From contig NC_043015.1 of the NCBI RefSeq assembly GCF_006345805.1, positions 44,578,001 through 44,642,000 of the forward strand: a stretch of 64,000 bases of DNA. Direction: 5' to 3'. This DNA comes from Octopus sinensis. Lineage: Eukaryota. Made by a program: the position numbers and the translations under genes. This document shows, one piece after another, positions 1-64,000 of this stretch. The notes beneath the pieces were generated by a model. The model was given only the letters and a program-made list of their open reading frames with translations, ran no database searches and was not told where the DNA came from. How positions within the stretch are numbered: position 1 is the stretch's first letter; every line of letters begins with the position of its first letter.

Positions 1-2047
1 TCACAGTGAGACAAAAGTAAACATTCTTGTAGGTCTCCAATAGACTAGCATGCCCTACTTTCTGACTTATTGCACGTTATATCTTCCATATTCTGCAGGA
101 ATAATATTTTAATATATTTACTCTCTGTATTGCTGTATGTTATGTATGCTCGTCTGGGTTATATATCTTAGAGATGAATCAAATAGCTTTAATCAATACT
201 ATCAGATGTATATATATTTGTTTGTACATCTGTTTGTATCCGTGCCTGTCCGCCGGAGATTTGGCAGGAGCGACAACTCAGTAGTCTACGTATATAGCTT
301 ACGTAACACCGACTTGTTTAAAGTTTGATTTCAAAGATCAGTGGTCGATAATTATCTTAACGAATTCCATCATTTCTCTACGTTTTAGTATTTTCCCTGC
401 CAGTAAATAGATATGTCTGCGTATTTCTTTGCAGATGCATTACTATTTGTTTATGAATAAGCCAATAGATAACAACTTGCGTCTATACTTCGCAGGTTCC
501 CTGTGACTTTTTGAGAAGACGAATGGAATGCCATTGGTTTACCATTATGTCGAATACAAACAAACTCTAAATCTTGCAACATAGTAAATTTTATTGATGG
601 TAGCCATATATTGCTCTCGTCCAGTTGCTTGCATGTAATAGCTACCAACCACGGGGAGTTACAATATATACCCCTGTGACATAGGAGGTTTTAACCATCG
701 TCTTAAATCTCCGGTTCAATATTCATGACCAGGACCAGGGAACCACACAACGATATTTGCCCCTTGTGTCAGCGTTTGCGTGTATGTGAGTTACGATTTA
801 TAGGTCTGAGTGTGCGTACGGTAGGGCGTGTATATCTGAATGTATATTATGTATGTGTGTGCTAACTCGTTAATGCTAATGAATGTTAATGCTAAATATG
901 TGTGTGAGCTTTGGTTATTGAATCTTTGACGTAATGATTGGAGTAAATCACGTTAGAGATTAAGACATTTTGCTGCATTTAATAACATTGAAAATGATTT
1001 TGCTTCAAGTATTTACGTAAAAATACTACTTCGGTTGCTGTAATATGTTTCCATTGACAAAGAAAATAAATGATTAAATGTTTATTTCAAAGGCTTTGAA
1101 TGTTAATGTAAAATTATTTTCCGACATTCAATATAATGCAAAAAAAAAAAAAAAACGAAAAAGAAAATTAAAAAGAAAATAAATCTATGAGAGAAATAAA
1201 TAAAAGGAAAACTATTCAATTTGTTACTCTATTTTAAACATTTTCATCTTTGTTTGTCAATTACAGATTTGCCATTTTTTTCTGTCCCTAGCGATAATAT
1301 ATTTTTTCTCTTCTCCATTTCTTACATATCATTTTGCTGTTTTCGATTATATTTTAATGCTAAACTTTGTGAAAGTTCTGGTTGAAGTTATGATAAAATT
1401 TGAGATTGTTTCTATTATTGCTGAAGCTATAATATCAATGCACTGAGAATTTCGCCATGAAAAAAGTAACTATATCATATTCACGTTCGGTAGTTGTTTT
1501 ACCATATACACAACACTCAAGATTTATTGGTAACATTAGGAAAACATTTACAACATTATGCCAGTATTCGATTGTTTTCTACCTTCTTTGTTTTGTAAAA
1601 TCATTTTGGCATTGGATAAAGACATCTTAACGTATTCCAATAATCAAATTTCGGCATCGTTGTGACAGTTAAGTATTTTTCTCTTTACAAATACAAAAAA
1701 TACAAGAATATTTTTGGGTGATTTCAACTAAAAGAGACGGATATGAGGAATAGTCGTCATATTAAAATAGTTTCATTGAAAATGTATAACAAATACTTTA
1801 TGAAGTATGCTATGTAGGGTTCTAGAAAATTTCATCGTCCTTTCATGTAATGTCTCCGGGGGTTCGAATATCTCGTTGACAATAATGTTATGACGATGTT
1901 GGGGCGTACACAAGGGAGTAGAATAGTATTACCCCGCAAAATATTCAGATATGGTTATCTAGAATAACCTTTTGCAGAATTAATATGTTCACACAGAACG
2001 TGTTCCGTATTACATCAAACATAGGTACGATATTCTTTTCTACTATA

Positions 2048-2154
2048 GGCGCAAGGCCCGAAAATTTGGGGTAGGGGGCCAGTCGATTATATCGACCCCA
2101 GTACGAAAGTTGTATTTAATTCATCGACCCCGAAAGGATGAAAGGAAAAGTCGA
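2048..2154 (-). mobile_element. tRNA-derived SINE family B, partial
   Basis: Reverse complement of the family-B body (TCGACTTTTCCTTTCATCCTTTCGGGGTCGAT...CTGGGGTCGATATAATCGACT) also seen at 21890, 34515 and 43490. Confidence 0.7.
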
Positions 2155-2177
2155 GGGTTACAAAATTAACTCAGGTG

Positions 2178-2330
2178 ATAGGAAAATAAACCTTCTTCCA
2201 CGAAAAAATAGCTTAAACTGTGCTGTAAGTGGAGGTGTAGTCAAATCCTATTTTATGGACTCTACCATGTTCTAAAATAAGTCGAAAAGTAGGCTACTAT
2301 AAATTGGCACGAACTTACCGGACAACCCAA
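2178..2330 (-). mobile_element. Mariner left-end fragment (TIR plus ~120 bp)
   Basis: AAATTGGCACGAACTTACCGGACAACCCAA followed by TA; reverse complement aligns with 62489-62640 of the mariner at the window end. Confidence 0.85.
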
Positions 2331-3494
2331 TATATCTTACTGAAATTCATCAGTTCCTTTTTGATCTCATGTGTGTGGTCAGGATCTTTCCACATTTCAC
2401 AAACTATCGAACCATTGAGATAATTTTTCATTTCATCAACTTAATCAGAACTATCCCTAATTGGTAGTCAGTTTTGTAATTCTTTTATATTTACATATGA
2501 ATGGCATGATACAAGGCGTTGAGCCTAGCTTAAACAACTACAACTTGCAATAAAATTCATCTTTACTACTCTATACTCATCCAGAATTTGTTCGTGGCTT
2601 ATGTATTATTAAGATAGGAGCCATTCAATAAATATTTTTCACTGCACTAAGCTGTACGAAATTCAATATTTTCTGTTTCATATACCGTAATTGTTACACT
2701 ACAATGCATAAACTCATATATGCAATAAACTAATATGAAATTTTATGCCTTGTGTATTATTATATTTAAAAATTTCCGGTGTATATAAATGCAAAATATT
2801 TTCATTGAAAAAAGTGAAGTGACCTACAGAAAGTTCTCATAAGGCGATGTACTTTAGATCAGTGATGCATAACTTCTTGGTCCATGATAGTTTTGTACGA
2901 AATCCTTTTCCACCAAAAGCCAGCTATAGAAAACCAGAAATCAATGTTCAAGCACAAATTTAATTAAAGCTAAATAAAATAAAATAAAAAACACAAAACT
3001 AATAAGGAACATGCTCAACGGTTTTCTTCCTGGTATTGTGTGGATGACTTTCCAAACAACCTTAACCTAAATATGCAAATGCTGTAATAAACCAGAAAAA
3101 TATTTTTTCGCTCTTGCCTTTACCATTGACCCATCTCGTACAACACTCCTTTATACAACCCTATCTGCGCTCAGACCCACAACTTTTGAATATTAATGGA
3201 AATATATAAACGTAATTTATTCCACACAGAAAATATTACTGCATGAAGAAGGTGGCGAAACAGCCGTAATCCTAAAGGCGTCAAGAGGTTAAACAACTAT
3301 ACTTATCTGGTAGACCTGCTAATTTTAAGTATATGCATGTTTTTCGTTTTATGAATGAGGCAATAATTGTCATTCTACATGGCCTCATCTTTTGTCCCAA
3401 TATGCGAAATTGAGGGTAAATGCTTTCTATTACATACCTAGGACAGCAAATTTGGCAAGCGGAAACCGTGTGGAAGCTTGTAGTATATATATCT

Positions 3495-3710
3495 ATATGT
3501 ATATGGTTAATCCAAACAAGAAAGCACAAAAAAAAACACAACAACGCGAGGACGTGGAACAATTATAGTATTTTTGGACGCTCAGGACAGAAGGAAAGAA
3601 GGAGGGTTTAACGTCTCGAGCGGAACTCTTCGTCGGAAACATAGGAGAAGGAAATATCCAGAGAAGGGAAGACAGAGGAAAAAAAATCGCTAACGGTACA
3701 CACGCGGTCA
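3495..3710 (-). mobile_element. Penelope-like terminal-repeat remnant with degenerate hammerhead
   Basis: Reverse complement of 33960-34170. Motif at 3606-3640 reads GTTT-CCGACGA-A-GAGT-TCC-GCTC-GAG-ACGT-T-AAAC on the minus strand. Confidence 0.7.
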
Positions 3711-3722
3711 CATTTTGAAAAT

Positions 3723-3759
<37 letters not shown>

Positions 3760-4159
3760 GTGTTTGTCTGTAACTGATTGATAACTGGTGTGGGATAGTT
3801 AGAATACATAAAAATGTGTCCATTTAATACGAATTCCGATTCCCAGCTTATATAGTATTTTTTTTCGAAACTTTTGCGCAACACCCAAAACAGAAATCCT
3901 GGATCACCCATCCCACCTGGAATCGATTCATCGAACTACAAGCACAAATGTTAATTGATATGAGGACTGAAACATTTACCAAGTAGCTATCTTATGCTCA
4001 ATGAGGCGAGTATATACCAATGAGATTTTTCAGCATGGTAGGAAATAATCTTAAATACATGTAAATTTACAAGCCTTGATATACGTGTATATAGAAATGT
4101 TTATATATGTATGTGTATATAATTGTGTCTATACTAATCTAAAACACACACACACTCAT

Positions 4160-4415
4160 GTGTATATGTATGAGATGTTGAGTTTGATTGCCGGACCGGG
4201 CTGTGTGTTGCGTTCTTCAGCAAGACACTTCATTTCATATAACTCCAGTTCACTCAGATTTAGAAATGATTTGTGACGCCACTGATGCCAATTTACATTG
4301 GCAAACGCCTTTCTCTTGGAGAACATCACTGGCATGAAGGGAGAAGACTGTTGCGCATGAGAGGCTGATGGTCTTCTATGAAAAAACTTTGCCCAGACTT
4401 GTGCCTCGGTGGCAC
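4160..4415 (+). mobile_element. SINE family D, degenerate
   Basis: Aligns by eye with 60827-61166 (CCGGACCGGGCTG..GTGTTG..TTC..AGCAAGACACTT...CTTGCC.GACTTGTGCCTCGG). Confidence 0.7.
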
Positions 4416-4800
4416 ATATATGTATGTATGTATGTATGTGTGTGTGTATATATGTATGTATGTATGATGTATGTATGTATGTATGTATGTATGTGTGTAT
4501 GTATGTATGTATGTATGTATGTATGTATGTGTGTGTGTATGTGTGCGTGTATGTATGTATGTATGTATAGTTCCAGGTTCAGTTCCACTGTATGTCAACT
4601 TGGGCAAGTATCTTCAACTATAGCCATGAGCCCACCAAATCCTTGTGAGTGGATTTGGAAATTGGAAGAAGCCAGGGAAGCTGGAAGAAGCCCGTGCTAT
4701 ATATATGCATGCGTGAGTTTGTGTTTTGTGCTTCTGTGTGCGTGTGTTTGTGTGTGTGTGTCAATAGGCATAAATTTGTGTTTGTGTGTATATTAATGCC
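4415..4800 (+). repeat. (TATG)n microsatellite followed by a decayed family-A SINE fragment
   Basis: Long TATG run, then GTTCCAGGTTCAGTTCCACTG...TTGGGCAAGT...TTGTGAGTGGATTTGG...GAAGAAGCCCGT, as in family A. Confidence 0.65.
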
Positions 4801-4924
4801 GGCATATGAGCGCATGCATTGATGTGCATATATATTTGTGTGTATAATCCTACATACATAAAGACACATACAGACACACAGAGATAACTACACGTATAAA
4901 TGTACATATATGTGTGTATATATC

Positions 4925-5030
4925 ACGACCAGGCAATCAGATGTTGCTACACATCGCTGGTCACAATGCGCTTCGCATTGATTTAACCTTCAAATGACGC
5001 CATCCCGCTGGCTAAGCGAGCAGGCCAGTG
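4925..5030 (-). mobile_element. SINE family C 3' portion
   Basis: CAGATGTTGCTACACATCGCTGGTCACAATGCG...CCCGCTGGCTAAGCGAGCAGGC matches 49880-49980. Confidence 0.8.
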
Positions 5031-5039
5031 TATATATAT

Positions 5040-5082
<43 letters not shown>

Positions 5083-5140
5083 TATATATATATAGTGAGA
5101 CAGAGACAGACAAAGAGGAAGAGTGAGAGAAACCGAAAAG

Positions 5141-5171
<31 letters not shown>

Positions 5172-6490
5172 TAGTTAGATAGATAAATGGACAAATAGGT
5201 ATATGCTGTTTCCCCTCTTCTTCACACTTAATTGCAATGGATAAATCCTTCACTAAGACACCAGACACGTCAATTGGCTGAGCAAGAAACGAACCGGAAT
5301 GAGAGGAAATCGAGAAAGACATTAGCTGAAGACGCATTATCTCTGACTGGCATTGATTCAATCAGCAACAAAGCTTATAGTCTTCTGCTCTAATACTACA
5401 TCAAGCTGTAGTGGTTATCAATTACCACACCTAGTAATATTAACATTAGTCTTAGTGTTTCATTTATTTGCCCGGTGTCGATATATACACGAGTGTTCAT
5501 TTGCCTCAATCTTTCATTTTATATATATATATCTCCTCTACCGCCATTTTTGTCCTCTTTCCTCTTCGGTCGCTTTCAGATTCACTATTAAAATGATTTT
5601 AGACACGACACTATTGATATTTACTTAAGCGTTAACTTGATTTGCAATGGCGATCTGAGTGCGTTCAACGCCACGTCAAGCCATTTTCCTTTATAACTTC
5701 AACCTCCTGGACAGTCATTCAAGCTTGCATTTACTTCGTAATTTTATTCGGAATTCTATTGATCAGTCCAGCAAATGGCATTGTCACCGTGTGTGTGTGT
5801 GCATGATTGTGTGTGTGTTTGAGTTTATGTGGGTGTGTATTCATATATGTTCCTTCGTGTTCATTTGTGTGTGAATGATATAGTAATACATAGACTCAGT
5901 CCTACCATGAAAACTAGGCTCTATGGCGGGACAAAGATGTCTGTGGTTTTTTGTGGTTTTTATGTAGGCATATGTGGCTCTGTGTGTGAAGATGACTCTC
6001 CGTCTCTGACTCTCTCTATCTGCCTATCTCGTTCTCTCTCCCTCTTTATATTTTTATATTTTGGGGACCAGGAATGAGAAAAAGACAATCATCTAAATAT
6101 GGATCAAAACCAAACTATGACATGTATCAATGATTTTGCTATGTTCTGTGTAATCGTTACAAAATATAACCATTGACTCACTATGGCAAAATAGGTACAT
6201 AGCAAAATAGGTACATAAGTGATTTGATTTAACACAGTTAAAAACGCAGTAACTTTACACAGCAGTGCAAGAAAGGGTAACATACATACGCACCTAATAT
6301 ACATAGAAGCGATATATCAATGATTGCATATTATATGTATGTATGCGCGCTCATACTTTCATCTTTTTGAACAAGGATGAATGCAATACTAATGTCTTTT
6401 AACGGAAAATAATAGTAGGTATCAGCTGGTTCTGACTGTTTTCAAATTAATTCTTATGATTATTCTCTAGCTTTCCCTTGTGCATGCATG

Positions 6491-6528
<38 letters not shown>

Positions 6529-6555
6529 ATATGTATGTATGTATGTATATACATA

Positions 6556-6608
<53 letters not shown>

Positions 6609-7059
6609 GCATATGTGTGCTTGAATATATGTGCATATATGTATATATATATACATATGTATATATACATACGCATATATATACATATATACATATATAT
6701 ATACATATATATATATATACACACACCCATGAATATATATGCGTGTGTATGTGTTTATGTGTGTGTGTGCGTGTGTGGCACGAAATTGTTAGGACATCTT
6801 GGGTGTTGAATAATGAAGAATTATCTACGAATTTTCCGTTTGTTGTACTTTTGTTAACTTTTTGAAATATTATTCATGTAATGCTACATACTCCTTATTA
6901 TTTTGTTTGCTTTACTCATTTCTAAAATATTCTCGGAATATGTTTCGTGCGACTTCTGTTTCCATTTCTTCCTCTTTCTTCGACTCTCTTTTGCTTTCCT
7001 CCATCTCATTTTCTCTCTCTTTCCGTCCCTAATACTTTCCTCTGTTACTTTTGTCTCTC

Positions 7060-7195
7060 TATCCTCCACGACATTTTCTCTCCTCTCACTACCACGTGAA
7101 CCGTGACCTTGCTCATCTTTTTTCGCGTAACCGTTAACCAGGTCGTTTGCGCTGCCCTGTACTCCTACAATTTACTTACAAAATTTGCTTATTTC
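7060..7195 (+). repeat. Dispersed ~135-bp repeat (second copy 9345-9480)
   Basis: CCTCCACGACA.TTTCTCTCCT.TCACTACC.CGTGAACCGTGACCTTGCTCATCTTTTT...CTCCTACAATTTACTTACAAAATTT occurs at both sites. Confidence 0.8.
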
Positions 7196-7506
7196 TACCT
7201 TCGTTCTGACTTTCTCTCTCCCCTTCTCTCGTCTCCAGTCCTACGTTTTCCTTGCACTACTCCATATCCGTTAGTACTATGACCACATGGTATTTTTTGT
7301 TGGATATGTATCATTAATATACTTATTTTATTTTATCGTGTTTGTTTTCGTTATAATCCTGTACGTTTGCAACGCCACCAAAAGTGAAGAATATCAACTT
7401 TAAAGGCGCAAAAATATATATGGATATATTGGAGGTTGACTGTTGAGGAATTAGCAACGAATTTTCTGTTTGTTATGTCTTTGTAAAATTCGATATATAT
7501 ATAAAT

Positions 7507-7795
7507 ATATCTGTAAATATAATATGTGACAATTATTCGGTAGCCAAGATAAAACTCTGAGGTTCGGATACCGAGGTGGAAATCCACACCACCATCTCTT
7601 CAGGTATCTGGCTATCTGAAAAACGCTATGTTATAACACAGTAATTTCCCTTTGTATAACGGCCTTTTTTCATAGCGTTTTTCAGATGGCCAAATAACTG
7701 AAGAGATGGTGGTGTGGATTTCCACCTCGGCATCCGAAACTCAGAGTTTTATCTTGGCTACCGAATAATTGTCACATATATATTTACAGATAAAT
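7507..7795. mobile_element. Inverted pair of hammerhead-bearing Penelope-like repeats
   Basis: Arms 7507-7630 and 7671-7795 are reverse complements around a 40-bp spacer. Confidence 0.8.
7694..7752 (+). ncRNA. Type I hammerhead ribozyme motif
   Basis: Stem I ATAA/TTAT (extendable GGCCAA/TTGGCT); core CTGAAGA 7698-7704; stem II GATG/CATC with inner GTGG/CCAC; one extra C; GAA; stem III ACTC-A-GAGT; GUU cleavage triplet. Confidence 0.7.
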
Positions 7796-7856
7796 TCCTC
7801 TATTTACATAATATTGAGGTATCTTCTTTTCTTTTGTTAACTTACCGTTTTTACCA

Positions 7857-7912
<56 letters not shown>

Positions 7913-8919
7913 CAAACACACACATATTTAAGTAACTACATATATGAATGAGTGTGTGTGTTTGTGTGTGTGTGTGTGTGTGATAATTAATATGGTGCAC
8001 GCAGGACAAAAAGAACCCAAAATAGTGACGTCGTTACCCCTTCTTAATATGTTCTGCTTGAGGCAGATTTGAACGTGTATAGCTGATCGCTGCTGTTTTT
8101 CGTCGACGCGATCATTAGCTATTACGTGCTGATAACATACACGATTAAAAAGTGTAAGGGAACTTCGAGGCACTGCGTGTCTCATCTGTGCAAGCTACGT
8201 CGCCAGACATATGAGATTAACAATAGCTCGAGAACTTGTTTGCCGTAATCATGTCAGATAGGAACGCGTTCCGTTTGAATTATAGAAAAACTGCTGCAAC
8301 CGATCAGATATCAATTAACGTTTGGATTTACCCGAACATATTAGGATTGAATAGGTGCATTATTGTTTGGATTTTGAATGTTCTGCACGTATGCCATGAA
8401 ATATTTTCTGTTTGGCAAACTTCAGCACGTACCAGCGAATTATTTGTTACCTCATTTGTATAAATAAGACTTCATATGTTCAGGGAGATAATATTAGGTG
8501 AGGCGACACTCGATGATCCTGAAACCTCGCGGTGTCTTGAGGTTTACTTGCATTATCGAATCGCATGTGTTATGAATATACAACAATATCTTGAAGAGCG
8601 AATTACTCTCTCTTCACGAAAGCCAACGATCATACGTTCCCTTTCGAATCTGTCAGAAGAGAATCAGAATGAATACACACGTTGTTTGCTGGAACGCTGG
8701 TGCTATGATACGTGCAGTTGTTATTTATATTAAAAATAATATATCTTATATGAGGTGAGACATATTTACAATGTGTGTCCATCACAGAAACCGATGTCCT
8801 TCAAGTGCATCATACATTTGCCAAGGCTCGTCTTTGGATATATTCTGTGAGTTGCTAAAGTGATTTTCACAAAAATAATAATACTGAATTTCGTTTTTGG
8901 ATTTGGTTTGCAAGATTCT

Positions 8920-9050
8920 TTATGTGAGTTCGTGTGTTGAAGCATGTTCTGTCGTGTCTGGGGAGAGTCATGTTCTTATTGTGCCTTATTATGTAACACA
9001 CTCACCGGTAAAAATCTCCACCTTTTTCTTATTTTTATTTTCCCCAAAAT
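8920..9050 (+). repeat. Dispersed repeat (copies 9245-9340 and 27225-27330)
   Basis: GTGTCTGGGGAGAGTCAT.TTCTTATTGTGCCTTATTAT.TAACACACTCACCGGTAAAA recurs. Confidence 0.75.
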
Positions 9051-9152
9051 TTTCGTTGCGTCTTGCAACCTTTTGAATAGTTTTGACTCTGTCCGTTATT
9101 TACACTGCATTCCCTTTGCATTCCCTTGCTTGTGCGCATGTGTGTGGGTCGG

Positions 9153-9195
<43 letters not shown>

Positions 9196-10842
9196 CCATA
9201 CATGCATGAAAATAAAGATATAATACTGAAATTTCCCTAATATTTCTGTTGTGTCTGGGGAGAGTCATTTTCTTATTGTGCCTTATTATTTAACACACTC
9301 ACCGGTAAAATCTCCACTTTTTTCTTATTTTTATTTTCCTAAAATTTTCTCTACCCTCCACGACAATTTCTCTCCTTTCACTACCTCGTGAACCGTGACC
9401 TTGCTCATCTTTTTACGCTTAACCTTGGACCAGGTCTCGGTTGCGCTACCCTGTGCTCCTACAATTTACTTACAAAATTTACATAGTCTTTACACAAACA
9501 TCAGTTTTTGGTCAAACATTGTTTACACAAATATATCTAATTTTGACAGAACCATCAGTGTTTTATGTTTTTACTTCTTCTGCTGGTGGACTCTTCCTGA
9601 TAACGGAGCACCATAAATACAAAACAATCTAGGCATAGGTGTATTCGTTCTGGACATGTTTCAATATATTTCTCATAGAAATTAATACGATACTAATTGC
9701 TTTTCGTCATAAATCAGTTTTACTTTCATGATTCTCAAAATAATATGTGATTTGGCTGTGTGCCATATTTTCGTCATTCTACGTCTCCCCGAAGACATTT
9801 CTTCAGCTTCACACGTAGCCTTATCACGATTGATCACAGGGCTGGATGATTTCAATCTTTTTATGATCTTACCTGGCTTGGTATGTAAGCTGTCGACAGT
9901 TTTATCGTTTATGTATCCATCATGGTAATAAATAACATTATCAATGTCGCTTCCAAACACCTCCAGATTTCAGTTGCTATCTGAAAGCGCGTCAGCTTTC
10001 TTGATTCTACGATGAAGACACATAAGAGAGACATTGGTGTAGTATTTGCATTAGTAATATTTCTTGCTTCAGACGACATTTCTCTCTGGTGGTATGTCTC
10101 TTTGACATTTAAATTAGCCAAATACTTCGTGATAGAAATATTATGAAATATTGATTCAGTATTTCAAGTCGTTTAAGCATCTGAACAAACGTTGGCGTTT
10201 ACATCTGTTTTATAAACTTCGTCTATTCAAGGAAAACTCCACTTATATTCACCGTTGAGAATGACGTCTAAAAGAGATAAGTTTATTAGTCTATTCAGCT
10301 TCAATATTACAAATATTTTATAGATAGGTTACTTTGCTTTCCCCTCAAAACAACTTGGCTTTCATAACGTTCGATAATAATGTGAGTTTTAGATGCCCTT
10401 GACATCTCAATGTTTACAGAAATTTCAATCTAACGATATAATGTTTACTGTTCAGCTTACATTACATCCTCAACTAAAGATGAAGGTTTTTTTTTTATTC
10501 TACATTCCTTAACAGTACTACTCAACATCTTAAAATTAAGATCTCATGAATTTCCATCAACGCATAAACTATTCAAAATTTTAATGCATTCTCGATTACA
10601 TTAATTTAGCTTGATTTTTAAAAAATAATTTATTAATTTTCGTTTATTACCATCAGTCAGTTTCTGAAGTACTAAATACAGAATATTAACATTGTTGAAA
10701 TGATAACATTGTTGAAATCTTAATTGGCAATTGGCGGCATTCAGGCCGCCTTAAAATATACATACAGAATCTCCATTTTCAATTGCGTCGTTTCCTCCGA
10801 TATTTTTTAGATTTAATCATGTATATGTGTGTATGTGTGTTT

Positions 10843-10893
<51 letters not shown>

Positions 10894-11565
10894 CGTCTGT
10901 ATGTAATTATGCATGTAATCGTTGATCGTTATATCATTAAGCATATTCTGATTACCAGGCTATACCTGAACGGTTAAAAAGTTCGTGAGAGAGCACGAGA
11001 GCAAGCAAGGTGAGAATTACTAGCCACGAGGAAATTAACATATTTGTTTACTGCAACATATTCAGGCTTAGAACAAAACACCATCAAAAGATTCAGACAA
11101 CATTCGAAGCAACGTAACTTAAATCTGACTGTCTAACATTTTAATTTATCTGTACATCGTAATTTTAGTTTAATTCTTATTCCTATTAGGAGTCTTTACG
11201 TATCTGTATTAATTAAACTTTTCCTATTTCACCCACCCTCTTATATGTGTGTTTTTTGTGTCTGTCTGTGTGTGTCTGTGTCATTGCGAGAGAGAGAGAG
11301 GGGGAGAGAAAGGGTGAGAGAGAGAGAGGGAGAGAGAGAAAAAAGAGAGAGTTCTAATCTCTTTTATGAATTATACATGTTGTTTACACATATATAACAA
11401 TCTCTATATAAAGTTGTATTCTATTTTAAAATTTCAATCTCAGACGCGCTTTTACACGGACATTGGTAGACACATAGAAACAGTTCTGCTCATATACACT
11501 CTACATCTACAGACATATATACATACATACACAGACACACACACATATATATATATATATGCATA

Positions 11566-11618
<53 letters not shown>

Positions 11619-11899
11619 ATATACGTATGTATTTATATGTATATATAGAAGCATACATAAAAAGTAAGACCAATGTACGCACAGACGTTACAGCATTATA
11701 AAATCACCCTCTCACACACACATATACATACGAAGACATACAATCACAAACACAATCATACACACATAGGTCACACAACCATAAGGAAGCATACAAAGCC
11801 ATACAGGTGCACACAACTCTTAAAATATTTAGTGTACTATTGCACATCCCAAACGTGAATGCACATAAACATACAAAATGTGTACATCCTTCTCTATGT

Positions 11900-11922
11900 A
11901 TGTATACATGTATGTATATATG

Positions 11923-11956
<34 letters not shown>

Positions 11957-11993
11957 TAGATATATAGATAGATAGATAGATAGATAGATAGAC

Positions 11994-12074
<81 letters not shown>

Positions 12075-12090
12075 CAGACATATGTATGTA
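11900..12090. repeat. (TA)n/(TAGA)n compound microsatellite
   Basis: Directly visible. Confidence 0.95.
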
Positions 12091-12288
12091 TGCAAATGAA
12101 AGTGAAACCGTTGATATGGTAGTTGTTTTCAACATCATCTTATATCTTCCATTGAATTTCATTCGACCGTAACTTGAATGTGAGTTTATATATACTTCAC
12201 TGCTTGGAGACGAGACAAAGAATTGTCTGAGACACACTCAAAAACAAAAAACTTACATACATACTCGTATATATGTATATGCATATAT

Positions 12289-12345
<57 letters not shown>

Positions 12346-12880
12346 CTAAATGCCTTGCATAACAACCAGTCACAATATTCGTTGCTGACATATCAGTTAT
12401 ATTTACACGTCTCAATACACACATATCGATGGATGCGTATAAATAAACGCATCCATGCTTATTCTATATATAAACATGAACCATGGTGATTTAGCAAACG
12501 AATGGATGATATCTAAGGAATAGTTGATTGCATCAAGAATTTTAAAATAGGTTCTTAGTTTTAATCTTTGTCCACAGCCAATCGTTGTTGTTCGATTTTC
12601 TTATTTTTTCTTTTTGTTTTTCAATTTATATTTTCAGTTCATTTCTTATTAATTATTACAGAACTTACTCCCCAGAAAAATAGAAGAGTTCATGGTAATT
12701 TTTGTTTTTTTGTTTTGGCATCATAATGAATTTTACTTAGTTTGCGACGATGAATGTACCAGTTATTCGATTAATGAAACAAAATGTTTTAATGAGCACC
12801 TTAATGTTAAATACGCTTGAAGTTAGGTTTTCACACGAACCTGCCGAAACAGGCTTCCCTGCAGCCGCCAGGAGACTTAC

Positions 12881-12910
12881 TTGGGAGCCCGTTGAGGAAG
12901 ACGAAGAATA
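12881..12910 (-). other. Candidate 30-nt microexon of an unidentified minus-strand gene
   Basis: Minus strand reads TTTTGCAG|TATTCTTCGTCTTCCTCAACGGGCTCCCAA|GTAAGT; length divisible by 3; all three frames open; no AG for >120 nt upstream. Confidence 0.35.
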
Positions 12911-13429
12911 CTGCAAAATATATTTTTGTAATTTGTAATTGTAATTTTTGAATTTTTGTGATTATAATTTTGATTTATATTGATTTAAATTAAACAGTGA
13001 TTAAGCGGGGTTTTCGGTCGACGGACGCCGGTGCCCCTCCCATATTTTCCATCTTTGTCGTTTTCATACACATTGATGTCTCTGTCCAGCCCGCAGCTAC
13101 CTTTATCTGTGGTCGACCTTCATGGTCAATTCGATGAAATAAAGGTAGGCTTAACAATCTGGAGTCCTGCCCAACGTATCTTCTATATTTTATCTTTTAG
13201 TTGTTTCCTTCATTTCATTAGGCACCACCTTGTAAGTTTTAAGTTGACCGAATATACCTCAGAACACATTTTTTTATTTATTAAATCCTGGTACTTATGT
13301 TATCCCTATTTTTTTTTGCCGAACAGTTAGGTTACTGAGACACAAACAAACCCAAACCGGTTGTCAAGGGATGCCAGGGGGCAAATGTAAACAGCTATAG
13401 CTCTCTATTTATCTATTCTTTCTTTTACA

Positions 13430-13495
13430 TTTATTTGTTTCAGTGATTTGACTGCAGCCATACTGGAGCACCGCCTTTAGTCGAAATGTTCTCAA
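13430..13495 (-). mobile_element. SINE family A 3' tail fragment
   Basis: TTGTTTCAGTGATTTGACTGCAGCCATACTGGAGCACCGCCTTTAGTCGA is the reverse complement of the family-A tail. Confidence 0.75.
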
Positions 13496-13779
13496 AATAA
13501 CTTGTCCGACCGTCTCATAGGCCTCTCCTTTGAGAAAGACTGATTTAACCTAAATTTCAGACACCAGCAAAAGAAGAAATAAAGGTAGACTTTTTTCTAT
13601 TCCAAAGGAAAACGATTTTATTCACATAAATATGCAACCGAAGAGGTTAAAGTACCAGTAATGATAAGGCTGTTGACTGGGAGAACACAAACATGGTTTA
13701 AACAGTAAGCTTGGCAGGAAAGAAACGTGCATTTAAGCAGTACAAAAACAACAAAAAATGGAAGGTGCATTTATGTACA

Positions 13780-13990
13780 GGTTGACGGAAGAAAAGCAGG
13801 ACAAAAACGGCTTTATCGATCGCATTCTCACCTGGAATCGATTTTTGTAATTTTTTTCAGGACTTATACACTCGCTGATACAGTCGGTATCTACATATCA
13901 AATTTGAACGCAATCGGATGGAGGATGCCCGAGATCCGAGAAGAAACACACACAGTCAGACAGACAGACAGGAGGGATTTTATATAAGCG
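13780..13990 (+). mobile_element. Helentron/DINE-1-like non-autonomous element end (tentative)
   Basis: CAAATTTGAACGCAATCGGATG...(CAGA)n...GATTTTATATA resembles the subterminal organisation of Helentron-derived elements. Confidence 0.4.
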
Positions 13991-15234
13991 ATAACTCCAC
14001 CAAATATAATCTAAGGTTAGATATAACATCAACAGTTTTGATATTTATACGCCCGTGATTTATAGCTGCATTTAATTAGATACGTAGTTATTTTACGCAG
14101 AGCCTTTTCCTGCTTCAAACGTTCCTACGCATACGTATGTGTGGACGACTACTTAGAACGAAACCAATTTCGATGGATGTACACCTAATCAAATAATATA
14201 AGACTTACACAAAGAACGCTGCTGGAAGGAACAGGAAATCAAATATCAAAAACAAACAGGATTGGGTGTCTTTAATTAAATATTAAAACTAGTTTCATAT
14301 TGATCTTAGCATTACGTGATTGTTTCTAACAATATTAACGAAATGAAACGCTGCATGTAAAGTACAATTAAATCTTCGATTTCTCACGAGAGTCTATCTA
14401 TTTAATTACATTACAAACAAATTTTCTTTTTAATTTGATTATTATTCTATGCGCTAATGCAGAAATATTTGAATTTATAAATCTGTAGTCTTTGCTAGCA
14501 ACATAACTGAACTTAACTCTTGTAATTTTTAGCAGCACACTTCGCTTTCGACGGATTTCGCAGTGAAATTTTAAAAGCCGGAAAGAAAACTTAAACGAAT
14601 TTAAACTTGAATTAGCATTCCGTTTAAAAGGCTGATTACATATAATTAAATATTCTAATTATGTTAAATGAAGCCAAAACGCATCCGATTGATATTGAGA
14701 AGGATTACTCGAAAATAGTAAAAAAAAAAGACTGGTTTATATTACAGAAGATACAGCACTTTCATGAGGCGTCCAGAGAGATACTCAGCTGTATGCTGTA
14801 CACTAAATGGAAATGCTTTTATATCAAGGAATGCTCAAGGACGCGTTATTATTAATAACAGTTTTTGAAGCATACGCTATGTTGACTTGTATTCGCAGTT
14901 TCTGGAAACGAACGAGATGTAAATTTACTGAAAGCTTTTGCAATTAAAAATTCAATTTGGATGATTCTTCTAAAGCCAGTTGAGAGATAAAGAGATATTT
15001 TGATGGCCACAGATAGTGTGAAGTTGTTGCTGATATTATTAATTATGCATTTGGAAGTAAAATGTAAATTAAGAAACGTTTGCATAATGCATTCTATATG
15101 GTCCCAATCCACAATAATATGTATTTTAATAAGCTGTGTCATCCATCGAAATTTAACACTGATACACACGAACTTACACGTATATGTGTGTATATGCATA
15201 TCACTACACACACACACACACACATGCATACACA

Positions 15235-15330
<96 letters not shown>

Positions 15331-16009
15331 ATATCAAGCACAAATTCAAAAGGTATCTTTGGTCGGAACATATCTAAGTTTATCTATGTGTATGTGTGTG
15401 CTGTAATAGAATAAGTTACAAAAATGCAATATCTCGCATAGCGTACATAATGAAAACTCATAAAATTAAACCTCAATATAACTCGAGAGTAAAATTCAAT
15501 GTTACACGTGTTTAGACCACAAGCGAGCAATACAAGATTTGTCTTCAGGAATGTTTGTAATAGGGGTATTGCATGCTGATATTTTCCCAAAAGTTTTATA
15601 CTGTAGGTTCATGTTATTGATGTGAGATCGTAGGTTTAGTTTGGTCATCGTAGATAGAATCCAAAGATAGTTGAGACTAAATGTAACCTACAATGACCTA
15701 CATTAACCTACTAATATCAATAATATGGAATTACCGTATAACAGTTCTAGAATACCAGCATACACTATACCCTTATAAATACTCTTCACCGATGTTTTAT
15801 CAAACTCTCGTGCTTTAAACTGCAGTAGCATTCAATTCTATTCTTATGTTGGGTGAACGTTTAAATATGCGAGGGGTCACCTTTACAATTAAAATGTGGA
15901 AATGTGAGAGTTGTGAAAAATAAGTTATAGACAGATTGCATAAAAGCCATAATCTGAACTCATAGCAGTTGTTTACCTGTCTGCATATTTATTCTGTCAT
16001 ATAACTCTA

Positions 16010-16072
16010 ACTCTATCTATCTATCTATCTATCTATATATATATATATATATATATATATCTACCTACCTAC

Positions 16073-16103
<31 letters not shown>

Positions 16104-16159
16104 CCTATCTATCTATCTATCTATCCATCTATCTATCTACCTATCTATCTATCTACCAT

Positions 16160-16215
<56 letters not shown>

Positions 16216-16240
16216 CCTACCTACCCACCTACCTGCCTAC

Positions 16241-16292
<52 letters not shown>

Positions 16293-16330
16293 TTATTAGT
16301 TTATCTATCTCTCTACCTATCTATGCATCT
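16010..16330. repeat. (TATC)n/(TACC)n microsatellite
   Basis: Directly visible. Confidence 0.95.
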
Positions 16331-16638
16331 ATCTTTACGATTGAAACAACACCTATAGATAATGCTCATTAAACAACAATAACTTCCTTGCATTTGGAGT
16401 TTAGATAGTTATAGTTAAGACAGTTGGTGTTTAGGTAACAAGTTACATTTTCCGTATCTTACGTCATTACCTTACGTCATCAGACGTAATATTAACTGAA
16501 ATCTATATTACACGTGTGCGTATACATTTGTGAGTATGTCTGTGTGTATGTTTGTATAAATCAGCATACAAATGAATATATACATACAAATAGATATATA
16601 TGTATATATATATATATATCTTTCCCTCTATTATATAT

Positions 16639-16670
<32 letters not shown>

Positions 16671-16969
16671 TGAGGCAGAGAGAAAGAGACATAGATAGAC
16701 AGAGAGAGAGAGAGAGAGAGGAGTGGTGGGGGATAGTCTCCAACAGAATACGTCAGTATTACTAATGAGAAATTCACAGAATGGTTACGCAGTAAAATAC
16801 CTGAAATATATAGTAGTGGCAGGTGGAAAATTGCAAGACCAACTACATTAGTGAAATACTCTATGTGACAAATGTAAATGCCTAACTTCTGCCACAAGTG
16901 GCAGGATGTAGAGGGACTAATTAAGCCCATTATTTTGATTTGCTACTCCGATATCGGCTAGGTGTGGAG

Positions 16970-17170
16970 CAGTGGTTTTCAACCAGGGTTACGCCAGTAC
17001 AGTCCAGGGGTTCCGTAAGAAGTTACAAAACTGCTAAAATCGGCAGTAATTTTTAATTCTCCTGTGCAGATATGTGTGCATAAGACAATTAAATTATTGC
17101 ACAGGGGTTCCTCGCGCCAGTGGAATGTTTCCTTGGGGTTCCGCTCCTGCAAAAAGTTTGAAAAGCTCTG
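16970..17170. mobile_element. hAT/Charlie-type MITE
   Basis: TIRs CAGTGGTTTTCAA / TTGAAAAGCTCTG (11/13 match); 8-bp TSD GTGTGGAG (16962-16969) / GTGCGGAG (17171-17178); inserted at the head of a family-C SINE. Confidence 0.85.
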
Positions 17171-17499
17171 GTGCGGAGGCACATGGCCTAGTGGTTAGAG
17201 CAGCGGATTTGACAGGCAAATCGGTAGAGTGCCAAACTGAATATTAATCGTTCTAGTTTCCTTTACGATTTAATATCAAATCATACAGCACAGACTGAGT
17301 CTTTTGCTCTAGCTAGGGCTAATATTTTAAGAATGGGTTGAACTTCCTGGAATCAAGCAAATATTTTTCCCACCAAGCTGTGTGCCCTTGTGTCTCAGAT
17401 TGAACATTGTGTTTCCAGGTTTGCTTTCCATTGTCCATAGTAGTTTGTTGTGTGTCGTTATTAGAAAACGTCTTAAGGGGTTGAGCTGAGCTGGTGGAA

Positions 17500-18150
17500 T
17501 CATTAGCAACGGCGGTCTAAATACTTAGCTGCAATTCATTTTTCTTTACTTTCTGAGCTCAAATTCTACCGAGTTCGGCTCTGATTTTCACCTTTTCAGA
17601 ACCGATAACATAAATACCACGTGAACATTAGTATCGATATAATAGATTTAGCCCCTGCCCTAATACTGCTGGCCTTCTGGCAAACGTTGAAACCTTAAAA
17701 CGGCAAGCGTGCGGAATCGTTAGCGGCATTTCGTCCGCCTTTACCGTAGTGGCATTTCGTCTACCTTAACCTTAGCGACATTTCGTCCGTCTTTATGTTG
17801 TGAAGTCAAATTCTGCCGAAGTCGACATTGGTTTCACCTTTTCGTGGTCGATAAAGTAAATTCCAGTCAAGTACTGAGAACGGTGTAATCGATTGTTCAC
17901 CTCCCGCCAAATTCCAGACAATGTGCCTATAATAGAAATGATTATCAGAAGCCTTCTAAAGGCGGCCAGCAGGGAGAATCGTTAGTGAAACAACGAATCG
18001 TCAGTGAAATTGCTCAGGGGTATTTTTCCGTCTCTTCAGTTTTGAGTTAAAATCCGTTTAAGGTTGACCTTGCCTTCCCTCCTTTCAGGATCAGTAAAAT
18101 ACATGCCACGTGAATATTGGCGTCCATATATTTGACTTAATCTCTCCTCT
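17500..18150 (+). mobile_element. Cluster of decayed family-B SINEs
   Basis: Repeated GAATCGTTAG...TTCTGAG.TCAAATTC..CCGAGGTCGAC..TG..TTTCA.C.TTT modules. Confidence 0.65.
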
Positions 18151-18399
18151 CAAAGGGTGCTGTCGTAGTACCAACATTTGAAACCAATATTTGAAATCGT
18201 CTAAGGATGATACTGTTCCTCATTTTTCAGAGTCGACACAATACACCTCTAAGTAAATTCTTTAGAGGATTTAATCGACGTTGACCCCACCAACACATAC
18301 CTTACGATTGTTGGCCTTGTATCTAATTTACAAACAACTATTAAAGATAATACAGCACTATATTTAAGAGATGAGGAATTATGTACGTTACTTACTTTT

Positions 18400-18800
18400 G
18401 ACGGATATTCGTCCTCATCTTGTTTGTTGTTAACACAACGTTTCAGCTGATATACCTACCCTCCAGCCTTCATCAGGGGTATGGCGGAAATTTCGAAACA
18501 GGTTCTCATTCCTTAGGTATTTTTCGATGTTATTATTATTATTATTATATTATTATTATTATTATTATTATTATTCATGCCACTGCTTGGAATCGAACTA
18601 GAAAGTTTGGGGTTAGTAGCCCGCGCTCTTAAGCACTATAATAATAACATCGAAAAATACCTTAGGAATAAGAAACCAAGTTCGAAATTTCCCCAAGACA
18701 CCTGATGAAGGCTGTAGGGTATATCAGCGGAAACGTTGTGTTAACAACAAACAAGAAGAGGATACATACCCATCAAATTTAAATAATGTAAATAACTATT
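18400..18800. mobile_element. tRNA-headed hammerhead element with inverted partial duplicate
   Basis: Minus strand 18635 to 18400: tRNA-like head (B box GTTCGATTC), (AAT)n linker, then body with hammerhead 18433-18480. Plus strand 18640-18800 is an inverted copy of the body with hammerhead 18698-18741. Confidence 0.75.
18698..18741 (+). ncRNA. Minimal type I hammerhead ribozyme motif
   Basis: ACAC-CTGATGA-A-GGCTG...CAGCG-GAA-ACGT-T-GTGT: 4-bp stem I, palindromic ACGU stem III, GUU site. The inverted copy has CAGCT and ACCC. Confidence 0.75.
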
Positions 18801-18980
18801 GAAGAGATTTCTTCTTTCTTTACATTCTCGGTTGATATCTCGACGTAGCAATGATTTGCAACTCTTTAATTTCTTTTTATATAAAATAGTTAAACACCTA
18901 TATCTATCTATCTATCTATCTATATATATAAATATATCTATATATATATATAAATATGTGTGTGTATGTATGTATGTATA

Positions 18981-19114
<134 letters not shown>

Positions 19115-19119
19115 CGTGT

Positions 19120-19335
19120 GGAGGCGCAATGGCCCAGTGGCTAGGGCAGCGGACTCGCAGTCGTAGGATCGCGGTTTCGATTCCCAGGCCGGGCGTTGTG
19201 AGTGTTTATTGAGCAAAAACACCTAAAAGCTCCACGAGGCTCTGGCAAGGGGTGGGGTGATCCCTGCTGTACTAAACGGCGGTGCATCAGCATGGCCGCA
19301 GCTCTGAGCTGAAACTAGAGAAAAGAAAAAAAACT
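19120..19335 (+). mobile_element. SINE family C 5' part joined to a LINE-type 3' tail
   Basis: tRNA head GGAGGCGCAATGGCCCAGTGG...TTCGATTCCC; the body ends at 19272 and continues as GGCGGTGCATCAGCATGGCCGCAGCTCTGAGCTGAAAC. Confidence 0.8.
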
Positions 19336-21373
19336 AAGATTATTCAATGAAGGGAACCTTACTGCGTCTGACTAAAATGAAATGTATTCATAAACTTCTA
19401 TTTATTTTCTGAGTTCAAGTTTTGCCAAACCTTTCTCGGTGGGGGTGATAAAATAAAGGATACTTGTATACCAGAGTCGGTTTGGTTTCATTCAGCTTTG
19501 CCTGGGCTATCAAAGCTAGCGTGGATTTCCCTACGCGTTTGCTCCAATATGATAGAAAAGCCGTAAAGTTGACATCAGTAACACGGAAAGGGAAGGCGAC
19601 GTCGGATATTGTATTTGAATATACGCAATGCTTGAAAGAGGGGCAAAGAATCTAACAGAAACAAAGCCTTTGATCAGAGGTTTGCACGATATGGTTTGAC
19701 CCGGACTAAATATCACTAGCTCGACGAAGAACGACAAAAATGTGTATGACATTAAGCTAAAGTTAGAAACCATTATTAAAGCCAGCTTTGTTAAGAATGA
19801 CGATTAACTGTATCAGAGTCAGCTATAATAATAATAATTATTAATATTTCTATTGTGAACAGCCGCTTCCATTTCATTTACCTCATAACGATGCAACAAA
19901 AATTATTTGCTTCGATGGAAACACGTTAGGGAAGAAATCAAAGCGCTGTTAAAGTGGGTATTTAGTGATTAAGTCCTTTATAATGTCCAACTCTAGATCA
20001 AAACATTTCAATTCTCTTCGGCACTACTTTTGCTATGTTCGGTGTTCGTTCATGAAGCTCTGCTACATGTTGGGGTTCATTGAACATTCACTGAATAAAG
20101 CAAATGGTTTATCTCTCACCCCAAAGGTAAGGCCTGCTTCCTGCACAATGTGCTTTTTGGTTTAAGCAATGGTTTCGCAATCTTTTATTTATTTCTTTTA
20201 AATAATTTTTTCTTGTTGTATCATTTTATTTAGTTTTCTTTACAATACGAACCGGCATTCATGCAATTGAAACATTATAACTTTACTAAAATAATATTTG
20301 ATTAATATCAGTAGTTTCAACTACAACCAGAACAACAGAGATTTTTAGATTGAAAAAAAAAATATGATACACATTTTAGTTTTAGCGTTTTCTTTCTTTT
20401 CCTAATTTTAATATTTCATATCATATTTCTATTGATAGTTTATTTTAATTTTTAGAGTTCATTATAAATTAGATATGCGTGCAAACAGTAGCCTCGGGAG
20501 ATATAGACAGTTCCATATCAGAAAGAATATCAAGAGATTATGAATATTAAAAATAAAAAAATAAAACCATCGCAAAAATTAAATTAAATTAAATTAAAAG
20601 AAAACTAGTAATAAAGAGTAACGTATCATTGTTTAATTATGCCCCGCACTACATAATTTTATTGATGTTTTCTTTTCGTTACTCTTTAACTTTTAACCGC
20701 CGATATCTGAACAAAGATTTTAACGTTTGAAAAAACACTTTTTAAAGTGTATTTAAGCGTTTTCTTTTTATCTCTAGCGGGTTTTATCGAAGATTTACGA
20801 GTGGCATGACAAACGAGTTATAGATCTCGTATGTGGGGGAAGAAAATAAAGATGAAGCGAAAGGTTATCAGTAAATAGAGAAAAAAGCTAAAGTTCTGGA
20901 TTTTAAAATACATGAAACTGGAGATTTCTCAACGGAATTTTTACAGAACGGTCATCGATTTTCTCGTTGATAGCTATGTTACTTTTAGTTTTATACATAC
21001 ATTTCTTGTCTTTTTTTTTCCTCCTTTGGAAGACTGTTATAAAATTGTTAACAACTATTCACTAATGAAAATAAAATTACTTGCCAATCCCCTGGTTGGT
21101 TACATTTAGTGGTAAAACTTTGCTTTTTGCACTTTTTAATCCACAAGGCATACTTTCGAATAACTGCAAGTATAATTAATGATTTGTGAACTCTCCAAAC
21201 TTGTAAGTAAACTCAGGAAAAAATTGGTGCATATGACTGTTGCGGTTTCCTTCCCTGCTTGAAATCATTTCATTTATTTCACAAACCAATCTGTACTACG
21301 AGATCCATCTCTTCAGAAACAACGCAACAATGACGGGAAATTATAATAAATAATGATAAATAATAATAAATAA

Positions 21374-21730
21374 TAAGTAGCTTGTTTACCAGCCACATGG
21401 TTCCGGGTTCAGTCCCACTGTGTGGCACCTTGGGCAAGTGTCTTCTACTATAGCCTCGGGCCGACCAAAGCTTTGTGAGTGGATTTGGTCGACGGAAACT
21501 GAAAGAAGCCCGTCGTATATATGTGTATATATATGTATGTGAGTGTGTTTGTGTGTCTGTGTTTATGTCCCCGTAACTTAGCGGTTCGGCAAAAGAGACC
21601 GATAGAATAAGTACTGGGCTTACACAGAATAAGTCCCGGGGTCGAGTTGCTCGATTAAAGGCGGTGCTCCAGCATGGCCGCAGTTAAAATGACTGAAACA
21701 AGTAAAAAAGAAAAAAAAGAAAGAAAAAAG
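21374..21730 (+). mobile_element. SINE family A, 5'-truncated
   Basis: CCACATGGTTCCGGGTTCAGTCCCACTG...GAAAGAAGCCCGTCG-(TA/TG)n-...GGCGGTGCTCCAGCATGGCCGCAG...GACTGAAACAAG. Confidence 0.9.
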
Positions 21731-21889
21731 AATGATGACTTAATTAATGAAGATAGATCGTCTATGGCACAGCAGAATCAAATGAGCTGCTAGGATGGTT
21801 CTTCAAAGACACGATAAGAACTAAATACGTGATTCAATCCCCCAACGCTGTTTTTCTGAGTTTGATGCAATAGCGTAATAGAGTAATAG

Positions 21890-22108
21890 GGCGGCGGGCT
21901 GACAGAATCGTTAGGACGCCGGGAGAATTGCTTTGTGGTGTTGTTCGTCTGCCGTTACGTTCTGAGTTCAAATTCCGCCAAGGTCGACTTTACCTTTCAT
22001 CCTTTCGGGGTCGATTAATTAAGTACCAGTTACGCACTGGGGGCGATGTAATCGACTTAATCCCTTTGTCTGCCCTTGTTTGTCACCTCTATGTTCAGCC
22101 CTCTGTGG
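21890..22108 (+). mobile_element. SINE family B
   Basis: GGCGGCGGGCTGACAGAATCGTTAG...GTTCTGAGTTCAAATTCCGCC...TTTCGGGGTCGAT. Confidence 0.85.
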
Positions 22109-22151
22109 ATGTATATGTTTATTTATTTAGACATATATTATATATAGTAAA

Positions 22152-22402
22152 GGCGCGTGGTTTAGTGGTTAGGGTGTCAGCATCATGCTCGTAAGATTGT
22201 GGTTTTGATTCCTGGACCGGGCGATGCGTTATTTTCTTGAGTAAAACACTTCATTTCATGTTGCTCCAGTCCCCTCAAATGGCAAAAATGCGTAACGCTG
22301 CGATGGACTGGCGTCCTGTCCAGCTGGGGAACACATACGCTATTGAAACCGGGAAACCGGGCCTATAAGCCTGGCTAGGCTTTAAAAGGGCGGATTTATT
22401 TT
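22152..22402 (+). mobile_element. tRNA-derived SINE with V-domain-like core
   Basis: tRNA-like head related to family D; GCGATGGACTGGCGTCCTGTCCAG at 22300-22323 resembles the V-SINE central domain. Confidence 0.65.
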
Positions 22403-22451
22403 ATTTTATATTGTATATATGTGAGTCTGTGTATGCGTTTGTGCGTACATG

Positions 22452-22548
<97 letters not shown>

Positions 22549-22566
22549 ATATATTATATATATATA

Positions 22567-25500
22567 TAACTTAGAATAACTTAGAAAGGTTTTTGGCCAG
22601 TATTGGCCCAGGCCATGTCTAACTTTATAGCACCACCTGGCGAAGTCTTTCAGTTCAGGATTTGGGCACCAAGGCCCATTCGAGCAGAGAGTTATTGTTT
22701 GCGGAGACATATCCGGGTGTGGGTGGTTTGTCCGGTACTGTTTGAAGGAATTTGTCCAAAGACTTCTTGAATTTTGTGTGGTCAGTTTCTTTTTTGACGT
22801 GTCCTGGTGTAATGTTGAAGAGAGCAGGTCCAATGAGGTGAAATAGTTGTGCCGTATTGTCGTTATGTGATGCGATTTAGATTTTTGTTGTGGACGGATG
22901 GCACGTGGTCCAAGCCTTGGATGCATTTTGAAGGTGATGCCAACATCATTCGGACAGTGCTGATGGAATATTTTCCACATCATACAGATAATGTAGCGTT
23001 CACGGCGTCGTTGGAGTGAATACATTTCAGCTTCTTTAGTCTACCTCAGTAGTCAAGGTCTGACATGCCATCTATCTTTTTTGTGATTGACCTTGGGGAG
23101 CTTCAATTCTCATAATATTTTGTTTTGTGTAGGGAGACCACAGTGGACAGCAGTATTCAAGGTGGGTCGGGCAAAAGTGGAGAAGAGAAGGATAATAGCG
23201 TGGGAATCTCTCGACTGGAAGGTTCTGAGAATCCAGGAACACATTCTGCGGGCCATGTCAACTTTGCTGCTTATATGTGTAGCCCAGCTTATGTTGTTGT
23301 CCACTGTTACTCCCAGGTCTCTGATGTTGTTGGATGCAATGAGAATTTCTCCAGAAGGAGAGAGTATGGGAGTTTCAGAGCGTCCTCCCTTCCAAAGTGG
23401 ATCAGTTCGAATTTGTCTTCATTTAGCAACATGTTATTCTTTTCCGCCCATTGGACAACAGCCAGTAGGTCTGACTGAAGGTTTATTCGGTCATCCACGC
23501 CATTGATGACCTTCTGGAGCTTGGAATCATCAGCGAAGGTTCTGATGTTGCTGTGTTTGATGGTGTCAGTAATATCATTTATGTAGATGATGAAGAGAAG
23601 TGGGCCCAACACAGTGCCTTGTGGGACACCACTGCTGACTTTGGCTGGGCTAGATTTGACTCCCTCGACTACAACATGTTGGGTTCTGTTAGAGAGGAAG
23701 CACTTGATCCATTGCAGCAGCTTTCCAGTGACACCAATATTGGACAGCCTTCTCAGAAGGATCTTATGATCAACCCTGTCAAAGGCCTTGCTGAAATCAA
23801 GGTAGATGACATCAGTGTTGGAACCCTCTCCCAAGGCTCTCAAAATGTCATCAAAATGATGCAGTAGCTGCGTCAGGCAATCTCTCCCATTACGGAATCC
23901 ATGCTGGTTGGGGTTCAGCATATTATGACTCTCAAGGAAGTGAGTCATACGCGATCTCAGCACCCTCTCAAATACCTTGATGATATGAGAGGTGAGTGAG
24001 ATTGGACGGTAATTCACGGCAAGTGATTTGTTTCCTTTTTTGAAAACTGGGACAACAGACTGGGATAGAAGATCTTCTGGTATATATCCAGCATCCAGTG
24101 AGTTCCGCCACAGATTGGCTAGAGGGGGTGCAAGTTGGCTTTGACACATCTTCAAGACACAAGCAGGGAACCTATCGGGACCTACTGCTGAATTATGCTT
24201 CATTTCCTTTATTGCTGCTAAGACATCAGGAGCGCCAAATGTTATGTCCGATAAAGTGTATTGGGGAGTAACATCACTGATACAGCCCAGATCAGTTATA
24301 TCAGGATTGCTGAAAACAGAGCAATATTGTTTCTGCAATATTTCTCCCATGGTTTTGGCATTGTCTTGAAGAGTACCATTTTCATCAATCAGAGGGCCAA
24401 CAGTAGAACCAGTGACTCTGTGTTTTTTTGCAAATGAAAAGAACACTTTGGGATTGAGTTTGATCTTCTCAATGGCCCAGGCCTCTTCAGCTCTTCGCTG
24501 ACTATTGATGATAGACATCATGTTGTTTTGGAGTTTATGTTTTTTAATCTCTAGCGACGAGATGGCAGTCAGGTTGGTGTGTTGCTGTTGACAGTATTTC
24601 AGCATGTTGATCTTTTTGTTGATTCTTTTAATTTTCCTTATGAGAGATTTTCTATTTCTAGGGATTCGACACTTAGATTTGTTTGCAGATCTTAATGGGG
24701 TGTGTCTTGCACATATGTTCGTGATGGTGTCTACAAGTGACTGCCAGGACTTTTTGATGTTAGTGGGTGTGTATGTGTGCGTGAAGGACCAATCGACTTG
24801 TGCAAGATCATTATTGATCGCTTCCCAGTTTGCATTGTGGAAATCCATAGTGTCAAATGGATGAACAGGAGGGATGACATTTGTTTTGCATTTTGGCCAG
24901 TGAAATCTCATATCACAGAGAACCATGTCATGGTCGGAGAGTAGGGTTTTCTCCACTGCAATATTGTGGATAGTATCAGTGTGATTGCTGAAAATTATCT
25001 AAGACGTTTTTGTGACATCTCGTTGGTTCGAGTACCAGTTGGGACAAGAAGAGTCATCCATGAAGTCAAGAAGCGATTCCACTGCCTCCCTGTCAGGGGT
25101 TGAGAGAGAAGAACCTGGCGGCAGACTGTTTGTAGACCAGTCAACCCGGGAAGGTTGAAATCTCCATCATTAAAATGTTGTCAGGTTGACACTGCTGATG
25201 AAACACTTTATGCTGTTGAGGCATTCCTTGAAGCATGGTAGGGGCGTTTGGGGTGGTCTGTAGAGCCCAACTACTGTTAAGTTGTTGGTTTGACTGAATA
25301 CAGCGACTGCTTCGCAGTATCCATTCGAAAATATGTTCATGGCTTCTGTTGAGAATGAATCATGGACATAAATGGCAGTCCCACCCTGTCTTCTGCCAAC
25401 ACGATCAGCACGAATGGTTTTGAAACTTTTAACTTTCACCTCGGCTTCCAAGTGGAGGTCACTAAGATGGGTTTCAGTGAGGACGAAGAAAGGGATGTGG

Positions 25501-25645
25501 TTTGGATGGGCCTCGACCCAGTCCTCCAGGAATCTTATCTTCCATTTTTGTGTATTGGTGGAAGGGCTGATGCCTTGGGCATTAAGCAGAAATGTTGAGG
25601 CGAGAGTGGATGGTTTTAATTGTTTTGGTGATTTGTTTATTTGAT
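22567..25645 (-). mobile_element. CR1-group (CR1/L2-like) LINE, ORF2 essentially full-length but disrupted
   Basis: APE endonuclease motifs (LLNAQGI, LTETHL, GGTAIYV, GDFNLP across a frameshift, SDH); RT motifs; C-terminal SLQRRRERY; tail TAAGTTATTCTAAGTTA running into (TA)n. Confidence 0.95.
23307..24956 (-). pseudogene. LINE reverse transcriptase segment (549-aa open stretch)
   Basis: NYRPISLTS, YLDFSKAFDRVDH, GVPQGTVLGPLLF, FADD; frameshifts at about 25170 and about 23310. Confidence 0.95.
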
Positions 25646-25691
<46 letters not shown>

Positions 25692-26750
25692 AGTTAGTAT
25701 TCACTTAATATATATCATATTATATATGATCCATGTATTTCTGGAATGTAAAATAATACGTTACTACACAAGCAATTACGAGAACATAAAAACGTATTTT
25801 CTGAAACGATAGACGTATAGATTCCTAAAGATATATATGTTGTTTCTCATTCTTTGACTTACAGAATCAAACATGTCCACACAGTAATACATGCACACGA
25901 ATAAAGAAGCATATTATCAGTATCATACACACATATACTTATACCGAGAAGGATCATTCTCAACGTATATAAGTTAGATGCTGTTACCACTTATTTCTTG
26001 GGCATTTTCATTCACGTGATGCTGTTACCGAATCCTGCAGTCTTTCGAGCGAGCTCTATATGTTTGGGATCCAAAGAATGCTCGTTCATCGACAGAGAAA
26101 TCCTTTATTGTTATGTAAATGGTTATATAAAACATAATGGTAGTTTTTTTTCTGGTTAAGTGCATTCTTCAAAATCTCTTGATTTATTTTACATTTTATT
26201 TCTGTAAGAAGAACAGATGTGAGAGCGTATTTGAAGTTAAGGCAAAAAAGCTACAGAGATAAATACGATAACGTATTATTCTGATAACTCTAATGGATCG
26301 TTTGTACATTTATCTTCCATTTTTTTTTTGCTATTTTGGCTGAGAAGTGGAAATGGTTTTCTTTCTTTTTATTATTTTTTTTTGTCAAAATCCACAACTG
26401 ATGAGGTTGATGCGTACAGTATACTTGTTGATCCCCTCTTAGTCGATACTAAGTAAACACAAGGGCCACTCTGTAGTTTCTGTAAATTTAAAGAACAAAA
26501 CCGGATACGGCAAAACGTTTGCAGCAGAATCAAGACTATAGGTAAAGAAAGCATGAAAGAATATTCCAGTAAACAGAATACTGAAAAATGCGGCCTGGAA
26601 GCTACACAAGTGACATTCGAAAGGGCCAGATCTATTTCCAGCAATACTGACAGAAGAAAACCGCGTACATAAATGCGGTGTATAGCAGTGCTTGGGCGAT
26701 GTTATCAGGCTAAATGATTGACTGTATCGAATTCGTAGCTGTATTTTACA

Positions 26751-26791
<41 letters not shown>

Positions 26792-27049
26792 GGTTTTCGC
26801 AACAACGTGCTTCACCACATGCCGAAAATTTAGAAGTAGCAGCCATAACAGGCTAATTCCTTTCACTACAGATATGACTCCACAGAAAGCAATATTTGTA
26901 CCTCACATAGGCAAAAAGATGAAAAATAACGAAATCAAACAGTTTTCGATTAATTATGGATGCGTTTTGGATTAAATTATAAAAATTAATTTCCTTTATG
27001 AACATAATATTTCGAGAATTCTAAATTTGAATTATGCTTGAAAACCTAC

Positions 27050-27124
<75 letters not shown>

Positions 27125-27132
27125 TATATAAT

Positions 27133-27189
<57 letters not shown>

Positions 27190-27778
27190 GTTATGTATAC
27201 TTTGTCTTTGTATCCCGTTTGCAAGGTTCTTTATGTGAATTCATGTGTTGAAACAAATTTTGTTGTGTTTAAGGAGAGTCATTGTACCAATATTATTAAC
27301 ACGCGCAGCGGTTCAATTCCACCCTTTTATTATTAGTCAATTGGCTAAATATCCAACAAACTAATCGATTGTTTGTTTAACTTGGTTAAACAGTAAGTCG
27401 TTTGTTTGGTTTGTTGGTTTGTCAAAGCTCTTTCGTTGCTAACTGTAAATTTTTCAGTGATTTTCTCTTAGCTTGTTACGAAGGCCACGTTTGTCTGTCC
27501 GAGATCTTGTCGTGCGCGGGACAATGCACGTATGCTCTAATGTAACATATTATATTTACAGCTAGTTATATTGAGCTAGGAAGATAGAAGTGTTATAATA
27601 CTTTTCTAATCTAGGCACAACACCGGAAATTTTGGCGGAGTGGAGGGGCAATCGATTAGATCGACCCAGTACGCAACTGGCACGGTGATCGCCATAAACT
27701 TTAAGCTTATATAAATAGTACCATATATATATATATATAATATCTATATATATATAATATATATATATATTATATGTA

Positions 27779-27928
27779 GGGTGGCGAATACTGTTGGCTG
27801 CTAATTCTAGCATGTAAAATTGCCTGTTAAGGGTAATTTTCTATTTTGAAATACGAATACGTTGTCTACTGACTTTTTATACATGCTAGGCGACTGGTAG
27901 TGATATTCATAACGAGTATTCGCCACCC
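27779..27928. mobile_element. 150-bp MITE with TA target duplication
   Basis: Perfect 14-bp TIRs GGGTGGCGAATACT / AGTATTCGCCACCC flanked by TA; internal segment recurs at about 28286-28335. Confidence 0.75.
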
Positions 27929-28331
27929 TATATATATATGTACCTTATGAATATGTTCTTAGCATTCTCGAAGTTTCAGCTCGGCATTGTTTCTATTGCT
28001 GACTGTAAATACGCCTGCGCGCGATATTTGAAAATGATGGGACACGTGTTATCTTGTCTCTGAGTTATAAGCTAGTTGTTTAGGCTGGTTACTGACGAGG
28101 ATTCGCCTGTGAGATAATATGGTCTTGCTAAATTATCTATTAAAAGATAGCAAACGATATTATTCTGCTTAAGAAATCCGAAACCATGGTATAACCGTTA
28201 TATAACAAGGTAAAAGTTTTTATTTTTCATTTACTTCGAAATTTGCTATAAAATTGTGGTTTTGTGTCCGTGTTGATTGCTATTTCTAGCATGTAAATTT
28301 GCCTGTTAAAGGGTAATTTTTTCTATTTTGA

Positions 28332-28377
<46 letters not shown>

Positions 28378-28584
28378 TATAATTCTTATATATATATAAA
28401 TATATATATATATACATACACACACATTCGGATTAATGGCGGCATATAATTATTTATGAAATATAATAAAATAAATTATCTGTACATGCTCTAAGTTACG
28501 AAGCAATTTGTTGGGAAATTTGAATTTTCTTATCGTTAAATGTATTTTCATCGACTATTTATTTCCTCATTTATAACTGAATTA

Positions 28585-28629
<45 letters not shown>

Positions 28630-28737
28630 TGATAAAATAACCAGAGGGAAAAATAGATAGATAGATAGATAGATACAAGCATATATACATATTTGCATTC
28701 ATACATGCGTACATATATTTACACATACATACATACA

Positions 28738-28769
<32 letters not shown>

Positions 28770-29395
28770 CCCATCATTTCGTTCATTAGTAACAAGTATT
28801 TCAACAAATGTTTAAAATCTCTTACAAAAACTTTCTTAAATATCGTCGTTGTATATTTAAGAAAAACAATCACGCTATATCCTCTTCCATTTCAATTTTT
28901 AATGTAGATATTTACAATAACTTTCAAGTTTTAAAATTCTCTAATCTTTTATTCTATTTTCCGATATCGAAATAAAAATATTATATACACTATACTTTTC
29001 ATTCACCGATAAAAAATAAAAATTCAGATGTGGAGAGAAGTAGAATGGAATTCTTGTGTTCGCAGATTGACCGAGACTAACCATGGAAGGTTTCATAAAT
29101 GGAAGGGAGGTAACTCGAATAATATTATCCTATTTAGCTCGGTGCGAAAGAATGACAATACATGTATCAGTGTATCTTATCTGCCGAGGTGTTTGGTGAA
29201 AACAAACCCCAGGCTTAGAATTTTTTTTAGATCTCATTAAAAAACTGTATATATGCCTACTATTTTCCTACACATTGATCCTTGGATTTTATCTTTACTT
29301 AAGTATATATATATACACAAACATACATATATAGATACGGCTAGTTCCCAAAGTTTTCTTTTTAATTCTCTCTCTGTTCATATCGTCCTGTGTTC

Positions 29396-29431
29396 CTTTC
29401 TGTTGAAGAGCGTTGGCTCGAAACGTAAAAG
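29396..29431 (+). ncRNA. Minimal type I hammerhead-like motif with CUGUUGA core
   Basis: CTTT-CTGTTGA-A-GAGC-GTTG-GCTC-GAA-ACGT-A-AAAG; identical copy on the minus strand at 29626-29661. Confidence 0.6.
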
Positions 29432-29661
29432 ACTTTCTCACCTTCCCGAGCGTTAAATTAATACACCTGCTTGTTGTTTATACACCTTTCTTCGTGTTCT
29501 GTTTTCCTGTAAATTTCATATATATATATATACATATTTGAAATTTACAGGAAAACAGAACACGAAGAAAGGTGTATAAACAACAAGCAGGTGTATTAAT
29601 TTAACGCTCGAGAAGGTGAGAAAGTCTTTTACGTTTCGAGCCAACGCTCTTCAACAGAAAG
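29396..29661. mobile_element. Near-perfect tail-to-tail inverted pair of hammerhead-like repeats
   Basis: Arms 29396-29518 and 29539-29661, 123 bp each, one mismatch by eye, 20-bp TA-rich spacer. Confidence 0.9.
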
Positions 29662-30544
29662 AAATATACATACATACATACATACATAAATGTGTATGTA
29701 TGTATTATGTATGTTTGTATGTCCTTCCAAATAATCGCGTATATACACATCTATATACGTCTGTATAAATACATAAGTATAATATATATATATATATACG
29801 TGTATGTAGAATATAATGGCACATAAACACGTATGTGTGTACACATATACAAAAAGTGAATTACGGACATATTATGCAGATATATGTGTATATGTGCTTG
29901 TCAGCTTTTATATATATATATGTGTGTGTGTAGGTGCGTGATTTTGTGCCTGCGTGCGTGTGTGTGTGTGTGTGTGTATGTGTGTGTCTCTGTGTGTGTG
30001 TGTGTGAGTTCTTATTTATGCAAGTATTTGAAACAGCTTTGCTATTTGAAATATATTCTTGCCGACAAACTGAGTTCTAATTCATCTTCTCCGGCTTTAT
30101 TTTTGTTTTGTTTTTTGGCGTACGAGTTTCGTACAGTTTAAACGAGTTTCGCACAGTTTATACTGTGTTTCTGCTCCTTTTAGTAGCCATGGCTGATGTG
30201 ATAAGTGTCGACGTTAATACGATAATTGGCACTATGACCGTTAGATGTTTATGTCGTCAGCCATACATTAGTTTTTGGCTTATATATTAATATATCTTCT
30301 CTTGTTATTTACTGCCGACGGTGCTGGCGATATTTCGTCAACCAATATAATCATTGTTTTTTTTTTAGCATTTGTCGTTTACAATAGATCACTTCTCTGG
30401 ACGTTTACTGCAGTCTGACGCTTTCTAAACAACATATTCAAATTAGGATTCTCAGCTAATCAATATTTGTTACCAAGACTACTACCGTCACTAATAGTTA
30501 TATGTGTATGTATGTATGTATGTATGTATGTATGTACACATATA

Positions 30545-31160
30545 TATATAGGGAGAGTTTACGAAAAAAACAAAAGACAAAGACAGGTGGTGTACAAAAC
30601 AAACAGATATATTAGTATAAGGCTAAGGAATAGAAAAAGTCTTTTACGCTTCGAGTCTGCACTCTTCTAAAGAAAGGGACAGAAAAAAACAAGGAGAGAA
30701 ACAAGGAGAGAAAAAAATGTTTGTAGTGGCTAACAATCTATCATGGCGACTATATATAAAATGGGACAAGAATGCAAAACATCCAGACAGTTAGGTCATA
30801 CAGAAAAGGGACTACAAAACATCCAGATAGACAATACAAGGAAACAAGGACAGGTCATTCGGAGTTTTCTTTCCTCAGTCGAGTTCCAGATTATATATGT
30901 ATATATATATATATATATTATATATATCTTGTGCTCCTAGCTTAGTTTTTCCTTGGGGCTGAACAGACTGGAACAATCTCAATTATTACCAGCCGAAGTT
31001 GCTTAGATAATCTGGAACTCGACTGAGGAAAGAAAACTCCGAATGACTCGTCCTTGTTTTCTTTATATCGTTTGTCTGAATGTTTTGCTGTCCCTTTTCT
31101 TGTATCACCTAGCTGTCGGATGTTTTGCTTTCTTGTCCCATTTTTTGTATTTTTTATATA
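30545..31160. mobile_element. Penelope-like remnants including an inverted pair (about 30750-30895 / 31005-31160)
   Basis: GTCATTCGGAGTTTTCTTTCCTCAGTCGAGTTCCAGATTAT versus its reverse complement; decayed relative of the 29396 family at 30640-30675 (-). Confidence 0.6.
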
Positions 31161-31207
31161 TATATAATTATAGCGGCGTACGTACACTTTGGTCCCTTAT
31201 ATGCAAG

Positions 31208-31245
<38 letters not shown>

Positions 31246-31794
31246 ATATTAATAATATATATATATATATATTATATATATAAATTTAGTAAGACTCAAT
31301 GATTCTTTCTATTCTTCATTCTTTCCTTCTTTCTATCAGCTCCTTCACACTTCGTTCTTCCCTTAATCTTCGTTCTTATGATCCCCCTCTCTCACATTTC
31401 CTGGCGTTCTCTTCATGCTCACCATTCCTCCTCTTTCACTTCACTCAGTCTGTTTCATTTCTTTCTCGTCCCCTCCTTAATTTTTTTATCCCTTAGTCGA
31501 AAAACACCTGTTGTTAATGTTCTTTCTACTTGTATTTGTGTACCGTTTCTCCGTTTTTTCCGTCCTTGTTTTCGTATACATTCGCTGCTTTCTTTCAAGG
31601 AATCTTATGCTCTTAGCTTAGTTTTTCCTTGGGGCTGGCCAGATTCGAGCAATCTCGAGTATAACCAACTGAAATTGCAAAGATAATTTTTTAAAAACAA
31701 TCCCTACTACTACTGCTACTACAATAGGTCACTGTGAGATCACTTGACCATTTAAGCAGATTCCACGGACAGCCTTTACTACTGGATCTTCCAC

Positions 31795-32295
31795 TCCTAT
31801 CTTCCCTTTCTTCTCTTCTTCTTCTTCTTCTTCTTCTTCTTCTTCTTCTTCTTTTCTTTCTTCTTTCTCTCTTCTTTCTCTCTCCTTTTTTCTCTCCTTC
31901 TTTTTTTCCTACTCCCTTCCTTTCTCGTCTCTTCTTTCTCTTTTTCTTCTTCTTCTTCTCTTTTCTTTTCATTCTTCTCCTTTCTTTTCTTCTTCTTCTT
32001 TCTTTTCTTCTTCTCTTCTCTTCTTCTTATTCTTCTTCTTCTTCTCTCATTTCTTTCTTCTCCTTCTTCTCGCTTTCTTCCTTGTCCTTCCTTCTTCTCT
32101 TCTTCTCTTCTTCTTTCTTTTTTCTTCTCCTTTCTTCTTCCCCCTTCTCTTGTTCCTCCTTTCTTCTTCTTCTTTCCTTCTCTCTTCCCTTCTCTTTCTC
32201 TCTTTTTCTGTCCTTATTCTTCCCTTCTTCCTTCTTAATTCTTCTTCCTCCTCCTTCCTCCTTTCTTCTTCCTCTCCCTCTTCATCGCTTCTTCC
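31795..32295. repeat. ~500-bp polypyrimidine (CTT/CT) tract
   Basis: Almost entirely C/T on the plus strand. Confidence 0.95.
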
Positions 32296-33184
32296 TTAAA
32301 CGATCAAGCTTCAGAACGAAATATATCTTTGCACCCACAAACTAAAGAACGTTGATGTTAAAAGAGGCATCTAAATGTAACCCAAGTCCCTTATCTTTAA
32401 ACAATCAAAAACCCTAATATATTCAAAATATTTCTAACTAATAAAAATCAGAAACAAATGAACTGCGCTGAGGAGATGAATGAATAATGCAAGACTTCCA
32501 TCGCACATACAAACGAATCTGACAATTTCTTGATTGTTTTACAATTCACTCTCCTGGCGGCGAATGATTTCATTACGACACAAGTTTCGAATAGAATGCG
32601 TAATGTGGATAATACAATACAGCGCCGCGCAATGAGCCTGGTCATGTCCACACAACATTCATGTTATGTCATCTGGTAAAAGTTTTCAAAGGCAGATTAA
32701 TTTAGTTCTGAGCAATGTTCATTAATTTTTGATTTCTTCATTCATTACATATTTGCAGACAAAAAACAGTTTTATTTTGTATGGTTTTACTGACCAGGAA
32801 TTAGTATTGATTGCAACTGTTGAGAGTGATACTGGTCACGCTTATTGAGAACGTGTAATTTGTCGTCTGAATAAAAAATAGGTGAGCTGGAGAAGAATTT
32901 CAGGAAGCAAACGAATATCTAACAAAGAAGGATTGGGTTCCGTTGATATTTGGATAGCTAGTGAATGGATATACATAGTGTACGAAAAGAAGATAAGCCA
33001 TACATGCCGAGACAGAGATTGTTACCGATCTTAATCAGTAACAAGTATTACATTCGGTATTTAAGATTATTCATTTCAGGTATCAAGAGAGAGATCTTGA
33101 GAAAGACATTTGTGGTATACTCAATTCAACTTCTTTAAAGTTATAACATGTTATTTAAGTGTCAGTAAATTGCGTAAGATAAAT

Positions 33185-33603
33185 AGGCGCGGGAGTGGCT
33201 GAGTGGTAAGTAGCTTGCTAACCAACCACATGGTTCCGGGTTCAGTCCCACTGCGTGGCATCTTGGGCAAGTGTCTTCTGCTATAGCCTCGGGCCGACCA
33301 AAGCCTTGTGAGTATATTTTGGTAGACGGAAACTGAAAGAAGCCGGTCGTATATATGTATATATATATGTATGTGCGTGTATGTTTGTGTGTCTGTGTTT
33401 GTCCCCCTAGCATTGCTTGAAACCGATGCTGGTGTGTTTACGTCCCGGTCACTTAGCGGTTCGGCAAAGGATACCGATAGAATAAGTACTGGGCTTACAA
33501 AGAATAAGTCCCGGGGGTCGATTTACTCGATTAAGGGTGGTGCTCCAGCATGGCCGCAGTCAAATGACTGAAACAAGTAATAGAGTAAAAAAGAGTAAAG
33601 AGT
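33185..33603 (+). mobile_element. Full-length SINE family A flanked by a ~180-bp direct duplication
   Basis: Head GGCGCGGGAGTGGCTGAGTGG, complete tail; flanks 33004-33184 and 33604-33781 are about 93% identical. Confidence 0.9.
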
Positions 33604-33959
33604 ATGCTGAGACAGAGATTGTTACCGGTCAGAATCAGTAACAAGTATTACATTCGGTATTTAAGGTTATTCATTTCAAGTATCAAGAGAAAGATCTCGA
33701 GAAAAACATTTGTGGTATACTCAATTCAACTTCCTTAAAGTTATAACATGTTATTTAGTCAGTAAATTGCGTAAGATAAATGCGTATGTTATTGTCTGAC
33801 GGTCGTCAGATGGTGAACATACAATAGAACACAAAATAGACGCATATACCTATTTATAGTATTTATATACACATATAAGTGTGTGTATGTGTGTGTGTAT
33901 GTGTGAACGAGTGAATCTCTGTGTGTCTGTGTTTCTGCGTGAGTGTGCATGCGTGTGTG

Positions 33960-34170
33960 TGGTGACCGTGTGTGTACCGTTGGCGATTTTTTCCCCTCCG
34001 TCTTCCCGTTCTTGTATCTTTCCTTTTCCTATGTTTCTGACGAAGAGCTCCGCTCGAAACGTTAAATCCTCCTTCTTTCTTTCCTTTCCTGAGCGTCCAA
34101 CAACACTATACTTGTTCCACGTCCTCGCGTTGTTGTGTTTTCTCTTTGTGTTTTCATGTTTGGATTAACT
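33960..34170 (+). mobile_element. Penelope-like terminal-repeat remnant
   Basis: Homologous to 3495-3710 (-); contains a canonical-core hammerhead. Confidence 0.75.
34033..34067 (+). ncRNA. Minimal type I hammerhead ribozyme motif, canonical core
   Basis: GTTT-CTGACGA-A-GAGC-TCC-GCTC-GAA-ACGT-T-AAAT: all core nucleotides present, palindromic ACGU stem III, GUU site. Confidence 0.8.
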
Positions 34171-34514
34171 ATATGTATATAAACATATACATATACCAAA
34201 ACCACTCACTAGGTTTTAGCTTATGTCCGCCCGGAGCTATGGCAGAAGAATTTTTTAAGTTGACCTGTAGTGGGTAGAGCAGAAGCCACACTTTTAGGAA
34301 GCAGTCTTCTTAACCACACAGCCACACCTGCGCCTATGGTTGTCTATCTTGATTAATTCACAATCATATCCTTGTCAATGTGTATCCCACAATTTAGGCT
34401 TCCATTTCTCCTGTTTTGAAATTAGGCATGGCCAGATAATTGAATGTCTTTCACACATTCACAGAATTACATTTCTACCGTCCACGTAACATTACGGTTG
34501 CAATATCTGGTAGT

Positions 34515-35065
34515 TGGCAGAAGGCGATGAACTGGTAGAAACGTTAGCACGCCGGGCGAAATGCGTAGCCGTATTTCGCCTGCTATTACATTCTGAGTTC
34601 AAATTCCGCCGAGGTTGACTTTGCCTTTCATCTTTCGGGGTCGATAAATTAAGTACCAGTTACGCATTGGGGTCGATGTAATTGACTTAATCCGTTTGTC
34701 TGTCCTTGTTTGTCCCCTCTATGTTTAGCCCCCTGTGGGCGATAAAGAAATAAGAAACGTTAGCATGCCGGGCGAAATGCTTAGCAGTATTTCGTCTGCC
34801 ATTTCATCCTGAGTTCAAATTCCGCCGAGGTCGACTTTGCCTTTCATCCTTTCGGGATCGATTAACTAAGTATGCACTGTGGTCGATATAATCGACTTAA
34901 TCCATTTGTCTGTTCTTGTTTGTCTTGTCTGTATTTCGTCTGCCGCTACGTTCTGAGTTCAAATGCCGTTTCGGGGTCGATAAATGAATTACCAGTTGCG
35001 TTCTAGGGTCGATCTAATCGTCTGGCTCCTTTTCCCAAACTTTCGGGCCTTGTGCCTAGAGTAGA
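34515..35065 (+). mobile_element. Three tandem or nested family-B SINEs
   Basis: GAAACGTTAGCA.GCCGGGCGAAATGC...GAGTTCAAATTCCGCCGAGGT.GACTTTGCC repeated. Confidence 0.85.
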
Positions 35066-36439
35066 AATGTATATCTGGGACGTTATTTTGCCATGCAAAC
35101 TTACGAGGACATGGAAATAATATACAAATTCATTGGGTTCATTGAAAAGGATAATTCAACAACGTGTTACTAGAGCCACTTGGATGTACACAATTTGTAA
35201 TTTTCCTGCTAATTCCAACATTTGCTGATGTAAAACTCGCTAAGCAGCACGCTGTATCCATAGACTGAATTTCGTTTATGCTTTTACAATCATTCCTGCT
35301 ACGTTTTGCAAATTAAGCTGCGTAAGGCAATTTGCAAATACTGCTAAGTGCGGCTGGGTTTCCTCTTTGATTTTTCATTAACACGTCGGTCGAGGCAGAT
35401 TCTCAATTGCATTAGTTGCCTAAATATTCTCTCCTAGAAACAATAACATTTTCCATATTGTCTGACAGAACGCACAAAATTAATACAAATACATACATGC
35501 ATACCTGCATGTGTGTATATATAAACATGCTTCCCAGTTTGCATGCACGTTGTATATTTCCAAATACAAACATACATACATATATACATATATATATGTG
35601 TGTGTGTGTGTGTGTATATATGTATATATATGTAGATATATGTATATATAATTATGTGTGTCTGTGTCTGCGAGTATGTTGTTTGTGTTTGTATATGTAT
35701 ATATATACCTATATATACGTGTGTATATGTGTGCGAGTCTGTTGTTTGTGTTTGTATATGTATCTGCCTTATCTGTGTGTTTGTGTGTGTAACTAAAGAA
35801 CGGTAAAGAAGGAGATGTTCCTACACGACCTAGGACTTCTGTGTTAGTAATAATAGATAATAACGTTTAAATAGTAAACGTTGTTAAGCTGTGGACTGAA
35901 TGGAATCCTCATCAGAATAATAGAATAATGATGATCGATCAACTATTTGTTAGTATTGGTAGCTAAAATAAGTAATTGGATTTTCTATTCTTTATCGTTT
36001 TGTTGTTACTGTTGTTGTTGTTCTGATTAAAAAAAAAGGTAAGACGAAAATTTAAAAAAAAAGAAAAAAAAAAGAAAAAAGAAAATGGAAAAGAAATCTG
36101 CTTAAATCAATAACGTGAGAATATAATGGGGTTACAAAGTGGATTGGAGATGTTTGAGAGGCATAGATAATGGGCGAGTAATAGATGGCATTGAACGTTC
36201 TCCCTGCATGTTTTGAAAGGTATTGTAACAGAAGTTATATTGTCATATTATAATGTATTATTCAATTTCGTTAAAAGCTCTCCAAATAATATCAGGCTGC
36301 TGGTTTTCTACTTTAACAAAAAAAAAAGACAAAAAAAACAACAAATAAAATAAAACCTACCTAATCGATGAAATGTATAATGCCTGACATTATTATTTTG
36401 GGAATTATTTTTGTTGCTGTTATTACTAAGAGCATTAAA

Positions 36440-36495
36440 CATTACAACAGTTATTATTATTATTATTATTATTATTATCATTATTATTATTATGT

Positions 36496-36553
<58 letters not shown>

Positions 36554-36592
36554 CTTTATTATTATTATTATTATTATCTTTACTATCATTAA

Positions 36593-36625
<33 letters not shown>

Positions 36626-36960
36626 CTTTATTATTATTATATTATTATTATCATTATCTTTATTATCATTATCTTTATTATTATTATTATTATTATCATC
36701 ATCATTATTATTATTATTATTACCTTTATTATTATTATTGTTGTTGTTGTTATTTTTATTATTATCATCATCATCATCATCGTCGTCGTCATCGTTATTA
36801 TTTTTGCAGTGGTTGATGTTGTTGTTATGGTGATGTTATTTATTATTGCTAATTTTATTATAATCTTGCTTCTTCTTATTATTATTATCATGTCTTCATC
36901 ACCATCATAATTGCCATCATCACAAACGTCATTATCATCATCATTAAACCATTATTTTTT
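36440..36960. repeat. (ATT)n/(ATC)n compound microsatellite
   Basis: Directly visible. Confidence 0.95.
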
Positions 36961-37570
36961 ATCTATTATTTTAAAGCGTTTACGTTATGGTTTTTCATTA
37001 GTACTGATATTTTTGTTCTCATTGCCAGACTCATGTTTCCGATGCAATAAAATTTAGGCAAACAGTTGTTAACGAATTACGTGAATAATATTTTTGTGTC
37101 ATTAATATTTATTTAGTTATTATTTTGGTTTCTTTTCTATTAGACAAAATTCACAGGTGTGTAAAACTGGGTAAATCTTCGTCCTGAGGGAGGTTTAAAT
37201 TATTACGTCTGTGTCTATAAAAGACGGATGACATTCTTTTATTATCTTCTTTCATAATATACGCTATTGCAAAAATAGGAGAATTACATGAGCAGTTCAG
37301 CCGAGAAGCAAATGTTAATACGTGCCTTCGCAAATATATTTGGAATCTTAAAATTAAATTTTAACAAGTTATTGATTCTATTTTCTCTTCCTTGTATTCG
37401 AAGATTCTAATCCACAAAAGTAATGGCTCTTGTAATATCGACAACGCATAAGTTAAACGGCAAATATATTTAAGAAGAAGGCTACATACGAGTAATGCGT
37501 ATATCGTCATTTATGGCAAATTTCAAAAGATGAGCACTTGAATCATTAAAGTCCACAATGGAGAAAATTA

Positions 37571-37635
37571 TTGGGTTGTCCGGAAAGTTCGTGCCTATTT
37601 ATAGTAGCTTACGTTTCGACTTATTTTAGAACATT
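37571..37635 (+). mobile_element. Mariner left-end fragment
   Basis: TA-TTGGGTTGTCCGGAAAGTTCGTGCC matches the TIR at 62489. Confidence 0.85.
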
Positions 37636-38289
37636 AGCATAAAGAAGTCAGGAAGGGTAAACCATTACAGCGGGGAGGAAGAAAATGTATTTATTTTTCT
37701 TGTTTTTTATCCGCTACTATGAAGCAGACATGTCGTATGGTCGCTAGACTTTCTAGTAAAACAATGAAATCGCTTGATTATGAAACCTTACCGCTATGAA
37801 GGAAGGGAAGACGCATTGAATCATCGAGTCCAATGCATGAATCGTAAGTCGGTACGGTGACTATCGAAATGATATTGCTTCGTCGTTGCTAATATGGGTT
37901 TCAAATTTTAACTCATGGCCAACAAGTTTGGAGGAAGGGGTGAAATGTACTGTAGTACAACTGGAAAGATATATTGTTCAACGTCTAAGTACTGATGGCT
38001 GGTTGCTGACAGATTTTTCTGCTCTGTAAGGATTTAATCCAACATATGCTGTTCTATCTCTACGCATTGAAAAATATATCATTCTACTTGGACTACAATA
38101 CATTTCAGCATTTCAACAACAAATTTATATTTGCTTACATATGACGTAATTACTAATTTTACGTTTTATTTTATTGCTCAATGTATTTTAGGGAGAAAAT
38201 GATAATTAATAACGCTATAAATCGAAAATTTTCAGACAAATTACGCTTCATATTAGCCCGAACAGAAGGCAGAATTCTAATGAGGTTAA

Positions 38290-38428
38290 TGATAAAGATG
38301 ATGACAATGATGTTCATTATGGTGGTGACAACAAATATGACACCAAAGGTGACAATGATGATGATGAGGAGGAGGATGAATCATGATGATGAACATGATG
38401 ACGATAATGATGACGATGATGATGTAGT

Positions 38429-38459
<31 letters not shown>

Positions 38460-38534
38460 GATAAAGATGATGATGATGATGATGATGATGATGATAAAGA
38501 TGATGATGATGATGATGATGATGATGACGATAAA

Positions 38535-38565
<31 letters not shown>

Positions 38566-38641
38566 TAGTTGATGATGATGATGATGATGACGATAAAGAT
38601 GATGATGATGATGATGATGATGATGACGATAAAGATGATGA

Positions 38642-38672
<31 letters not shown>

Positions 38673-39146
38673 ACTGGTGAGGATGACGACGTCATGATGA
38701 TCATGATGACTTCGATTATAGTGATGTCGATAACGATGATAATGATGAAAATATGGACGATGTCGGTGATGATGATTATGATGATAATGATGATGGTGAT
38801 GAAGAAGGAAGAGGATAAGAATGAGGAGAAGATGAGATGAAGGAGGATGGGAAAGGCGAGGAAGGAATGGAAGAAAAGTCGTAAGAAGAAAATCGAAAGG
38901 GAAGGAGACGAAGAAGAAGTAAAAGAAGAAGTAGAAGAAGAAGAAGAAGAAGAAGAAGAAGAAGAAGAAGAAGAAGAAGAAGAAGAAAAGAAGAAGAAGA
39001 AGAAGAAGAAGAAGAAAAAGGAGGAGAAGAAGAAGAAGGAGGAGGAGGGGGAGAAGGAGGAGAAGAAGAAGGAGGGGAGGAGAAGAAGGAGAATAATAAT
39101 AATAAGATGATGATGATGATAATGATGATGATGATAATGATGATGG

Positions 39147-39183
<37 letters not shown>

Positions 39184-39190
39184 AAGACAG
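38290..39190. repeat. (GAT)n and (GAA)n compound microsatellite block
   Basis: Directly visible; explains the poly-D/E/K/S ORFs. Confidence 0.95.
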
Positions 39191-39541
39191 GGATGATGAC
39201 GGAAAACAAAATAAATAAACAAAGAAAGAAAGAAAGGAAGAAATTTCGGGTCTCCTGCCTAGATTAGAAAAGGATATTTCCATATAATAATGATTGTGAC
39301 GATACTTATAAATATGGCGACGACTATGGTTTTCGACGATATTGACTACGTTGAAGATTTTGACAGAGAAGTGAACTGCTATTGCCAACAAGTGGCTTTA
39401 TTTTCCCCTTTTTCTTTTTCATAATTTTTAATTGCAAAATTCTTGATCTTCACCCAAACTGAAAAATCAAATAGATTGGAGATAAAACAAAAAATTATTT
39501 TCTCAAACTTTAGCACACAGGCATTCTATAATAACAACAAC

Positions 39542-39588
<47 letters not shown>

Positions 39589-39866
39589 TAATAATAATAA
39601 TAATAATGATAATAATAATAAAAGTAATAATAATAATAAAATAAAAAGCAAAAATCAAGAGAAAAAAATACTATGTATTTTATCTTTATCTGTTATCATC
39701 ATGCAATCGCTATCCATGCATAGCAATACGAAAAAATAAAATTTTTTTAGATATTTTTGTTATTTCTTTTTATTATCCTAGTGAGATTATCCAAGCATAT
39801 CTACAACAAAATGAACTATTGCAGCTACAACCATTAATCAAGCGTTAATCTGCTGTTCCTTTATCG

Positions 39867-39905
<39 letters not shown>

Positions 39906-40016
39906 CCAACAGCTGCATTTTCATCATCATCATCATCATTATACTCGTCGACATAATTAACGTCGTCAACGTTTGAGTCGCCTTCGTCGTCATCATCAAC
40001 ATTATTATTATTATTA

Positions 40017-40053
<37 letters not shown>

Positions 40054-40199
40054 GTAGCTGTAATGGTTAATTCGAAACGACTATGTAGGAAGTACAGAAT
40101 TTGTCTTTTTGGTTCATGTTTTTATATATTTTCTTCATAACTTCCTTTCTCTGCTTTTAGTTATTTTGATTTACTACCTTATAGTTTCTCGTGACCATA

Positions 40200-40248
<49 letters not shown>

Positions 40249-41250
40249 TATATACACATATATACATATATTGTACATAGTACGGTTTATATGGGTCCAT
40301 ATATGCATATATATATGGGTGTGTATACATATATTTGTAAGTATATATGAATACACACATACTTGTAAAGGTATATACATACATATGTGTGTGTATGTAT
40401 GTATGATCATAAATAATATATATATATATATATGCATGCATAAATACACATATATACATATATATGTTCATAGTTACGCATCTATATGGGTCTATATATG
40501 CATATATATGTGTGTGTGTATACATATAATTGTATGTATATATGAATACACACATACTTGTAAACCTATATACATACATATATATATGTGAGTGTGTGTA
40601 TGTATGTATGTATGTATGTGTTGTATATGTATACATTTGTATGTATGCATTGCGTTGTTTTGAGTGTTATGCTTGCTGTTTTTCGTATTTTATAAAAGCA
40701 GGTGACAAAAATAAAATCAATGGGATGTATTTTTTCATGTAAATGTAAACATAACGCTCACCACATCAATGGATTTATTGTCAGAAGCACTCAGTCAATT
40801 GCGATTTCTAGTGATCAACAATTAATTCCGGTCAAACAATGACTTTTTGAACTGACTTTAAACAGATTTTAATAACAATTTCGTTGGGGAAAAAATATTT
40901 CAAGATTATCCATTATATAAAGGAAACTGAAAAAAAAAAAAGCAAAAAAAGAGAAACGCGAAAGAAATTAAATATAAATTAAATATTTGGTCTTTATCCA
41001 ACAAATACAACAACAACAACAACTGCAAAAGGGACATCATCAGCAAGAACAAGAACAACAACAACAAGAACAATGATGATGATAACAATAATAATAATAA
41101 TAATATAATAATAATAATAATATAATAATAATAATAATAATAATAACAATCACAGTGAATTTAACAAAAATAATAATAATGATAAACATTAGTATTATCG
41201 TTATTAGAACTATTATTATTACTCTTCTTCTCTTCTTCTTCTTCTTCTTC

Positions 41251-41284
<34 letters not shown>

Positions 41285-41309
41285 CATTATTACTACTGAT
41301 GTAGTTGTT

Positions 41310-41445
41310 GGTGCCGCTGCACCTATATCTGATCGCGTTAGAGGGCTATTCGGACGCCATCTTGGATGCACGCCTGAATAGGAATGGGGCTAGATGACTG
41401 CTGAAGGTGGGATAAAAGCCTCAGAAGCCTGGTCATCCGTTTCCA
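41310..41445. other. GC-rich two-hairpin island of unknown identity
   Basis: Hairpin CTATTC(41346)/GAATAG(41381) with inner CATC-TTG-GATG; hairpin GATGAC(41393)/GTCATC(41437) with inner CTGA-GG/CC-TCAG. Confidence 0.4.
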
Positions 41446-41567
41446 AAGAGTTCAAGTAGTGCTTGTATTATTCGACCCCGTAGAGATGACAGGCAAGGTC
41501 GACCTCTTTGCCATTCATAATAATAATAATAATAATAATAATTATTATTATTATTATTATTATTATA

Positions 41568-41598
<31 letters not shown>

Positions 41599-41699
41599 TA
41601 TTATTATTATTATTATCATTATAATTATTATCATTATTATCATTATTATTATTATTAATGTTATTATCATTATTATTATTATTATGATTTTGAATTTTT

Positions 41700-41890
41700 G
41701 GCACAAGGCCAGTAAGATCGGTGAGGGTATTAAATCTATTACGTCGACCCCATTACTCAACTGGTAATTATTTTATGGACCCCGAAATGGATGAAAAGGA
41801 AAGTAGGACTCGGTGGAATTTGAACTCAGTACGAGATATGCTGCGAAGCACTTTGTCCGGCGTGCTAACGATTCTACCATCTCACTGCCT
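41700..41890 (-). mobile_element. SINE family B, decayed
   Basis: GACCCCGAAATGGATGAAAGG...CGGTGGAATTTGAACTCAG...CCGGCGTGCTAACGATTCT is the reverse complement of family B. Confidence 0.75.
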
Positions 41891-41891
41891 C

Positions 41892-41934
<43 letters not shown>

Positions 41935-42902
41935 CAAGAAAGAGGAAGGAAGGAAAGAAGAAGAAGAAGAAGAAGAAGAAGAAGAAGAAGAAGAAGAAGA
42001 AGAAGAAGAAGAAGAAGAAGAAGCATAACTTAGAGATGAATTAGAAGAATGATAAAAAGAAAGAACTAGTAATAAGAGGAAGAAGGACGAGGATGAGAAG
42101 AAAGCGGATATAATGAAGAAAGAGGACACCTTGCGCAATCGTTAATGCCATGAATATCAACACAATGAAGTGAAAGAAGCGGGGAAGAAAAGTCATTGAG
42201 AAATATAAGGGGAAAGTAGACTTCACGCGTTAGTTTTAAACAGCTGTGCTTTCTTACCCGTCTAAGTGCCAGAGCATTCTACCCACAGGAACATCCATAA
42301 CGTAGAATCTGCATGACATAGTCTTTGAGACATATGTCACCTTTTTGTTATTGTATAATTTCTGTGCACCCTTATGCATACCCAATGTATTGATCGACTC
42401 GAGCCTATAGAAAATGAGACCACTCGGTTGGAACGAATCCGGGGCCGTATGTCTGCAGAGCGTAATCTTAACATCTCGGTCATACTCAATTTACATTAAA
42501 GATATATAAATAACATGAATGGAATATTAAAACCGAAGAGGACATCATATTAAAATTTCGTCGCTAAGATACAATGCATTAGTTTGTATGAAGAGTGACG
42601 ACAATTCTTCGGACGAATAAAACAGTTTCCCTGCAGTACAAAACCATATTAATAAAGAATTAGTTAAAAATACGATAGAAAGTATATGCTGTATTGACCA
42701 ATAGTAACAAAAGTAAGCAACATTGTTTAGACACAGAGGACCGAAAACTGTACCATGAAACCGGGTGCAATTATCATAATCTGATAAGGAATCTATAATT
42801 TTCTGAATTCTATACTCAGTGTACCCTACAATGCACTTTTATATATATCGTTGTTAGAGCGTATGCATAAGGAAGTTTGGTGGAAATAATTACCGAGGAA
42901 CT

Positions 42903-43411
42903 ATGCAAATAAATATTCGTTTAGTAAAAGTGTTGTGCACTCGAAGTATGTCGCAGCAGAATTCTGCAAATAAAGCATCCAAATATGCAAATGCTATTCC
43001 AGCTACTCCGAACAGAAGGATATAAATGAATAACCTCGCTCATTCTGTCAAGGTTACAGAAGAATAGTGTATGTAAAGTCAGCCACCGCGAGAGACAGGT
43101 TTAATATGCATATTAAATCCAAGGTAATTAGAGCGTATGTATGCAAATTACAGCTCCATTTCTAACCAGGTAATTATGCTAATCAGGTACCCTCTAAAGA
43201 CTAAGTATGCAAATTCTGGACCACTGAGAAAGTGCGAGTATATGAATGCAGTGAGGAAAATATACTTATTCGTTACCTACAATTAAAGGGAAAAGATTTA
43301 AATTAATTAAAGTGTAATTATAATGAGCGGGAGCATGCAAATTATGTATCCGCTTCTAAACGCGTAAAACGCAAATTAGTCTCTATATTCTAAGAGTCAG
43401 AAGACGCAAAT
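42903..43411 (+). promoter_or_regulatory. Homotypic cluster of POU/octamer motifs, candidate enhancer
   Basis: Exact ATGCAAAT at 42903, 42985, 43141, 43207, 43335; variants CTGCAAAT 42964, ATGCATAT 43106, ATGCTAAT 43176, ACGCAAAT 43369 and 43404. Confidence 0.55.
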
Positions 43412-43489
43412 TACAGCCACGCTATTAAGGACTTATTTGAGTGAACACCAGGTACGGTTACCGTCAGAGTGACATTTTTTTGAATTGGG

Positions 43490-43690
43490 AAGGTGATCTG
43501 GCAGAATCGTTAGCACGCCGGGCGAAATGTTTAACAGTATTTCGTCAGCCGCTACATTCTGAGTTCAAATTCAGACGAGGTCGACTTTGCCTTTCATCCT
43601 TTCGGGGTCGATTAAATAAGTACCAGTTAAGCACTGGGATCCACATAATCGACTTAATCCGTTTGTCTGTTCTTGTTTGTCCCGATGGGT
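43490..43690 (+). mobile_element. SINE family B
   Basis: CTGGCAGAATCGTTAGCACGCCGGGCGAAATG...TTTCGGGGTCGATTAAATAAGTACCAG. Confidence 0.85.
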
Positions 43691-44363
43691 AAAGATTAAT
43701 TAAATGAAATATTATGAAACGATTGTACTACACTACCTTTGGATATCCTTGTTGCTTATTCTGATTTTATATATATATAACAGACTTCTTTTCAGTCTCC
43801 ATCTATAAAATCCACTCACAACGCTTTGGTCGACTAGAGACTATGTTAGAAAACACATGCCGAAGCGGGACTGAACCCGGAGCCATGTGGTTCGGATGAA
43901 TGCTTCTTGTAATTTGTTCAGAAAAGTTACTTGCAGCTAATGTTTGTGTACTTTGTCAAGGAAATACAGACACGCGGAAAAACAGACACACACAGACACA
44001 TACACACATACATACACACAAATACGCATACACAATAACACACACCACCCTGAGAAATACAAAACAAATAGACACACTCACACAAGCACACCCACACGTA
44101 AATAATTATAAATAATTATAAATTTATTTTACGCCTTATTTTGAACACTTTCATGTTGACTGTTGAAGCAAAAAGGCCCACTTAACATTTTCTTATCATT
44201 CATTGTCATAGATTCTACTTTGTAACATTTTCTTATCATTTTCAAAGACAGTATAACTTTATTTTAATACAACTGTGATAACCAGTTTTTAACATAAGGC
44301 TTATACAAAGCTTTACATTTTACTTTTGATTATCTTTTATTTAAAAAGAAAAGTGGCATTTTC

Positions 44364-44398
<35 letters not shown>

Positions 44399-44494
44399 TT
44401 CTGGCTTTGCATCAGAAATTGTTTGCCTCATCAGTGGAATATACTAAGATAGTAACATAAATACAGACACACACAACAGAAATATATATATATA

Positions 44495-44533
<39 letters not shown>

Positions 44534-44594
44534 TATACGAATACTTACATATACGAACCCATACATATATGTGCACGTATGCACACGACCAGTT

Positions 44595-44800
44595 TACAAT
44601 TATTCGGTAGCCAAGATAAAACTCTGAGATTCGGATGCCGAGATGGAAATCAACACCACCATCTCTTCGGTTATCTGGCATCCGAAACTCAGAGTTTTAT
44701 CTTGGCTACTGAATAATTGTCACATATTATTTTACAGATAAATTTCCTCTATTTACATAATATTGAGGTCTCTTTCTTCTGTTATCTTACCGTTTTTACC
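44595..44800. mobile_element. Inverted hammerhead-bearing repeat, same family as 7507-7795
   Basis: Minus-strand motif ATAA-CCGAAGA-GATG...CATC-C-GAATCTCAGAGTT-TTAT abuts a plus-strand half copy GGCATCCGAAACTCAGAGTTTTATCTTGGCTAC. Confidence 0.75.
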
Positions 44801-44978
44801 AATATATATATTGATTATCACTCTCGATGAATTTATCCCTTTTTGTGTCCCTTGCACTTGGCATCCTTATTTCGGAGCCCTTAATTATATTTCTATATGA
44901 ATAATATTTTGTCTAATGACTAATTCGTCTTTTGTGCTGGGCCACTGGTAGTAATCTATGTTATTACCCTTTTTTGAT

Positions 44979-45021
<43 letters not shown>

Positions 45022-45994
45022 GTGTGTGTGTGTTTTACTCCACACAGACATGCCTGCGCTTATGATAGGGGTTATTGCTATTTGGAAGCATTAAGGTATC
45101 ATCTAACGCCACAAACACTATGATAGGCTTCTGCAGTTAGATAACTTAAGAACACTAAAATAACATGTTGATGCACAGCATAATATCATTCATTCCACTT
45201 GTGTTTTGTTATTATCATTCTTGTTCTTATTGTTGCCGATTATTTTAGACTTTAAATGACATTCCCGTTGTATTCAATTTGAAATTTAATTTTAATTTTA
45301 TTATTTATGTTTGATTGATTACCGTTTTCTTAAACAAACATCATGTTTTGGTTTTGTTGTTCTCCGCATCCTACCGATATTGTTTTTCCCATACTATGCT
45401 GTTCTTCGTATCTGCATTGATATCATTGTTGATCTTATTTCTAATCACGTCATTTATCAAGTTATTTACACTGGAGGATTGCAACGCTGGCACCACGTTG
45501 ATTATTTTCTAATGGGATCACAATCAAAGAGATAGTGACACAGTTAATTTCTACGTGCTACTTTATTATTATAGTTACTGCTATCATAGTTATTTGCCTT
45601 TTGCTTTTCGTTTGAAAATTTTCATTCTTCTGTTATTTTAGAGAGAGTTCTTTCTATTTCCTTTCAGCTCATTTTTTTTTACGGTTGGGTAGCCGAACCA
45701 CTGTTCCATAATACTTGATTGCGCTCATTCTCTTTTAAGTTTTTCTGATCATACACGAAATGTTTTCATTTCTCTTTTTTTTTTCTGCCATGTTTTAAAT
45801 TTTACGACAAACGCTTTTCGTTTCTTTGTTCTTTTCCTTCGTCAGCAACCCAACTCTTCCTCTAACCCCTTTTCTATTAATATAGAAAAAAAAACTACAA
45901 TAGGATATTTAAAAAATCCCACAATGTTATGAAAGAAATACTTTGCTGCATTTAGTTTTCTCTCTGTATGTTTTGAGTTCAATACTTGCCAAAT

Positions 45995-46012
45995 ATATTT
46001 CACGCTTCCCTG

Positions 46013-46086
<74 letters not shown>

Positions 46087-46335
46087 TATTATAATCATCA
46101 TCATCATCCATCATCATCATCATTATTATTATTATATTATTATTATTATACATTATTATTATTCATCATCATCTTATTATTATATCATCAACCATCATCA
46201 TTATTATTACCATTATTATTAATATTATTATTATTATTATCACCATTATTATTATTATTATTATTATTTTTATAATCATCATCATCATCATCATCATCTT
46301 TATTGTTATTATTATTATAATCATCATCATCATCA

Positions 46336-46370
<35 letters not shown>

Positions 46371-46405
46371 ATCATCATCATCATTATTATTATTATTATT
46401 ATTAT
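45995..46405. repeat. (ATT)n/(ATC)n microsatellite, tail of the adjacent SINE
   Basis: Directly visible. Confidence 0.9.
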
Positions 46406-46855
46406 TGAGTGAGAGAGTAACACATGCCATCAAAGTGACACAGAGGTACAATTATACGAAACCTAATATACGCATCATGACTCCGTGTCTGGTAATGATA
46501 CACCAGGCACATACATCACAACCACATGTGCGCGACATGTTGACCTTATATCAAGATAAACAGCGCATGACCTTGCAGGTACGACACAGTTAGAATTTTC
46601 TTCAGGTTAAATAACCCATCTCATTCAAAATGTCCCTGAATAAGGTTGTTTAATGGTGATGAACGAAACACCCATGTTTCCAGAGGTGAATCACTCAAAC
46701 CCCAAAGAATCCCGGTTAACACATGGCTATGATGCTCCCCAAATACTTCTGCTCGTGATCAGAGATGCGGAAATCGTCAGCCACTAAGGGACATGCTTAC
46801 GTGATTAAGGTCAAACAACTGACAAGCAAATCAGTGGCATTGAACAGAATATTTA
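46405..46855 (-). mobile_element. SINE body with Deu/Nin-domain-like core (tentative)
   Basis: Minus strand GATTTGCTTGTCAG...GGCTGACG...TCTCTGATCACGAGCAGAAGTA...GGAGCATCATAGCCATGTGTT, ending in an (AAT)n tail. Confidence 0.55.
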
Positions 46856-46894
46856 ATGTAGCCCATTTTTTTATACCAAGACAAAACAATGTAG

Positions 46895-46958
<64 letters not shown>

Positions 46959-46979
46959 TATCATCATCATCATCTGTAA

Positions 46980-47175
46980 AGACAGTGAGCTGGCACGCTT
47001 GTTAAAATGCTGAGGAGCATTCCGTCCATGTTTACGTTTTGAGTTCAAAAGCCGCCGAGATCAACTTGGCCTTTCAATTCATGGTCGATAAAATAAGTTC
47101 CATCTGAGTACACTGGAGTCGATGAATCGATCTTCTCTCTAACCTAAACTGGCTACCTCTGTGCCAAAATTTTGA
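46980..47175 (+). mobile_element. SINE family B, decayed
   Basis: GAGCTGGCA...TTTTGAGTTCAAAAGCCGCCGAG...GGTCGATAAAATAAGT. Confidence 0.65.
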
Positions 47176-48727
47176 AATCAATATCATCATCGTCATCATC
47201 ATATATCAATCGTTTTCTTTCTTTATCGTAAACCATGTTTGCAAGATTAGAAGACATTTTAAGTAACTGAAAATAGCGTTAATAGGAATGCATTGGTAGG
47301 AGTCGCAACATCGCTCGTGCTGTGACACTTACTACCTAGTTGACGATATAGCATGAGATAGCATGAGAAAAACAGTGTCGGTAACTTAATCAATTATACT
47401 CCTCCTCTTTATATTTGTAGAATTATTGTGATTTATTAATCGCTATTATCATACGTTGTTTTACGAATTGAGAAATTATTCACGAGTTAGATGACAGCAA
47501 TTCTGATTGTGGAAGCTTTTCACATTCTCGTTATATTTTGTTATAATTTATATATTTCCTGTTACAAAGGAAACGTATGTTTTAGTATCTTTAGTCTTCT
47601 TACTTGCACCATGTAAACCTATTGAAATTCTTTTAATTTCCTTTTTATATCACGAATAATAAAATTATATTACAGAGTCAAATTGTGTGTTTCGTAGAAT
47701 CAGAAATGTATACTGTGGTATGAATGTCATTGACATGGAAATGACTTCATCTACCATTTACGTTCGACTTGATAATTGTAAAGAAATGTAAAGGGTAGCA
47801 GACCATACGACTAAAAGCATCTACAGCACTAAGAATTTGATTAAAATATGATGAACTCACCTCGTGTATTTATATATATTTTCTGGTTAGGACATTATCC
47901 TAAAGCCTCTGTGTATCTATACAGGTAATGTCGATTTGATGGAGGGAGTAAACTTATGTGAACACAACCTTTGATCACTATAAACAAAAACGTGTGGTTG
48001 TTTGCTAAGAAATTGCAGTACCCTCACAGCTCGTCTAAAGACGGTAAAGTCCTTAGAGGACATGTATATATATATATATATTTTTATAAAATTATAAGTA
48101 TATGAGAGAATGGAGTTGAACGACTAGTTAACAAATATCCTTTATTCTCGATATATGTTTCGAAGGCTGCATATTCCTAATTCCGAAGGAATAAGGAGTA
48201 GATTATGCAGATTTCTCTTCAGGAAAATCAAGGAACTTATGTCGACATCAAAATGCACAAAACTCTTTTAGCTGACCGCTCTCATGGGATCCTTGAGAAC
48301 GGTCAGCTAAAGGTTTTTTGTGCATTTGCAGCCTTCGAAACATATGTCGAGAATAAAGGATATTTGTTAACTAGTCGTTCAACTCCATTCTCGCATATAC
48401 TTGTAATTTTAAAATAAACATATAAATTTCCGCACGAAGACACGTAGTCTATGCCCTAGGGACGTAGCTTCAACCGTGTTCTTTCTGATGTGAATTTGCT
48501 ACCCAGGTATCGGTTATCTTTCGAATTATCCTTAATAAGATAATTCATTCAATTACGAAAATATATATTTATATATATATAAATGACATCTTTAACTTTC
48601 TAAGACTTCAGAACGCTTTTAAAGCACACTTTGTTTACGTTCATTGCAATTTGAACTTAACGTATAATACCGTCTCATAAAGCAAGATTTCTATATATCT
48701 TAAATTTGCGAAAAAAATTGTGGAGCG

Positions 48728-48815
48728 GGCGGTTAGCATAATGGTTTAGAGCACCGCAACGCATAATCATGGAAGCATGAGTTCGAGTCTCATAGCCGGC
48801 CGCCAACACTTTTTT
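48728..48815 (+). pseudogene. tRNA-Met(CAT)-like sequence within a ~320-bp repeat unit
   Basis: A box TAGCATAATGG 48734-48744; CAT at 48762 followed by AATC; T arm ATGAG-TTCGAGT-CTCAT; T6 at 48810-48815; anticodon and acceptor stems defective; flanking direct repeats about 48575-48660 / 48885-48975. Confidence 0.6.
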
Positions 48816-49049
48816 CTGCAAAATAGAGGTAGCTTATCCTCTTCTGGCTATATTATTAGCATTATCCTGCGTTTGAGAATTTAAAATCACCTCTTTAATT
48901 TTCTAAGACATCTGAACGCTTCTAAAGCAAACTTCGTTTGTTTGCTTACGTTCATCGTAATTTGAATTTTTATATATATACATATATATATATATATATT
49001 AATAAATAGAATAAAGCATATGCATATATATAAACATATATGTACGTAC

Positions 49050-49520
49050 CTACATCTACATGTACATATACACGCATATATGAGTACAGGACACCAAAAG
49101 GACGTCGAACACCATGAGAAACGAAAACATAGACACAAACCAAAGGAACTGGACATATATTTAAAAACAACAAAAAAATAGAATACAGGACAATTAACAC
49201 AAAGAAAAAACCCCTTCTTCAGTCGCTAAAGCTTTCATCTACTCTACGTTTCGAAGGATAAAAGCGAGACGTATCTTCGACAAGAAAACTTTCCTTCCTG
49301 CGAAAAGCAAATCAATTAAAAGTCTGAGATCTTTTTGCAGAAGGGTAAAAAATAGTAACAGCAGAACAGTAACGACAGTGCAAATTGTAAACAGTAGAAG
49401 ACAGGACAAGGAGAAACAAGATAAGAAGGGCTGTTGACGCCGAACGAGAAAAAGTATTACAAACACAGAATTTTTTATGGACGACGAGCGGAGGAAAAAG
49501 AGTGATGTCCATTATTTATA
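49050..49520 (-). mobile_element. Penelope-like remnant (tentative)
   Basis: Pyrimidine-rich minus-strand body with decayed hammerhead-like TTGTCGA-AGA...TTC-GAAACGTA-GAG at about 49240-49285. Confidence 0.35.
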
Positions 49521-49859
49521 TATATATAATTAGAATAAAAACACATTTTATCAATTCAAAATGAGCAACCAAATTACACCACCTGGAAAATCACACATAA
49601 TAGAATTATTAAATTAAATAACAAAAAAATATCAACGATTAAGTAAATTACAAAAAAAATAATAAAAACGTATAAAATTGTTATTCTACCAATTATATAC
49701 GTTTTTATTATTTCTTTAGTTATTTTGTTTTGCAATTTACTTAATCATTGATATTTTATTGTTATTTTAATTTTAATATTATGTGTGATTTTCTAGGCGG
49801 TGTAATTTGGTTGTTCATTTTGAACTGATAAAAGGTGGGTTTGTTTTTCTAATATTATA

Positions 49860-50168
49860 TATCACGTGATCACGTGATCGACCAGACCGTCAGATGTTGT
49901 TACATATCGCTGGTCACAATGCGTTCGCATTGTTTTTTAGCCTTTGAATGAGGCCACCCCGCTGGCTAAGCGAGCAGGCTGACCGAAGAAAGAGTGGGAG
50001 AAAGAGTGGTGAAAGAGTACAGCAGGGATCACCACCCCCTGCCGGAGCGTCGTGGAGCTTTTAGGTGTTTTCGCTCAATAAACACTCACAACGCCCGGTC
50101 TGGGAATCGAAACCGCGATCCTACGACCGCGAGTCCGCTGCCCTAACCACTGGGCCATTGCGCCTCCA
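49860..50168 (-). mobile_element. Full-length SINE family C
   Basis: Head GGAGGCGCAATGGCCCAGTGGTTAGGG...TTCGATTCCC; tail GTCACGTGATCACGTGAT. Confidence 0.9.
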
Positions 50169-50183
50169 ATTTTATATATATAT

Positions 50184-50226
<43 letters not shown>

Positions 50227-50240
50227 AATATATATATATA

Positions 50241-50279
<39 letters not shown>

Positions 50280-50306
50280 TATATATATATTATTATATAT
50301 ATATAT

Positions 50307-50356
<50 letters not shown>

Positions 50357-50360
<4 letters not shown>

Positions 50361-51201
50361 CCTTAAATCCTTAAAATGTTTTAGCCCGAAGGCCGCGGCC
50401 ATGCTGGGGCACCACCACTGAATGAGCTACACTAGTTTGTGAATCCACCTCTGATACGTGGCACTTGATCAACAAGGGAGTTCGATGCTGCTGCCCGCAT
50501 CCGTGTCTCCTGTCGTGAGGTAGGTTCATCTGGGACTCCCACAAGAAGAGATCCAGTTTAGTTTTAAGAAAACCAACATCCACACCATGTAAGTCTCTAA
50601 GGCATTTAGGGAGGATGTTAAAGAGCTGTGGTCCTCTGAACCCAAGCTGTTGCAGTATCTGGACCTGTATTTTGATGGTGATGTTGGAATCCTTGGCACC
50701 ACGCAGCGGCGCCCCGTTCTGCGGTTGGAGTAACTTTGAATGCCAAAGTTTGGGACAAGACCCTCCAGGATTTTCAGATGTATATCACTGCATATCTCTC
50801 CCGCCTCCGCTCCAGGGAGAAGAGGTTTAATACCTTCAGTCTTCCCAGTAGCTGACATTTTGCATTGAGACGATTTTCTTTGTGTAGCTTCTGTGAGTTG
50901 CTTCGAGTTCTGCTGTTTGTTTTATATTGTGTGGTGACCAAAGTTGGGAGCAGTAGTCCAAGCGGCGAGGAGGAATGTTTTCCATAGGACCATCAGTGTC
51001 TCCTTCTCTCTTGTTCTGAAAGTTCGGAGAATCCATCCAGCTAGCCGTCTGCATTTTATCACCAGATTAGCAATATGCATTTGGAAAGATGCATCATTGC
51101 TCATGTCAATGCCCAGGTCACGCACTGATTTTGACTCAGGGATTGCAATTCTTCCTGGGCCAGTGTATCCAGTCTTCACGTCATTTACCTTTGTGTGCCA
51201 G
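50357..51201 (-). mobile_element. CR1-group LINE 3' fragment, disrupted
   Basis: VRDLGI, WILRTF, RLDYCSQLWSP, KILEGLVPN and GPQLFN segments across frameshifts; tail AAGGATTTAAGGATTT running into (TA)n. Confidence 0.9.
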
Positions 51202-52049
51202 TAATATATATATTATATTGTGAGAAATTTGATTTAGTATTTCTAAATTGAATGGTTTTTCCTGTAAGTTTGGATTTATATTCCATCAAATAATTATTAT
51301 ATATATATATATAGTTGTATTTAAGTGTGGGCGTGTATGTGTATGTCTTTTGTGTGCGTATGTGCCTTTGAGAGTGTGTTTATGAAGATACTTAGGATTG
51401 TTATTCTGTTTAGAAATTTATTCTTGTTGTACGCGTTATGCTGTTGATATTGGATGTGGACGAAAAGCTCATTGATTGTCAGTTTAAAAACGATAAGTAT
51501 GATCAACCATGCGTACGATAACCATACACACCTTAACACCATTGAGGCGTCAACATCTCTACAGAACAATAATCCGCATTGCATGTGAGGCAGATACAAT
51601 CACAGATGCTTTATGTAAAAAAAAAATTAAAAAATAAACAAAGGGCAAATCCTGTCGATTGAAAATACAAGAAATATCAGCTCAGTTTCACTCCTAACAC
51701 CCTAACATATAAAATGATGAAAACACGCATTATATAATACGGTCATAAATAGACATGATCGCCGCTGGTAAAATACGTTTGATCAGAGAACTGTTCTAGT
51801 GAATAAACAACGACAAATATTTAATGTATGTATGCATTATGTTATATTTTATTCGTTCTAATTTAATTGTGCAACGACAAACTTCATTGATCAGTTCATG
51901 AAATATTTAGCAGTTTACATAACAGTTTACTAAGCACGCATATTTGACTTAGTTTTGTTCTGTTCGTTTGTAATCCGGCAATTAATGTTTAAACGCTATG
52001 CAATCTCCATTGTTTTACTGTTCTTGTTCCCTCCTCCCTCGCTCTAGTG

Positions 52050-52064
52050 AGACACACTAAAGAT

Positions 52065-52107
<43 letters not shown>

Positions 52108-52360
52108 TACCGTTGCAAGTACACACAGACAGTTACATATATCATACAAATATATACACATGTTTATATGTATTATATATATACATATATATATATTTAT
52201 ATATATATTTATATAAATATATATATATATATATATATTCATATATATATATTTATATATATATATAAATATATATATATATATTAATATATATATATAT
52301 AATATAACATATATATATATATATATAACATATTTATTTATATATATATACATATATATT

Positions 52361-52414
<54 letters not shown>

Positions 52415-52613
52415 TATATATATATATACATATATATTTATATATATATATATATATATATGTATATGTGTAGGGGGTGTATATATGCAGTGAGAGAGGT
52501 AGAGAGAGCGTGTGAGAGAGACGTATATTCTGTAATCGGTGAGATAATCTCGCTCCGAACATATTTATATATGTACATACATACATATATACATACATAC
52601 ATAACATACATAC

Positions 52614-52658
<45 letters not shown>

Positions 52659-53136
52659 TGCGTACATATGGACACACATGGACACGCGCTCGCACATTTG
52701 GACGCACTCACGGATCAATGCGGACACACACACTCACATACACATACACACATACATATATAGAGAGATAACTATACATATATAAAAATGCGTATGTGTG
52801 TGTCCGTGTGTGTGTCTGTGTATACATACTACCACATAAAGTCAAAAAAATATTTCTGCGTGTCGCGGTGTACGTGTACATATGTTTATATATTTGTATA
52901 TGCGCATATGCGTGTGTGTGTATAGGGATATATGCGTGTGTGTGTTTGTGTGTTTCCCAAAAACAAAGCACATGTGCGTTTAAGATACAGATTATTTGAT
53001 GATATGCACATAAATTAAGTTAGAATGTTTATATACGTGTGTGTATACATATATAAATATATATGAATGCAGAAAGGGACATGAGTATGCAGGCTTACAA
53101 ATACACACACAAACGTATATATATATAAGCATATAC

Positions 53137-53190
<54 letters not shown>

Positions 53191-53280
53191 ATACATTATA
53201 TATATATATATACATATATATATACATATATATAAGCATATATATATATACAATATATAAGCATATATATATATAAGTAT

Positions 53281-53322
<42 letters not shown>

Positions 53323-53363
53323 GAATATATATACATGTATATATGTGTATATATAATATGTAT

Positions 53364-53407
<44 letters not shown>

Positions 53408-53520
53408 GTATATATGTATATATATATATGTATATATATGTGTATATATAATACAATATATATAAATATATACATATATGCATATATATGTGCTTACATA
53501 CATATATGAATGGCGACACA
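52050..53520. repeat. Long degenerate (TA)n/(TATAC)n low-complexity block
   Basis: Directly visible. Confidence 0.9.
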
Positions 53521-53759
53521 TTGTCGTGCATGGGCAGTATTAATGAAGAAATGTAAGTGCTCTGGTTGACCTTTTGAAAAATATATGTTACAATGCTTGA
53601 ACAATTTCTATTGATGAAACAAAATAATCAATATGTATAATGGCTATTTTGTCAATAAACTAACAATTATGTACGAATGTCTTCGTACAGTTATTTCATT
53701 TTTACTTCGCGTTCAGAAGAATTATCCTCCATTTTTCTCCCGTTCCATAACTACTTTGT

Positions 53760-53774
53760 TTATGTTGTTGTTTC

Positions 53775-53806
<32 letters not shown>

Positions 53807-53850
53807 TAATAGCAATAATAATAATAATAATAACAATAATAATAATAATA

Positions 53851-53898
<48 letters not shown>

Positions 53899-53903
53899 GT
53901 TAA

Positions 53904-53942
<39 letters not shown>

Positions 53943-54001
53943 CATTGTCATCATTATTATTTTTATTATTATTATTATTATTATTATTGTTGTTGTTGTT
54001 G

Positions 54002-54042
<41 letters not shown>

Positions 54043-54060
54043 GTAGTTGTTGTTTGTTTT
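53760..54060. repeat. (AAT)n to (ATT)n switch microsatellite (self-complementary)
   Basis: AAT run 53775-53850 immediately followed by an ATT run. Confidence 0.9.
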
Positions 54061-54605
54061 GATGTCGTGACTATTATTATTGCTATTACCATCGGTTTTA
54101 GTACTCGTAATGATTATTGTTTTCAATATTATTCTTGTTGATTAAGGTTGCGAGCAGGCAGAACCTGCTTAGTTGCATTTCATCCGTCTACACGTTCTGA
54201 GTTCAAGTTCTGCAGAGGTCGACGTTACATCACTTCATTTCGGAGGGTCATTAATTGATACCAGATGAACACTAGCCCTCAATGTAAGCGATAACCCCCT
54301 TCCCCTAAATTTACTGGCTGCACAGATATGAGGTTACTAATGTCTCAAAGAAAAGAATTATTACTCCAAAGGTAGGTAAAAAAAGGCAAAATGGTAGTCT
54401 GGGAACTAAAAAAAAAACGATTATAAATGTGCAGACAGCTTTAAACTTTAACATTCAGACAGCAAAATATAATGCTTATTTCATTGGAATGTTTTCAATT
54501 AATCATGTATTTTATGCTTGAACTTATGAACATGGAGTTTGAGAAAACAATATTGTCCAACAATGCTCGCATATTTATATATGTATATATGACTATATAT
54601 GCGTG

Positions 54606-54699
<94 letters not shown>

Positions 54700-54846
54700 A
54701 TCTATCTAATATATATATGTATATATATATATGATTTTGATTTTGATTTTGATTTTTCCAGTTTCAGCTTATGAGCTTGGCCATGCTGCCGCACCGCCAT
54801 TATATATATAAATATATATATAATATATATATAAATATATATAATA

Positions 54847-54884
<38 letters not shown>

Positions 54885-55283
54885 CTCTTTACTATTTTAC
54901 TTGTTTCAGTCATTTGACTTCGGCCATTCTGGAGCACCGCCTTCAGTCGTGCAAATCGACCCCGGGACTTATTCTTTGTAAGCCCAGTACTTATTCTATC
55001 GGTCTCTTTTGCCGAACCGCTCTAAGTGACGGGGACGCAAACACACCAGCATTGGTTGTCAAGCAATGCTAGGGGGACAGACCACAGACACACAAACACA
55101 CACACATACATTATATACATATATACGACAGGCTTCTTTCAGTTTCCGTCTACCAAATCCACTCACAAGGCATTCGTCGGCCCGGGGCTATAGCAGAAGA
55201 CACTTGCCCAAGATGCCACGCAGTGGGACTGAACACTGAACCATGTGGTTGGTTAGCAAGCTACTTACCACACAGCCACTCCT
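54885..55283 (-). mobile_element. Full-length SINE family A
   Basis: Reverse complement of 33185-33603. Confidence 0.9.
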
Positions 55284-55495
55284 ATATATGAGTATATATT
55301 TTCAGTTTTGTAATTAAGCTATTTCCGAACTAAGCTGCATTCACAAATATCTTGGTTTCGAAAAATATCTCAAACGAAAAGACGAGTTGCAAGTTTACAT
55401 ATAGAAATATATATTATTACATATATGCACAGGTTTCTATCTATCGAACAACATACCTACCTATCTATTTATTTATCTATCTATGTATCTGTCTG

Positions 55496-55629
<134 letters not shown>

Positions 55630-56322
55630 CACTTGCATATTAATTCGTATGAGATGCATATATGCATATAGATATACGTATAAACACGCACTCAAATACA
55701 TATATATATATATATAAGTAGTTGAATGAATTATCCTAGAATAAAGGAATTTTGTTAAATCGTCGTTCGACTCCATTCTTTCATTTATATATATATATAT
55801 ATGTACATGTACGAACGCATGCATATATATGTCATATATATGTATATATTATATATATATTCATACATTAACATGATTACAAGTGTTTAGGAAATATATA
55901 GATGTGCGTGTTTGTGTGTGTAATATATATATGCATGTATATATGCATGCATATGCATGTCTCTCTGTGGTTGGTTGTGAATGGGAGTGTGTAAAAGAAA
56001 AGGGATTAGTTTTGAAGATCAGACATTTTCTCGGCTTCCATTCATAGTAAAAGAAATGCACCTTTACCTGCAAGACACTCCGTTAATGATAATCGCTTCA
56101 AAACCTCACGAATTGTTGGTGGCGTCAAAATAATCTTTTTTATAAAATTACTTTACGTTAAAGAATGCTCTATTTTTCATTGTTCACGAAAAGCTTACAG
56201 GATCTATTTCCGTTCATTTGCATGCATTAATGAAATACATGTATGCGTATAATTATTTCCAAATTTTGCAGATAGACTTATACATGTACTGGGGTATATG
56301 TATACATACATACAACATACAT

Positions 56323-56354
<32 letters not shown>

Positions 56355-58576
56355 TATATAATATATATATATATACATATATATACATACTTACTCATAG
56401 GTAGACATACCTATATATATATATATATATATATGATCTAGTGTTTTTCATTCGTAAAATATGCATTTTTAAAAGACAGTAAAAATCTGAAAATCGGATG
56501 TAATAATAAACTTTTCCAGTCTAATTGCTATGAAGGTATGATGTTGTGGAGGAATAGATTGGAGGAAAAAGTTACAGAGTTTTATAAATCGAAAAAACCG
56601 TGTATTTATAGCCAATAGCGTGACGAACCTAGTACGAGTGAAAGTGATTTAGAAAACGGTTAAATATAGTTTTTCATTATAAATGATCTTGACAGTCTTT
56701 TTACTTTACATAGAATATTCTTTACATTCTACTGTTGTTTCATTACCATTGTTTTAGGAGCATTATAAATTTTATAGGTAATATGTTTCTTTGAGAACGA
56801 ATTACAATTTACAACTTTGCTACTATGGGAAATTAATGCGCCGGTTTATGAGTATTTGCTTTATGAGTGGTCTCCGGAAACGAATTAACTCGTATATTGA
56901 GGCATTACTGTATATATGTCTGTGCGTATATACGTGTGCGTGTAAATATATATTTAAAGATAGATAGATCCGTAATCCATATACTAATGCACTATTGGGT
57001 CGTGGTTATAACTTCAGAAGGTGCCTTCTGCAGCGACCCGACTACGTCTTTATTATATGTCATCTGCAGTTTATGTATTCGCACTAAGACTGTTCATAGA
57101 TTTTGTTTCACATCGTATTATTTCAAAGTTTAACCTACATCATTTGAGTTTTATTTCTCTTCTGCTCTTTCACCTCGGGCAATCGAGTAAGGTTTAAATT
57201 CAAAACCCTTCAAGTTATTACCAACGTATTGTGCTTTTCAGATCCGATGTTCACATTTTATCAAAGTTTGGTGTGGGTTGAAGTTAATTTAGCTGGTGTT
57301 TCTATCAGATTAAGTGATTATATAAATGCTCCTTTTTCGGCTTGTTTTCTTGCGGGTGGGGTCATGAGAAGATACTAAGATTATTTGCGTGTTTGAATAA
57401 GTCTACTGGTCTTGGATCATTCTAAATATTCTGATAATGTTTCGGAGAATATAGCGAAGTATATGATACGCGGAGAAGTGGCTAAACATTTCCTATAAGA
57501 TGTAATTACAATTATCTGTTTGTTTGCATGATTTAGTTAAAAAGTTACTTATATAAGCAAAAGAATAAGCTAATCCATTGACACCAGTGCTGTATCTGGT
57601 GACATCAGAATAAATACAATCCTCGTCTGCCATTATTTGCTCGCCAGCGTACAGTGTTAGACTAACATGAAATTTTATCTGTTAAAGATAACCGTCAGAT
57701 CAATACTAGACAACTTCTTCATTAACATTGATTTCTTATATTACTTAAGAATTGCAGACTTATGCTTCATGATTTGGAAGAAATAAATCAAATTACAGAA
57801 TACTTTGGAAAAGCAACGCCATTATATGTCAAGGTGGCAATTTGATGTACAAATAAATTGATAAAATTCTTTGACAAATACATTAACTTTCAGACGATAA
57901 TTTATTTTTAAGTAAACCTCATGTGTCTCATACTTTTATATGAACTTATATTACTTACGTTTTTCACTCGTTACTACGCCATAAGTAATATTTATAACTC
58001 TAGCTTTGCTGTTATGCTATTTTGATGGTTTTAATGATACTAAGTTCCTGTTTTTTTTTAATGAAGTGTATTTTATAATGCCATAATATGACTGTGTGTA
58101 ATATTTTGTTTATTCTGAGAGATGGCTTTGGTCTGCGTATATTTCTCAGATTTGTAGTTAATGTATTAAATCTATTCAATTTCGAGTCCTTTGTGAACAA
58201 CACAATATAACATGGAGTCATGAATGTATGAATCACATTTACGCACACATACACGCACACACACATACACACATGAATGTATGTTATGTACATATATAAA
58301 TTTACATACATGAAAGCATATAATATATACTTACCTATATTTATATATATATATATATGTGTATGTGTAAGTGTATATATATATATATATAATATATATA
58401 TATAATATATATATTTACATATACACATATATATATATATAATATAATACATTATAATATAATATAATATACATTTATAAATACATATTATATATAGCAT
58501 ATATGTATATAAATACATATAATATATATGTATAGTATATAATAATGCACATATATATAATGTATAACATATAATA

Positions 58577-58629
<53 letters not shown>

Positions 58630-58632
<3 letters not shown>

Positions 58633-58867
58633 TGTATATACTGGAGTAAGCACATAAATGTGAAACAAGCTCGAAACCAGAGTACACAAATACCAGAGGT
58701 AGAGTTATATGCTTTATTTAAAAGCAGCAGAAATATAACAAAAGATGTTACTCAGAGTTTCACGTTCCCGTTCGTCGGAGAGTTTTGTTAAAAAAAAAAT
58801 GTCCGACGAACGGGAACGTGAAACTCTGAGTAACAGCTTATGTTATATTACTGCTGCTTTTAAATAA
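58630..58867. mobile_element. Head-to-head inverted pair of hammerhead-bearing repeats
   Basis: Arms 58714-58779 and 58802-58867 are reverse complements. Confidence 0.85.
58800..58835 (+). ncRNA. Minimal type I hammerhead-like motif with CCGACGA core
   Basis: TGT-CCGACGA-ACG-GGAA-CGT-GAA-ACTC-T-GAGT-A-ACA: GNRA loop on stem II, GUA site. Confidence 0.65.
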
Positions 58868-59159
58868 TGTATATATGTATATATGTACATGCACATCTGT
58901 TTCTTTATCTATCTACATGTATATATACATATAGAGAGAGAGCGATGGAGAGGGAGAGCGATGATCTAGCTAGATAGAGGTAGTTGGTTATAGATATATA
59001 CACATATGCCTACATATATCTACAAATTATACATATCTCACGTGTTTTGTATGTTAATTCAATCATTTAACGACCCCATTTCATGAAAAGCACGCAATAT
59101 CTCCTTCTACTTCAAAGCACCTTGCATTTGCTAACATTATTTCACGCGTCTACCGCTAC

Positions 59160-59507
59160 TTACAGAAAACAATATTTGTTCATGTCATTTCGCAGTATTA
59201 CGATCACGTCTTTATTATTCGATGTCCACCATCTAAACGACGTGTGGGAGACAAATTCGTTATATATACTAGTGTTTGTTATTTTCCCCCCATGTTTCTG
59301 GCTGTTTTGATGCTGTCGATGTTGGTTAAGCTGTTGTTCTATAGTTCCTAAACTATGTTTGACAATATACACAGTGTTTTGTGTAACACTGAATTTATTC
59401 GTTAGGAGACGTATATCTATATCTGAACACGCATGCTCATTTACAAGGTTATGTGCATTTATGCTTGATTGTATGACATCGAAGCATAGTCGTTCAACAC
59501 AATCCAT
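59160..59507 (-). CDS. Unrecognised 115-codon ORF, possible first coding exon
   Basis: Real ATG (AAAATGG), non-repetitive sequence; a GTAAGT donor overlaps the stop at 59163. No homology recognised. Confidence 0.2.
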   Translation of the reverse strand: MDCVERLCFDVIQSSINAHNLVNEHACSDIDIRLLTNKFSVTQNTVYIVKHSLGTIEQQLNQHRQHQNSQKHGGKITNTSIYNEFVSHTSFRWWTSNNKDVIVILRNDMNKYCFL

Positions 59508-60081
59508 TTTGTCATTAGTTTCATAGCTATTACACTGTCTATTATTTTACTATCTTGCATGCCATAGTGCTTTATGTTATTTAAATATATATATGAATAA
59601 CGGTAGTAAGAATGGCGGAGAAAATGATTAGCGGCATTTCTTCCGGCTTTACCTGGCGTATTCAAATATATATACATATGTGTGTGTGTGTGTGTGTGTG
59701 CGGATTCAAATCATGCAACGTTCAAATCCGCTTGAATTTAGGGCTCTGCACCTTTAATAAAAGCATTTAATATGTACAGCATATTATATATTTTGCATTA
59801 TAGGAGCTGCGGCTGACGTGACCAAGAGCTTTGTGATTTCAACTCTTTTTCTTTTAACAAGTCAAATGTAGTTTCATAAGGAATAGAATTCCAAAACAGG
59901 AAATGTAGATATGAAAGTTTATACGATAAAAATGTCTCCGATTTTCCATACAAACAGTAATTAATATTTCTAACTTCGGCCCTCGAATTCCCTCGAGGAT
60001 TTTATCCTAAAAAAAATAAGCCTGTGGGGTCAGATAAAGAGAATATTTTAATCATGAAGTTTTCGAAATTTCCGCAAATTA

Positions 60082-60258
60082 GGTGCAGGTGTGGCTGTGT
60101 GTTAAGTAGATTACTTACAAACCACATGGTTCCGGGTTCAATCCCACTGCGTAGCATCTTGGGCAAGTGTCTTCTACTATAGCCTCGGGCCGACCAAAGC
60201 CTTGTGAGTGGATGTGGTAGACGGAAACTGAAAGAAGCCCGTCATATATATGTATATA

Positions 60259-60292
<34 letters not shown>

Positions 60293-60523
60293 AAATGTAT
60301 GTGTGTGTATATGTTTGTGTGTCTATTTTTGCCCCCAACATTGCTTGACAAACGATGCTGGTGTGTTTACATCCCCGTAACTTAGCGGTTCGTCAAAAGA
60401 GACCGATAGAATAAGTACTAGGCTTACAAAGTCTAAGTCCTAGGTTCGATTTGCTCGACTAAAGGCGGTGCACCAGCATGGCCGCAATCAAATGACTGAA
60501 ACAGGTGAAAGAATAAAAGAATA
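60082..60523 (+). mobile_element. Full-length SINE family A
   Basis: Same head, body and tail as 33185-33603. Confidence 0.9.
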
Positions 60524-60826
60524 ATTGTTCGATGACCAAAGAGTCAACAATTTTTATTGATACCATAGCTTAGAATGCAATATTATTTTATTAGGTCCTG
60601 CAACATAAATTTACATCTCCATACACCAATTCACATCAATATAATTCTCCTTAAGTGAATTTTATTTCTCAGACAAGTGTCATAGCTATAACCATAGCGT
60701 CGCTAAATTTTATATCCCGTTATACAATAATAAATGAAAAATATCTCATGAATAACTAACTTTTAAACAAAATTTTATCAATGCATCATCGTCTGCTGGT
60801 CTTCTTAACCATCTTTTTCCCGTGTA

Positions 60827-61166
60827 GGCGCATGGCTCAGTGGTTAGAGCGTCGAGCTTACGATCGTGAGGTTGTGAGCTCGAATCCCGGACCGGGCTGC
60901 GTGTTGTGTTCTTGAGCAGGGCACTTTATTTCACGTTGCTCCAGTTCACTCAGCTGTAGAAATGAGTTGCGACGTCACTGGTGCCAAGCTGTATCGACCT
61001 TTGTCTTTCCCTTGGATAACACTGGTGGCGTGGAGAGGGGAGGCTAGTATGCATGGGCGACTGCTGGCCTTCCATAAACAACCTTGCCCGGACTTGTGTC
61101 TAGGAGGGTAACTTTCTAGGTGCAATCCCATGGTCATTCATGACCGAAGGGGGTCTTTACCCCTTT
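60827..61166 (+). mobile_element. Full-length SINE family D
   Basis: A box TGGCTCAGTGG, B box GCTCGAATC, body as at 4160-4415. Confidence 0.85.
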
Positions 61167-61638
61167 ATATTATATACTCACGATGGCCTTCCATTCGGCT
61201 TACGGTTACTATTTCACTCACAAGTCGTGAGTCGGCCCAAGCCTAAAGCGCGAAACATATGCCCAAAGTGACGCTTTGTGGAACTGAAGTCAGAACTAGT
61301 TTGTTGGAAAGTATATTTCTAAACTGCACATCCTTGGGCCTTTGTCAGTGAATTTTGATCACGAGTTTGTAGGTGTATGTGCAGGTCTTGACAACGATGT
61401 TGAAGAAGAATGGCTGTTACTCTTGTATGCATAACTCTCATCTACATATCACCGATGTTCATCCAAAAGAAAGTTCCACGGCTGGGGACTATACACTTTC
61501 GAACTTTAGTCATTGCAGTTTTTTTTGTTTTTTTTTTCATTTTTTTCCCTAGCTTTAGCCCTCCAACATGAAGTATAGGCCACTTATAGTTGAATTCCAT
61601 GTCACATAATTTTTCGCTTCTGTACTTATACTCTGCCA

Positions 61639-61800
61639 TTAACGTCCCCCTTTCTCTAGTTCCTTTTGTGTTAATCTATGCCACGAGTTCTTAGGCCTAC
61701 CTCTCCTTCTACATCCATCCGGTTTCCACTGTAAATCCCTTTTCGCTACATTTGGAGTGTCTTTTCTAATTATGCTACCAATCCACTTCCACTTTTTTCT
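61639..61800 (-). mobile_element. RTE-clade LINE C-terminal fragment
   Basis: Translates KKWKWIGSIIRKDTPNVAKRDLQWKPDGCRRRGRPKNSWHR, the RTE ORF C-terminal W-W-G...W-P-G-R-RGRP-W signature. Confidence 0.8.
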
Positions 61801-62488
61801 TAAATATTTGCTCCCTAATCGAAACTTGATTTGTTCTTTGCCATAGCTCCATATTGATTATGTGTTCGGGCCATCGAATCTTATGTATACTACGCAAGCA
61901 TCTGTTGATGAATGATTATATTTGCGTGTTGTTATTAAAAAGAAACGTGAAGCAACAGAATACATGCTGCAATGCATTTTGTTCGAGACTTGAACAGTTC
62001 CCTCAGATTGTGATTTTTTCTGACCTCGAAGGTAATGAAGATGAAGTTTACGTTGATAAGGTATCAGCTTAGTGCACAAAGAGCCGGAACAAAAAGTGTA
62101 TCGAACATCACAACAACTCAGCTCCTTCTCTGCCTTAAACCTGGTTAGTACCGACGATTTTAGATTAACGTAGTATCCAATCAGATTATGATATCGATAT
62201 CTTTAGATTTCGAATGTTGAGAGTATTAAATGAAATCTTATTAATTTCTGTATAAAATCCATTATTGTTGGTGTTCCCTCGAGTCGGAGAATAACGTGTC
62301 GGCAAATTCTTACTGAAACAACCTGTACAGATGATTTCCTCATTGTGATGAAATATTTGTGCTGTAAATTAGCTCTCTCCCCCTCTCTTCCTCTCTTTCC
62401 CTCGCCATCTCTCTCCATTACATCAACATTACTTGTAAAGTGGAGTGTGTGTCACATGTCAGTTGTCAAAATGGTCGCAGGAAATGTA

Positions 62489-63055
62489 TTGGGTTGTCCG
62501 GAAAGTTCGTGCCGATTTATGTAGCTTACTTTTGATTTATTTTAGAACGTTGTTGGTCCATAAAATAGGATTTGAGTACCCCTCCATTTATAGCACAGTT
62601 TAAAGCTATCTTTTCATGGGAAGAAGATTTATGTTCCTATAATCTATGTTTAATTCCGTAACCCTTTAAAATGGAAGATAAGAAAGTTCATTTTCGGCAC
62701 TTGATGCTTTGGGAACCAGAGAAAAATTGCTGCAGCTCGGCTGGGATGTGTTACCCTACCCTCCATATTCACCAGATATTGCTTCTTTGGATTTCCACTT
62801 ATTCAGGTCTCTCCAGAATAGTTTTAATGGTAAAAATTTCAATTCCTTGGACGACGTAAAAAGATACCGTGATGAATTCTTTGCCATGAAACCACCTCAA
62901 TTCAGGGAAAGAGGATATTTTCAAGTTAAAGGAAAGATGGGGACGCATTGTGCAACAAAATGGTTCATAGTTGGTTGATTAAAAATGTAATGGCAAGTAT
63001 TTATTGACCTTTTTCTTTCCTTTAAAAATCGGCACGAACTTTCCGGACAACCCAA
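62489..63055 (+). mobile_element. Internally deleted mariner (Tc1/mariner) element, 567 bp
   Basis: Perfect 30-bp TIRs TTGGGTTGTCCGGAAAGTTCGTGCCGATTT, TA at both ends; transposase N-terminus MEDKKVHFRHLML fused to the C-terminal LGWDVLPYPPYSPD-IASLDFHLFRSLQN segment. Confidence 0.95.
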
Positions 63056-64000
63056 TAATATATCTAAACTGTGTCACCGATGATATTACTATCAGAATGT
63101 AAAGATTTGGAATCCCATAACAATTCTGTCAACCTACCAATGTCGGTTGTACAATTTCATCGGAACTCACGATAGCATGGCGCGCAAATTAGAACTCGAC
63201 GGAATTTGAACTGTAAGGAGACAGCAAGTACCGCAAGACATCCTATCAAACGCTATTACCACTCAGCCACTTCACGTTCTTGGAGTGGGTTTTTTGAATG
63301 CATGAACATCCCCCTCCCCCCCACACACAATACACGCGCACACATATGTACGTATGTGTGTGTGTGTGCGTGCGTGTTCTTTTCGCGTGTAAATATGTAT
63401 GTATACATGTATGTATGTCACTCGATAGGTTAGTAGGTAGGTAGGTAGGCAGCATAAAAACCACAACATGGATGTGACATGTTCTACGTTGAAAATTTTA
63501 GAAAAAGAAAATGAAATAAATCGAAGCATAATGTCGATATGACCTGAATAAAATACTCATCCACAAAGATAAACAGGGGGTACCCCTTTCTAAGTGAACG
63601 TGTTTCGTGTCCATTTGACAGTTTCGATAGGAATTTATCGATTTTTTTTGCATCCTCCATTGTTTAAATTGTTTTTATATTTCATATTTTATGATTTTCA
63701 ATATTTTAAGGTGTTTTTTAGTTTGTTTTTTTTTTCATCAATTTTTAAAATTCTGAGATATTCATGCAATATTTAAATGAATTTTCAGGACACAGAGGAG
63801 AAAAATCGTAAAAAAAAAAAAAAAATGGAAAAAATTGTTTAGAAATAAACGCACATCTTTTTCCTGCCTATAAAGAGCAACATGTGAATTATCGACAAGC
63901 GCCATGTATTCATAGCTTTCATAACTGGAAGGCAATACGGTTTCAACAAGATCATTTCAAAAGAAAAAAACCGAGTCGATTGATGTATTATTATAGCAAA

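What the first reader, a model, noticed from the sequence alone, without database searches (positions are those of the whole stretch)
42903..43411. Dense same-strand cluster of POU octamer sites
Seen: five exact ATGCAAAT and five one-mismatch variants in 510 bp, all co-oriented. Also a perfect 16-bp palindrome TTAATATGCATATTAA (43101-43116), several TAATTA homeodomain sites, and a loose repeat unit (..ATGCAAATTACAGC..CT..TAA). My rough expectation at this base composition is far below one exact octamer per 500 bp. Established: ATGCAAAT is the canonical POU-domain site. Inference: a POU-driven (likely neural) enhancer built by degenerate tandem amplification, or a high-avidity binding platform of unknown role. 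It lies in one of the longest repeat-free stretches (42200-43480).
Basis: partly seen in the sequence, partly recalled or inferred. Interest (0 to 1): 0.7.

Follow-up and report, generated by a model that had tools for sequence, protein, structure and literature searches.

The report
Old tandem array of POU octamer sites
A 600-base non-coding stretch of this cephalopod-type genome carries about eleven same-direction copies of the classic POU-factor binding word, left over from an old 35-base tandem repeat, and its one diverged sister copy has kept little besides such binding words, so it is a good but untested candidate gene switch.

Summary
There are five exact ATGCAAAT and six one-mismatch variants, all on the + strand, in 42903-43411. 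Local background predicts 0.025 exact sites (P about 7e-11).

The sites sit on the remains of a 33-35 bp tandem repeat, with autocorrelation peaks at 35, 70 and 105. The unit spacers have drifted almost to randomness, while the octamer columns stay 87% identical.

The stretch is not a multicopy TE or satellite. It hits only itself in the 2.72 Gb genome, whereas the neighbouring SINE gives more than 10,000 candidates.

I found one diverged paralogue on another chromosome (C1:46.75 Mb). It has the same 35 bp array, with 3 exact and 7 near octamers, all co-oriented. It shares a 29 nt TAATTA-rich block and shares no flanks. The words the two copies share are almost all octamer- or TAATTA-containing.

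The genome encodes an Oct-1-like class II POU domain, plus class III and IV genes.

Best reading: a homotypic POU/homeodomain site cluster built by tandem duplication and kept by selection, most likely a distal enhancer. Binding, activity, tissue and target are all untested. No coding sequence lies within ±100 kb, and no orthologues could be retrieved. The main rival is a functionless relic.

The parts
42880..43480 (+). Whole element: about 600 bp of non-coding sequence, low-copy in this genome, homologous to L038 positions about 280-900 (C1:46.75 Mb). Boundaries are approximate.
   Evidence: Hits only itself in G000. Pairwise blastn, MAFFT and shared k-mers against L038. The flanks are not homologous. 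No ORF with Pfam or protein relatives.
42903..42910 (+). Exact octamer ATGCAAAT (context CTATGCAAATAAAT)
42964..42971 (+). One-mismatch octamer CTGCAAAT. It shares the 16 nt context GAAYTNTGCAAATAAA with the site at 42903.
   Evidence: family D5
42977..42984 (+). One-mismatch octamer ATCCAAAT, abutting the next exact site
42985..42992 (+). Exact octamer ATGCAAAT
43100..43117 (.). 18 bp perfect palindrome TTTAATATGCATATTAAA. It reads ATGCATAT on both strands, with TAAT/ATTA on either side of a central ATGCAT. It is a possible POU dimer site; this is recalled from the literature on palindromic POU sites and was not tested.
   Evidence: (I1)
43106..43241 (+). Sub-array A: four units of 35, 35, 31 and 35 bp, starting at the octamer-like sites 43106, 43141, 43176 and 43207
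   Evidence: Lax TRF finds 43135-43216, period 31-33, 2.5 copies, 66% matches. Unit table.
43141..43148 (+). Exact octamer (GTATGCAAATTACAGC)
   Evidence: D1, D9
43176..43183 (+). Variant octamer ATGCTAAT, directly preceded by TAATTA (GGTAATTATGCTAAT)
43207..43214 (+). Exact octamer (TAAGTATGCAAATT; the same 14-mer occurs twice in the paralogue L038)
43293..43321 (+). Block conserved between the paralogues that holds no octamer: AAGATTTAAATTAATTAAAGTGTAATTAT. It holds two TAATTA homeodomain-type words.
   Evidence: blastn against L038 641-669: 86% over 29 nt, E 2e-5. Signature searches.
43332..43349 (+). AGCATGCAAATTATGTAT: an exact octamer (43335-43342) plus flank, 17 of 18 identical to L038 700-717
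43335..43438 (+). Sub-array B: three units of 34, 35 and 35 bp, each reading (A[TC]GCAAATTA)-N9-11-(TTCTAA / ATTAAG)
   Evidence: Lax TRF finds 43317-43413, period 34-35, 2.8 copies, 65-72% matches. Unit table.
43369..43376 (+). One-mismatch octamer ACGCAAAT (AAAACGCAAATTA)
   Evidence: D8
43404..43411 (+). One-mismatch octamer ACGCAAAT (GACGCAAATTACAGC; it shares GCAAATTACAGC with 43143)
   Evidence: D8, D9
43492..43684 (+). Not part of the element: a SINE copy that bounds it on the 3' side. It served as the positive control for the repeat searches.
   Evidence: 10,468 first-look candidates; copies 90-94% identical on many chromosomes

Best explanation
The element is a homotypic cluster of POU-domain binding sites with accompanying TAATTA homeodomain-type sites. 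It was built long ago by tandem duplication of a roughly 35 bp unit whose core was (T)ATGCAAAT(TA). Selection on the binding words has kept it since, while the spacers drifted.

Proposed mechanism (inferred). Monomers of an Oct-1-like (class II) or class III POU factor occupy the 7-11 sites, with the POU-specific domain on ATGC and the POU homeodomain on AAAT. The palindrome may take a dimer. The 31-35 bp centre-to-centre spacing lets all sites be filled at once. High site density would give high occupancy and a threshold-like response, and the array would act as a distal enhancer on a gene more than 100 kb away.

Shown here: the sites, their excess, their co-orientation, the tandem origin, the low copy number, word-selective retention within the array and between two old paralogous copies, and the presence of matching POU genes.

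Inferred only: binding, enhancer activity, target gene and tissue.
For: Site excess: 5 exact sites and 11 with at most one mismatch on one strand, against 0.025 and 0.59 expected. 0 of 20,000 local-model simulations exceed 3 sites.

Tandem origin: autocorrelation peaks at 35, 70 and 105, with at most 1 of 1000 shuffles reaching them.

Uneven decay within the array:
- Octamer columns are 87% identical between units, against 55.7% for the other 27 columns. Shuffled units give 51.1%.
- After masking the octamers the periodicity is no longer significant.
- The flanks of the sites are no more alike than random positions.

Not a repeat family: it hits only itself in G000, while the adjacent SINE gives 10,468 candidates.

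One old paralogue, L038 (C1:46.75 Mb):
- It has 3 exact and 7 near octamers at 33-36 bp spacing, all on one strand.
- It shares a 29 nt block without an octamer (E 2e-5) and an 18 nt block.
- It shares no flanking homology.
- Shared same-strand 9-mers number 23, against 6 for the reverse complement and 2.9 +/- 2.2 for shuffles. They map almost only to octamer- or TAATTA-containing words.

POU genes: G000 encodes a class II POU domain that matches the human Oct-1 POU domain solved on an octamer site (1OCT, E 1.3e-65), plus class III and IV genes.

Literature: octamers act as POU-dependent cis-elements in an invertebrate (PMC2841177). Homotypic site clusters are a common feature of enhancers and promoters (PMC4621482).
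Against: There is no direct evidence of binding, open chromatin, transcriptional effect or target.

No orthologous sequence could be obtained, so conservation rests on two paralogues and on units within arrays. Both comparisons are partly ascertained through the motif: L038 was found with an octamer pattern, and the units were anchored on octamer-like words.

In L038 only 3 of 10 sites are exact. Variant units such as ATGGAAAT x3, and ACGCAAAT x2 in the focal copy, look inherited by duplication, so site counts overstate the number of independent events.

No coding sequence lies within +/-100 kb, and no POU or homeobox gene was found on this chromosome.

Co-orientation is explained by tandem duplication alone. 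Homotypic clusters can also arise without adaptation (PMC4621482).
Confidence: 0.45

Rival explanations
1. Functionless relic. An old low-copy repeat (a minisatellite, perhaps once carried by a mobile element) happened to have ATGCAAAT in its unit. What is seen now is neutral decay plus later local duplications of variant units.
For: The 35 bp periodicity and two recognisable sub-arrays. Variant units shared by neighbours (ACGCAAATTA x2 in the focal copy; AATTATGGAAAT x2-3 in L038) show continued duplication. Many satellites and minisatellites of this genome contain octamers: co-oriented triples number 3837 against 583 for the reversed-pattern control, mostly in tandem repeats. The element lies in a repeat-rich region with no coding sequence in 264 kb. 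The motif-conservation tests are partly ascertained.
Against: Uniform decay cannot give 87% identity in 8 columns when the other 27 columns are within about 5 points of shuffled controls. Nor can it give 11 near-perfect sites where 0.59 are expected. A second copy, diverged almost to noise outside short blocks, keeps the same words in the same orientation. No other copies exist that would mark a once-abundant family.
Confidence: 0.3
2. Architectural or insulator-type platform. The array is bound not by POU factors, or not only by them, but by a multi-zinc-finger or other architectural protein that reads a longer word such as (A)AGTATGCAAATTA. It would work like the 12-site Su(Hw) array of the Drosophila gypsy element.
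For: The architecture is close to the gypsy insulator: 12 co-oriented sites with a TGCATA core in 340 bp, separated by AT-rich spacers (PMC2374998). Some conservation extends beyond the octamer: A at -3 carries 1.2 bits, T at -1 carries 0.7 bits and A at +2 carries 0.7 bits, in 21 sites from both loci. The element is a discrete, dispersed unit of about 600 bp with two copies on different chromosomes. It lies far from any coding sequence.
Against: There are no matches to the full 12 bp gypsy Su(Hw) consensus; only 3 sites per locus fit the 8 bp core. From memory, Su(Hw) is an arthropod protein. The most conserved word is precisely the canonical POU octamer. Flank conservation can be residual homology.
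Confidence: 0.1
3. Subterminal transposase-binding repeats. The array is one end of an ancient DNA transposon whose transposase recognised a word that coincides with the octamer.
For: The pattern fits: multiple short co-oriented motifs at irregular spacing within about 500 bp, with unrelated spacers. The element is discrete and present at two unlinked loci without shared flanks.
Against: No mirrored cluster on the opposite strand within +/-100 kb. No terminal inverted repeats were found. No transposase ORF lies next to it. Only two copies exist in 2.7 Gb. Dead transposon ends would not keep their motifs while the spacers randomise.
Confidence: 0.05
4. RNA-level site array. The + strand is part of a non-coding transcript, and the repeated word is a binding site for a small RNA or an RNA-binding protein (a 'sponge'). 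That would also demand strict co-orientation and would conserve only the core.
For: Strict strand bias: 21 of 22 sites in the two loci are on one strand, binomial P 1e-5. Only the core is conserved, with free spacers.
Against: There is no evidence of transcription. No Rfam family matches in the window. Co-orientation follows from tandem duplication. The palindrome and the TAATTA block have no place in this model. The word is the textbook DNA site of POU proteins.
Confidence: 0.04

Closest known systems
[quoted passage not shown]
   Same: Many sites for one factor lie within a few hundred bp, far above chance. Tandem duplication is a plausible route of origin. Expected properties are high occupancy, a threshold or graded response, and robustness to loss of single sites.
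   Different: No activity, binding or chromatin evidence exists here. The site density is unusually high and strictly one-stranded (about one site per 50 bp, at a 31-35 bp period). The cluster lies more than 100 kb from any coding sequence.
Octamer (ATGCAAAT / ATTTGCAT) elements bound by POU-domain factors, e.g. the Oct-1 POU domain on its site (PDB 1OCT) and the CEH-6-dependent octamers of C. elegans promoters (PMC2841177)
   Same: The word is the identical 8 bp one. The variants ATGCTAAT and ATGCATAT are also present. The genome encodes a POU domain nearly identical to Oct-1 across the solved region.
   Different: Known natural octamer elements are mostly single or double sites near promoters (immunoglobulin, H2B and snRNA genes; from memory). 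Here there are 5 exact and 6 near sites in an array, with no snRNA, histone or other gene nearby.
The gypsy retrotransposon insulator of Drosophila: 12 Su(Hw) sites in 340 bp (PMC2374998)
   Same: It is an array of about a dozen co-oriented sites with a TGCATA core, at a period of about 30 bp, separated by variable AT-rich spacers, on a discrete dispersed element.
   Different: The site consensus is not met (0 full matches). No LTR-retrotransposon context was found. The binding protein family is not expected in molluscs (from memory). Insulator function is untested.
Decayed minisatellite (VNTR-type tandem repeat)
   Same: It has a 33-35 bp period, sub-arrays of 2.5-2.8 copies, and variant units shared by neighbours.
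   Different: Unit identity is too low for standard TRF settings. The decay is strongly uneven, sparing the octamer. The unit is not a genome-wide minisatellite family.

Membership tests
Homotypic TF-site cluster / enhancer | Several sites for one factor within a few hundred bp, significantly above background | tested here: met
   5 exact sites and 11 with at most one mismatch in 561 bp, against 0.025 and 0.59 expected. It is the only such cluster in 264 kb.
Homotypic TF-site cluster / enhancer | Sites conserved more than the surrounding sequence | tested here: inconclusive
   Met among repeat units (87% against 56%) and between the two paralogues. Both comparisons are partly ascertained through the motif, and no orthologues could be retrieved.
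Homotypic TF-site cluster / enhancer | Factor occupancy, open or active chromatin, and reporter activity | not testable with these tools
   No chromatin, expression or binding data are available.
POU octamer element | Canonical ATGCAAAT word | tested here: met
   Five exact copies, plus ATGCTAAT and ATGCATAT variants.
POU octamer element | A cognate POU factor is encoded by the organism | tested here: met
   A class II POU domain at C18:34.99 Mb matches the Oct-1 POU domain structures at E 1.3e-65. Class III (C7219) and class IV (C13) genes are also present.
POU octamer element | Association with a promoter of a known octamer-dependent gene type (snRNA, histone H2B) | tested here: not met
   No Rfam family or tRNA in the window. 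No histone or other coding ORF in the window or within +/-100 kb.
Multicopy transposable element or satellite | Many similar copies in the genome | tested here: not met
   The focal element and its upstream flank hit only themselves. L038 hits only itself. The signature patterns find only the two loci. The positive control, the neighbouring SINE, gives 10,468 candidates.
Multicopy transposable element or satellite | Terminal inverted repeats, a partner end, or coding capacity | tested here: not met
   No terminal inverted repeats. No mirrored cluster within +/-100 kb. No ORF with a Pfam hit.
Tandem repeat (minisatellite) | Head-to-tail periodic units | tested here: met
   Lags 35, 70 and 105 are the top autocorrelations, with 0-1 of 1000 shuffles reaching them. 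Lax TRF finds sub-arrays.
Tandem repeat (minisatellite) | Units recognisably alike along their whole length | tested here: not met
   Default TRF finds nothing in 42200-43480. Non-octamer columns are 55.7% identical against 51.1% for shuffled units.
gypsy-type Su(Hw) insulator | About 12 clustered co-oriented sites in about 340 bp | tested here: met
   11 sites in 509 bp, 31-35 bp period within the sub-arrays. Compared with PMC2374998.
gypsy-type Su(Hw) insulator | Sites fit YRYTGCATAYYY | tested here: not met
   0 full matches in either locus; 3 matches per locus to the 8 bp core.
gypsy-type Su(Hw) insulator | Su(Hw) orthologue present; location in a retrotransposon 5' UTR | not tested
The nearest reverse-transcriptase ORF is a LINE 18 kb away.

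The most novel reading that the evidence does not exclude
The two loci may be the only survivors of an ancient mobile element that the host has kept as high-avidity landing pads. One version is a gypsy-insulator-like architectural or boundary element in gene-poor DNA. Another is a POU-factor hub or sink that sets nuclear POU availability. Either would differ from a conventional tissue enhancer.
Probability: 0.1. Interest if true: 0.75.

Novelty: new member of a known kind. Interest (0 to 1): 0.42.

Why it matters
To my knowledge, few if any cis-regulatory elements of cephalopods have been functionally dissected. I did not search the literature for this systematically.

This element gives a compact test object of about 600 bp that is simple to mutate. 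It holds eleven sites for one deeply conserved factor class, plus a natural diverged 'replicate' on another chromosome that has kept the same words.

If it is active, it would show a regulatory module made by tandem duplication of a single binding site and maintained for a long time. It would also give a handle on POU-dependent regulation in an animal with a large, independently evolved brain.

If it is inactive, it is a useful warning that perfect textbook motif clusters can be repeat relics.

Tried and rejected
Orthologue retrieval failed. The 97 aa ORF just upstream found no relatives among 5.8 billion proteins. Two ORFs inside the cluster are not on record in any assembly.

A covariance/sequence model of the unit array (R1) could not be run on this genome.

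Pattern searches for more family members:
- GCAAATTA x3 at unit spacing gave only TA-microsatellites besides the focal locus.
- TATGNWAAT x3 gave 497 hits against 1069 for the control, nearly all TA-rich microsatellites. Among the listed hits, which run only from C1 into C4, L038 was the only complex array.
- The 18 nt block alone gave 4 hits against 2 for the control.

Ideas rejected:
- Autoregulatory enhancer of a nearby POU gene or a homeobox target: no POU or homeodomain hit on this chromosome.
- snRNA or histone promoter element: no such genes.
- Segmental duplication: the flanks of the two copies share only SINEs and microsatellites, out of order.
- SOX-POU composite sites: no SOX-type word abuts the octamers (read).

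Uninformative checks:
- CpG observed/expected is about 1.0 in the element and 0.94 in the window.
- Literature searches for octamer or POU cis-elements in cephalopods found nothing relevant.

Full report
THE OBSERVATION

The window is G000:C19:44578001-44642000 of a 2.72 Gb, AT-rich genome with 13,516 contigs. Five exact ATGCAAAT words lie on the + strand at 42903, 42985, 43141, 43207 and 43335. Six one-mismatch words lie on the same strand at 42964, 42977, 43106, 43176, 43369 and 43404. The only - strand match is the second reading of the palindrome at 43100-43117. TAATTA occurs five times.

The window as a whole is not enriched: 10 sites against 7.3 expected. Only the clustering is unusual. 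Using the rate in the surrounding 264 kb, 0.025 exact sites and 0.59 sites with at most one mismatch are expected in 561 bp. Five and 11 are observed (P 7e-11 and 5e-11). TAATTA is expected 0.40 times against 5 observed. None of 20,000 sequences drawn from the local first-order composition had more than three sites.

In those 264 kb this is the only place with three or more co-oriented octamers in 500 bp. Of the 70 regions where any 8-mer recurs five or more times in 561 bp, 67 are microsatellites. The other three are this cluster, a closely spaced ATAATTAC run and a tandem SINE, so this is the only one with irregular, wide spacing.

ANATOMY

The 561 bp core has its three highest autocorrelations at lags 35, 105 and 70. 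At most 1 of 1000 dinucleotide shuffles reach them. Default TRF sees nothing. Lax TRF finds two sub-arrays: 43135-43216 (period 31-33) and 43317-43413 (period 34-35), with 65-72% matches. The unit reads (T)ATGCAAAT(TA)-N9-11-(TTCTAA)-N.

The decay, however, is very uneven:
- Among seven units the octamer columns are 87% identical. The other 27 columns are 55.7% identical under an optimal gapped alignment, against 51.1% for shuffled units.
- Once the octamer-like words are masked, the periodicity is no longer significant.
- The flanks of the sites are no more alike than those of random positions.

IS IT A REPEAT FAMILY?

The core and its upstream flank each match only themselves in the whole genome. 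The adjacent SINE (43492-43684), used as a positive control, gives 10,468 first-look candidates with copies 90-94% identical. Within 264 kb, 42160-43480 has no blastn match elsewhere. The 35 bp unit is not a genome-wide minisatellite.

Co-oriented octamer triples are common in the genome (3837 against 583 for a reversed-pattern control), but they are mostly true satellites.

A PARALOGUE

I inspected nine of the roughly fourteen distinct chromosome-1 loci in that list of triples. One of them, L038 (C1:46752400-46753400), has the same construction. It carries ten octamer-like words at 33-36 bp spacing, three of them exact, all on one strand and none on the other.

Pairwise blastn against the focal element gives three kinds of match:
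- a 29 nt block with no octamer in it (43293-43321 against 641-669, 86%, E 2e-5);
- an 18 nt block (43332-43349 against 700-717, 17 of 18 identical);
- multi-unit matches of 59-63% identity in several registers.

Same-strand shared 9-mers number 23, against 6 for the reverse complement and 2.9 +/- 2.2 for shuffles. They map almost only to words containing an octamer or TAATTA. With the octamers masked, the overall local-alignment score is not above shuffles (374 against 332 +/- 26).

Ten kilobases of flank on each side share only SINEs and microsatellites, out of order. The homologous unit is therefore a discrete element of about 600 bp, not a segmental duplication.

L038 also hits only itself by BLAST. 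A 25-position composite signature occurs only at the two loci, with 0 for the control. The 18 nt block occurs four times against 2 for the control, but only the two loci have an octamer-like word downstream. A degenerate three-unit pattern returned 497 hits, of which only the first 100 or so (C1 into C4) are listed; L038 is the only complex array among them. The recognisable family therefore has two members.

WHAT THIS IMPLIES

Two copies have diverged almost to noise, yet both keep about ten co-oriented octamer-type words and a TAATTA-rich block. Within each copy the units have also lost nearly all similarity except the octamer. Uniform neutral decay does not produce this. Recent amplification would leave similar spacers. 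A once-abundant dead family would leave many decayed copies, and would not protect the motif in these two.

The simplest reading is selection on the words themselves, that is, on protein binding.

There are caveats:
- L038 was found with an octamer pattern.
- The units were anchored on octamer-like words.
- Some variants (ACGCAAATTA x2; AATTATGGAAAT x2-3) are inherited by duplication rather than kept independently.
- No orthologous sequence could be obtained.

WHICH PROTEIN?

ATGCAAAT is the canonical POU-domain site (established knowledge; Oct-1 POU domain on an octamer, PDB 1OCT). It is used by POU factors in invertebrates too: CEH-6 in C. elegans (PMC2841177).

The genome encodes a class II POU domain at C18:34.99 Mb that matches the solved Oct-1 POU-domain structures at E 1.3e-65. 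The printed alignment, to the Oct-1 chain of 1O4X, is near-identical across the POU-specific domain and the homeodomain. It also encodes class III (C7219) and class IV (C13) genes. A POU factor is thus the most economical candidate. The exact word best fits classes II and III (from memory).

Some conservation just outside the octamer (A at -3, T at -1, A at +2) leaves room for a protein that reads a longer word.

CONTEXT

No tRNA or Rfam family lies in the window. No credible coding ORF lies in the window or within +/-100 kb; there are only LINE and mariner remnants. No POU or homeodomain hit was found on this chromosome. If the element is an enhancer, it acts at long range or from a very large intron.

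COMPARISON WITH WHAT IS KNOWN

The closest kind is the homotypic cluster of binding sites, a common feature of enhancers and promoters that can also arise without adaptation (PMC4621482).

The closest look-alike in architecture is the gypsy insulator: 12 co-oriented Su(Hw) sites with a TGCATA core in 340 bp on a mobile element (PMC2374998). The Su(Hw) consensus is not met here, with 0 full matches, so this is a resemblance in design and not membership.

The element is not a promoter-proximal octamer of the snRNA or H2B type, and it is not a multicopy TE or satellite.

VERDICT

The tandem origin and the motif-selective retention are shown in silico. POU binding and enhancer function are plausible, and I rate them at about 0.45. 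The neural role is unsupported. The main rival, a functionless relic, I rate at about 0.3.

The element is a new member of a known kind. Its interest is moderate, mainly as a clean experimental handle on cephalopod cis-regulation.

Noticed in passing
G000 loci L024 (C12463:95.2 kb), L026 (C8481:30 kb), L027 (C8853:211 kb), L029 (C8851:125 kb), L030/L031 (C12597:43 kb and 126 kb); further hits on C12468, C12762, C10060, C9311, C9497: Besides canonical class II, III and IV POU genes, the genome holds at least five kinds of short (216-241 aa), uninterrupted, strongly diverged ORFs. Each has both a Pou domain and a Homeodomain above Pfam cut-offs, and all are on unplaced contigs. Published surveys (PMC4245813) recover only the canonical POU families in molluscs and no POU1, so this looks like a lineage-specific POU expansion. 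Some pairs may be haplotigs. Their DNA specificity is unknown and bears on which factor reads the array.
   Followed up: partly
G000:C1:46752689-46753189 (L038 290-790): This is the only recognisable paralogue of the focal element. It has ten co-oriented octamer-like words at 33-36 bp spacing, four TAATTA words, and is unique by BLAST. It lies between a (TA)n and a (CATA)n microsatellite.
   Followed up: yes
window 35290-35345: A second unique stretch lies 7.5 kb upstream. It holds two near-octamers in extended contexts resembling the units (TTTGCAAATTAAGC and the palindromic AATTTGCAAATACTGC), with six one-mismatch + strand sites in 35093-35490 but no exact octamer. It may be unrelated.
   Followed up: partly
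window 43492-43684 and 43760-43910; also about 21874-22191, 33150-33520, 34520-35070, 41690-41880: These are copies of a very abundant SINE (more than 10,000 first-look candidates genome-wide; copies 90-94% identical). One copy abuts the 3' edge of the octamer element.
   Followed up: partly
window 22540-25700 (- strand): A LINE remnant. It has a 563 aa open frame with a reverse-transcriptase domain (RVT_1, E 6e-30). Upstream lies a frame with a weak endonuclease/exonuclease/phosphatase match (20.4 bits, below the 24.5 cut-off).
   Followed up: partly
window 62682-62975 (+ strand): A 98 aa frame reading ...PYSPDIASLDFHLFRSLQNSFNGKNF... looks like the C-terminal part of a mariner-type transposase (recalled from memory). 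It has no Pfam hit at E 1e-3.
   Followed up: partly
window 36300-39400 and 45840-46410, 53660-54140: Long trinucleotide microsatellites (ATT, GAT, AAG and similar) create stop-free frames of 100-340 aa made of I, N, D, S, K or L runs. These are artefactual 'ORFs', not genes.
   Followed up: no
G000:C1:207642768-207650517; C1:96305317-96306338 and C1:154409102-154409449; C1:47072649-47072845: Octamer-bearing satellites: a 114 bp satellite array of at least 8 kb, an 85 bp satellite at two loci (unit starts ATGCAAATTAGGGACTCC), and a 27 bp minisatellite (ATGCAAATTACTACTCTACCAAGACGA). They dominate any genome-wide count of octamer clusters.
   Followed up: no
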